A stretch of 63,922 bases of DNA, filler included, from Raillietiella orientalis (Eukaryota), in the NCBI GenBank assembly GCA_036172245.1. It is 8 parts of 8 records of this genome, joined end to end, with 100 filler letters (N's around TTAATTAATTAA, not from the genome) between each part and the next. Parts side by side here need not be neighbours in the genome. Positions count along the whole stretch, not along the records: positions 9,222 to 18,331 come from JAYWIR010000285.1; 7 more parts are not named here. The stretch is one strand, 5' to 3'. The stretch's first letter is position 1. Each line of letters begins with the position of its first letter. The notes beneath the pieces were generated by a model. That model made no database searches. It worked only from the letters and a program-made list of their open reading frames with translations, and was not told the DNA's origin. Positions 1 through 63,922 of the stretch are shown one piece after another. The translations under genes and the position numbers were made by a program.

Positions 1-209
1 TAGCTGCCACCCGGTCACGCCGGGGCGTTTATTAAAAATTTTCTTTGATTCCTGCTACGAGGCCTTACTACGGCCAACTCAACTGGACCTGCCGGGTCGC
101 CGGTACGCAGACCGGCGCGACTCTCCTCGGCAGCGGAAGGGGGTGGGGGAAAAAACAAAAAGAAAAATAAAACATAAAAACAAAAAGATTTGGGAGGGTT
201 GGGGAGGGA

Positions 210-3200
210 TCACTGACCATTGGGAGGAGGGTGCATCGTTCGCAGGATGCCCTCGAGGTCCGTCCGTATAATTCCCAGGTGGGGCCATCTGGTCGCAATT
301 CCCAGGTAGCGGACTGCAAGTACGACGGCATCCCTGTCGTGGCTCGGTCTTCCGAGGTTGCTCCAGCACGTCACAATCCCGCGTCCGCAGCAAAGTGCAG
401 CCAGGGTAGCGGCTGGACGCAGGGCATCATGCACGAACAGAAGCCGACAAACGTCTCTGGGCTGGCTGCCCTCCTGGATCCGTAGGGAGGCACGAAAACG
501 TTCCCACAGGGGTCGAAGGGCAGCACAATCAAAAAGGCGGTGGGGGAGAGATTCCCGTTCCCCACACCTGATGCAGGTAGGATCTACTCGACCCCTGGTC
601 CAGTGGTGGCGGCGTGCGTCGCAGGGTAGACCCCAATGCAACAACAGAAGCGCCGACTCCTGCCACTTCAGGGGGAGGATCCTAAAACCAATTAATACCG
701 GGGGCCACTTCAGGTCATCCGGCTGGATGCCGAGTAGCTCGCCCCATCTCTGGAGTCCTCTCGGCTGGACACTAGGGGTACTGGCGTCCGCCAGTTCACC
801 GGTGGACCAGCCTCTGATCAACTTCTCCTTGCCTGCGATGCGGCAGGAGAATTGCCACCTAGGCTTGCGGCTGCTGGAGAGCGCCCTCCTCCGGAAGGGC
901 ATCGCCGTAGCTAGGGGGGTTGTCTCTGTCCACGTGCTTCTCGCGGTACACTGGAGTATCTTCCGCAGAGTGCAGCGGGAATAGGCGCCGCGTCGCAGGC
1001 AGTTCCACATCTCTCCGTTCTTCTGGTTTATCTTCGCCCACGTGCCAGCGGTCTCCTCCAGCCATGCGGAGGAGTTGGAGGGGCTGCATTCCATCCAGCC
1101 GTTTTCCTTTGCCAGGGTTGCCATGCGTCCGAGGAGGAGTCCGCATCTCTTGATCTTCGAGCCGCGGCACAGAAGATGAGACGCGAGACCCTCCGTTCCG
1201 GATACACGGCTGGCAAGGAGTCGGGCCGGAACGCACCATGGGGTGCTCCATAACTTCGCTGCGATGGCCAGGGTGCGCCATCGCAGCTGGATTTCTACTC
1301 TCTCCACCGTCAAGAGGCCCAGACCGCCATCCCGACGTGGAGCACACAAGTCCTTCAGCTGGACTCGGGGCCTCCCTCTTCCCCAAAGGGCAATCCTCAG
1401 GAGGTCCTTCGTCCTTTTCTTCATGTCTCTGGGGACGAAGCAAACAAAAAGCAGGGGGCGGAGGATGGGAGCCGCAAAGGAGTTCCACACCGCGGCCCAT
1501 TCCGGAAGCAGGAACTTGTCTTCCAAGAACGGGCCGATCGCCGTTTCCACTTTTTGGAGGCAGCCGGACCACGCATCCGAAGGGGAGTAATCCCCCAACG
1601 GCACACCGAGGTACTTCAAGCACCTCGCCGAGAAGATCCTCAAACGGACTCAGTCCTGCTGCCCAGCCCACGTCGCACCGACTGGCACCACCGACGACTA
1701 CGCCTTGTTAACCTGCAGTTCGGTTCCGCGGTTAAGCAGGTCGACGAAATCCTCGACTGCCTTTGCCGGGGTGGACATCGGCAACAAGAGCAGAAGATCG
1801 TCGGCGTACGCTGCTACGGCGGGCGTGCCGGGGCACGAGCTCGGCAAGGAAGCCAACGTCACCCTATACGCTCTCAGCACCAACTCAAAGTAGGTGCTAA
1901 AGAGCAGGGGACTGAGGCTGTCACCCTGCAGTATGCCCCGCCGTACCGGCACGCCGTACGCCATTTGACCTCTGAAAGAGATATTGATCAGCGCGCTGCG
2001 CCAGCAAGAGCGCAGGTAGGTCAGTAGGGAGGGAGGGAAGCCCATGCGTCCCAAAAGCTCCAGCAGGAGATCCTGATCCACGCAGTCAAACGCTTTATGC
2101 AGATCGACCGCGATCGCTAGGGCTCCCTTCCCCACCTGGGAGTCCTGTCCCTGCCCGGCTGACGCCCCCAAAGCGGGGCTGCCAATCCTTCCCTCTTCCT
2201 TTTCTTCACTACTCTGCACATGAAACCATGTGCTCGCGAAGAAGAAGTTGGCCTCCATACTTCGCCCGGGAACAGCGTAAGTCTGCTTCGGGCTAATTAT
2301 GGAATTGGCCACCTGCCCCAGACGCGAAGCCCACAGTCCGGCGATCAGCTTGGCGTCCGTGTTCACAATTGTGATCGGACGTCAGTTGCTGAGTTTTTTG
2401 AGGTCTCCTTCTTTCGGAAGGAGCCTCACTCTGGCTGACCAAAACGAGGCGGGTACATCGCCTTCATCTCGGATCAGCCTTGTCAACTGAAGCACCAGGG
2501 GTGTCAACTCTGCCGCGAAGCATTGAAAAAACTCCGCAGGCAGGCCGTCCTCCCCTGGTGCTTTCCGCCTTTTGAGCCTTTTGCTACCGGCGAGAATTTC
2601 GCGGGTGGTAAAAGGCTCGTCGAGGCTTTCCTTCTCCTTCTCCCCTATTGCCGGGGCACCGTTCGGAAGCAAGCGCCGAGAGGCATTTGGGTCCGGGGGC
2701 GCCCTGGCGTAAAGGAAGGAATAATACCGCCGCACGAGGTGCCGTATTCTAGCCGGAGCCGAGTGCTCCCGGCCCTGGTCGTCCAGCAAGCTGGCCGATC
2801 CGGATAGCCAGGCTTGACGTTCGGCCCCGGCTCGGTACTCTGCCAGGCTACGGACATTACGGATCCTCGCGTAACGACGGGCATACAAGTACGCTCGTTC
2901 GTTACGGATCCCCTCCCCAAATCCCCGGGGCAGGAGGTGCAAGGATAACTACTCGCAAAACTCGCGCACCGAGGCCTCAAAAAGGTCCCAAACATTGAGA
3001 TTGCCGAGGGTGACGCCTCTCAGGATTTCGCTAAGGTGTTTCTTCGCATCTAAGAGGCGCGTCCAGTCCCCAGGCAACCGCCACGCCCTGGACGGGGGTC
3101 CCTTGTCGCGCGGGCACACCTCGAATATCAATCTGGAATGGTCAGACAGTTCCGACGCAACTTTCCCTTGTTTGCCGACCCGCGAGCACAGGTCGACGTC

Positions 3201-3935
3201 CAGGAGGACGTGGTCGATGCTGCTGACCATTTCCGGGAGTTCCCCTAACAAGTTACGCGTGCGCACGGCGGCGCACAACTCGTTAGCCGTCCGTTCCTGT
3301 GTGCGTGGCTCACCTGATAGCAGGCGGAGATTGAAGTCTCCCGCTATCAGGTGAGCCACGCGCACGTTCGCTTCCACCAGCCAGTCGTGCTTCAGGCTTT
3401 CCAGGAACGCCGCGCGTTCCCGGTACCTGTTATAACCGCTCGGGGCGTATACGTTTGTTACGACGAGGTCGATCGTGTCGGACCATCTGAGAATCAGCTG
3501 GCCGACACGACCGGCTTCGTCGAAGCGCACGCCCTTCACGGCAGCGTCGACCGCCGGCTTCATGAAAAACGCGACGCCGCAGGTGTATCGGGTGCCGCAT
3601 TGCCACACCAGCCGCCCCCCTGCGATCCTCTCGATCTCCTGAGCGTTCTCCCCGGTGATCACGTGGATCTCCTGCAGGAGTGCCAGGTCGAAGTCACGCA
3701 GGGTGCCTGCCGTGTCCCGTCTGTTGCTGTCGTCGCGCAGCCCGTGGACGTTCCAACATGCCACACGCAATCGACGGCGACAGGCGAGCCCAGGAGTTAT
3801 TCCCGGGAAAGTGGCAATGGGGCTCCCGCCACCTGGTCGGCCGGGACCGATGGAGGCATGGAGGCACCGCCCAGCGGTTCTCCCACCTCCATGGGGGCCG
3901 ATTCCTCGGCGGACCGCAACGGTTGAAGGGAGCAT
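210..3935 (-). pseudogene. ORF2 (APE endonuclease + reverse transcriptase + zinc finger) with three in-frame stops
   Basis: ORF fragments 2949-3935, 2382-2942, 1698-2366 and 210-1643 share one frame, separated by TAG (2949), TGA (2382) and TAG (1698). ORF2 overlaps ORF1 by ~139 nt in the -1 frame. Confidence 0.9.
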
Positions 3936-5817
3936 GCTTCACGCACCTGCTTCCCCTCTTCCATGGGGGCCGATTTCTTGGCTGCGTTGGACGGTACGGG
4001 GGAGCGGTTCACATCTGTCTGCTCTTCCTCTTCCATGACCATCTCCTCCGCAGGCTCCACCGGTGGAAGGGGGAGGCAATGCCCTACCTGCTCCCCCTCC
4101 TCCATGGGGGTGGCCAACTGCTCGGTGGCGGAGTGTGGGAAAATTCCTCCCTCCGTTCCAACGCTGCCGGCTTCCCCCTCGGCTGCCGGTGCGTCCCCCT
4201 CGCTCTTCGTCGGGATGCGCCTCTTTGGATTCTTGGACTTCCGTCCAGTCTTCTTCGGAGGCGCCTCCGTGGAGGAGGACGCACTTCCGGTATCCGGGTC
4301 GTGGTCACCTGTCGGAGGTGCCCTGGTCGCGGCCGGCCTTCGCAAGGCCTTTCGCGCGCCGTTCTCACGGTCGGCGAGTTCGGCCGCGAGCTCTTCCGCC
4401 GCCTCCTGGAAGGCGGCCTCGTCGATCGCGGCGAGCGCGTCGCGCGGTTCCCCCTCTGTTTGTACAGAGGGTTCGCCTTCCGTGATCGCGTTATCGTCGG
4501 CGTCGACGCGGGGGATATCTCCCCCGGTGGCGGTCTCGGGTACCTCCACACGCTCCAAAGCGACCGAACATTCGCGGATCAACGCGCGGCGTTGTCTCCT
4601 ATTTAAAGGAGACGTCGCGGGTTCCGCTGTCGACCCTTCGGTTTTCTTAATTTTCTTGGCTTTAGGCTTCGCCTTCTGCCAGCCTTCGCTCTTTTCAGCG
4701 TCGTCGGTAGATTCCACGACCGGCGTTTGCTGCACGAGCTCGGGCTCCGGCTGTGGGTTCCGTCTCACGGGTGCCTTCGCAGGCTTTTCCGTAGCCCCCG
4801 CGCGTTTCCCTTTGGCCTTTTTCAAGGCAGCGGGATCCGGGGGTTCGCGCTTAGGGCACACTTTGCGGAGGTGGCCCTTCTCTCCACAGAGGAAACACTG
4901 GATCTGAGGGCACCGCTTTTTCAGGTGCCCTGTGGCATCACAGTGTCCACAGTACTTGGGCTTGCCCACGTACCAGACGTCGACGGTCTCGTTGCCGACG
5001 TGTAGTTTGTGGGGTAGCCCACCGTTTTCGTGGACGGTCACACGCGCACCAGCCATGCCACTAAACAATCTTCCGTAACTCTGGAAGACGTTGGGCTTGG
5101 TCCATAGCGCGTGAACCGTTGCGTATTTTCCGAGTTCCTCCTGCACGTCGGCTTTCGACATGCGGAGGGTGACTCCCGTGAGGCGCGTCACCATAGAGCG
5201 ATCCTCCGTTACCGGGAAAACCTTTCGGCCTTCCAGTGTGATTGGCGTATTCAGGAGGTGTTGAGCAAGGCTTGCATTTCCGCAAGTCACCTCCACCCGT
5301 TGACCACCACTCAACACGGAAAGACCTTCCAGGTCTTCCTCTTTTACATTCAGCCGCTGCAACTCCCTTTCGAAGTTGCGAGCGGTGTTCCCCACAAACA
5401 GATTGCCTACCTTGTATATCAGGGACGGCTTGTATCCCTGCTCTAGGTAGGCTTTCTGCTTTGCGAGGGCTGCAGGAGATGGGACTGCAGCCACTGAAAT
5501 CCAGGTCTTCGGCGATGCCGAAGACGCATTCGAGGGTGCAGGTGCTCCCTTTTTCAAGGAGGCGGTTGCGCCTTTTTCCAGGGTTGCGGTTGTCCCCTTT
5601 TTCAAGGGGGCGGTTGCACCCTGTTCCAGCGGGGCTTTTGCCCCCTTTTTCAAGGGGGCCTTTGCCCTCGCTTCCGAGGCGTTAATTGCCCCCTTTTTCA
5701 GGGGAGCGGCTGCCGTCCCCTCCGTGGGAGCGGTTGCCCCACCTCCGTGGGATGGGGAGAGGAGCAAGCCTCTCCCCCTCCTATATCCATCGCGGTGTCC
5801 TCAGACATTTCTGCCAT
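3797..5817 (-). CDS. Retrotransposon ORF1 (Gag-like nucleic-acid-binding protein)
   Basis: 656-aa open frame with CGHCDATGHLKKRC and CFLCGEKGHLRKVC knuckles. The likely true ATG is at 5817 (MAEMSEDTAM...), offset by an apparent 1-nt loss in a G run near 5737-5740. N-terminal APLKKGA repeats and C-terminal PMEEG repeats are present. Confidence 0.85.
5541..5710 (-). repeat. Imperfect 24-bp tandem repeats in ORF1 encoding (A/T)APL(K/E)KGA
   Basis: Repeated cccctttttcaagggg-type units on the + strand; translation reads APLKKGA.APLKKGAKAPLEQGATAPLKKGTTATLEKGATASLKKGA. Confidence 0.8.
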
Positions 5818-5906
5818 TGGACACCGCAGATGCTTCACACACAAACACAATCGAAATCAACCGCTTTACACCGGGCGCGGAGGAGCGCTACAAGAACACG
5901 TCCGCA

Positions 5907-8268
5907 CGTCAAGTTGATAGCAGGGCTATGGGCTTCGCGTCTGGGGCAGGTGGCAGAATCCGTAATTAGCCCGGAGCAGACTTATGGTGTTCCTCGGCGA
6001 AGTATGGATGCCAACCTCTTCTTCGCAAGCACATGGGTGCACCTGCAGAGAAGAGAGAAGAAAGGGATAGGGAAAGTCGGCAAACCCACATTGGGGCCGC
6101 CAGCCGGGCTGGGAAGGGAACCCCGGGCGGAAAGGGGGCCCTAGCGCTCGCAGTCGATCTCCACAAGGCGTTCGACCGTGTAGACCAGAAACTCCTCTTG
6201 GAGCTCCTGGGTCGCATGGGCTTCTCACCTGCCCTGATTTCCTACCTGCGCTCTTGCTGGCGGAATGCGATGAATACCGTCTCTTGCAGTGGTCACAAGG
6301 TGTATGGCGTGCCGGTGCGGCGGGGCATAAGGCAGGGAGATAGCCTCAGCCCCCTGCTCTTCAGCACCTACTTTGAGTTGGTGCTGAGAGCGTACAGGGT
6401 TACTTTGGCCCCATTGCAGAGCTCGTGCCCCGGCACGCCCGCCGTAGCAGCGTACGCCGACGATCTTCTGCTCTTGTTGCCAATGTCCACCCCGGCAAAG
6501 GCGGTCGCAGACTTCTTCGATCTGCTCAGCCGCGGGACCGGACTGCAGGTTAACAGGGCGAAGTCGTCGGTTGTGCCAATAGGTGCGGCGTGGGCAGGGC
6601 AGCAGCACTGGGTCCGTCTGGGGATCCCCACGGCGAAATGCTTCAAGTACCTTGGTGTGCCGTTGAAGGACTACTCCCCTGCGGAAGCGTGGTCCAGCTG
6701 CCTCCAAAAAGTTGAGACGGCGATCGGCCCGTTCCTGGAAGGCAAGTTTCACTTGCCGGAACGGGCCGCGGTTTGGAACGCCTTCGCGGCCCCCATCCTC
6801 CGCCCTTTGCTTTTTGTTTGCCCTCCCACCGTGGAATCCAAGAAGAGGACGAAGGACCTCCTCCGTATCGCCCTTTGGGGCAAGGGGAGGCCCCGAGTCC
6901 CACTGAAGGACTTGTGCGCTCCGCGTCGGGACGGCGGTCTTGGCCTCCTGACGCTTTAGCGCGTGAAGAAGCAGCTGCGGTGGCGAACCCTCGCCATCGC
7001 AGCGAAGATGTGGTGCACCCCTTATTGCACTCCAGCCCGCCTCCTGGCCAGCCGTGTGTCCCGGTGCGATGGACTCGCGTCTTTTCTTCTCAGCCGTGGC
7101 CGGAAGATGCGAAGATGCGGCCTACTGCTCGGGCGCATGGCAACATTGGCCAAGGAGAACAGCTGGATGGTTTGCTGCCCCGCCAACTCCCCCGCCTGGC
7201 TGGAGGAAAATATTGGAACGTGGGCAGTGGTTAACCAGACAAGCCACGAGACGTGGAATCGTCTCCGATGCAGCCCCTACGCCCGCTGCACGCTGCGGAA
7301 TCTCCTGGAGAGTCCAGCAAGATGCACGTGGGCAGAGACGACCTGTCTAGCTACGGCGCTGCCCTTCCTGAAGAGGGCACTTCACAGCAGCCGGACGCCA
7401 AGGTGGCAAGTCTCCTGCTGCATCGAGGGACGCGAAAAGTTGATCAGCGGCTGGACAACAGGAGAACTAGCAGACGCCACGACTCCGAGCGTCCAGCCGC
7501 GAGGACTAAGAAGATGGGGCGTGCTGCTGGCCATCCCTATGGATGTGCTGAAGTGGCCCCCGCTTCTTCAGGAATCCAGGATCCTGCCCCTTAAGTGGAA
7601 AGAGTCGGCGTTGCTGTTGTTGCATTGGGGTTTACCCTGCAACGCACGCCGCTCTCACTGGACAAGAGGAGTTGTGGATCCTGCGTGTGTCAGGTGCGGA
7701 GAGCGGGAATCGCTCTCCCACCTTATTGTGGACTGTGCTGCCCTTCGTCCCCTTTGGGAACGGTTCGGGACGACCCTCGGGCTCCCTACGGACAGCACCC
7801 CCAGAGAAGTTCTTCGGCTCCTCTTCGTGAAGGACGCACTGCAGCCAGCCGCAGCCATCGCAGCCTTGTGCTGCGTCCGTGGCATCGTGGCGGCATGGAA
7901 CGACGCCAACAACGGAGGAGTGGGTCCACAGGCGAGGGATGTCATCCCGTATGCCCAACGCTTCTTGCGGAGAGCTGCTGGATGGCCCCAACTGGGGAAT
8001 ATACGGATGGACCTCGATGGCTTTCTCCAACGGATGGGCCCTCCTCTCAGCGAACAGTGATCCCTTCCCTGCCCCCCAACCTCATTTGTTTGTTAGCCTT
8101 TTTGTTTTTATTTTTTTTTTCCCCCATCCCCTTTTGCTGCCGGGGAGTGCCACGCCGGGCTGCGTCCCGGCGTCCTGGTAGGACCCGTGCATAAGGCCGT
8201 GAGCGGGGCCTGGTACCGCAATTGTAGAGTTTTTTATAAATAAACGCCCCGGGCGTACCCGGGTGGCA
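5907..8268 (+). mobile_element. Tx1-like retrotransposon copy B: RT to 3' end, decayed
   Basis: Begins at VKLIAGLWASRLG and is colinear with copy A ORF2 (DLHKAFD, YADD, CVRCGERESLSHLIVDC). It has a frameshift near 6120-6135 and a TAG at 6957. The 3' UTR is homologous to copy A's. Confidence 0.92.
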
Positions 8269-9121
8269 ACGCCGAATCCCCGGGGCAGACGTTGCACAGG
8301 GAACTGTTCGCAGAACTCCCGGACCGAGTCCTTAAATAGGTTTCAATCCGCGAGACTCTGGAGGCTGACGCCTCGCAGGAATTCGCGAAGATGTTCTTTC
8401 GTTCCTGACAGGCGCGTCCAGTCCCCTGGCATACGCCAATCCCTGGATGGCGGTACCTTGTCGCGCGGGCGCATCTCGAATACTAACCGGGAATGGTCCG
8501 ACAGCGTCGATTCAACTGTCCCTCGTTTTCCGACCCGTGTGCACAGGTCTTCGTCGAGGAAGACGTGGTCCACGCTGCTGACCATCCCGCTTGTTTCTGT
8601 CAACAAGTTGCGCGCGCGCATGGCGGCGCACAACTCGTTGATCGCGTTACCCTGTGCTCCGGGCTGATCTGAGAGCAGACGGACGTTGAAATCCCCTGGT
8701 ATCAGATGCGCCTTTCGCACGTCCGCGTCCACCAGTCATTCGCGCTTCAAGGTTTCCAGTAACGCATTGCGCTGCTGGTATCCCCGTTTACCGCTAGGAG
8801 CGTACACATTGGTGACGATGAGGTCGATCGAATCGGATCATCTGAGAATCAGTTGGCCGATCCGTCCGTCGTCCCCAAAGCGCACGCCCTTCACGGCCTC
8901 GTTAATGGCTGGCTTTAGGAAGAACGCGACACCACAAGTGTTGCGGGCGTCGCATCGCCAGTACAACCGCCCTCCCGCAATCGTTTCGATCTGCTGGGCG
9001 TCTTTTGCGGTGATCACGTGGATCTCCTGCAAAAGTACCAGGTCGAAATCTCGCAAGGTGGCGGCTGTATCTCGTCTGTTTACGTCGTCGCGCAGCCCGT
9101 TAACATTCCAACTGGCCGCGC
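8269..9121 (-). mobile_element. Tx1-like retrotransposon fragment C: endonuclease domain, decayed
   Basis: Translates to WNVNGLRDD, LQEIH, NVYAP, GDFN, VDH, SDH ... LPRGFG, homologous to copy A 2920-3770. Three in-frame TGA codons. Cut by the contig end. Confidence 0.9.
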
Positions 9122-9221
9122 NNNNNNNNNNNNNNNNNNNNNNNNNNNNNNNNNNNNNNNNNNNNTTAATTAATTAANNNNNNNNNNNNNNNNNNNNNNN
9201 NNNNNNNNNNNNNNNNNNNNN
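9122..9221. other. Artificial contig linker (N44-TTAATTAATTAA-N44)
   Basis: The same 100-nt spacer with stops in all six frames recurs at 18332, 27496, 36409, 44740, 52976 and 61141. Confidence 0.98.
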
Positions 9222-9454
9222 TTAGCGTGAATATAACGTATGAGTCATCCGTTGTTGGTATTGTGTATTATATTGATGATTGATGAAAAGGCTTCTGAGG
9301 TGTGGGGGGTGTAGTGCATGGAGATAATAATGCCTGTAATTAGTTGAGTAATTAAAAGGATTCCTATTATAGAGCCTAGATTTCATGAGTAGGAAATATT
9401 TGATGGTATGGGTAAATTGATTATATGTTTGAGTTTTTTATTAAGGTTTGTTAT
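9222..9454 (-). CDS. cob: Mitochondrial cytochrome b, 5' part
   Basis: In invertebrate mitochondrial code: INLPMPSNISYSWNLGS...GIIISMHY...NGWLMRMFHA. Confidence 0.93.
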
Positions 9455-9888
9455 TATAGGAGGGAACGGAGTGGTGCTTTATTTTGTAAGGTTATGTATG
9501 GAATAATGATTAATGTTAATATTAGGAAGGATATGAGAAATCAAGTTATTGGAATGTTAAATAGTGATAATATAATTTTTGATGTATATGATGAGGAGGG
9601 AAAGGTAGGCTGGAATGAATGAGGTAAGAGGAGTAGTAGGGGAGTGAGGATGAGTGGGGTTTTGTTGAATGTAGATAGTTCATTATATGTTAGGGATGTT
9701 ATGTAAGAGAAGATGATTAAGATTCCTCCGACGTAGATGAGAAATATGATAATGGCGTATCATGATGACATAGAAAGAAGGTTGATAGTGATGGCAATGG
9801 TTAATGAAGTTATTGCGAGAAATAAAGCTATAATTATTGGGTTTGTATATGAGCAGTAGAGGAGTGATGTAATTGTAATTATGAGTAT
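9454..9888 (-). CDS. nad6: NADH dehydrogenase subunit 6
   Basis: SSWYAIIMFLIYVGGILIIFSYMTSL motif, C-terminal APLR, and position next to cob. Confidence 0.9.
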
Positions 9889-9957
9889 GCAAGGGGTTAA
9901 TGACTATGCTCTGGAGATTTATTGATAGATAGTCCAGGACTAAAATTAGTGGTAGAA

Positions 9958-10233
9958 ATAGGTATAGTAATTGTATTTATATTAGGTTTATGGAGATTCT
10001 TTATGAATAAGCGGCATGTTTTAAGAAGGTTATTGAGGTTAGAAATGATAATGTTAGGTGGTTTGGGTTATTTTTTTTTGGAGGAGATAAGTGTAAGCGG
10101 TAGTGGGCATGAAATTTTGTTTATAATGGTGTCGAGTATTTGTGAGGGGGCTATGGGGTTGTGTTTGATTGTTCTTATTAGTCGAAGTGTTGGTAGTGAT
10201 TATTGTAAATCTATTAGTATTATTGGATGTTAG
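9958..10233 (+). CDS. nad4L: NADH dehydrogenase subunit 4L
   Basis: KRHVLSSLLSLE...ICEGAMGL...SRSVGSDY; overlaps nad4 by the typical ATGTTAG. The start is approximate. Confidence 0.9.
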   Translation: MGIVIVFILGLWRFFMNKRHVLRRLLRLEMIMLGGLGYFFLEEISVSGSGHEILFIMVSSICEGAMGLCLIVLISRSVGSDYCKSISIIGC

Positions 10234-11357
10234 GAATTATGGTGTTTATGTTATTTATGAGGGTAGGTATTGGGTATGGCTGGGGGATGGTGTGTTGGGG
10301 TATTATGTTTTTGTGAGTTATGGGGTGTATATGTAAGGAGCAATGTTTGGGTGGGGGTGGCATGGTTGATAGGGTGAGATATTGCTTGTTATTGATAAGT
10401 GTGGTGTTGTTTTTTTTAGTGATGCAAAGTAGTACGGGTGTTAATGGGGAAGTGGCGTTGAAAGTGGCGGTGTTGATTTTGGGTGTGTTTGTAATTTACA
10501 GGTTTGTGAGAGTTGATTTTTTTATGTTTTATGTGTTTTTTGAAGGTAGAATAATTCCTATGGTTTTAATTGTTGTTTGATGGGGCTATCAAAGGGAGCG
10601 GTTTAGAGCTAGTGTTTATATATTTGTTTATACGGTTTTTATGTCTTTGTGATTTTTAATTGGTATTGTTAATTTTGTAGATGATAGATTAGTTGTTAGA
10701 ATATTGGACGAAAAATGGGGTTGGAAGGTTTAGTATTGGTGGGGGTTTTTTTTGTAAAATTGCCAGTTTATGGAGTTCATTTGTGGCTTCCAAAGGCTCA
10801 TGTGGAGTCTATTTCTTATGGTTCTATAATTCTTGCTGGAGTTATGTTGAAATTAGGGGGTTATGGAATAGTACGATTGTTTGTAAAGTATAATTATGGG
10901 GTTATAAGATTGTGACTGATGGGGGTGAGAATAGTGGGTGGTGTAGTAAGTGGTTTAATGTGTTTTCGACAAGTAGATTATAAAGTAATTATGGCTTATT
11001 CATCAATTTGTCATATGAGAGCAATCGTAGGAGGGAGATTAGTAGGAGGTGAGATGGGTTTAATAGGGTGTGTTTTAATGATGGTGGCACATGGATATGT
11101 ATCTTCTGGTTTATTTTTTATTAGTGGTTTAGTGTTTGAGTTATTGGGGAGACGGTCGATGTACTTGAGGGGTGGAATGAGGTTGAGTTGTAGTAGGATA
11201 GGAGGTTTGATTATGGTATTGTGTTTTTTAAATATATCATGTCCTTTAAGATTGGGTTTGTTAGGTGAAATTATAATGTATATGGGGATGGTGAATGTGG
11301 TGATGTATGTGGTGTTGTATTTAGGTATTATTACTATAGTTATATTTTTATGTTGAT
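10227..11357 (+). CDS. nad4: NADH dehydrogenase subunit 4 (frameshift near 10700, shortened)
   Basis: [46 protein letters not shown] and AHGYVSS motifs. Confidence 0.92.
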
Positions 11358-11411
11358 GTCAAGATAGTTTAATAAGAATAACGATTTGTGGTATCGTAGG
11401 TAGTTGTTGGC
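11358..11411 (+). tRNA. trnH: tRNA-His(GUG), T-armless
   Basis: Anticodon arm ACGAT-TTGTGGT-ATCGT, lying between nad4 and nad5. Confidence 0.85.
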
Positions 11412-12816
11412 TTTGAATTATATAGTGGTATTGGCTAGGATGATAGCCGTGAATGTAAGTTTGTGATTTATTTGTTGAGGTAGGGTGATGATGATGGAAT
11501 GATCATTGATAAGGTTAGGGGGAATGGAATGAGGTTTGTTGTTTATTTTGGATGATAAATGTTTATTGTTTATGAGGTATGTAATGGTTATTTCTTTTTT
11601 AGTGATGGTGTATAGATGGGAGTATATTGAGTGGAAGAAGAAGTGGTTTTTTGTGTTAGTGTTTTGGTTTGTGGTGAGGATGTTATTGTTAATTATGAGT
11701 GGTAGTTTAGTAACTGTTATTTTGGGTTGAGATGGACTGGGTATTATTTCGTATTGTCTAGTTATTTTTTATATAAATTGTAATTCTAATTATGGGGGTA
11801 TAATTACTTTTTGAGTAATCGTGTAGGAGATAGAATTTTATTGATAGGTATTGGGTGGTTGTTGATAAGGGGCACTTGGAGGTTTAGCAGGTTAGATACG
11901 GGTGGTTGATGTTTTTGAATTGTGGTGTTAATGAGAATGACTAAAAGTGCTCAGCTACCTTTTAGTGCGTGATTACCAGAGGCTATGGCTGCGCCAACGC
12001 CAGTGTCGGCTTTAGTTCATTCATCGACGTTAGTAACTGCGGGGGTGTATTTGATGATTCGATTTAATGAAATTGGGATGGTGAGCAATGTAGTGATTTA
12101 TGGGGGTCTTTTAACGAGGGTATATTCGGGATTAATGGGAAGATTAGAGGTTGATGTAAAGAAGATTATTGCATATTCAACGTTAAGGCAGTTAGGTATG
12201 ATGTTTATGGGGTTGGGGTTAGGTATAGGAGTGTTAGTATATTATCATTTACAAGTACAGTTAATGTGGCTTTGAGTGTTATCTATAATGTAAGGATTAT
12301 GGGATTAGTGGGGTTTCCTTTTTTGAGGGGTTATTATAGGAAAGATTATTTAGTGGAATGGATATGATACTCTATGTGGGGGGGTGTGGCGGAAGTTTTT
12401 ATTTTTGTTGGGTTGGTATTAACGGTGGTTTATGGATATCGAATATTAGGTAGAGTAGTGGGTGGTGCTGGTAATGTAGAGAGAAATGTTAGTATAAAAG
12501 AATAATTGTTGGTTTATTATTTGTGGGTATTGCAAGTTTGTTTGTAAGCTGGGGGGATGTGGTAGTGGTAGTTATGGGTTTGAAGTTGATAAGGGGGTTG
12601 ATGTTGAGAAATTGATTAATGTATGTTGGCATGGTGGTGGAGATAGTTGATAAGGGGTGAATGGAGTGAGGGGGTGTGTGGTATGTGGGGGTAATTGATA
12701 CTGTAGGTAAGAAGAGTATTGTGTATAATGTTATGGAAGGTAAATATTTTATTGGTTATTTTATTATGTGTTGTTTAATGTGAATGATTCTTGTGAATGA
12801 TTTTTTATGGAGTTAA
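11412..12816 (+). CDS. nad5: NADH dehydrogenase subunit 5 (frameshifts and an internal deletion)
   Basis: [52 protein letters not shown] and GFPFLSGYYSKD. Breaks near 11810 and 12255-12290. The start is approximate. Confidence 0.92.
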
Positions 12817-12981
12817 GATTAAATGGTTGGAGTTAGATTGGGTTATAATTGGTGTTGGTATTTTATGGGGTTGTATTGTTATAATGGAGGGGGCAACGGG
12901 GTTTAATTTGTCTCGGAATCCAAAACGGAATAAGATTTTTAATTTTATGTTGAGTCATATCTCCGGGAGTGTGCTAGTAAG

Positions 12982-13030
12982 AGACGAACTTAAGGTTAGG
13001 TCGAAACTAACTGTGTTATCACTTTTGTCT
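12982..13030 (-). tRNA. trnR: tRNA-Arg(UCG), T-armless
   Basis: Anticodon arm GTTAG-TTTCGAC-CTAAC; AGAC/GTCT acceptor ends. Confidence 0.8.
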
Positions 13031-13365
13031 AAGAATATTCATGAAATGGAACCAGTGTAAAGTTCATATTTTAATCTTAAGATTAAGAAGAGAATTAGTG
13101 ATGTTAATGCAATTGCTGAAGAGAGTGTGAGGGATAATGGTAGGAGTGGGAGGGGAAGAATGATGGCTAGTTCAATATCGAAAATTAAGAAAATGATTGT
13201 AATTAAAAAAAATTGGATGGAGAATGGGAAGCGTGCATTGTTTTTTGGATCGAATCCACATTCAAAGGGAGTTGAAGTATTGTAATTGAATTGAGGTGTA
13301 ATTTTAATGATTATTGCAAGAGAGGTAATGATGATGATAATAAGTAGAGATGGTAAAAATAATAT
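13031..13365 (-). CDS. nad3: NADH dehydrogenase subunit 3
   Basis: TPFECGFDP...FPFSIQFF...FLIFDIELA motifs. Confidence 0.93.
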
Positions 13366-13377
13366 TTCTTGGTAGAA

Positions 13378-13430
13378 GAGACAAAATGGTAGGCCACTGT
13401 TAAGGGATTAGAAGTCCCTGATGTTGTCTC
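13378..13430 (-). tRNA. trnS1: tRNA-Ser(UCU), D-armless
   Basis: GAGACAA/TTGTCTC acceptor stem; AGGGA-CTTCTAA-TCCCT anticodon arm. Confidence 0.85.
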
Positions 13431-13453
13431 ATTGTAAGATGTATAGATTGGAG

Positions 13454-13509
13454 TAAAATTAGAAATTTTTGTTTGCAAAACAAATGTTATTATTTTAACT
13501 ATAATTTTA
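13454..13509 (-). tRNA. trnA: tRNA-Ala(UGC), T-armless
   Basis: TTTGT-TTTGCAA-ACAAA anticodon arm; TAAAATT/AATTTTA acceptor. Confidence 0.82.
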
Positions 13510-13510
13510 G

Positions 13511-13565
13511 GTCTTTTTAGCTTATATAGAGCGAAGCGTTGAAAGTGCTTAGGAAATAGTGGACA
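13511..13565 (+). tRNA. trnF: tRNA-Phe(GAA), T-armless
   Basis: AAGCG-TTGAAAG-TGCTT anticodon arm; GCTT/GAGC D stem. Confidence 0.8.
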
Positions 13566-13580
13566 ATTGGTAGGAAATTT

Positions 13581-13629
13581 GAGTTGGGGGACTGATTATC
13601 ATTAACAGTGATATGCTTAAGCTTAACTC
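13581..13629 (-). tRNA. trnN: tRNA-Asn(GUU), truncated
   Basis: TATCA-CTGTTAA-TGATA anticodon arm; GAGTT/AACTC acceptor. Confidence 0.8.
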
Positions 13630-13630
13630 A

Positions 13631-13686
13631 AATTCTTAAAATTTTTATCTTGAAGGGATAATGTGTTGTTTTACACTAGAAGAATT
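13631..13686 (-). tRNA. trnE: tRNA-Glu(UUC), T-armless
   Basis: TTATC-CCTTCAA-GATAA anticodon arm; AATTCTT/AAGAATT acceptor. Confidence 0.8.
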
Positions 13687-13740
13687 ACTCTTTATTACTT
13701 AATAATTGGAAGTTATTTGTACTGTATATACTAAAAGAGT
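13687..13740 (-). tRNA. trnG: tRNA-Gly(UCC), T-armless
   Basis: AATAA-CTTCCAA-TTATT anticodon arm; ACTCTTT/AAAGAGT acceptor; directly after cox3. Confidence 0.85.
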
Positions 13741-13741
13741 A

Positions 13742-14524
13742 TACTCATAGGTATATGAATAAGAATAGAAATAGTCATACAATATCTACGAAATGTCAAT
13801 ATCAAAGAGGGAGCTCAAATGATAGGTGGTGGATGTTAGTAATGGAGAGTGAAAAGATTTGGGTTATAGATAGAATAAGGCAAATGAGGCCGGCAAGTAC
13901 ATGTAAACCGTGGAATCCTGTTGCAATGAAGAATGTTGAGCCAAAGATTGAGTCTGCAATAGAGAAATTTAGTATAAAATATTCTATGGCTTGAGTCATA
14001 AGGAATATTGATCCTATTGTAATGGTAATGAGTAGAGAGAGGAGTGAGATGGAGTAATTTTTTTTTAGGAGGGAGTGATGTGTTCATGTTACTGAAATGC
14101 CTGATCTTAGTAAAAGGATAGTATTAAATAAGGGTACTTCTATGGCTGCGGGTATGGTGAGATTAACTGGTGGTCAAGAAAGTCTAAATTGTGGGTTGAC
14201 TCTTAGTCTAGAGTGAAAGAATGATCAAAAGAAGGAGACGAATAAGAAGATTTCTGAGATAATAAATATGATTATTGCAAATTTAAATGTTTTTATTATT
14301 CTTATCGGAAGAATACCAATAAATGAGGATTCTCGTTTCATGTCTTTCCCCCAGAGGAACATGTTTAAAATTGTGGTTATAATGCATAGGATGATGGGTG
14401 AGTATATTTTGTGTATGAGGCATGTTAGGGAGAGGGTTATTGATGGGAGTGATATAGAGATGAGAATAGGTCAAGGTCTGTATTGGTGGATGAAGAAGGG
14501 TTGGTGGTTTGTTATTGTGGTTAT
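13742..14524 (-). CDS. cox3: Cytochrome c oxidase subunit 3
   Basis: SPWP, FIISEIFLFVSFFWSFFHS, FFIATGFHGLHV and WYWHFVDIVW motifs. Confidence 0.95.
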
Positions 14525-15155
14525 TTTTTTGTGTATAGTGATGTTAGTGTGGTGAAAATATAAGCTTGAATAAAGGCTATGGTGATTTCTAGTATTATAA
14601 TGGGAATGGATGGAATGAGATTTGTGAGTTTGTCGGAGAGTATAACGATAAGGATGTGTCCGGTAGTGATGTTAGCTGTTAATCGTAGTGATAGGGATAT
14701 GGGTTGTATTATTAGTCTGATGATTTCTAGTAAGGGGATAAATGGAGAAAGTGAAGGAGGGGTTCCTTGGGGAGTGAGATGGGCTAGGAAGTTTGAGTAA
14801 TTTTTTATGATGGCGAATATTTGTCTAGATGTTCATAGTGGGATGGCGAGGGATATTGATAGGAATAGATGGGCTGATGAGGGGAATGTATAGGGGGTAA
14901 GTCTTGATAAGTTTAGGAGGGCAATGGTAGTTAGTAAGGCAATAAATATTTTAATTGATGTGGTGGTTTGACGGTGTAGGTTGTTGTTGATGGTTTTTGT
15001 TAATATTTTTATTGGCTCGGCAATGGATAGTTTGGATATTGTCGGTATTAACCATATAGGATAGGAAATGATTAGTAAGATACCGATGGAAGTAGGAATG
15101 AAATATGGTGGGGTTATAGTATAGGGGTCTAGGGGGTGAAGATGGAGTTTATCAT
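14521..15155 (-). CDS. atp6: ATP synthase subunit 6 (1-nt homopolymer frameshift near the start)
   Basis: LTPYTFPSSAHL, AHLTPQGTP and LSLRLTANITTGHI; ATGATAA overlap with atp8. Confidence 0.93.
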
Positions 15156-15295
15156 AGTCATTTGGTATTTCTTTTGTGTTGTATATGGGATAGGGATGGT
15201 CTAATGTAGATAGGGATGAGTAGGGTTATGCTTATGGTTAGGGTAGTAAAGAGGATGTATAGGGGTAGTCAGAATATTGGTGTTAAATGAGGTAT
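15149..15295 (-). CDS. atp8: ATP synthase subunit 8
   Basis: Starts MPHLTPMFW, ends KWLW, and sits between trnD and atp6. Confidence 0.85.
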
Positions 15296-15307
15296 TGAAT
15301 AAATTCT

Positions 15308-15366
15308 AGAATTTATTTTACTAATTACAACTTGACAAGTTATTGTTATTTTTTAACTAAAATTCT
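15308..15366 (-). tRNA. trnD: tRNA-Asp(GUC)
   Basis: TAA-CTTGTCAAG-TTG anticodon region; AGAATTT/AAATTCT acceptor. Confidence 0.82.
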
Positions 15367-16022
15367 AATTTTTGATTATGTGGATAAAATCTTTTGCTCT
15401 TACTGAGTTAAGTTGGATGGGTATGAATCTGTGATTGATGCCGCAAATTTCGGAGCATTGGCCGAATAATACGCCGGGTTTGTCTAGGAAGATGGCTTGT
15501 TGGTTAAGTCGTCCGGGAATGGCATCGATTTTGATTCCTAGGGATGGGATAGTTCATGAATGAAGAACGTCTGATGACGTGATGATTATGCGAATTATTG
15601 TATTATAAGGTAAGATTAGGTGGTTGTCTGTAGCTAGTAGTCGTAGAAGGTTTCTGTTTGGTGTTATGAAGGAGTCGAATTTGGTTTTTTTGAAAGTTGA
15701 ATATTCGTATGTTCAGAATCATTGATTGGCGATTGATTTAATAGTTAGGGAGGGTAGGTAGCTGGTATCTAGGAGATAGAGGATGTGTAAGGAGGGGAGT
15801 ATGATTAGTAGGAGGATGAGTGAGGGTAGGGAGGTTCAGATGAGTTCTATGAAGTGGTTTTTGAGTAATATGAAATTGGTGTAGGAATTGTGAAGGTAGA
15901 TGAAAGTGTTGTACAGGATTATTAAACAGATGATGGTTAGAGTAATTATGATGTAATCGTGTAGTAGGATGAGGTGTTCTATGAGAGGGGAGTATGCGTT
16001 TTGAAATATGAGTGATGTTATT
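15365..16022 (-). CDS. cox2: Cytochrome c oxidase subunit 2
   Basis: [34 protein letters not shown] and [14 protein letters not shown] (CuA ligands intact). Confidence 0.96.
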
Positions 16023-16075
16023 GCTAAATATTATTGATGGATTTTAAGTCCAGTGCATTGAATTGCTATGTTAGT
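16023..16075 (-). tRNA. trnL2: tRNA-Leu(UAA), duplicate copy next to cox2
   Basis: About 36 nt are identical to the 16537-16590 copy, including TGGA-CTTAAAA-TCCA; the 5' half differs. Confidence 0.75.
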
Positions 16076-16122
16076 ATGTTTAGTTATGATGGGTGGATTA
16101 ATGGGTAATTATGAGTGTGGGG

Positions 16123-16527
16123 TTAGAGGATGTGACATGTTGAACTTTGATTTATTATGTAATTTGTGTTGTGGAAATAATTGGTAGATGAGTTGGTTAG
16201 ATTAATTGTTTGTTTAATGATGGGTTGTGGTGTGAGACGGGATATACGATGGGGTTGTTTTATGGCTCATTGTGTGTATGAAGGATATTTATTAATGGTT
16301 GTAGGGTTTTTGACGAGTATGTTGGATTTGGATTTGAAGATTTTGCGAATTGTATGTTTTCATGATTGTAGTCATTGCTTGATGGTTAATTTGATAATTA
16401 GGTGGGGTATGTAGTTGTTATTCAATAGGAAAATGATAGATAGAGATGGGAATGTATATATTAGGGGTGTAAGTAATGGGAGTGCATTCCAAAAGTTTTT
16501 GAGGGTGGAGATTAGTTTTTTTAGTAT
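16123..16527 (-). CDS. 134-aa mitochondrial ORF derived from a cox2 duplicate (function unknown)
   Basis: Open from ATA to TAA in mitochondrial code, with three TGA=Trp codons. WNALP...FPSLSIIFLLNNNYMPHLIIKLTIKQW aligns without gaps to this contig's cox2 WTSLP...[27 protein letters not shown]. Confidence 0.7.
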
Positions 16528-16536
16528 ATTTTTATT

Positions 16537-16585
16537 ACTAAATATTATTGATGGATTTTAAGTCCAGTGCATTAATTCTGCCATA

Positions 16586-16590
<5 letters not shown>
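16537..16590 (-). tRNA. trnL2: tRNA-Leu(UAA), T-armless, directly after cox1
   Basis: TCTAATATGGCAGAAT 5' end typical of arthropod trnL2; TAA anticodon. Confidence 0.88.
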
Positions 16591-18128
<1,538 letters not shown>

Positions 18129-18182
18129 AAGATTTTATATTTTTAACTTTGAAGGTTAATAGTTTATTTAACTTATAATCTT
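18129..18182 (-). tRNA. trnW: tRNA-Trp(UCA), T-armless
   Basis: TTAAC-CTTCAAA-GTTAA anticodon arm; AAGATT/AATCTT acceptor. Confidence 0.85.
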
Positions 18183-18187
18183 AGGGT

Positions 18188-18247
18188 GGTAAAATGGCTG
18201 AGAAGAGCGGTAAATTGTAAATTTATTAATGATGGAATCTTTTATCA
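18188..18247 (+). tRNA. trnY: tRNA-Tyr(GUA)
   Basis: GGTAAAATGGCTGA 5' end; GTAAA-TTGTAAA-TTTAT anticodon arm. Confidence 0.85.
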
Positions 18248-18263
18248 TTAATTTAATATAAAT

Positions 18264-18308
18264 ATTCTTGAGTTTATAGAATTGCAAGTTCTATGTTATA
18301 TAAGAATT
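18264..18308 (+). tRNA. trnC: tRNA-Cys(GCA), apparently armless (~45 nt)
   Basis: ATTCTTG/TAAGAAT acceptor and TAGAA-TTGCAAG-TTCTA anticodon arm, joined by only 6- and 7-nt connectors. Confidence 0.72.
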
Positions 18309-18431
18309 GATTGAGTGGCGGTACAAGGTAGNNNNNNNNNNNNNNNNNNNNNNNNNNNNNNNNNNNNNNNNNNNNTTAATTAATTAANNNNNNNNNNNNN
18401 NNNNNNNNNNNNNNNNNNNNNNNNNNNNNNN

Positions 18432-18821
18432 TCCTTGTATGATCACCGTGAGTTTGGGAAGCTTGTCCTTGGGAGGACAGTGCATCTGTGGAGAACGCAT
18501 GAATCCAAAGTCTGCGCGGGAGATCACTTACCCATCGCATGTTGGAATTTTGATCGGCACTTTCGAGTCCCAGATGCTTGCGGAAGATCGAGTAACCCAT
18601 CCGGGAGATACCGATTCCTACATAGGAAAAATCAAAAACTCCCAAGCATCCTTCTTCGCAGATCTCCGTCGATCCGAGTGTCGCTCTAGGAAACGAAATC
18701 CGGAGTTGTCGCAAGGGATGTTCAGTGTGCTCTCTCGCTGCATCCTACCCCTGCACTGGCAGTGCCCAGAAAGATTGTCTGACCGTGACGCTGAAGACTT
18801 TGGGTTCGGATTGAAACTGCG
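18432..18821 (+). repeat. Left arm of ~390-bp inverted repeat at the contig end
   Basis: Reverse complement of 27105-27494; the ORF track gives identical peptides on opposite strands. Confidence 0.95.
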
Positions 18822-21800
18822 GACCCTTTATGACAGAACCCCGTCATATTTGTGAGCGAGCTGGTGTATCTGATGGAAATTCTCATGCCTATGCATCAGT
18901 TTTTCTTCCCTTCCGTCTTCGCAAGCTCACAGATTCCGCGTGAGCGTCTCTTTGCTCTGTTGCTGGTGCAGAGCAGACACACACCTTCCTGCTACTGTGA
19001 ATGACCACGAACTCCCGGACAGCGTCAGGCACTTGAGTGCACAATTTTCAAAGAATCCTCGGAATATCGGCAGTGCTTTGTGGCTTCCGAGGGTTCCACG
19101 AGCAGGTCTGTGGCTAGGATGTAGACGAAACATGAAGAACTGGAAAAGCAGTTTGGAAGGGGTAGATGGAGCAATCTACTCTGTCGCGGGAGAAGGATCC
19201 TGAAAAGCGCTGCTTATTTCTTATAGTGTATTTTCGGCCCCTGACTACATCTCCGGAAACAGGAGGAAGAGGGAAAGAGAAGGAGGGCGTCATACAGAGC
19301 GAACGTTCACCACATCGTGTGAACAGTCGAAGGCTGCATTTTGCTTTGCGATGCGGAAGCACTGCGTTCCCCGGGAGGTTTCGAAGGACACGTTTGCCAA
19401 TCCTCCCCGTCCCTCGCGAAGACTAGCGCACAGCGAACACCGTATTAGAATTAACTGGGGAGAGGGGAAAACGTAGAAGTTGAGTCGCGCTAATGGCGGC
19501 AACGGAAAAGGAAAACAAAAAATGAAAAAAAAAGAATAGACGAAGACGGTTCCTCGCAACTCAAGCATGTGACTACTCAAAGTTTGATCTGAAAAACCAG
19601 CTGTCTGTGGCAGCTGGATCAGAGTTCTTACAATGCTTGCAGCACGGAGATGATGCATTGTGGTACCAGGCAAATTCACCAAGTCTCGTTTCGAAAGATG
19701 CTCCATCTTTTCTTCAAACTTTTCCAATATCAAAAATACCCCCTTTTGTTCACAATGTTGAAATCATAAGAACGGGCTGGAGTTTGGCGTCGAGTGATAG
19801 ATTTGGAAGAGGTCACACTTGGTAGCAAGTTTGCAAGAGCATCTTAACTCTCTCTTACATACCCCTCCCTCTCAAAAAAAATAAAATAAAATGAAAACAA
19901 AAAAAATGGGTTCTTCTGTCAGCGCTTGTTTCCTACGATCCATCACTGCACAATCTTTGTAGAGTTTCCATATCTATCAGATGCAATTACTGTTGCCCCA
20001 CGAATGGGATACAGGACATCGCCCTAGTGAACACTCCGAATTCCAATACTCAAAAGTATGCGGAGTAAGCATGGGAATTTTACGTCGACAAGGAGATGCT
20101 CACTGCAACAAAAAAGGAACCATCTTCCATATAAAGCAAGGACACTAGCTGAAGATGAAGTAACGCGGCTTCCTGTCACTCTTCCCAGCTCTCTTCTAGG
20201 AAGAGAAAATCCAGTTCTTTGTCGAGGTTGCCGCTGCACATCTTGTTGCATGAAATTACTTTTTCTCCAAGAACAGAGAACAAAAAGCCTCAGCACCAAG
20301 CGCTCTTACGAAAATATTCTTATTTAGTACATGTGCTAAGGTTTCCTGATACATCGGCGAGGCTCAAAACTGTCAAAAAGAGAATGCTGGAAAATATGCA
20401 CATCAGTGTTCTGTCTGGATCCTTCTCCATAACTTAAGACAAGCCGAGTGTTCCGAAGCAGAGACGATTCTTACCGGCAGTGTTTCTTACGGAACTGATA
20501 CGTAGCCTTCCGGTTTGGAAGCGGACCTTCGTCTACAAGTTTAGCTTTTTTTTCCTTTATTTCCTTTTCATTTTTTCTTCTTTTAATCACATCTTGTCGA
20601 TGTGCCATCTGTAAGCAATCGATCCAGGACTCCCACGCAAATGTTGTCCGGGTGTACTTGGTTTGTGTTTTATCGTAAGCCATTCTCTGCAGACCATTCA
20701 ACAGGTATCCGTATTATGCAGTACCAGCTGTTCTATTGTGCATAAGTGTGGTTGTGGTCTTGTGAATTACATTTCTTGAATAGCTACTACGATCCAACTT
20801 CCATCGAAAAGCCCTTTCTCACCGGGTTGGGTGAAACGCGACCGCAGTTGATCGAACATACCATTGAAGTCTTGTCGATGAAGAGCAATCGGCGATCGGT
20901 TGATTCATCTAAAGAGCATACTGAGGGAAAAGCTTCGACATGGGATGCGGACACCTGGTGAAGACAGTGTTACGCAACTGTCTTGTTCTTGTTGACAACT
21001 TTTGAGGAAAACTGACGATTTGGATAGCACATCCTTGGGACGCGGGAAATCCTCTTGTCACCTAACTTTACAGTGTGCTCAATTTGAACGTTTCTTCTAC
21101 TCACTGCGGATCCAGCTAGGAGGAAGAGGCACTTCGCAGTGTTTCGATCTTATTGCAGTGGTCACAGCTGTTACTTTTTGGAGTGCTGGCTGAAAGAAGG
21201 TATGAATTTTGGTCTCTTCTTCCCAATAAGGAACGTGATGGAATACGACTGGTGGAAGGCTCGTGGGCTATTTGAAACTTGGCGAAATAACAGGTTGCCA
21301 TCGTGAAAGCTGCATGCAACGTATAGTCGCTGTCTTTTGCGGAAGCGAAGCAAACAGTAGTGAAATGCCATCAGCATAATGCAGCAACACGGCAACCAGG
21401 ATAAAGACGTGTTGACGTAAAGCAGTATTACCAATGGCATCCCAAAGATCGGCCTGCAGGTGGATCCACGTGCTCCCGACACTAAGGATTGAACAGAAAC
21501 GTACGCACTTCTCATGAGCAGGTTTATCTGATACAGATGGGAGCCTACAAATCTGGATGTCTTCGACGACTTTTCCCACATGCCCAAACCAGGTTGTGTG
21601 CCTTCCTGATTCATGGAGCGTGGCATCCCTCAATGCAGGGACCACTGTTCGAAACAGCTTTGTTTGAAGTCACGGGATGGATATCTGGATGAAGATGACG
21701 TACAAAACCGCTGTCGAACTTACATGTGAGGCGAAGAAGATGGTACTTTGTCAGAAGGATGCGCCACAAGGGACGCATTTTCTGTTTCACAAACGAGGGG

Positions 21801-23103
21801 AAAAAGGTGGTGATTGCTGTAAATTGCCACGGTCAAGTCTGGTGGCCTCGATTTCGCTGCTATCAAGCAATGTACTCATGTCGCCTTTGCGTTGCTCATG
21901 TCCGTCCGGTGCCGGTAATTCAAGGGTGTTGCATTTCACTCAGTTCGCTCGCGTGGCTCTCCTAAAATGAAGCATTGCCCTCAAAGTCGCACATTGCTCG
22001 TGAAGTGCAAGGTAGCAGAGAATGGAATGAAAATTCCTAGACCAACAGAAAAGTGATATCGAATAATTTATTCATGGTTTTTTTCCTCTCTTTCTCTCTC
22101 TCTCTTTATTTTCAGCAACTTTTGGATTTTTCCACGAGGGCACAGCAGTGGAATAAGAATGAGATTGTTCATCTTCGCATTCCTACTATTACGGAGCTCG
22201 GTGTACGCAGAATTAAAGAGGTAAAGCAATGTATGCTTCTGTGCTCCACTGAAGCTGTGTTTGGGAGTTTGTGTCCTCTGCCTTGAAAACTTGCATGCAC
22301 AGTGCTCAGTGAGCGAGCGCAATTTTATGCTCTACTCAACAGCCTCGACCGATGCGGTCGCTATCGGAAAAAACGAAACTCGGCCGGCTTTGTCATTTCT
22401 GAAGCGGTTGCCAAGCTTTCTGGTCTTCTTTTGCAGAAGCTGCAGCCTTTCATCTTGCAGAATGCAGGCAAAGGGATCCCGAGATGTGATGTAGCCAGAA
22501 GGCATCGCTCTCGTTTTCACAGTGGTTAGCGTAGCAATGGAAAAGGAAACTCCTGAAACTCTGAGTCTTGCTGCAGTTCTCGTACAGGGAAATCCGAAGA
22601 AATCCATTCGGAAGAACCTGCTTTGAAAACTCTTCTTTCGAGTGAGCTGAGCAAGCAAATTCCTCAGGATGATGGAACTTTCTCACTGTTTTCTGACTTT
22701 TCCTGCACTACTTGATCGCTGTCAGCCAATGACAGAGACAGTGATTTCGGCATCAGTCTTTCTTTGTTCGAATCGACACTCATTTCTGTTCTCCGTAGAC
22801 TGCTTTGCCAATGAAGTTCAAACACCTCTGAGTATCAGGGAAATCGAAACTCACCGTTGTCTCCTGAAAATCTGTTTTGACGTTTCGAGGGCTCATCCGC
22901 TTACGCTGCTCTCTAAATGACTCACTGATGCTTCTAATCATCCTCTTCCTGGCATATGTTCCAAACAATGTTTCTTTATGGGGATTTTCCTGAGGGTTTC
23001 CAAGTGCATCGCAGCAGACAGTGGTGCTCTTATCTTCTGTGTACGCAATGGGTTGCCAAAGAAACGGGGTACGAACCTGTTAAACTTGTGCTATTCGAAA
23101 CAG

Positions 23104-26100
23104 CAGCGTAGCGGAGAGTTGCGCCCGATTGATGAAAATCCTCAAATTGCTTTCACCAATCGTATCCGTCGTAGATCAGCCGCCACTCTTCCGCCATGCT
23201 CATCCCAGCATGCTGACCACGAAACAGCTAATGCTGGCTTGATTGGGTCTCTGAATTCGAGACTGCAAACAAACAGCAGTGGAAACGAAACAGACTGCGA
23301 AGGAGACCAGTACAAGGTGCAAATCAAAGCTTACGCATTCGTGAGTAAATCAGTGACAATATCTGCTTAGTCTGGGGTATCAGAGTGTACTTTTCCTTGC
23401 CCTTCCTGTGCTACCTGACTCCGCGAAAGTGCTGCTTACACCCGCAGACATACACTTGTAGTCACCTTCACTTCTCAATAGCTAATAGGTTAATCTTTAG
23501 GAAGGGCGCTTCAGCAAAAGAGCTCAGTCATCACCGTTTGTTCGTGTCGATTTGACTTTGGGGTTCTTCTTTCATAGCTTTGACCAATTGGCATATACTA
23601 AAGAGGCAGGAAACTTTGAAAAATTCTTCGAAAATTTGCAGAATCCATTAGTTAATTTGATCAATTAAAAAGAAGTTGGACTCGATGTTTGAGAAAGTTG
23701 TAGGGACTCCCCGCACTCCCAATCGATTTGTTCACCAGAACAGCCGAACCTGCACCTCGCCAGAGTTCGGCTGGTTTCCTGAAAAGATGGCAAGGTCTTT
23801 CTGCAGTTAATTGCATTGGAGCAGGAAAACTCGGTCAATCAGCTGAGATTTTTTTCCCATACTTCAAGAGAAAGGAGGGAATGTTCGTGTAAAATAGGGC
23901 CACAGCGTCTCTGCAGAAAACGCGAAATGGGGGCCTGGAAAATGTGGAATCAAATTCGATTGCAGTGATGCAGATTTTCTTGATAGTCAGCCTGAGATGT
24001 GTGACTCGAACATACGTGCGCTTCGAATACACTGGTGTGCACGTGCACTTTTCTTTCCTCTCCCGCTCACACCAGAAAGCTGTACCGCACAGGTGATGTG
24101 AGTGGAGCCTAGTTTCATACAAGATGCATCCTCGATGGAGAGAACAAGTTTTGTGCCTTGGATCGCGACCAGGCTGCCTTTGCTCCTAGAATCCAATTTC
24201 CGTGCTCACAAAATGACAAAGAGAATTTCAAGAGCCTTGCAGTTTCTCATCACAACCTTGAAGCACATTTTCTAATGTTATTTAATTCCAGTATTTTGTC
24301 TTCGAAATCAAAGTGGGAGTTCCGGCGCGCACCGTGTTTGTCATACCCGATGGAAGATACGACTATGATCTAATTACGGGGTACGGGGTGAATGGTAAGC
24401 ACAGACCCTGAAGCATACACCTGTGTTCTAGCATTGTCACTTCAAGGTGAGATGAAGTACCCACCGGAACTTTCGTACACATTTCGGTATGCGAGTAAGC
24501 CCGAAATTATTTGGATGGATGACATTGCTTACTTGGTCCAGCACGGAGAGGATGACATAAGTGTGAGTTTTGATTTGAAAAGCAACACCTTAAGAGCAGG
24601 GCAGGTGGAATAACATTTGAAATAAGTCTGCGTGTGACGCCGTGACGAGATCTTACCGTAAGATTTCTTTCATGAATTTCCCACGAAATTTGGCTGGCTT
24701 TACTTGGCTAAGCACGGACTCTTTCAATACGGAGTGGTCTAAACCACGGCAACCCTAAAGTGGTGAACCCAATTCCTGACAAAGAGCTGGCCAAGAGCTC
24801 AGTTCGCGTGTGGTCGAACGAACGCAACTGATTCTGCGTCTGAGACCGCGGCGCATTGAAATTTCATGCATGTTTTCCATGGATAACCATCCATTTTGGT
24901 TTCGAGTTACTTTCTCAGTCGAGCCACCTGCCATTTCTTTACTGAGCTTCAGAAGCATCTGAAGCTCAGTGAGGTATAGCTGGAATGCAGGAATCTTCAG
25001 CTAAATCATTGTCGTTTTACTTCCAGGCAGGAGGCAGACGTACGATCAACAAAAAATTCTATACGCTGTCGAAATTTCCTTTTCCACGAGCGGCGTGCCC
25101 CATGCAAGGATTCTTTGGATTCTCACCTGCTCTGCTCTCCACATCTCACAAACAAGCCTCATGGCTCTTTACCATTGCATCGGAGTATCCGAAGACGAAC
25201 CGAAAGTTTACGTTTCGGTTTAGCGGGTAATGTACCTTAGAAAACAGGAATGTTTTGACAAGTATGAATATGCTGATCCTGTGAACCGAAGCAGGAAACC
25301 ATTGTGCTCGATTTTCTTTCTCCCGGCTCCCAGAGAAGAGTGCTGCTGCTGTACATTTGCAGTGTGCCGTAAATAAAACGCATGATGCGCGCGCGCACAT
25401 ACATTTGAGCCAACTTCTGCGCCACTGCCGTGATCCCTCATTGTCTTCCGTACGAAGAACAAGCAGCTGTAATTTCCATTGTCCCCAACAAGGATATCCA
25501 GACAAGGATATCCAGATATCCAGACGCACATAACATGAAATTCCAACAGCTCACGATAGATTGTTTCTTCCGAAATTCATACAGCAGAAGTAGCTATCTA
25601 ATCAGGCTTCCTAGAGGGATCATTTTGAGTGCTTTGGAAAGAAATTTGGCATTCAGAAGACTAAGGCGAATACTAGTCAGTAGATCAGTCATAATTTTGT
25701 GCTTGTGTGCACGCACAGATGAGCTGCGAGTGACTTTCAAGATACAAACACAGTCAGCTCATCTGCAGTCTGCTGCATTACCACTTCATGAAGAATCATG
25801 AAATTCTATTTTCACCTCTCCCACGTTCTATAAAGAAATTTCTTCTGCCAAAGCTTTAAGAGATCACCACAGCGTGTTTCAAGGTCTAAACACAACGCAA
25901 CACAGGAACCTTTTTGTATCTGACTCCTGTTTCCAATGTATTTGTTATGATGAGGAAACCCCAAAGAATTCTGTGATAAATATGTGCGCTTGAAATGAAG
26001 AGTCAGATTCACAAGGATGCCCCGCGTACGTTCCTTGTGAAGGCATTGTGCAGGAGGAGCGCTTAGGTAGAACAAAGTTCCATTTATAGTGAAACTAGAT

Positions 26101-26776
26101 CTTTAGAAACCCGAAAAATTAGGAATTCTTCGCAAACAAGAACAAAATGACACTGTTGTGAAGGATGGCATTTGTTCCAGGAGTTTCCCAGTTTCTGCAA
26201 CGAGATGCCATCGCTAAAGCTCGTGAAGAGGACCATTGCCTGCATTCCGGCATTTGCCCGTCGAGATATGCGGGTAACACCCCCGCGCTCGAATTCAACC
26301 TTCGTAAACTTCCGGCACGCGTTCCAATCAAGAATGCAGCCACAAGAAGGTTGCCATGCCATTCTTGGAGATTTATCTGCAATTCGCACCTACGACTGAG
26401 AACACAAAGGCTTTGCTTTCGAGGTTCGTGAATGCACGCGGGAGAGACTGCAAAACACGAGCCACTTGCTCAGCCCGAGCAATTCCTTGCTAATGAAGGA
26501 CCAACACGAAATGCTGCTCCGGAGGCTCATCAGGCTGCGACATATCGGCAGGCTCTTTTCCAAGACGGAAATCCCTGCACAGTCGTACGCAACCTACTTC
26601 CCAAAATGCTGGGAACTCGCCATCCATTTACGGTCCACTGTAGAGCGACGAAGGATTCTTTTATCCTTGTGTTAAACTTGAATGGTTACGGCGCCCCTAT
26701 TGGGTGCAACTGGAGCAGTCTCCGATCAAGAAAGCAGATTACAGGTGGATGACATGGCACTGCGCACTGGATAAGA
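23104..26776 (+). CDS. Spliced, divergent pepsin-like (A1 aspartic protease fold) gene, N-terminal lobe; incomplete or disrupted
   Basis: Phase-compatible GT-AG exons: 23104-23316 (tentative), 24292-24394, 24447-24562, 25027-25226 and 26644-~26776 (frameshifted). Spliced protein: YFVFEIKVGVPARTVFVIPDGRY...KYPPELSYTF...HGEDDISAGG...QGFFGFS...KFTFRFSG, resembling pepsin Y..I.IGTP..F.V.FDTGS...YDP..SSTY...DTV..GG...DGILGL...FSFYL. Confidence 0.6.
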
Positions 26777-27104
26777 GGAGCAAAGGACGCCAACCGTGTT
26801 TTCCTCCTTCTTTCCTCTTCTGGAGATACACAGGCATCGGATTTGGAGACAGAAGTATTAAAGAAGTGCATTCTCGATTTGGCCGTGGTAGACAAAATGT
26901 AGAACATACGCTTTTATCAGAAAAGCACAGATCATACTGTTTCTTAGTGAAAGCCTGCGTCTACCCTCTTTCGAGGATTTACCGAATAACTATGCGCGAC
27001 AACGATTCTTGTCGAGTCCAATGTTTTCAACAAACTTTGCAGGATTCCACAATACTTCGGAGCCGCTGGAAACTTCCTACTAGGGAGTTCTGCAATGAAG
27101 GGTG

Positions 27105-27494
27105 CGCAGTTTCAATCCGAACCCAAAGTCTTCAGCGTCACGGTCAGACAATCTTTCTGGGCACTGCCAGTGCAGGGGTAGGATGCAGCGAGAGAGCACA
27201 CTGAACATCCCTTGCGACAACTCCGGATTTCGTTTCCTAGAGCGACACTCGGATCGACGGAGATCTGCGAAGAAGGATGCTTGGGAGTTTTTGATTTTTC
27301 CTATGTAGGAATCGGTATCTCCCGGATGGGTTACTCGATCTTCCGCAAGCATCTGGGACTCGAAAGTGCCGATCAAAATTCCAACATGCGATGGGTAAGT
27401 GATCTCCCGCGCAGACTTTGGATTCATGCGTTCTCCACAGATGCACTGTCCTCCCAAGGACAAGCTTCCCAAACTCACGGTGATCATACAAGGA
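27105..27494 (-). repeat. Right arm of ~390-bp inverted repeat at the contig end
   Basis: Essentially identical inverted copy of 18432-18821; similarity decays over a further ~20 bp inward. Confidence 0.95.
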
Positions 27495-27595
27495 ANNNNN
27501 NNNNNNNNNNNNNNNNNNNNNNNNNNNNNNNNNNNNNNNTTAATTAATTAANNNNNNNNNNNNNNNNNNNNNNNNNNNNNNNNNNNNNNNNNNNN

Positions 27596-30500
27596 TTTGG
27601 ACGGAAAACACCACACTGGAAATAGAAAACATAGAGGAATTTCTGTGATGCATTTTGAAGATTCAATTTCTATGCTGGAAGACGAAGTAGATTGATTCCA
27701 ACCGTTTTGATGTCTCAGGATTGCGACCGAATTAATCGGGAACCGGCCATGGTCGTTTTGGTGCAAGTGCGGAGATTTGTACGGAAAACACCACATTGGA
27801 AATAGAAAAGATAAAGGAATTTTTTTGATCCACTTTGAAGATTCTATTTGGATGCAGGAAGTGGAAGTAGATTGCTTCCAACCATTTTGATGTCTCAGGA
27901 TTGCGACCGAATTCATCGGGAACCGGCCATGGTCGTTTTGGTGCAAGTGCGGAGATTTGGACGGAAAACACCACACTGGAAATAGAAAACATAGAGGAAT
28001 TTCTGTGATGCATTTTGAAGATTCAATTGCTATGCTGGAAGACGAAGTAGATTGATTCCAACCATTTTGATGTCTCAGGATTGCGACCGAATTCTTCGGG
28101 AAGCTGCCATGGTGGTTTAGGTGCAAGTGCGGAGATTTGGACGGAAAACACCACATTGGAAATAGAAAAGATAGAGGAATCTTTGGGAAGCACTTTGAAG
28201 ATTCTATTTGGATGCAGGAAGTAAAAGTAGATTGCTTCCAACCATTTTCATGTCTCAGGATTGCGACCGAATTAATCGGGAACCGGCCATGGTCATTTTG
28301 GTGCAAGTGCGGAAATTTGTACGGAAAACACCACATTGGAAATAGAAAAGATAAAGGAATTTTTTTTATCCACTTTGAAGATTCTATTTGGATGCAGGAA
28401 GTGGAAGTAGATTGCTTCCAACCATTTTGATGTCTCAGGATTGCGACCGAATTCATCGGGAACCGGCCATGGTCGTTTTGGTGCAAGTGCGGAGATTTGG
28501 ACGGAAAACACCACATTGGAAATAGAAAAGATAGAAGAATTTCTGTGATGCATTTTGAAGATTCAATTTCTATGCTGGAAGACCAAGTAGATTGATTCCA
28601 ACCATTTTGATGTCTCAGGATTTCGACCGAATTCATCGGGAAGCGGCCATGGTCGTTTTGGTGCTAGTGTGGAGATTTGGACGGAAAACACCACATTGGA
28701 AATAGAAAAGATAAAGGAATTTTTTTGATCCACTTTGAAGATTCTATTTGGATGTAGGAAGTGGAAGTAGATTGCTTCCAACCATTTTCATGTCTCAGGA
28801 TTGCGACCGAATTAATCGGGAACCGGCCATGGTCGTTTTGGTGCAAGTGCGGAGATTTGTACGGAAAACACCACATTGGAAATAGAAAAGATAAAGGAAT
28901 TTTCTTGATCCACTTTGAAGATTCTATTTGGATGCAGGAAGTGGAAGTAGTTTGCTTCCAACCATTTTGATGTCTCAGGATTGCGACCGAATTCATCGGG
29001 AACCGGCCATGGTCGTTTTGGTGCAAGTCCGGAGATTTGGACGGAAAACACCACATTGGAAATAGAAAAGATAGAGGAATTTTTTTGATGCACTTTGAGG
29101 ATTCTATCTCTATGCTGGAAGTGGAAGTACATTGATTCCAACCATTTTCATGTCTCACGATTGCGACCGAATTCATCGGGAACCGGCCATGGTCGTTTTG
29201 GTGCAAGTGCGCAGATTTGGACGGAAAACACCACACTGGAAATAGAAAACATAGAGGAATTTCTGTGATGCATTTTGAAGATTCAATTTCTATGCTGGAA
29301 GACGAAGTAGATTGATTCCAACCGTTTTGATGTCTCAGGATTTCGACCGAATTCATCGGGAAGCGGCCATGGTCGTTTTGGTGCTAGTGTGGAGATTTGG
29401 ACGGAAAACACCACATTGGAAATAGAAAAGATAAAGGAATTTGTTTGATCCACTTTGAAGATTCTATTTGGATGTAGGAAGTGGAAGTAGATTGCTTCCA
29501 ACCATTTTCATGTCTCAGGATTGCGACCGAATTAATCGGGAACCGGCCATGGTCATTTTGGTGCAAGTGCGGAAATTTGTACGGAAAACACCACATTGGA
29601 AATAGAAAAGATAAAGGAATTTTTTTTATCCACTTTGAAGATTCTATTTGGATGCAGGAAGTGGAAGTAGATTGCTTCCAACCATTTTGATGTCTCAGGA
29701 TTGCGACCGAATTCATCGGGAACCGGCCATGGTCGTTTTGGTGCAAGTGCGGAGATTTGGACGGAAAACACCACATTGGAAATAGAAAAGATAGAAGAAT
29801 TTCTGTGATGCATTTTGAAGATTCAATTTCTATGCTGGAAGACCAAGTAGATTGATTCCAACCATTTTGATGTCTCAGGATTTCGACCGAATTCATCGGG
29901 AAGCGGCCATGGTCGTTTTGGTGCTAGTGTGGAGATTTGGACGGAAAACACCACATTGGAAATAGAAAAGATAAAGGAATTTTTTTGATCCACTTTGAAG
30001 ATTCTATTTGGATGTAGGAAGTGGAAGTAGATTGCTTCCAACCATTTTCATGTCTCAGGATTGCGACCGAATTCATCGGGAACCGGCCATGGTCGTTTTG
30101 GTGCAAGTGCGGAGATTTGGACGGAAAACACCACATTGGAAATAGAAAAGATAGAAGAATTTCTGTGATGCATTTTGAAGATTCAATTTCTATGCTGGAA
30201 GACCAAGTAGATTGATTCCAACCATTTTGATGTCTCAGGATTTCGACCGAATTCATCGGGAAGCGGCCATGGTCGTTTTGGTGCTAGTGTGGAGATTTGG
30301 ACGGAAAACACCACATTGGAAATAGAAAAGATAAAGGAATTTTTTTGATCCACTTTGAAGATTCTATTTGGATGTAGGAAGTGGAAGTAGATTGCTTCCA
30401 ACCATTTTCATGTCTCAGGATTGCGACCGAATTAATCGGGAACCGGCCATGGTCGTTTTGGTGCAAGTGCGGAGATTTGTACGGAAAACACCACATTGGA

Positions 30501-33500
30501 AATAGAAAAGATAAAGGAATTTTCTTGATCCACTTTGAAGATTCTATTTGGATGCAGGAAGTGGAAGTAGTTTGCTTCCAACCATTTTGATGTCTCAGGA
30601 TTGCGACCGAATTCATCGGGAACCGGCCATGGTCGTTTTGGTGCAAGTGCGGAGATTTGGACGGAAAACACCACACTGGAAATAGAAAACATAGAGGAAT
30701 TTCTGTGATGCATTTTGAAGATTCAATTTCTATGCTGGAAGACGAAGTAGATTGATTCCAACCATTTTGATGTCTCAGGATTGCGACCGAATTCTTCGGG
30801 AAGCTGCCATGGTGGTTTAGGTGCAAGTGCGGAGATTTGGACGGAAAACACCACATTGGAAATAGAAAAGATAAAGTAATTTATTTGAACCACTTTGAAG
30901 ATTGTATTTGGATGCAGGAAATGGAAGTAGATTGCTTCCAACCATTTTGATGTCAAACGATTGCGACCGAATTCATCGGGAACCGGCCATGGTCGTTTAG
31001 GTGCAAGTGCGGAGATTTGGACGGAAAACACCACATTGGAAATAGCAAAGATAGAGGAATTTTTCTGATGCATTTTGAAGATTCTATTTCTATGCTGGAA
31101 GAGGAAGTAGATTGATTCCAACCATTTTGATGTCTCAGGATTCCGACCGAATTCATCGGGAAGCGGCCATGGTCGTTTACGTGCAAGTGCGGAGATTTGG
31201 ACGGAAAACATCACATTGGAAATAGAAAAGATAGAGGAATTTTTTGCATACACTTTGAAGATTGTATTTGGATGCAGGAAGTGGGAGTATATTGCTTCCA
31301 ACCATTTTGATGTCTAAGGATTGCGACCGATTTCATCGGGAACCGGCCATGGACGTTTAGGTGCAAGTGCGGAGATTTGGACGGAAAACACCACATTGGA
31401 AATAGAAAAGATAGAGGAATTTTTTGCATGCACTTTGAAGATTGTATTTGGATGCAGGAAGTGGAAGTAGATTGCTTCCAACCATTTTGATGTCTCAGGA
31501 TTGCGACCGAATTCATCGGGAACCGGCCATGGTCGTTTTGGTGCAAGTGCGGAGATTTGGACGGAAAACACCACATTGGAAATAGAAAAGATAGAAGAAT
31601 TTCTGTGATGCATTTTGAAGATTCAATTTCTATGCTGGAAGACCAAGTAGATTGATTCCAACCATTTTGATGTCTCAGGATTTCGACCGAATTCATCGGG
31701 AAGCGGCCATGGTCGTTTTGGTGCTAGTGTGGAGATTTGGACGGAAAACACCACATTGGAAATAGAAAAGATAAAGGAATTTTTTTGATCCACTTTGAAG
31801 ATTCTATTTGGATGTAGGAAGTGGAAGTAGATTGCTTCCAACCATTTTCATGTCTCAGGATTGCGACCGAATTAATCGGGAACCGGCCATGGTCGTTTTG
31901 GTGCAAGTGCGGAGATTTGGACGGAAAACACCACATTGGAAATAGAAAACATAGAGGAATTTCTGTGATGCATTTTGAAGATTCAATTTCTATCCTGGAA
32001 GACGGAGTAGATTGCTTCCAACCATTTTGATGTCTCAGGATTGCGACCGAATTCATCGGGAACCGGCCATGGTCGTTTTGGTGCAAGTGCGCAGATTTGG
32101 ACGGAAAACACCACACTGGAAATAGAAAACATAGAGGAATTTCTGTGATGCATTTTGAAGATTCAATTTCTATGCTGGAAGACGAAGTAGATTGATTCCA
32201 ACCGTTTTGATGTCTCAGGATTGCGACCGAATTAATCGGGAACCGGCCATGGTCATTTTGGTGCAAGTGCGGAAATTTGTACGGAAAACACCACATTGGA
32301 AATAGAAAAGATAAAGGAATTTTTATCCACTTTGAAGATTCTATTTGGATGCAGGAAGTGGAAGTAGATTGCTTCCAACCATTTTGATGTCTCAGGATTG
32401 CGACCGAATTCATCGGGAACCGGCCATGGTCGTTTTGGTGCAAGTGCGGAGATTTGGACGGAAAACACCACATTGGAAATAGAAAAGATAGAGGAATTTC
32501 TGTGATGCATTTTGAAGATTCAATTTCTATGCTGGAAGACGAAGTAGATTGATTCCAACCATTTTGATGTCTCAGGATTTCGACCGAATTCATCGGGAAG
32601 CGGCCATGGTCGTTTTGGTGCTAGTGTGGAGATTTGGACGGAAAACACCACATTGGAAATAGAAAAGATAAAGGAATTTTTTTGATCCACTTTGAAGATT
32701 CTATTTGGATGTAGGAAGTGGAAGTAGATTGCTTCCAACCATTTTCATGTCTCAGGATTGCGACCGAATTAATCGGGAACCGGCCATGGTCGTTTTGGTG
32801 CAAGTGCGGAGATTTGTACGGAAAACACCACATTGGAAATAGAAAAGATAAAGGAATTTTCTTGATCCACTTTGAAGATTCTATTTGGATGCAGGAAGTG
32901 GAAGTAGTTTGCTTCCAACCATTTTGATGTCTCAGGATTGCGACCGAATTCATCGGGAACCGGCCATGGTCGTTTTGGTGCAAGTCCGGAGATTTGGACG
33001 GAAAACACCACATTGGAAATAGAAAAGATAGAGGAATTTTTTTGATGCACTTTGAGGATTCTATCTCTATGCTGGAAGTGGAAGTACATTGATTCCAACC
33101 ATTTTCATGTCTCACGATTGCGACCGAATTCATCGGGAACCGGCCATGGTCGTTTTGGTGCAAGTGCGCAGATTTGGACGGAAAACACCACACTGGAAAT
33201 AGAAAACATAGAGGAATTTCTGTGATGCATTTTGAAGATTCAATTTCTATGCTGGAAGACGAAGTAGATTGATTCCAACCGTTTTGATGTCTCAGGATTT
33301 CGACCGAATTCATCGGGAAGCGGCCATGGTCGTTTTGGTGCTAGTGTGGAGATTTGGACGGAAAACACCACATTGGAAATAGAAAAGATAAAGGAATTTG
33401 TTTGATCCACTTTGAAGATTCTATTTGGATGTAGGAAGTGGAAGTAGATTGCTTCCAACCATTTTCATGTCTCAGGATTGCGACCGAATTAATCGGGAAC

Positions 33501-36408
33501 CGGCCATGGTCATTTTGGTGCAAGTGCGGAAATTTGTACGGAAAACACCACATTGGAAATAGAAAAGATAAAGGAATTTTTATCCACTTTGAAGATTCTA
33601 TTTGGATGCAGGAAGTGGAAGTAGATTGCTTCCAACCATTTTGATGTCTCAGGATTGCGACCGAATTCATCGGGAACCGGCCATGGTCGTTTTGGTGCAA
33701 GTGCGGAGATTTGGACGGAAAACACCACATTGGAAATAGAAAAGATAGAAGAATTTCTGTGATGCATTTTGAAGATTCAATTTCTATGCTGGAAGACCAA
33801 GTAGATTGATTCCAACCATTTTGATGTCTCAGGATTTCGACCGAATTCATCGGGAAGCGGCCATGGTCGTTTTGGTGCTAGTGTGGAGATTTGGACGGAA
33901 AACACCACATTGGAAATAGAAAAGATAAAGGAATTTTTTGATCCACTTTGAAGATTCTATTTGGATGCAGGAAGTGGAAGTAGATTGCTTCCAACCATTT
34001 TGATGTCTCAGGATTGCGACCGAATTCATCGGGAACCGGCCATGGTCGTTTTGGTGCAAGTGCGGAGATTTGGACGGAAAACACCACATTGGAAATAGAA
34101 AAGATAGAAGAATTTCTGTGATGCATTTTGAAGATTCAATTTCTATGCTGGAAGACCAAGTAGATTGATTCCAACCATTTTGATGTCTCAGGATTTCGAC
34201 CGAATTCATCGGGAAGCGGCCATGGTCGTTTTGGTGCTAGTGTGGAGATTTGGACGGAAAACACCACATTGGAAATAGAAAAGATAAAGGAATTTTTTTG
34301 ATCCACTTTGAAGATTCTATTTGGATGTAGGAAGTGGAAGTAGATTGCTTCCAACCATTTTCATGTCTCAGGATTGCGACCGAATTAATCGGGAACCGGC
34401 CATGGTCGTTTTGGTGCAAGTGCGGAGATTTGTACGGAAAACACCACATTGGAAATAGAAAAGATAAAGGAATTTTCTTGATCCACTTTGAAGATTCTAT
34501 TTGGATGCAGGAAGTGGAAGTAGTTTGCTTCCAACCATTTTGATGTCTCAGGATTGCGACCGAATTCATCGGGAACCGGCCATGGTCGTTTTGGTGCAAG
34601 TGCGGAGATTTGGACGGAAAACACCACACTGGAAATAGAAAACATAGAGGAATTTCTGTGATGCATTTTGAAGATTCAATTTCTATGCTGGAAGACGAAG
34701 TAGATTGATTCCAACCATTTTGATGTCTCAGGATTGCGACCGAATTCTTCGGGAAGCTGCCATGGTGGTTTAGGTGCAAGTGCGGAGATTTGGACGGAAA
34801 ACACCACATTGGAAATAGAAAAGATAAAGTAATTTATTTGAACCACTTTGAAGATTGTATTTGGATGCAGGAAATGGAAGTAGATTGCTTCCAACCATTT
34901 TGATGTCAAACGATTGCGACCGAATTCATCGGGAACCGGCCATGGTCGTTTAGGTGCAAGTGCGGAGATTTGGACGGAAAACACCACATTGGAAATAGCA
35001 AAGATAGAGGAATTTTTTTGATGCATTTTGAAAATTCTATTTCTATGCTGGAAGAGGAAGTAGATTGATTCCAACCATTTTGATGTCTCAGGATTCCGAC
35101 CGAATTCATCGGGAAGCGGCCATGGTCGTTTACGTGCAAGTGCGGAGATTTGGACGGAAAACATCACATTGGAAATAGAAAAGATAGAGGAATTTTTTGC
35201 ATACACTTTGAAGATTGTATTTGGATGCAGGAAGTGGGAGTATATTGCTTCCAACCATTTTGATGTCTAAGGATTGCGACCGATTTCATCGGGAACCGGC
35301 CATGGACGTTTAGGTGCAAGTGCGGAGATTTGGACGGAAAACACCACATTGGAAATAGAAAAGATAGAGGAATTTTTTGCATACACTTTGAAGATTGTAT
35401 TTGGATGCAGGAAGTGGAAGTAGATTGCTTCCAACCATTTTGATGTCTCAGGATTGCGACCGAATTCATCGGGAACCGGCCATGGTCGTTTTGGTGCAAG
35501 TGCGGAGATTTGGACGGAAAACACCACATTGGAAATAGAAAAGATAGAAGAATTTCTGTGATGCATTTTGAAGATTCAATTTCTATGCTGGAAGACCAAG
35601 TAGATTGATTCCAACCATTTTGATGTCTCAGGATTTCGACCGAATTCATCGGGAAGCGGCCATGGTCGTTTTGGTGCTAGTGTGGAGATTTGGACGGAAA
35701 ACACCACATTGGAAATAGAAAAGATAAAGGAATTTTTTTGATCCACTTTGAAGATTCTATTTGGATGTAGGAAGTGGAAGTAGATTGCTTCCAACCATTT
35801 TCATGTCTCAGGATTGCGACCGAATTAATCGGGAACCGGCCATGGTCGTTTTGGTGCAAGTGCGAAGATTTGGACGGAAAACACCACATTGGAAATAGAA
35901 AACATAGAGGAATTTCTGTGATGCATTTTGAAGATTCAATTTCTATCCTGGAAGACGGAGTAGATTGCTTCCAACCATTTTGATGTCTCAGGATTGCGAC
36001 CGAATTCATCGGGAACCGGCCATGGTCGTTTTGGTGCAAGTGCGCAGATTTGGACGGAAAACACCACACTGGAAATAGAAAACATAGAGGAATTTCTGTG
36101 ATGCATTTTGAAGATTCAATTTCTATGCTGGAAGACGAAGTAGATTGATTCCAACCGTTTTGATGTCTCAGGATTGCGACCGAATTAATCGGGAACCGGC
36201 CATGGTCATTTTGGTGCAAGTGCGGAAATTTGTACGGAAAACACCACATTGGAAATAGAAAAGATAAAGGAATTTTTTTTATCCACTTTGAAGATTCTAT
36301 TTGGATGCAGGAAGTGGAAGTAGATTGCTTCCAACCATTTTGATGTCTCAGGATTGCGACCGAATTCATCGGGAACCGGCCATGGTCGTTTTGGTGCAAG
36401 TGCGGAGA
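27596..36408. repeat. Satellite array, 180-bp monomer (~49 copies)
   Basis: Three 60-nt lines repeat in exact register (acggaaaacaccacattggaaatagaaaag...). Two monomer subtypes are present. Confidence 0.98.
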
Positions 36409-36508
36409 NNNNNNNNNNNNNNNNNNNNNNNNNNNNNNNNNNNNNNNNNNNNTTAATTAATTAANNNNNNNNNNNNNNNNNNNNNNNNNNNNNNNNNNNN
36501 NNNNNNNN

Positions 36509-39500
36509 TCTGATTCATTATATTGTCCAAATTTGCAACTTTTATGAAGTTGTAATGACTTCGAAGTCAGCAGATTAACCATTGCACTTTAGCGTTTCAT
36601 CCGATAGCATCCATTTGGTGTGGGAGGGAAATTCCATTCATGGACAACCGCAGAACCAACCAATTTCCTTGGTTCAGAAGAACATGAAGAGAAGTTCGAT
36701 GTTTCATTAGGGTGTGGCAGTTTGGCCTCTGTGCAGTTTTCACGGTAACCAGTGTCAAAGTTAGAAAGACAATGTTTCCATTCGCTCTGATTCATTATAT
36801 TGTCCAAATTTGCAACTTTTATGGGGCTGTAAGCACTTCGAAGTCAGCAGATTTCACCATTGCACTTTTGCGCCTCTTCACGAAGCATCTATTTGCAAGG
36901 AGTCGCAAATTTCCTTCATGAACACCCGCACAACCTTCCAATTTCCTTGGTTCAGAAGAACATTGAGATCAGGTCGAAGTTTCATTAGGATCGAGCACTT
37001 TGGCGTCTGTGTGGTTTTCACGGTAACCAGTGTCGGAGTTATAAAGAGAATGTTTCCCTACGCTCTGATTCATTATATGGTCTAAATTTGCAACTTTGTA
37101 AGGGTTGGTACCAGTTCAAAGTCAGCAGATTTCACCATTGCACTTTTGCGCCTCTTCACGAAGCATGCATTTGCAGTGAGTGGCAGATTCCCGTGATGGA
37201 GACCCGCTCATCCTTGGAATTTCCTTAGTTCAGAAGAACATTGAGATGAGTTCGAAGTTTCATTAGAGTGAGGCACTTTGTCCTCTGTGCGGTTTCCATG
37301 GTTACCAGTGTCGGAGTTAGAAAGAGAATGTTTCCCTTTGCTCTGATTCATTATATGGTCGAAATTTGCACCTTTTTGGGGGTTGTAACCACTTCGAAGT
37401 CATCAGATTCCACCTTTGCACTTTTGCGCCTCTTCACAAGAAATCTATTTGCAGTGAGTGGCAAATTCCATTCATGGACACCCGCCTAACCTTCGAATTT
37501 CCTTGGTTCAGGGGAACATGGAGATGAGTTCGAAGTTTTATTAGGGTGGAGCACTTTGGCCTCTGTGTGGTGTTCATGGTAACCAGGGTCGGAGGTAGAA
37601 AGAGGATGTTTCCCTTTGCTCCAATTCATTATGTGTCCGAAATATGCAACTTTTTGGGGGTTGTAAACACTTCGCAGTCAGCAGATTTCACCATTGCACT
37701 TTGCGGCTCTTCAAAAAAGCATCCATTTGCAGTGAGTGGCAAATTCCCTTGAAGGACACCCGCACAACCTTCCGATTTCCTTGGTTCAGAAGAACATTGA
37801 GATGAGTTCGAAGTTTCATTAGGGCGTGGCACTTTGGTCTCTGTGTGGTTTTCATGGTAACCAGTGTCGGAGTTAGAAAGAGAATGTTTCCCTAGGCTCT
37901 GATTCATTATATGGTCCAAATTTGCAACTTTTTGGGGGTTGTAACCACTTCGAAGTCATCAGATTCCACCTTTGCACTTTTGCGGCTCTTCAAAAAGAAT
38001 CTATTTGCAGTGAGTGGCAAATTCCCTTCATGGACACCCGCTCATCCATGCAATTTCCTTGTTTCAGAAGCACATTGAGATGAGTTCGAAGTTTCATTAG
38101 AGTGAGGCACTTTGTCCTCTGTGCGGTTTCCATGGTTACCAGTGTCGGAGTTAGAAAGAGAATGTTTCCCTACGCTATGATTCATTATATGGTCCAAATT
38201 TGCAACTTTTAGGGGGTTGTAATTACTTCGAAGTCAGGAGATTTCACCATTGCACTTTTGCGCGTCTTCACGAAGCATCTATTTCCAGGAAGTGGCAAAT
38301 TTAATTCAAGGACACCCGCACAACCTTCCAATTTCCTTGGTTGAGAAGAACATTGAGATGAGTTGGAAGTTTCATTAGAGTGAGGCACTTTGTCCTCTGC
38401 GTGGTTTCCATGGTAAACAGTATCGGAGTTATAAAGAGAATGTTTCCCTTCGCTCTGATTCATTATATAGTCCAAATATGCAACTTTTTTGGAATTGTAA
38501 CCACTGTGAAGTCAGCGGATTTCACCATTGCAATTTTGCGCCTCTTCAAAAAGAATGTATTTGCAGTGAGTGGAAAATTCCATTCATGGACACCCGCATA
38601 ATCTTCGAATTTCCTTGGTTCAGGGGAACATGGAGATAAGTTCGAAGTTTTATTAGGATGGAGCACTTTGGGGTCTCTGTGGTTTTCACGGTAACCAGTG
38701 TCGGAGACATGAAGAGAATGTTTCGCTACGCTCTGATTCATGATCTGGTCCAAATTTGCAACTTTTATGGGGTTGTAATCACTTCGAAGTCAGCAGATTT
38801 CACCATTGCACTTTTGCGCCTCATCACGAGGCATGCATTTGCAGTGAGTGGCAGATTCCCGTGATGGAGACCCGTTCATCCTTGGAATTTCCTTGGTTCA
38901 GAAGAACATTGAGATGAGTTCGAAGTTTCATTAGGGTGGGGCACTTTGGCTTCCGTCTGGTTTTCATAGTAACCAGTGTCGAAGTTATAAATAGAATGTT
39001 TCCCTTTGCTCTGATTCATCATATGGTCGAAATTTGCAACTTTTTGGGGGTTGTAACCACTTCGAAGTCATCAGATTCCACCTTTGCACTTTTGCGCCTC
39101 TTCACAAGAAATCTATTTGCAGTGAGTGGCAAATTCCATTCATGGACACCCGCATAACCTTCGAATTTCCTTGGTTCAGGGGAACATGGAGATGAGTTCG
39201 AAGTTTTATTAGGGTGGAGCACTTTTGCCTCTGTGTGGTTTTCACGGTAACCAGTGTGAGAGTTAGAAAGACAATGTCTCCAATCGCTCTGATTCATTAT
39301 ATTGTCCAAATTTGCAACTTTTAGGGGGTTGTAATCACATCGAAGTCAGCAGATTTTACCATTGCAGTTTAGGGTCTCATCCGGGAGAATCCATTTGGTG
39401 TGAGTGGCAGATTCCATTCATGGACACCCGCAGAACCTTCCGATTTCCTTGGTTCAGGAGAACATGGAGATTAGTTCGAAGTCTCATTAGGGCGGAGCAC

Positions 39501-42500
39501 TTTGGCCTCTGTGTGGTTTTCGTGGTAACCAGGGTCAGAGGTAGAAAGAGAATGTTTCCCTTTGCTCCAATTCATTATGTGTCCGAAATATGCAACTTTT
39601 TGGGGTTTGTAAACACTTCGAAGTCAGCAGATTTTACCATCGGACTTTTGCGCCTCTTCAAAAAGACTCCTTTTGCAGTGAGTGGCAAATTACATTCATG
39701 GACACCCGCATAACCTTCCAATTTCCTTGGTTCAGGAGAACATGGAGATGAGTTCGAAGTTTTATTCGGATGGAGCACTTTGGCGTCTGTGTGGTTTTCA
39801 CGGTAATCAGTGTCGGAGTTAGCCAGACAATGTTTCCATTCGCTCCGATTCATTATATTGTCCAAATATGCAACTTTTAGGGGGTTGTAATCACATCGAA
39901 GTCAGCAGATTTTACCATTGCAGTTTAGCGTCTTATCCGGGAGCATCCATTTGGTGTGAGTGGCAGATTCCATTCATGGACACCCGCAGAACCTTCCGAT
40001 TTCCTTGGTTCAGGAGAACATGGAGATAAGTTCGAAGTCTCATTAGGGTGGAACACTTTGGCTTTTGTGTGGTTTTCATGGTAACCAGTGTCGGAGGTAG
40101 AAAGAGAATGTTTCCCTTTGCTCGGATTCAATATGTGTTCAAAATATGCAACTTTTTGGGGTTTGTAAACACTTCGAAGTCAGCAGATTTCAACATTGCA
40201 CTGTGGCGCCTCTTCACGAAGCATCCATTTGCAGTGAGTGGCAAATTCCCTTCAAGGACACCCGCACAAACTTTCAATTTCCTTGATTCAGAAGAACATT
40301 GAGATTTGTTCGAAGCTTCATTAGGGTGTGGCAGTTTGGCCTCTGTGTAGTTTTCACGGTAACCAGTGTCGGAGTTAGAAAGACAATGTTTCCATTCGCT
40401 CTGATTCATTATATTGTCCAAATTTGCAACTTTTATGGGGTTGTAATCACTTCGAAGTGAGCAGATTTCACCATTGCCCTTTGGCGCCTCTTCACGAACC
40501 ATCTATTTGCAAAGAGTGGCAAATTTCCTTCATGGACACCCGCACAACCATCCAATTTCCCTGGTTCAGAAGAACATTGAGATGAGGTCGAAGTTTCATT
40601 AGGGTGTGCCACTTTGGTCTCTGTGTGGCTTTCATGGTAACCAGTGTCGAAGTTAGAAAGAGAATGTTTCCTTAGGCTCTGATTCATTTGATGGTCCAAA
40701 TTTGCAACTTTTAGGGGGTTGTAATGACATCGAAGTCAGAAGATTTTACCATTGCAGTTTAGCGTCTCATCCGTTAGCATCCATTTGGTGTGAGTGGCAA
40801 ATTTCATTGATGGACACCCGCAGAACCTTCCGATTTCCTTGGTTCAGGATAACATGGAGATTAGTTCGAAGTCTCATTAGGGTAGTGCACTTTGGCCTTG
40901 TGTGGTTTTCATGATAACCAGTGTCGGAGGAAGAAATGGAATGTTTCCCTTTGCTCGGATTCATTATGTGTTCGAAATATGCACCTTTTTGGGTTTTTTT
41001 ACCACTTCGAAGTCATCAGATTTCACCATTGCACTGTGGCGCCTCTTCACGAAGCATCTATTTTCAGTGAGTGCATATTAGCCGACATGGAAACCCGCAC
41101 CACCTTCCAATTTCCTTGGTTCAGAAGAACATTGAAATGAGTTCGAAGTTTCATTAGAGTGAGGCACTTTGTCCTCTGTGTGCTTTCCACGGTAAGCAGT
41201 GTCGGAGCTAGAAAGAGATTGTTTCCCTTTGCTCTGATTCATTATATGGTTCAAATTTACGACTTTTTGGGGGTGTTGATCACTCCGAAGACAGCAGATT
41301 TCACTATTGCACTTTTGCGCCTCTTCACGAAGCTTCTATTTGCAGTCAGTGGCAATTTGCCGACATGGAAACCCGCACAACCTTCCAATTTCCTTGGTTC
41401 AAAAGAACATTGAGATGATTTCGAGGTTTCATTAGGGTGTGGCACTTAGGCCTCTGTGTAGGTTTCATGGTAACCAGTGTCGGAGGTAGAGAGGGAATGT
41501 TTCCCTTTGTTCCGATTCATTATGTGTTCGAAATATGCACCTTTTTGAATTTTGTAAACACTTCGAAGTCAGCAGATTTCACCAATGCACTTTTGCGCCT
41601 CCTCACTAAAAATCTATTTGCAGTGAGTGGCAAATTCCATTCATGGACACCCGCCTAACCTTCGAATTTCCTTGGTTCAGGGAAACATGGAGATGAGTTC
41701 GAAGTTTTATTAGGATGGAGCACTTTGGCGTCTGTGTGGTTTTCACGGTTACCAGTGTCGGAGGTAGAAAGATTATGTTTCCCTTTGCTCCAATTCATTA
41801 TGTGTCCGAAATATGCAACTTTTTGGGGTTTGTAAACACTTCGAAGTCTGCAGATGAAACCATTGCACTTTTCCGCCTCTTCAAAAAGAATCTATTTGCA
41901 GTGAGTGGCAAATTCCATTCATGGACATCCGCATAATCTTCTAATTTCCTTGGTTCAGGGGAACATGGAGATGAGTTCGAAGTTTTATTAGGATGGAGTA
42001 CTTTGGCGTCTGTGTGGTTTTCACGGTAACCAGTGTCGGAGTTATAGAGAGAATGTTTCCCTACACTCTGATTGATTATATGGTCTAAATTTGCAACTTT
42101 GTAAGGGTTGGTACCACTTCAAAGTCAGCAGATTTCACCATTGCACTTTTGCGCCTCTTCACGAAGCATGCATTTGCAGTGAGTGGCAGATTCCCGTGAT
42201 GGAGACCCGCTCATCCTTGCAATTTCCTTGGTTCAGAAGCACATTGAGATAAGTTCGAAGTTTCATTAGGGTGGAACACTTTGTCCTCTGTGCGGTTTCC
42301 ATGGTTACCAGTGTCGGAGTTAGAAAGAGAATGTTTCCCTACGCTATGATTCATTATATGGTCCAAATTTGCAACTTTTAGGGGGTTGTAATTACTTCGA
42401 AGTCAGCAGATTTCACCATTGCACTTTTGCGCCTCTTCACGAAGCATCTATTTCCAGGGAGTGGCAAATTTCCTTCAAGGACACCCGCACAACCTTCCAA

Positions 42501-44739
42501 TTTCCTTGGTTCAGAAGAACATTGAGATGAGTTGGAAGTTTCATTAGAGTGAGGCACTTTGTCCTCTGCGTGGTTTCCATGGTAAACAGTATCGGAGTTA
42601 TAAAGAGAATGTTTCCCTTCGCTCTGATTCCTTATATAGTCCAAATATGCAACTTTTTTGGAATTGTAACCACTTTGAAGTCAGCGGATTTCACCATTGC
42701 AATTTTGCGCCTCTTCAAAAAGACTCCATTTGCAGTGAGTGGCAAATTCCATTCATGGACACCCGCATCACCTTGGAATTTCCTTGGTTCAGGGGAACAT
42801 GGAGATGAGTTCGAAGTTTTATTCGGATGGATCACTTTGGCGTCTGTGTGGTTTTCACGGTAACCAGTGTCGGAGTTAGAAAGACAATGTTTCCATTCGC
42901 TCTGATTCATTATATTGTCCAAATTTGCAACTTTTAGGGGGTTGTAATCACATCGAAGTCAGCAGATTTTACCATTGCAGTTTAGCGTCTCATCAGGGAG
43001 CATCCATTTGGTGTGAGTGGCAGATTCCATTCATGGACACCCGCACAAACTTCCAATTTCTTTGATTCAGAAGAACATTGCGATTTGTTCGAAGCTTCAT
43101 TAGGGTGTGGCAGTTTGGCCTCTGTGTAGTTTTCTCGGTAACCAGTGTCGGAGTTAGAAAGACAATGTTTCCATTCGCTCTGATTCATTATATTGTCCAA
43201 ATTTGCAACTTTTATGGGGTTGTAATCACTTCGAAGTGAGCAGATTTCACCATTGCCCTTTGGCGCCTCTTCACGAAGCATCTATTTGCAAAGAGTGGCA
43301 AATTTCCTTCATGGACACTCGCACAACCATCCAATTTCCCTGGTTCAGAAGAACATTGAGATGATTTCGAAGTTTCATTAGGGTGTGCCACTTTGGTCTC
43401 TGTGTGGTTTTCATGGTAACCAGTGTGGAAGTTAGAAAGAGAATGTTTCCTTAGGCTCTGATTCATTTGATGGTCCAAATTTGCAACTTTTAGGGGGTTG
43501 TAATGACATCGAAGTCAGCAGATTTTACCATTGCAGTTTAGCGTCTCATCCGTTAGCATCCATTTGGTGTGAGTGGCAAATTTCATTGATGGACACCCGC
43601 AGAACCTTCCGATTTCCTTGGTTCAGGATAACATGTCGATTAGTTCGAAGTCTCATTAGGGTGGTGCACTTTGGCCTTGTGTGGTTTTCATGGTAACCAG
43701 TGTCGGAGGAAGAAATGGAATGTTTCCCTTTGCTCTTTTCAGTGAGTGGATATTAGCCGACATGGAAACCCGCACCACCTTCCAATTTCCTTGGTTCAGA
43801 AGAACATTGAAATGAGTTCGAAGTTTCATTAGAGTGAGGCACTTTGTCCTCTGTGTGCTTTCCACGGTAAGCAGTGTCGGAGCTAGAAAGAGATTGTTTC
43901 CCTTTGCTCTGATTCATTATATGGTTCAAATTTACGACTTTTTGGGGGTTGTGATCACTCCGAAGACAGCAGATTTCACTATTGCACTTTTGCGCCTCTT
44001 CACGAAGCTTCTATTTGCAGTCAGTGGCAATTTGCCGACATGGAAACCCGCACAACCTTCCAATTTCCTTGGTTCAAAAGAACATTGAGATGATTTCGAG
44101 GTTTCATTAGGGTGTGGCACTTAGGCCTCTGTGTAGTTTTCATGGTAACCAGTGTCGGAGGTAGAGAGGGAATGTTTCCCTTTGTTCCGATTCATTATGT
44201 GTTCGAAATATGCACCTTTTTGAATTTTGTAAACACTTCGAAGTCAGCAGATTTCACCAATGCACTTTTGCGCCTCCTCACTAAAAATCTATTTGCAGTG
44301 AGTGGCAAAGTCCATTCATGGACACCCGCATAATCTTCGAATTTCCTTGGTTTAGGGGAACATGGAGATGAGTTCGAAGTTTTATTAGGATGGAGCACCT
44401 TGGCGTCTGTGTGGTTTTCACGGTAACCAGACTCGGAGTAAGAAAGACAATGTTTCCATTCGCTCTGATTCATTATATTGTCCAAATTTGCAACTTTTAG
44501 TGGGTTGTAATCACATCGAAGTCAGCAGATTTCACCATTGCACTTTCGCGCCTCTTCACGAAGCATCTGTTTGCAGGGAGTGGCAAATTTTCTTCATGCA
44601 CACCCGCAAAACCATCCAATTTCCCTGGTTCAGAAGAACATTGAGATGAGTTCGAAGATTCATTAGGGTGAGGCACTTTGTCCTCTGCGTGGTTTCCATG
44701 GTAAACAGTATCGGATTTATAAAGAGAATGTTTCCCTTC
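36509..44739 (+). repeat. Satellite array, 278-bp monomer, heterogeneous copies (~30)
   Basis: ctctgattcattatat...ttcgaagtcagcagatttcaccattgcac recurs every 278 bp. Confidence 0.97.
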
Positions 44740-44839
44740 NNNNNNNNNNNNNNNNNNNNNNNNNNNNNNNNNNNNNNNNNNNNTTAATTAATTAANNNNN
44801 NNNNNNNNNNNNNNNNNNNNNNNNNNNNNNNNNNNNNNN

Positions 44840-47800
44840 ATCCGTCCGACCCGACGACGAGAAAAGCAATTGAACTTACCTTGGAATCCCCGTTCCTCTT
44901 CACGGAATCCCTCTGCATCTTCCCAAATGGTCCCCGATGTCCACGTCTAGGATGGGTGGAAGGGGACACTTGAATTCGGCAGCATCACCTAGGATTCAAT
45001 AAACAATTTCTTGTATCTGCAAATACCTTTACCTTCAATTTCCAAGATTCCTCTGTCATCTCATATCTTCTCTCTCCATGGGCAGTGCACGACACTCACA
45101 GTAGATCCCCCCTTACGAATCGCAAATGCGTCCGACCCGACCACGAGAAAAGCAATTGAACTTACCTTGGAATCCCCGTTTTTCTTCACGGAATCCCTCT
45201 GCGTCTTCCCAAATGGTCCCCGATGTCCACGTCAAGGATGGGTGGAAGGGGACTCTTGCATTCGGCAGCATCACCTAGGATTCAATAAAATACTTCTTGT
45301 TTCTACAAATCCCTTTACCTTCAGTTTCCAGATATCCTCTTTCCTTGCAGTTCATCTTTCTCAATGGGCAGCACACGACACCCACTTTAGATCCCTCCTT
45401 GGGAATCGCAAATCCGTCCGACCCGACGACGAGAAAAGCAATTGAACTTACCTTGGAATCCCCGATCCTCTTCACGGAATCCCTCTGCATCTTCCCAAAT
45501 GGTCCCCGATGTCCACGTCAAGGATGGGTGGAAGGAGACTCTTCAATTCGGCAGCATCACCTAGGATTCAATAAAATAATTCTTGTATCTGCAAATCCCT
45601 TTACCTTCAGTTTCCAGGTATCCTCTGTCCTTGCAGTTCATCTTTCTCAATGGGCAGTACACGACACCCACTTTAGATCCCTCCTTGGGAATCGCAAATC
45701 CGTCCGACAGGACGACGAGAAAAGCAATTGAACTTAACTTGGAATCCCCGTTCCTCTTCACGGAATCCCTCTGCATCTTCCCAAATGGTCCCCGATGTCC
45801 ACGTCTAGGATGGGTGGAAGGGGACACTTGAATTCGGCAGCATCACCTAGGATTCAATAAACAATTTCTTGTATCTGCAAATCCCTTTACCTTCAGTTTC
45901 CAGGTATCCTCTATCCTTGCAGTTCATCTTTCTCAATGGGCAGTACACGACACCCACTTTAGATCCCTCCTTGGGAATCGCAAATCCGTCCGACAGGACG
46001 ACGAGAAAAGCAATTGAACTTACCTTGGAATCCCCGTTCCTCTTCACGGAATCCCTCTGCATCTTCCCAAATGGTCCCCGATGTCCACGTCTAGGATGGG
46101 TGGAAGGGGACACTTGATTCCGGCAGCATCACCTAGGATTCAATAAACAATTTCTTGTATCTGCAAATCCCTTTACCTTCAGTTTCCAGGTATCCTCTGT
46201 CCTTGCAGTTCATCTTTCTCAATGGGCAGTACACGACACTCACAGTAGATCCCCCCTTACGAATCGCAAATCCGTTCGACCCGACGACGTGAAAAGCAAT
46301 TGAACTTACCTTGGAATCCCCGTTCCTCTTCACGGAATCCCTCTGCATCTTCCCACGTTCCCCTATGTCCCACGTCTAGGATGGGTGGAAGGGGACACTT
46401 GAATTCGGCAGCATCACCTAAGATTCAATAAACAATTTCTTGTATCTGCAAATCCCTTTACCTTCAGTTTCCAGGTATCCTCTGTCCTTGCAGTTCATCT
46501 TTCTCAATGGGCAGTACACGACACTCACAGTAGATCCCCCCTTACGAATCGCAAATCCGTCCGACCCGACGACGTGAAAAGCAATTGAACTTACCTTGGA
46601 ATCCCCGTTCCTCTTCACGGAATCCCTCTGCATCTTCCAAAATGGTCCCCGATGTCCACGTCTAGGATGGGTGGAAGGGGACACTTGAATTCGGCAGCAT
46701 CACCTAGGATTCAATAAACAATTTCTTGTATCTGCAAATCCCTTTACCTTCAGTTTCCAGGTATCCTCTCTCCTTGCAGTTTATCTTTCTCAATGGGCAG
46801 TACACGACACCCACTTTAGATCCCTCCTTGGGAATCGCAAATCCGTCCGACCCGACGACGAGAAAAGCAATTGAACTTACCTTGGAATCCCCGTTCCTCT
46901 TCACGGAATCCCTCTGCATCTTCCCAAATGGTCCTCGATGTCCACGTCTAGGATGGGTGGAAGGGGACACTTGAATTCGGCAGCATCACCTAGGATTCAA
47001 TAAAATACTTCTTGTTTCTACAAATCCCTTTACCTTCGGTTTCCAAGGATCCTCTATCCTCGCATATCTTCTGTCTCCATGCGCAGTGCACGACACTCAC
47101 AGTAGATCCCCCCTTACGAATCGCAAATCCGTTCGACCCGACGACGAGAAAAGCAATTGAACTTACCTTGGAATCCCCGTTTTTCTTCACGGAATCCCTC
47201 TGCGTCTTCCCAAATGGTCCCCGATGTCCACGTCTAGGATGGGTGGAAGGGGACACTTGAATTCGGCAGCATCACCTAGGATTCAATAAACAATTTCTTG
47301 TATCTGCAAATCCCTTTACCTTCAGTTTCCATGTATCCTCTGTCCTTGCAGTTCATCTTTCTCAATGGGCAGTACACGACACTCACAGTAGATCCCCCCT
47401 TACGAATCGCAAATCCGTTCGACCCGACGACGTGAAAAGCAATTGAACTTACCTTGGAATCCCCGTTCCTCTTCACGGAATCCCTTTGGATCTTCCCAAA
47501 TCGTCCCCGATGTCCACGTCTAGGATGGGTGGAAGGGGACACTTGAATTCGGCAGCATCACCTAAGATTCAATAAACAATTTCTTGTATCTGCAAATCCC
47601 TTTACCTTCAGTTTCCAGGTATCCTCTGTCCTTGCAGTTCATCTTTCTCAATGGGCAGTACACGACACTCACAGTAGATCCCCCCTTACGAATCGCAAAT
47701 CCGTCCGACCCGACGACGTGAAAAGCAATTGAACTTACCTTGGAATCCCCGTTCCTCTTCACGGAATCCCTCTGCATCTTCCCAAATGGTCCCCGATGTC

Positions 47801-50800
47801 CACGTCTAGGATGGGTGGAAGGGGACACTTGAATTCGGCAGCATCACCTAGGATTCAATAAACAATTTCTTGTATCTGCAAATCCCTTTACCTTCAGTTT
47901 CCAGGTATCCTCTCTCCTTGCAGTTTATCTTTCTCAATGGGCAGTACACGACACCCACTTTAGATCCCTCCTTGGGAATCGCAAATCCGTCCGACCCAAC
48001 GACGACAAAAGCAATTGAACTTACCTTGGAATCCCCGTTCCTCTTCACGGAATCCCTCTGCATCTTCCCAAATGGTCCTCGATGTCCACGTCTAGGATGG
48101 GTGGAAGGGGACACTTGAATTCGGCAGCATCACCTAGGATTCAATAAAATACTTCTTGTTTCTACAAATCCCTTTACCTTCGGTTTCCAAGGATCCTCTA
48201 TCCTCGCATATCTTCTGTCTCCATGCGCAGTGCACGACACTCACAGTAGATCCCCCCTTACGAATCGCAAATGCGTCCGACCCGACGACGAGAAAAGCAA
48301 TTGAACTTACCTTGGAATCCCCGTTCCTCTTCACGGAATCCCTCTGCATCTTCCCAAATGGTCCCCGATGTCCACGTCTACGATGGGTGGAAGGGGACAC
48401 TTGAATTCGGAAGCATCACCTAGGATTCAATAAACAATTTCTTGTATCTGCAAATACCTTTACCTTCAATTTCCAAGATTCCTCTGTCATCTCATATCTT
48501 CTCTCTCCATGGGCAGTGAACGACACTCACAGTAGATCCCCCCTTACGAATCGCAAATGCGTCCGACCCGACGACGAGAAAAGCAATTGAACTTACCTTG
48601 GAATCCCCGTTTTTCTTCACGGAATCCCTGTGCGTCTTCCCAAATGGTCCCCGATGTCCACGTCAAGGATGGGTGGAAGGGGACTCTTGAATTCGGCAGC
48701 ATCACCTAGGATTCAATAAAATACTTCTTGTTTCTACAAATCCCTTTACCTTCAGTTTCCAGGTATCCTCTTTCCTTGCAGTTCATCTTTCTCAATGGGC
48801 AGCACACGACACCCACTTTAGATCCCTCCTTGAGAATCGCAAATGCGTCCGACCCGACGACGAGAAAAGCAATTGAACTTACCTTGGAATCCCCGATCCT
48901 CTTCACGGAATCCCTCTGCATCTTCCCAAATGGTCCCCGATGTCCACGTCTAGGATGGGTGGAAGGGGACACTTGAATTCGGCAGCATCACCTAGGATTC
49001 AATAAACAATTTCTTGTATCTGCAAATCCCTTTACCTTCAGTTTCCAGGTATCCTCTGTCCTTGCAGTTCATCTTTCTCAATGGGCAGTACACGACACTC
49101 ACAGTAGATCCCCCCTTACGAATCGCAAATCCGTCCGACCCGACGACGTGAAAAGCAATTGAACCTACCTTGGAATCCCCGTTCCTCTTGAAGGGATACC
49201 TACGCGCCTTCCCAAATGGTCCCCGATGTCCACTTCTAGGATGGGTGGAAGGGGACTCTTCAATTCGGCAGCATCACCTAGGATTCAATAAAATAATTCT
49301 TGTTTCTACAAATCCCTTTACCTTCGGTTTCCAAGGATCCTCTATACTCGCATATCTTCTGTCTCCATGGGCACTGCACGACACTCACAGTAGATCCCCC
49401 CTTACGAATCGAAAATCCGTCCGACTCGACGACGACAAAAGCATTTGAACTTACCTTGGAATCCTTCTTCCTCTTCACGGAATCCTTCTGCATCTTCCCA
49501 AATCGTCCCCGATGTCCACGTCTAGGATGGGTGGAAGGGGACACTTGAATTCGGCAGCATCACCTAGGATTCAATAAACAATTTCTTGTATCTGCAAATC
49601 CCTTTACCTTCAGTTTCCAGGTATCCTCTGTCCTTGCAGTTCATCTTTCTCAATGGGCAGTACACGACACTCACAGTAGATCCCTCCTTACGAATCGCAA
49701 ATCCGTCCGACCCGACGACGAGAAAAGCAATTGAACTTACCTTGGAATCCCCGTTCCTCTTCACGGAATCCCTTTGGATCTTCCCAAATCGTCCCCGATG
49801 TCCACGTCTAGGATGGGTGGAAGGGGACACTTGAATTCGGCAGCATCACCTAGGATTCAATAAACAATTTCTTGTATCTGCAAATCCCTTTACCTTCAGT
49901 TTCCAGGTATCCTCTGTCCTTGCAGTTCATCTTTCTCAATGGGCAGTACACGACACTCACAGTAGATCCCTCCTTACGAATCGCAAATCCGTCCGACCCG
50001 ACGACGTGAAAAGCAATTGAACTTACCTTGGAATCCCCGTTCCTCTTCACGGAATCCCTCTGCATCTTCCCAAATGGTCCCCGATGTCCACGTCTAGGAT
50101 GGGTGGAAGGGGACACTTGAATTCGGCAGCATCACCTAGGATTCAATAAACAATTTCTTGTATCTGCAAATCCCTTTACCTTCAGTTTCCAGGTATCCTC
50201 TGTCCTTGCAGTTTATCTTTCTCAATGGGCAGTACACGACACCCACTTTAGATCCCTCCTTGGGAATCGCAAATCCGTCCGACCCGACGACGAGAAAAGC
50301 AATTGAACTTACCTTGGAATCCCCGTTTCTCTTCACGGAATCCCTCTGCATCTTCCCAAATGGTCCCCGATGTCCACGTCTAGGATGGGTGGAAGGGGAC
50401 ACTTGAATTCGGCAGCATCACCTAGGATTCAATAAAATACTTCTTGTTTCTACAAATCCCTTTACCTTCGGTTTCCAAGGATCCTCTATCCTCGCATATC
50501 TTCTGTCTCCATGCGCAGTGCACGACACTCACAGTAGATCCCCCCTTACGAATCGCAAATGCGTCCGACCCGACGACGAGAAAAGCAATTGAACTTACCT
50601 TGGAATCCCCGTTTTTCTTCACGGAATCCCTCTGCATCTTCCCAAATCGTCCCCGATGTCCACGTCTAGGATGGGTGGAAGGGGACACTTGAATTCGGCA
50701 GCATCACCTAGGATTCAATAAACAATTTCTTGTATCTGCAAATCCCTTTACCTTCAGTTTCCATGTATCCTCTGTCCTTGCAGTTCATCTTTCTCAATGG

Positions 50801-52975
50801 GCAGTACACGACACTCACAGTAGATCCCCCCTTACGAATCGCAAATCCGTTCGACCCGACGACGTGAAAAGCAATTGAACTTACCTTGGAATCCCCGTTC
50901 CTCTTCACGGAATCCCTTTGGATCTTCCCAAATCGTCCCCGATGTCCACGTCTAGGATGGGTGGAAGGGGACACTTGAATTCGGCAGCATCACCTAAGAT
51001 TCAATAAACAATTTCTTGTATCTGCAAATCCCTTTACCTTCAGTTTCCAGGTATCCTCTGTCCTTGCAGTTCATCTTTCTCAATGGGCAGTACACGACAC
51101 TCACAGTAGATCCCCCCTTACGAATCGCAAATCCGTCCGACCCGACGACGTTAAAAGCAATTGAACTTACCTTGGAATCCCCGTTCCTCTTCACGGAATC
51201 CCTCTGCATCTTCCAAAATGGTCAACGATGTCCACGTCTAGGATGGGTGGAAGGGGACACTTGAATTCGGCAGCATCACCTAGGATTCAATAAACAATTT
51301 CTTGTATCTGCAAATCCCTTTACCTTCAGTTTCCAGGTATCCTCTCTCCTTGCAGTTTATCTTTCTCAATGGGCAGTACACGACACCCACTTTAGATCCC
51401 TCCTTGGGAATCGCAAATCCGTCCGACCCAACGACGACAAAAGCAATTGAACTTACCTTGGAATCCCCGTTCCTCTTCACGGAATCCCTCTGCATCTTCC
51501 CAAATGGTCCTCGATGTCCACGTCTAGGATGGGTGGAAGGGGACACTTGAATTCGGCAGCATCACCTAGGATTCAATAAAATACTTCTTGTTTCTACAAA
51601 TCCCTTTACCTTCGGTTTCCAAGGATCCTCTATCCTCGCATATCTTCTGTCTCCATGCGCAGTGCACGACACTCACAGTAGATCCCCCCTTACGAATCGC
51701 AAATCCGTTCGACCCGACGACGTGAAAAGCAATTGAACTTACCTTGGAATCCCCGTTTTTCTTCACGGAATCCCTCTGCGTCTTCCCAAATGGTCCCCGA
51801 TGTCCACGTCTAGGATGGGTGGAAGGGGACACTTGAATTCGGCAGCATCACCTAGGATTCAATAAACAATTTCTTGTATCTGCAAATCCCTTTACCTTCA
51901 GTTTCCAGGTATCCTCTGTCCTTGCAGTTCATCTTTCTCAATGGGCAGTACACGACACTCACAGTAGATCCCCCCTTACGAATCGCAAATCCGTCCGACC
52001 CGACGACGTGAAAAGCAATTGAACTTACCTTGGAATCCCCGTTCCTCTTCACGGAATCCCTCTGCATCTTCCCAAATGGTCCCCGATGTCCACGTCTAGG
52101 ATGGGTGGAAGGGGACACTTGATTCCGGCAGCATCACCTAGGATTCAATAAACAATTTCTTGTATCTGCAAATCCTTTTACCTTCAGTTTCCATGTATCC
52201 TCTGTCCTTGCAGTTCATCTTTCTCAATGGGCAGTACACGACACTCACAGTAGATCCCCCCTTACGAATCGCAAATCCGTTCGACCCGACGACGTGAAAA
52301 GCAATTGAACTTACCTTGGAATCCCCGTTTTTCTTCACGGAATCCCTCTGCGTCTTCCCAAATGGTCCCCGATGTCCACGTCTAGGATGGGTACAAGGGG
52401 ACACTTGAATTCGGCAGCATCACCTAGGATTCAATAAACAATTTCTTGTATCTGCAAATCCCTTTACCTTCAGTTTCCAGGTATCCTCTGTCCTTGCAGT
52501 TCATCTTTCTCAATGGGCAGTACACGACACTCACAGTAGATCCCCCCTTACGAATCGCAAATCCGTCCGACCCGACGACGTGAAAAGCAATTGAACTTAC
52601 CTTGGAATCCCCGTTCCTCTTCACGGAATCCCTCTGCATCTTCCCAAATGGTCCCCGATGTCCACGTCTAGGATGGGTGGAAGGGGACACTTGAATTCGG
52701 CAGCATCACCTAGGATTCAATAAACAATTTCTTGTATCTGCAAATCCCTTTACCTTCAGTTTCCAGGTATCCTCTGTCCTTGCAGTTCATCTTACTCAAT
52801 GGGCAGTACACGACACTCACAGTAGATCCCCCCTTACGAATCGCAAATCCGTCGGACCCGACGACGTGAAAAGCAATTGAACTTACCTTGGAATCCCCGT
52901 TCCTCTTCACGGAATCCCTCTGTATCTTCCCAAATGGTCCCCGATGTCCACGTCTAGGATGGGTGGAAGGGGACA
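44840..52975. repeat. Satellite array, 286-bp monomer (~28 copies)
   Basis: gaaaagcaattgaacttaccttggaatcccc recurs every 286 bp. Confidence 0.98.
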
Positions 52976-53075
52976 NNNNNNNNNNNNNNNNNNNNNNNNN
53001 NNNNNNNNNNNNNNNNNNNTTAATTAATTAANNNNNNNNNNNNNNNNNNNNNNNNNNNNNNNNNNNNNNNNNNNN

Positions 53076-56000
53076 GGAATTTGCCACTCACTGCAAATCG
53101 ATGCTTCGTGAAGAGGCGCAAAAGTGCAATGGTGAAATCTTCTGATTTCGAGTTGATTACAAAACCTCAATAGTTGCAAATTTGGACCAAATAATGAATC
53201 AGAGCGAATGAGAAGATTGCCTTTCTAATTCCGACACTGGTTACCATGAAAACAACACAGAATGCAAAGTGCCACGCCCTAATGAAATGTCGAACTCTTC
53301 TTAATGACCCTCTGAAACCAGGAAATCGGAAGGCTCTGCGGCTCTCCATGAAGGGAGTTTGCCACTCACTGCAAATGAAAGGTTCGTGAAGAGGCGCAAA
53401 AGTGCAATGGTGAAATCTTCTGATTTCGAGTTGATTACAAAACCTCAATAGTTGCAAATTTGGACCAAATAATGAATCAAAGCGAATGAGAAGATTGCCT
53501 TTCTAATTCCGACACTGGTTACCATGAAAACAACACAGAATGCAAAGTGCCACGCCCTAATGAAATGTCGAACTCTTCTTAATGACCCTCTGAAACCAGG
53601 AAATTGGAAGGCTTTGCGGCTCTCCATGAAGGGAATTTGCCACTCACTGCAAATGGAAGGTTCGTGAAGAGGCGCAAAAGTGCAATGGTGAAATCTTCTG
53701 ATTTCGAGTTGATTACAAAACCTCAATAGTTGCAAATTTGGACCAAATAATGAATCAGAGCGAATGAGAAGATTGCCTTTCTAATTCCGACACTGGTTAC
53801 CATGAAAACAACACAGAATGCAAAGTGCCACGCCCTAATGAAATGTCGAACTCTTCTTAATGACCCTCTGAAACCAGGAAATTGGAACGCTTTGCGGCTC
53901 TCCATGAAGGGAATTTGCCACTCACTGCAAATGAAAGGTTCGTGAAGAGGCGCAAAAGTGCAATGGTGAAATCTTCTGATTTCCAGTTGTTTACAAAACC
54001 TCAATAGTTGCAAATTTGGACCAAATAATGAATCAGAGCGAATGAGAAGATTGTCTTTCTAACTCCGACACTGGTTACCATGAAAACAACACAGAATGCA
54101 AAGTGCCACGCCCTAATGAAATGTCGAACTCTTCTTAATGATCCTCTGAAACCAGGAAATTGGAAGGCTTTGCGGCTCTCCATGAAAGGAATTTGCCACT
54201 CACTGCAAATGAAAGGTTCGTGAAGAGGCGCAAAAGTGCAATGGTGAAATCTTCTGATTTCTAGTTGATTACAAAACCTCAATAGTTGCAAATTTGGACC
54301 AAATAATGAATCAGAGCGAATGAGAAGATTGCCTTTCTAATTGCGACACTGGTTACCATGAAAACAACACAGAATGCAAAGTGCCACGCCCTAATGAAAT
54401 GTCGAACTCTTCTTAATGACCCTCTGAAACCAGGAAATTGGAACGCTTTGCGGCTCTCCATGAAGGGAATTTGCCACTCACTGCAAATGAAAGGTTCGTG
54501 AAGAGGCGCAAAAGTGCAATGGTGAAATCTTCTGATTTCGAGTTGATTACAAAACCTCAATAGTTGCAAATTTGTTCCAAATAATGAATCAAAGCGAATG
54601 AGAAGATTGCCTTTCTAATTCCGACACTGGTTACCATGAAAACAACACAGAATACAAAGTGGCACGCCCTAATGAAATGTCGAACTCTTCTTAGTGATCC
54701 TCTGAAACCAGGAAATTGGGAGGCCTTGCGGCTCTCCATGAAGGGAATTTGCCACTCACTGCAAATGAAAGGTTCGTGAAGAGGCGCAAAAGTGCAATGG
54801 TGAAATCTTCTGATTTCCAGTTGTTTACAAAACCTCAATAGTTGCAAATTTGGACCAAATAATGAATCAGAGCGAATGAGAAGATTGTCTTTCTAACTCC
54901 GACACTGGTTACCATGAAAACAACACAGAATGGAAAGTGCCACGCCCTAATGAAATGTCGAACTCTTCTTAATGATCCTCTGAAACCAGGAAATTGGAAG
55001 GCTTTGCGGCTCTCCATGAAAGGAATTTGCCACTCACTGCAAATGAAAGGTTCGTGAAGAGGCGCAAAAGTGCAATGGTGAAATCTTCTGATTTCTAGTT
55101 GATTACAAAACCTCAATAGTTGCAAATTTGGACCAAATAATGAATCAGAGCGAATGAGAAGATTGCCTTTCTAATTGCGACACTGGTTACCATGAAAACA
55201 ACACAGAATGCAAAGTGCCACGCCCTAATGAAATGTCGAACTCTTCTTAATGACCCTCTGAAACCAGGAAATTGGAACGCTTTGCGGCTCTCCATGAAGG
55301 GAATTTGCCACTCACTGCAAATGAAAGGTTCGTGAAGAGGCGCAAAATTGCAATGGTGAAATCTTCTGATTTCGAGTTGATTACAAAACCTCAATAGTTG
55401 CAAATTTGGACCAAATAATGAATCGGAGCGAATGAGACGATTGCCTTTCTAATTTCGACACTGGTTACCATCAAAACAACACAGAATGCAAAGTGCCACG
55501 CCCTAATGAAATGTCGAACTCTTCTTAATGATCCTCTGAAACCAGGAAATCGGAAGGCTCTGCGGCTCTCCATGAAGGGAGTTTGCCACTCACTGCAAAT
55601 GAGAGGTTCGTGAAGAGGCGCAAAAGTGCAATGGTGAAATCTTCTGATTTCGAGTTGATTACAAAACCTCAATAGTTGCAAATTTGGACCAAATAATGAA
55701 TCAAAGCGAATGAGAAGATTGCCTTTCTAATTCCGACACTGGTTACCATGAAAACAACACAGAATGCAAAGTGGCACGCCCTAATGAAATGTCGCACTCT
55801 TCTTAGTGATCCTCTGAAACCAGGAAATTGGAAGGCTCTGCGGCTCTCCATGAAGGGAATTTGCCACTCACTGCAAATGAAAGGTTCGTGAAGAGGCGCA
55901 AAAGTGCAATGGTGAAATCTTCTGATTTCCAGTTGTTTACAAAACCTCAATAGTTGCAAATTTGGACCAAATAATGAATCAGAGCGAATGAGAAGATTGT

Positions 56001-59000
56001 CTTTCTAATTCCGACACTGGTTACCATGAAAACAACACAGAATGCAAAGTGCCACGCCCTAATGAAATGTCGAACTCTTCTTAAAGACCCTCTGAAACCA
56101 GGAAATTGGAAGGCTTTGCGGCTCTCCATGAAGGGAATTTGCCACTCACTGCAAATGGAAGGTTCGTGAAGAGGCGCAAAAGTGCAATGGTGAAATCTTC
56201 TGATTTCTAGTTGATTACAAAACCTCAATAGTTGCAAATTTGGACCAAATAATGAATCAGAGCGAATGAGAAGATTGCCTTTCTAATTCCGACACTGGTT
56301 ACCATGAAAACAAACCAGAATGCAAAGTGCCACGCCCTAATGAAATGTCGAACTCTTCTTAATGACCCTCTGAAACCAGGAAATTGGAAAACTTTGCGGC
56401 TCTCCATGAAGGGAATTTGCCACTCACTGCAAATGGATGCTTCGTGAAGAGGCGCAAAAGTGCAATGGTGAAATCTTCTGATTTCGAGTTGATTACAAAA
56501 CCTCAATAGTTGCAAATTTGGACCAAATAATGAATCAGAGCGAATGAGAAGATTGCCTTTCTAATTCCGACACTGGTTACCATGAAAGCAACACAGAATG
56601 CAAAGTGCCACGCCCTAATGAAATGTCGAACTCTTCTTAATGACCCTCTGAAACCAGGAAATCGGAAGGCTCTGCGGCTCTCCATGAAGGGAATTTGCCA
56701 CTCACTGCAAATGAAAGGTTCGTGAAGAGGCGCAAAAGTGCAATGGTGAAATCTTCTGATTTCCAGTTGTTTACAAAACCTCAATAGTTGCAAATTTGGA
56801 CCAAATAATGAATCAAAGCGAATGAGAAGATTGCCTTTCTAATTCCGACACTGGTTAACATGAAAACAACACGGAATGCAAAGTGCCACGCCCTAATGAA
56901 ATGTCGAACTCTTCTTAATGACCCTCTGAAACCAGGAAATTGGAAGGCTTTGCGGCTATCCTTGAAGGGAATTTACCACTCACTGCAAATGAAAGTTTCG
57001 TGAAGAGGCGCAAAATTGCAATGGTGAAATCTTCTGATTTCGTGTTGATTACAAAACCTCAATAGTTGCAAATTTGGAACAAATAATGAATCAGAGCGAA
57101 TGAGAAGATTGCCTTTCTAATTCCGACACTGGTTAACATGAAAACAACACAGAATGCAAAGTGCCACGCCCTAATGAAATGTCGAACCCTTCTTAATGAC
57201 CCTCTGAAACCAGGAAATTGGAAGGCTTTGCGGCTCTCCATGAAGGGAGTTTGCCACTCACTGCAAATGAGAGGTTCGTGAAGAGGCGCAAAAGTGCAAT
57301 GGTGAAATCTTCTGATTTCGAGTTGATTACAAAACCTCAATAGTTGCAAATTTGGACCAAATAATGAATCAAAGCGAATGAGAAGATTGCCTTTCTAATT
57401 CCGACACTGGTTACCATGAAAACAACACAGAATGCAAAGTGGCACGCCCTAATGAAATGTCGAACTCTTCTTAGTGATCCTCAGAAACCAGGAAATTGGG
57501 AGGCCTTGCGGCTCTCCATGAAGGGAATTTGCCACTCACTGCAAATGAAAGGTTCGTGAAGAGGCGCAAAAGTGCAATGGTGAAATCTTCTGATTTCGAG
57601 TTGATTACAAAACCTCAATAGTTGCAAATTTGGACCAAATAATGAATCGGAGCGAATGAGACGATTGCCTTTCTAATTTCGACACTGGTTACCATCAAAA
57701 CAACACAGAATGCAAAGTGCCACGCCCTAATGAAATGTCGAACTCTTCTTAATGATCCTCTGAAACCAGGAAATCGGAAGGCTCTGCGGCTCTCCATGAA
57801 GGGAATTTGCCACTCACTGCAAATGAAAGGTTCGTGAAGAGGCGCAAAAGTGCAATGGTGAAATCTTCTGATTTCGAGTTGATTACAAAACCTCAATAGT
57901 TGCAAATTTGTTCCAAATAATGAATCAAAGCGAATGAGAAGATTGCCTTTCTAATTCCGACACTGGTTACCATGAAAACAACACAGAATGCAAAGTGGCA
58001 CGCCCTAATGAAATGTCGCACTCTTCTTAGTGATCCTCTGAAACCAGGAAATTGGGAGGCCTTGCGGCTCTCCATGAAGGGAATTTGCCACTCACTGCAA
58101 ATGAAAGGTTCGTGAAGAGGCGCAAAAGTGCAATGGTGAAATCTTCTGATTTCCAGTTGTTTACAAAACCTCAATAGTTGCAAATTTGGACCAAATAATG
58201 AATCAGAGCGAATGAGAAGATTGTCTTTCTAATTCCGACACTGGTTACCATGAAAACAACACGGAATGCAAAGTGCCACGCCCTAATGAAATGTCGTACT
58301 CTTCTTAATGACCCTCTGAAACCAGGAAATTGGAAGGCTTTGCGGCTCTCCATGAAGGGAATTTGCCACTCACTGCAAATGAAAGGTTCGTGAAGAGGCG
58401 CAAAATTGCAATGGTGAAATCTTCTGATTTCGTGTTGATTACAAAACCTCAATAGTTGCAAATTTGGAACAAATAATGAATCAGAGCGAATGAGAAGATT
58501 GCCTTTCTAATTCCGACACTGGTTAACATGAAAACAACACGGAATGCAAAGTGCCACGCCCTAATGAAATGTCGAACTCTTCTTAATGACCCTCTGAAAC
58601 CAGGAAATTGGAAGGCTTTGCGGCTATCCTTGAAGGGAATTTACCACTCACTGCAAATGAAAGGTTCGTGAAGAGGCGCAAAATTGCAATGGTGAAATCT
58701 TCTGATTTCGTGTTGATTACAAAACCTCAATAGTTGCAAATTTGGAACAAATAATGAATCAGAGCGAATGAGAAGATTGCCTTTCTAATTCCGACACTGG
58801 TTAACATGAAAACAACACAGAATGCAAAGTGCCACGCCCTAATGAAATGTCGAACTCTTCTTAATGACCCTCTGAAACCAGGAAATTGGAAGGCTTTGCG
58901 GCTCTCCTTGAAGGGAATTTACCACTCACTGCAAATGAAAGGTTCGTGAAGAGGCGCAAAATTGCAATGGTGAAATCTTCTGATTTCGTGTTGATTACAA

Positions 59001-61140
59001 AACCTCAATAGTTGCAAATTTGGACCAAATAATGAATCGGAGCGAATGAGAAGATTGCCTTTCTAATTCCGACACTGGTTACCATGAAAACAACACAGAA
59101 TGCAAAGTGCCACGCCCTAATGAAATGTCGAACTCTTCTTAATGACCCTCTGAAACCAGGAAATTGGAAGGCTTTGCGGCTCTCCATGAAGGGAATTTGC
59201 CACTCACTGCAAATGGATGCTTCGTGAAGAGGCGCAAAAGTGCAATGGTGAAATCTTCTGAATTCGAATTGATTACAAAACCTAAAAAGTTGCAAATTTG
59301 GACCAAATAATGAATCAGAGCGAATGAAAAGATTGCCTTTCTAATTCCGACACTGGTTACCATGAAAACAACACAGAATGCAAAGTGCCACGCCCTAATG
59401 AAATGTCGAACTCTTCTTAATGACCCTCTGAAACCAGGAAATTGGAAGGCTTTGCGGCTCTCCATGAAGGGAATTTGCCACTCACTGCAAATGGATGCTT
59501 CGTGAAGAGGCGCAAAAGTGCAATGCTGAAATCCTCTGAATTCGAATTGATTACAAAACCTCAATAGTTGCAAATTTGGACCAAATAATGAATCAGAGCG
59601 AATGAAAAGATTGCCTTTCTAATTCCGACACTGGTTACCATCAAAACAACACAGAATGCAAAGTGCCACGCCCTAATGAAATGTCGAACTCTTCTTAATG
59701 ACCCTCTGAAACCAGGAAATCTGAATGCTTTGCGGCTCTCCATGAAGGGAATTTGCCACTCACTGCAAATGAAAGGTTCGTGAAGAGGCGCAAAAGTGCA
59801 ATGGTGAAATCTTCTGATTTCTAGTTGATTACAAAACCTCAATAGTTGCAAATTTGGACCAAATAATGAATCAGAGCGAATGAAAAGATTGCCTTTCTAA
59901 TTCCGACACTGGTTACCATGAAAACAACACAGAATCCAAAGTGCCACGCCCCCATAATGAAATGTCGAACTGTTCTTAATGATCCTCTGAAACCAGGAAA
60001 TTGGGAGGCTTTGCGGATCTCCATGAAGAGTACTTGCCACTCACTGCAAATGGATGGTTCCTGAAGAGGCGCAAAAGTGCAATGGTGAAATCTTCTCATT
60101 TCTAGTTGATTACAAAACCTCAATAGTTGCAAATTTGGACCAAATAATGAATCAGAGCGAATGAGAAGATTGCCTTTCTAATTCCGACACTGGTTACCAT
60201 GAAAACAACACAGAATGCAAAGTGCCACGCCCTAATGAAATGTCGAACTCTTCTTAATGACCCTCTGAAACCAGGAAATCGGAAGGCTCTGCGGCTCTCC
60301 ATGAAGGGAGTTTGCCACTCACTGCAAATGAAAGGTTCGTGAAGAGGCGCAAAAGTGCAATGGTGAAATCTTCTGATTTCGAGTTGATTACAAAACCTCA
60401 ATAGTTGCAAATTTGGACCAAATAATGAATCAAAGCGAATGAGAAGATTGCCTTTCTAATTCCGACACTGGTTACCATGAAAACAACACAGAATGCAAAG
60501 TGCCACGCCCTAATGAAATGTCGAACTCTTCTTAATGACCCTCTGAAACCAGGAAATTGGAAGGCTTTGCGGCTCTCCATGAAGGGAATTTGCCACTCAC
60601 TGCAAATGGATGCTTCGTGAAGAGGCGCAAAAGTGCAATGGTGAAATCTTCTGATTTCGAGTTGATTACAAAACCTCAATAGTTGCAAATTTGGACCAAA
60701 TAATGAATCAGAGCGAATGAGAAGATTGCCTTTCTAATTCCGACACTGGTTACCATGAAAACAACACAGAATGCAAAGTGCCACGCCCTAATGAAATGTC
60801 GAACTCTTCTTAATGATCCTCTGAAACCAGGAAATTGGAAGGCTTTGCGGCTCTCCATGAAGGGAATTTGCCACTCACTGCAAATGAAAGGTTCGTGAAG
60901 AGGCGCAAAAGTGCAATGGTGAAATCTTCTGATTTCGAGTTGATTACAAAACCTCAATAGTTGCAAATTTGGACCAAATAATGAATCAGAGCGAATGAGA
61001 AGATTGCCTTTCTAATTCCGACACTGGTTACCATCAAAACAACACAGAATGCAAAGTGCCACGCCCTAATGAAATGTCGAACTCTTCTTAATGATCCTCT
61101 GAAACCAGGAAATTGGGAGGCTTTGCGGCTCTCCATGAAG
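53076..61140 (-). repeat. Satellite array, 278-bp monomer, homogeneous subfamily of the 36509-44739 family in reverse orientation (~29 copies)
   Basis: gtgaagaggcgcaaaagtgcaatggtgaaatct is the reverse complement of the contig-5 motif; period 278. Confidence 0.98.
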
Positions 61141-61501
61141 NNNNNNNNNNNNNNNNNNNNNNNNNNNNNNNNNNNNNNNNNNNNTTAATTAATTAANNNN
61201 NNNNNNNNNNNNNNNNNNNNNNNNNNNNNNNNNNNNNNNNTGGGAAAGGGAAGCATCCCGCAATGGTTCGGTAAAAGAGAGGCACTGGGTGGGCGGCTTG
61301 CTGAGTTGGCACACTTTTCGAATGGTCTTCTGCATCACGAGAGATGCGATTCATGTGTGCATACTTCGTGACCATCGAGCAGCTAAGAGATAGGATGCAA
61401 ATGCAGCACGCTTCACAGCATGCCGAGACAGTCCAGCACTGCAGTCGAACCACTGCGTGTCACTTTGCGTTCCGCTTTTCGATCCTCCCGTGTTGGGGGG
61501 T

Positions 61502-61651
61502 AGTGGGCCGATTTCGGAGGTACTGCAATACCGGGTCAACCCGCGACAGGAGAGGAGCAAGCTCCAAGCATCCCGTCCACTTCCAAAAAGTAGTTTAATA
61601 TACTGGCCACCAGATAGGTGGCGTATCAGATATTAAGCTGATAAGAACAGA
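61502..61651 (-). ncRNA. U2: U2 snRNA, 3' portion (nt ~40 to end)
   Basis: TCTGTTCTTATCAGCTTAATATCTGATACG (stem IIa), Sm-like ACTTTTTGG, and stem-loop IV with the ATTGCAGT loop. Confidence 0.95.
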
Positions 61652-63055
61652 GTTTTATTACGTCATATTTTCTTACATATTTCCTTTGATAAAAAGGGGG
61701 TTTTGTTACATTGGTTATTTACATGGTTTAACAATCACACAATCACAATCTAATAAGTTCAGGCTTGTGAAGTTTACTTTTCCAGTTCCAATACTTACTA
61801 TTGTCTATGGGCGTCAGAGGTGGTCCAGTTTATTTTGAGGGGTTGAGTGTACTTTCTTTAGCATGAAAGATTCGATTCAGTCATCATCTTCAGCAATCTA
61901 TTCAGGAAAGTTCGGAATACACATGAAAGGTGGGGAGGGGAGGGATTTCGTGACAATTCGGGGAGGGGAGTCACTGTGGGAGGGGAATGGGAGGTGGATT
62001 CATTTTCCATTTGTTCTTCGGTATCATGGGAGATATGTTGGATGTAAATGTTCCGCGACCATCGTATGGCCAACATCGACGATGTATTGGCAATTTGCTT
62101 GACAGCATGCTGGGATGGTCCAGCCAAGCGATGAATAGCATCGTTCGAGGGATCCCAAGAACCAAGCGTGCCTACTACAATTGCTTCATTTAACACTTGG
62201 AGGCCTGGGGATTCCAGAAAACGTTGCAGCGGAAGGTATTTTACTTGTTTTCTTTCGCGTGCCGCGTTAAACGAAGATAGCCTGTTTTCATATGGAACCA
62301 CCAAGTCAAGGATGAGGGCATGAGATAAGTCACGAAAAAAGAGGTCTGGCCGTAAGGTGGAGTGGGAGTCCGGAATACATCGATCGCTTGAGGACATAGG
62401 CCAAAGGGGTATAATGTTTCTTTAAGAATCTCTAGAAAGGCATTATGCCTCGAGGATATAGATGTACCGAGATGAGCGGGACAATGTGATAGAACATGAG
62501 CTAGTGTTTCCTTTGGATGGGGACATTTTCGGCATTTTTCTGTAAATCCAGGCCTTTTCCTATTTCCATTTAATGGTAACTGATTTAAAAGTGCGCGGTG
62601 AATGAACCTCCAATCGGCGAACCCAATCAGCAAATCCGCTTCTAGAAAGCTCATTGATGCCGAATGCTTTATTACGCACTCCATTGATCGTCCTTGGTCG
62701 AGTTTGGAGAGGAGGGATTTGATTTTTTGATCTCTCAATAGACATCGAATTGACTTTGCAATTTGTCTCCTCGATGTCGGGAATAAAATTTTGTAATTAT
62801 CCGGGTTAGCACCTGTGAGGCGAAGCACAATTTCAGTTTCCACCAGATCCAAGAAAATTGGTAGGGACTTTGACAGAGAGCGGCAGCGTGACCAGAATGT
62901 TTTCGGGTCACCGCTTTGTTTGTCTAACGGGGGGTTGCAAGAGCCGTTGAGGAAGTCGATTATCATTTGTAGGTCCGGGATGCAGTGGGTTTTTCTTCGA
63001 ACAGCATCACTTAATGTGTCAAATGCTAATGATGAAATCATATTGTCGGGACAAC
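61652..63055 (-). mobile_element. 5'-truncated RLE-type non-LTR retrotransposon inserted in U2 (Utopia-like)
   Basis: WRFIHRALLNQLP, CRKC...ETLAHVLSHC...RHN zinc knuckle, and RPDL...ILDLVVPYE...K..KY...VGTLGSW restriction-like endonuclease. Frameshift near 62385. The 3' UTR ends AATAAAAC directly against U2. Confidence 0.9.
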
Positions 63056-63066
63056 ACTACACTTTG

Positions 63067-63104
63067 ACTACACTTTGATCTTAGCCAAAAGGCCGAGAAG
63101 CGAT
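63067..63104 (-). ncRNA. U2: U2 snRNA, 5' 38 nt
   Basis: ATCGCTTCTCGGCCTTTTGGCTAAGATCAAAGTGTAGT, including most of the branch-point pairing sequence GTAGT(A). Confidence 0.96.
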
Positions 63105-63922
63105 AGCTTGGGAAGCTGCGGAATATCGGTACTTCTCGGAAGATGCGTCCTCCGCGCAGTGCTAGACCGCCCGACACCCGGTTGCGGCGCGGCGAAGCGC
63201 CTGCGGGGCCGGCGAGCTCGCGCGTCGCGCCGTCTCGACTTCCCGAGCTCGATGCTGCGGCGCCCGCGGAGCGGGGCGGCGGGACCGCCCGCGAGTGCCA
63301 GACGACGACCTCGATCGCCGAAGGCACGCCGTGCCGTACGCGTCATCTAGCGGAAGACGAGCATGGTGGACGCGCGTTCGGCTAGATGGCGGGACGGAAC
63401 GCATCTTGCTCGCGTGTCCCGCTGAGCCGGAAACGGCGCCTTCGCGTTCGCGAGTCGGCGGCGCTCCCACGGGGATGCGCTGGCGCGCACGCACGGAGGC
63501 CTCCGCTGGTGCCGGGCTGTTCCGGAGGAGGGGCGGCACGTGACCGAAAGGGGCGGAGCGTTCGGAAGCGCTCCCGCGCACCCATTGCGCAGCGCTCCAG
63601 CGCGGGGAAGGAGCGTCCCCTTCCGCGCGACCCTTCCCCGCATCCCGCGCCCCGAAATGGCAGGCGCGGAAGCTCGCATGCCCGCGGGGAGGTAAGCTGG
63701 CGAGAGGATGATGGCTGCGAGCGTTGTTCGTTGGGCTGCTGTCGTGGAACGCGCCTTCCGGTCGAATGGGTTTCGCACGCGATCGCCCTCGCTCGCGAAC
63801 CCCGGGCGTCCGAACGTTCGGCCGCACCGGCATCCGAGTGGCCGGTGCGGCGGGAGCGTTTGCGTCGCGCGGGCCGAACTGGAGATCTAGCAGCGTTTCG
63901 CGCCGTTGCGCGGCGGCCGTTC
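63105..63922 (-). promoter_or_regulatory. GC/CpG-rich upstream region of the U2 gene, expected to contain the PSE
   Basis: Lies directly 5' of U2 +1 with a sharp shift to high GC. No PSE consensus could be assigned by eye. Confidence 0.4.

Follow-up and report, generated by a model that had tools for sequence, protein, structure and literature searches.

A diverged cox2-derived reading frame between two trnL2 copies in the mitogenome of Raillietiella orientalis: a candidate additional mitochondrial gene in an arthropod

The trnL2-cox2 region and its mitochondrial setting

The window analysed here, a stretch of 63,922 nucleotides from Raillietiella orientalis, consists of separate contigs chained by N-linkers, and holds at 9222..18331 the contig JAYWIR010000285.1 (C285; 9110 bp, no strand assigned), one of the two pieces of the mitogenome. 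Translated with table 5, C285 encodes part of cob, nad6, nad4L, nad4, nad5, nad3, cox3, atp6, atp8, cox2 and cox1. On the minus strand, cox1 (16591..18128, intact in a second contig, C282, whereas in C285 the A run at 17330 is one base too long) is followed by a T-armless trnL2(UAA) (16536..16590) matching the single copy of older nuclear insertions, by 460 nt (16076-16535), by a second trnL2 copy (16022..16075) and by an intact cox2 (15365..16021), whose 218 residues include both transmembrane (TM) helices and the CuA ligands and whose closest matches were Armillifer Cox2 at 60-61% identity (the best three of 120 listed). These matches indicate a pentastomid, a group of parasitic crustaceans, at some distance from Armillifer; a cox1 fragment search, in which 8000 candidates were scored, gave 57-67% at best. 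T-armless forms occur among pentastomid tRNAs. The two trnL2 copies form a 42-nt direct repeat, 98% identical and 514 nt apart, and were placed by their D and anticodon arms and their position between cox1 and cox2; ARAGORN reported no tRNA and Rfam two tRNAs elsewhere in the contig, neither calling the two trnL2 copies. The first-pass annotation had described two trnL2(UAA)-like copies around some 460 bp with an open frame of 134 codons including three TGA=Trp codons, and this description holds: the frame runs from 16527 to 16123 on the minus strand (16123..16527), its table 5 translation places the three residues at W52, W56 and W87, and its 134 residues have a net charge of +16, with no Asp or Glu.

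Contig C282 was 99.5% identical to C285 with the same end points, and a third contig, C320 (nad2, control region, rRNAs, nad1 and the remainder of cob), adjoined C285 at both ends, one base short at cob and with a one-base overlap at the other junction. By the stricter count these pieces tile a circle of 15,302 bp, without 18 nt that lie inside overlapping deletions of C285 and C282; when those 18 nt were counted from the nuclear copy on contig C50, the nad5 frame was restored and the estimated circle became 15,320 bp. The accessible part of the published R. orientalis mitogenome description gives 15,320 bp and 33.1% GC (PMC10355681), the same length as our circle, whose GC rounds to 33.0%. 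Since the sizes are equal, the frame and its surroundings appear to belong to the true mitogenome, which would measure about 14.8 kb without them. One DNA sequencing run contained 0.99 of the words of the region; it was possibly the source of the assembly and was therefore not counted as support. A second run contained 0.21 and was given no weight, and none of the runs listed for the region was of RNA.

That the whole contig is instead a nuclear insertion or an assembly artefact seems very improbable. The genome is indeed rich in nuclear mitochondrial insertions (NUMTs; a search of this genome gave 46 matches), another contig (C100) joins the same sequence to nuclear-like DNA, and the standard genes of C285 contain frameshifts and deletions, namely 1-nt slips in homopolymers of cox1, atp6, nad4 and nad5 and losses of 135, 97 and 121 nt in nad4/nad5. 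Most of these faults are however filled by C282 and all of them by the nuclear copy on C50, and the faults of C285 and C282 differ, so that each contig repairs the other. No nuclear flank is present on C285, C282 or C320, and together they form a circle as long as the published one, which indirectly places the frame in the mitochondrion; the frame also recurs in two older independent insertions, which implies its presence in the mitochondrial lineage. The copies on contigs C50, C33, C220 and C5 show the nuclear flanks and neutral decay of NUMTs, a combination not seen at the locus itself.

Some further features of these contigs were observed. Over 11341-12497 of the window, nad4/nad5 lack stretches of ~100-260 nt that are not the same in C285 as in C282, and cox3 of C282 is identical to the C50 nuclear copy; we read both as assembly or polishing faults, although deleted mitochondrial molecules are also possible. 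The 325 nt between cox3 and nad3 (13366-13690) showed an rRNA-like conservation against C50 (8 differences) and contain a weak Rfam tRNA match (13454-13508); the stretch is probably a relocated tRNA cluster. Just past the nad5 stop, at 12834-12898, four gaps (3, 5, 4 and 64 nt) relative to C50 are common to C285 and C282, consistent with a spacer that has been shrinking along the extant line. Positions 1-2475 of contig C152 hold a piece 99.96% identical to C320 (rrnL-nad1 region) joined to a ~277-nt satellite, of a kind that also fills 36500-61000 of the window, and this join may be a recent insertion or a chimeric one. The first contig of the window (1-9121) is GC-rich, and its end frame (8898-9121, minus strand) looked LINE endonuclease-like by eye.

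Derivation from cox2 and nuclear copies of successive states

The homology of the frame to the neighbouring cox2, previously put at about 40 residues, is real and gapless, and the length was underestimated: the aligned stretch covers 58 residues (13-70 against Cox2 62-119) with 38% identity (tblastn E 2e-9 over the fetched loci), and BLASTP of the pair of proteins gave E 5e-5 over 40 residues. Together with the tandem position beside a duplicated trnL2, this homology identifies the frame as a cox2 paralogue. Loss of the first TM helix and of the CuA ligands (H, CxExC, H, M) was confirmed, the ligands being missing in all three states of the ORF that we could compare (extant, C50 and C33). A Pfam scan of the ORF returned neither COX2_TM nor COX2, with a single sub-threshold match at E 1.7, whereas cox2 matched both families. 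Glu59 of cox2 aligns with bovine Glu62, described in the accessible part of its source as a critical residue at the entry of the K-path (PMC10095113), and no ORF state has an acidic residue at this site. Two TM helices, a cupredoxin/CuA domain and the K-path Glu, the features of a functional Cox2, are thus all absent. Because the CuA domain is missing and the Glu62 equivalent lost, the predicted product is not a catalytic oxidase subunit and would neither coordinate copper nor take part in electron transfer.

When the C33 ORF is set against cox2 codons 6-15, 18-22 of 30 nt at its 5′ end agree, indicating that the ORF joins the first residues of Cox2 to the start of TM2; the present start codon, ATA, corresponds to Cox2 Met5, and the conserved core (codons 1-65, 16333..16527, minus strand) fuses Cox2 residues ~5-15 to ~60-114. 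In cox2 itself, a 9-nt direct repeat lies in frame around TM1, its two copies 132 nt apart. As the nuclear copies described below show, the trnL2-cox2 unit (514 nt) was duplicated in tandem and the upstream copy lost the CuA domain and, in frame, TM1, the latter possibly through slippage between the 9-nt repeats plus one further codon. This copy then diverged fast (36-42% identity to Cox2) and came under purifying selection on 65 codons, with its C-terminus reset by stops and frameshifts. Codons 13-65 are about 30-42% identical to any Cox2 state and 66% identical between the C33 and extant ORFs, which suggests that most of the change occurred early.

The nuclear copies provide a time series of this process. 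The ORF is present in full on C50 (93%) and, at 75%, on C33, whose four copies were counted once since their identical core points to one insertion later multiplied; C5 has a 116-nt ORF fragment, and C100 starts with a near-identical piece. Synonymous distances of cox1/cox2 from the extant sequence were 0.14-0.16 for C50, 0.58-0.62 for C33 and 1.0-1.3 for C220. Of 16 loci examined at the trnL2 junction, two were ORF-bearing controls, one had no junction and 13 were informative. None of these 13 older insertions contained the ORF at the junction: in ten cox1, trnL2 and cox2 were joined directly, one had trnL2-cox2 without cox1, and two broke off at or just past the tRNA. The nine that were measured were also more diverged in the 5′ part of cox2 (60-77%, vs. 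86% for C33). As older insertions lack the ORF, and Armillifer and Linguatula have the single-copy order too (PMC12202648, accessible part), this order is ancestral, and the duplication would fall between the C220 and C33 insertions, provided that the mitogenomes from which these came belonged to the direct line or to one close to it.

The nuclear loci also showed features of their own. On C33 (100000-141000 and 272000-276000), a 4.6-kb cox1-cox3 insertion occurs four times, three of them at ~18.3-kb spacing, and was thus amplified as part of a tandem repeat in the nuclear genome. That C33 holds a second mitochondrial lineage was considered and rejected, the 4.6-kb pieces lying in GC-rich nuclear DNA and carrying frameshifts. 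C50 (54100-68950) holds nearly the whole mitogenome (~14.8 kb, 94-97% identical) inside nuclear DNA, and against it dN was higher in cox1/cox2 (0.022) than in nad4, nad5 and cob (0.002-0.008), although these genes usually rank the other way round. The first 2327 positions of C100 (1-2327, at the start of a 198-kb contig) are 99.9% identical to 14208-16534 of the window and meet nuclear-like DNA 1-2 nt from the predicted 5′ end of a processed ORF message (16535); this junction could be due to chance, to a chimeric join or to an RNA-derived insertion.

Substitution pattern, tail and start of the frame

The first-pass annotation took the openness of the frame as an argument for its retention, an argument that proved weak. 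In 5000 dinucleotide shuffles of the 447-nt spacer, at least 134 stop-free codons were obtained in 1.7% (P = 0.017) and at least 78 in 42%, hence openness, taken alone, exceeds the chance level by a modest margin, and the support lies in the pattern of substitutions. Long open frames are in fact not rare on such a G-poor strand, which favours reading the ORF as a decaying remnant of tandem duplication and random loss, that is a cox2 pseudogene open by chance. This reading is consistent with an encoded length that differs in every snapshot, with the degenerate second trnL2 and the irregular start context, and with the C5 fragment, which differs by five synonymous and two non-synonymous changes and carries one stop in 38 codons (possibly acquired after insertion); it has arthropod parallels in an amphipod cox2 fragment (PMC8700879) and a copepod cox2-like ORF (PMC13252756), as given in the accessible parts of those reports. 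The substitutions within the core nevertheless argue strongly against a remnant, and we regard it as improbable.

Codons 1-65 have neither stop nor indel in the C50 and C33 copies, so that the stops or frameshifts in relatives that would have marked a dead copy are absent from these two. Of the 14 changes that separate the core from its C50 copy, 10 were synonymous and 4 non-synonymous (dN/dS 0.09, Fisher p 4e-5); for C33 the counts were 25 and 29 (dN/dS 0.19, p 2e-6). With transition bias and mutational base frequencies built into a codon likelihood model, dN/dS was 0.13 (p 6e-4) and 0.22 (p 5e-5), respectively, close to the 0.21 and 0.16 obtained for cox2 with the same model. Neutral simulation of 14 changes under the observed spectrum (which included cox3 sites where C282 is chimeric with C50) yielded a mean of 9.6 amino-acid changes, with P = 7e-4 for four or fewer, and hit a stop in 76% of the runs at the C50 distance alone. 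The synonymous excess is therefore present in two comparisons and by three methods, although these represent only two independent full snapshots (C50 and C33) which have the extant branch in common and involve small counts. Neutral change after insertion only raises dN/dS ratios. Coding in a shifted frame was rejected, as the two shifted frames gave dN/dS of 1.2-8.2 by codon likelihood; 14 segments of standard genes gave 0.01-0.25 against C50, a set that leaves out nad3 (wrong frame) and takes cox3 from C285.

Across the three ORF states 40 of 65 core residues are invariant. Within codons 13-65 the invariant residues number 35, of which 15 are common to Cox2 and 20 differ from it, which indicates that the constraint is new, rather than left over from similarity to Cox2, and on the same ground gene conversion from cox2 was rejected as the cause of conservation. 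Indels in the C33 comparison numbered three in the tail and none in the core. The value near 1 expected of a remnant is thus far from the 0.09-0.22 found with table 5 against the two nuclear copies, and, as judged from these comparisons, purifying selection on the core reading frame can be taken as established, with a strength like that on cox2. The decaying remnant being strongly disfavoured, the view that the frame encodes a retained new membrane-anchored protein finds support. The ORF has moreover persisted over a synonymous distance of ~0.6, while the two direct tRNA repeats flanking it could presumably delete it in one step.

Constraint on the remainder of the frame is less clear. The tail (codons 74-134, 16126..16308, minus strand) is hydrophilic, labile and predicted to be disordered. 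The encoded length was 84 residues in C50, about 106-109 in C33 (no clear start) and 134 in the extant state. Both nuclear copies have one more base at the A5 run at 16307..16311 (minus strand), which sets the present tail frame, from which it follows that the present tail arose when a single nucleotide was lost along the extant branch; on this alignment the length of 134 residues is accordingly recent. C50 has 18 more nt in a Lys-Ser repeat, the indels of this linker being multiples of three. Tail and C50 differ by 8 synonymous and 7 non-synonymous changes (dN/dS 0.20, p 0.004), and codon likelihood gave 0.36 (p 0.074) against C50 and 1.28 against C33, values that make constraint on the tail suggestive. 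Downstream, the non-coding spacer between the ORF stop and the second trnL2 (16076..16122, minus strand) differs from C50 at 8 of 36 sites in 16087-16122, approximately the synonymous rate of the ORF.

A real gene shorter than 134 residues would be compatible with the explanation we favour, either because the missing A is an assembly slip (six A at 16307-16311 would encode 78 residues) or because the tail is passively carried. C285 has four other 1-nt homopolymer slips, the two nuclear copies agree on the extra base and the tail likelihood is of p 0.074. On the other hand, the five A are found in all three near-identical contigs (C285, C282 and C100), whose other slips differ and whose reads are possibly common, and a further base would bring the circle to 15,321 bp, against the published 15,320 (PMC10355681, accessible part). 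Among the tail changes that could be assigned to a branch, synonymous and non-synonymous ones stand at 6:1 on the extant branch, as compared to 1:4 on the C50 branch, with three unplaced and an outgroup that aligns poorly. We consider a shorter gene unlikely, though less so than a remnant. A +1 ribosomal frameshift occurs in other animal mitochondria, and one at the A-run site in the ancestors is possible and unneeded.

The beginning of the frame is irregular. The ATA directly behind the first trnL2 is out of frame and opens, as read from the sequence, a mini-frame of four codons (16521..16535, minus strand) whose stop overlaps the ATA of the ORF by 7 nt, a geometry resembling the atp8/atp6 overlap. 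From the predicted end of the tRNA it is 8 nt to the in-frame ATA, and the homologous codon in C33 is AAA; initiation would therefore need an 8-nt leader, re-initiation or a non-standard codon. As to the tRNA punctuation previously claimed for both sides, two copies do flank the frame, but the 3′ side is uncertain, as the second trnL2 looks degenerate. Its anticodon is TAA in the extant sequence, CAA in C50 and TCA in C33, and its acceptor stem is weaker, hence it is probably a remnant or may act only as a processing signal, and the ORF and cox2 may share one message. The 98% identity of this copy (16022-16075) to the first over 42 nt, where the older states differ at the anticodon and nearby, was observed separately and makes a recent gene conversion between the two copies possible.

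Putative product and comparison with known systems

The ORF contains a sole hydrophobic segment, residues 16-34 (16426..16482, minus strand), deriving from Cox2 TM2; with a mean hydropathy of 1.59, vs. 2.26 for Cox2 TM1, it would be a marginal TM helix. Amphipathic helices lie on either side (hydrophobic moments of 0.46-0.63 before and 0.55-0.71 after it). The second, basic and spanning residues 42-68 (16324..16404, minus strand) according to the hydrophobic moment and a low-confidence model, replaces the aromatic segment of Cox2, whose equivalent stretch has a moment of 0.15. AlphaFold returned three helices and a disordered tail with a pLDDT of 53 (low confidence). Three basic residues precede the segment and seven lie within the 35 residues after it, a bias suggesting that the C-terminus is likely in the matrix; this is the reverse of Cox2 TM2, suggests a product that is either inverted or lies along the membrane surface, and counts against a simple Cox2 mimic. 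The Trp aligned to bovine Trp104, the electron entry site, is retained and stands now among lysines. A search with the three-state alignment found no homologue among 108 candidate proteins of 46-235 residues at E<=10. A profile search of 1.84 billion representatives returned two matches (E 4e-5 and 7e-5, with 5-6 short matches each), both rejected as homologues, the one examined being a repeat protein with a chance amphipathic-helix match.

On these grounds the ORF probably encodes a young, lineage-specific, non-catalytic, membrane-bound mitochondrial protein under purifying selection, and would be the fourteenth protein gene of the mitogenome. Its mRNA would be cut at the tRNAs from a polycistronic transcript and then translated, and two elements would hold the product in the inner membrane, the segment inherited from TM2 and, on the membrane surface, a basic amphipathic helix. 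If the protein is made, our preferred guess, somewhat short of an even chance, gives it an accessory, assembly or damping role in complex IV, favoured because the residues common to Cox2 cluster on TM2, whose retained face might bind Cox1 or partners of Cox2 assembly. Other membrane roles, lipid- or nucleoid-binding ones and a selfish function would take the remaining share.

The selfish function is the main functional rival: a chimeric Cox2 fragment might favour maternal transmission or harm male function, as in plant cytoplasmic male sterility (CMS) or with the sex-linked mitochondrial ORFs of bivalves. According to the accessible part of one account, CMS genes are often small transmembrane chimeras of OXPHOS genes and a duplicated atp8 is regarded as the source of the mussel M-orf (PMC9083018); the fast early change, the lost K-path Glu and the labile basic tail of the ORF would fit such a factor. 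The one assembly, however, offers no second sex-linked mitotype, its diverged copies lying amid nuclear DNA and being mostly broken, and a dN/dS as low as that of housekeeping genes over a long span is less like a gene in conflict. We thus rate a selfish or sex-linked factor as quite improbable, marginally more so than the decaying remnant. The most specific proposal, a new arthropod mitochondrial gene born from a crippled cox2, whose non-catalytic product regulates complex IV or joins it as an accessory subunit (or else is a selfish factor with a sex bias), and with every step of its birth kept as dated nuclear fossils, is advanced tentatively and with more doubt than confidence.

In the accepted view, the mitogenomes of Bilateria retain 13 proteins and lose their duplicates, and the extra-gene exceptions come mostly from bivalves with sex-linked mitochondria. 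If our reading is true, a mitochondrial duplicate has been neofunctionalised in an arthropod, outside the bivalve setting and with a known parent gene. The analysis further shows that, where relatives are lacking, the NUMTs found in one assembly suffice to date a mitochondrial ORFan and to put it to the test. R. orientalis is an invasive snake parasite, and the gene would sit undescribed in a published mitogenome; no description of the ORF was found in the literature, pentastomid papers included, within the accessible texts and a thin coverage of subscription journals, and the published R. orientalis map or GenBank annotation may mark the interval. The Armillifer and Linguatula mitogenomes have, in the accessible part of their description, the cox1-trnL2-cox2 order and strong strand skew seen here (PMC12202648). 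In the same source trnL2 and cox2 of A. moniliformis are 0 nt apart, in contrast to the 514-nt unit of R. orientalis, and in all six species treated there genes and control region fill the genome within ~100 nt, leaving no room for such a unit.

Partial cox2 duplicates have been described in crustaceans, in the amphipod Macrohectopus branickii (PMC8700879) and as ORF3 of the copepod Leptodiaptomus (PMC13252756). The amphipod copy is identical to cox2 and recent, unlike the diverged ORF found here, and the copepod ORF3 is treated as a probable non-functional duplicate, as opposed to an ORF under selection; the accessible parts of the two reports gave no selection test for either fragment. The split cox2a/cox2b of Campsomeris (Dielis) wasps is also an arthropod case in which the N-terminal part of Cox2 forms a separate protein. 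The wasp halves, however, complement each other and replace Cox2, as far as the accessible account details them (PMC5374615), whereas R. orientalis has an intact 218-residue cox2 and no separate CuA half, so that neither the lack of a full-length cox2 nor the complementary halves of a split gene are observed. Small membrane proteins assembled from pieces of OXPHOS genes are known as the chimeric CMS ORFs of plants, which are linked there to male sterility and restorers (PMC9083018, accessible part), rather than to the long purifying selection recorded here.

In bivalves, a duplicated cox2 (cox2b) is reported, in the accessible parts of the sources, from the M-type of Musculista senhousia (PMC3176263), from Arcidae (PMC9727918) and from the F-type of Ruditapes philippinarum. 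As in R. orientalis, an extra diverged copy stands beside the original and a new role has been proposed for it. The bivalve copies are nonetheless full-length or extended (813 nt; 1179-1431 nt), whereas here TM1 and the CuA domain were lost, the host is an arthropod, and doubly uniparental inheritance (DUI) is not known and left no sign in this single assembly. DUI mussels' F-orf and M-orf, as well as further ORFans of mitochondria (PMC3730352, PMC9083018, in the accessible texts), are likewise small lineage-specific proteins with an N-terminal hydrophobic segment. The DUI ORFans are however sex-linked and their origin is mostly inferred, whereas in R. orientalis the parent gene, the duplication and the successive states are visible.
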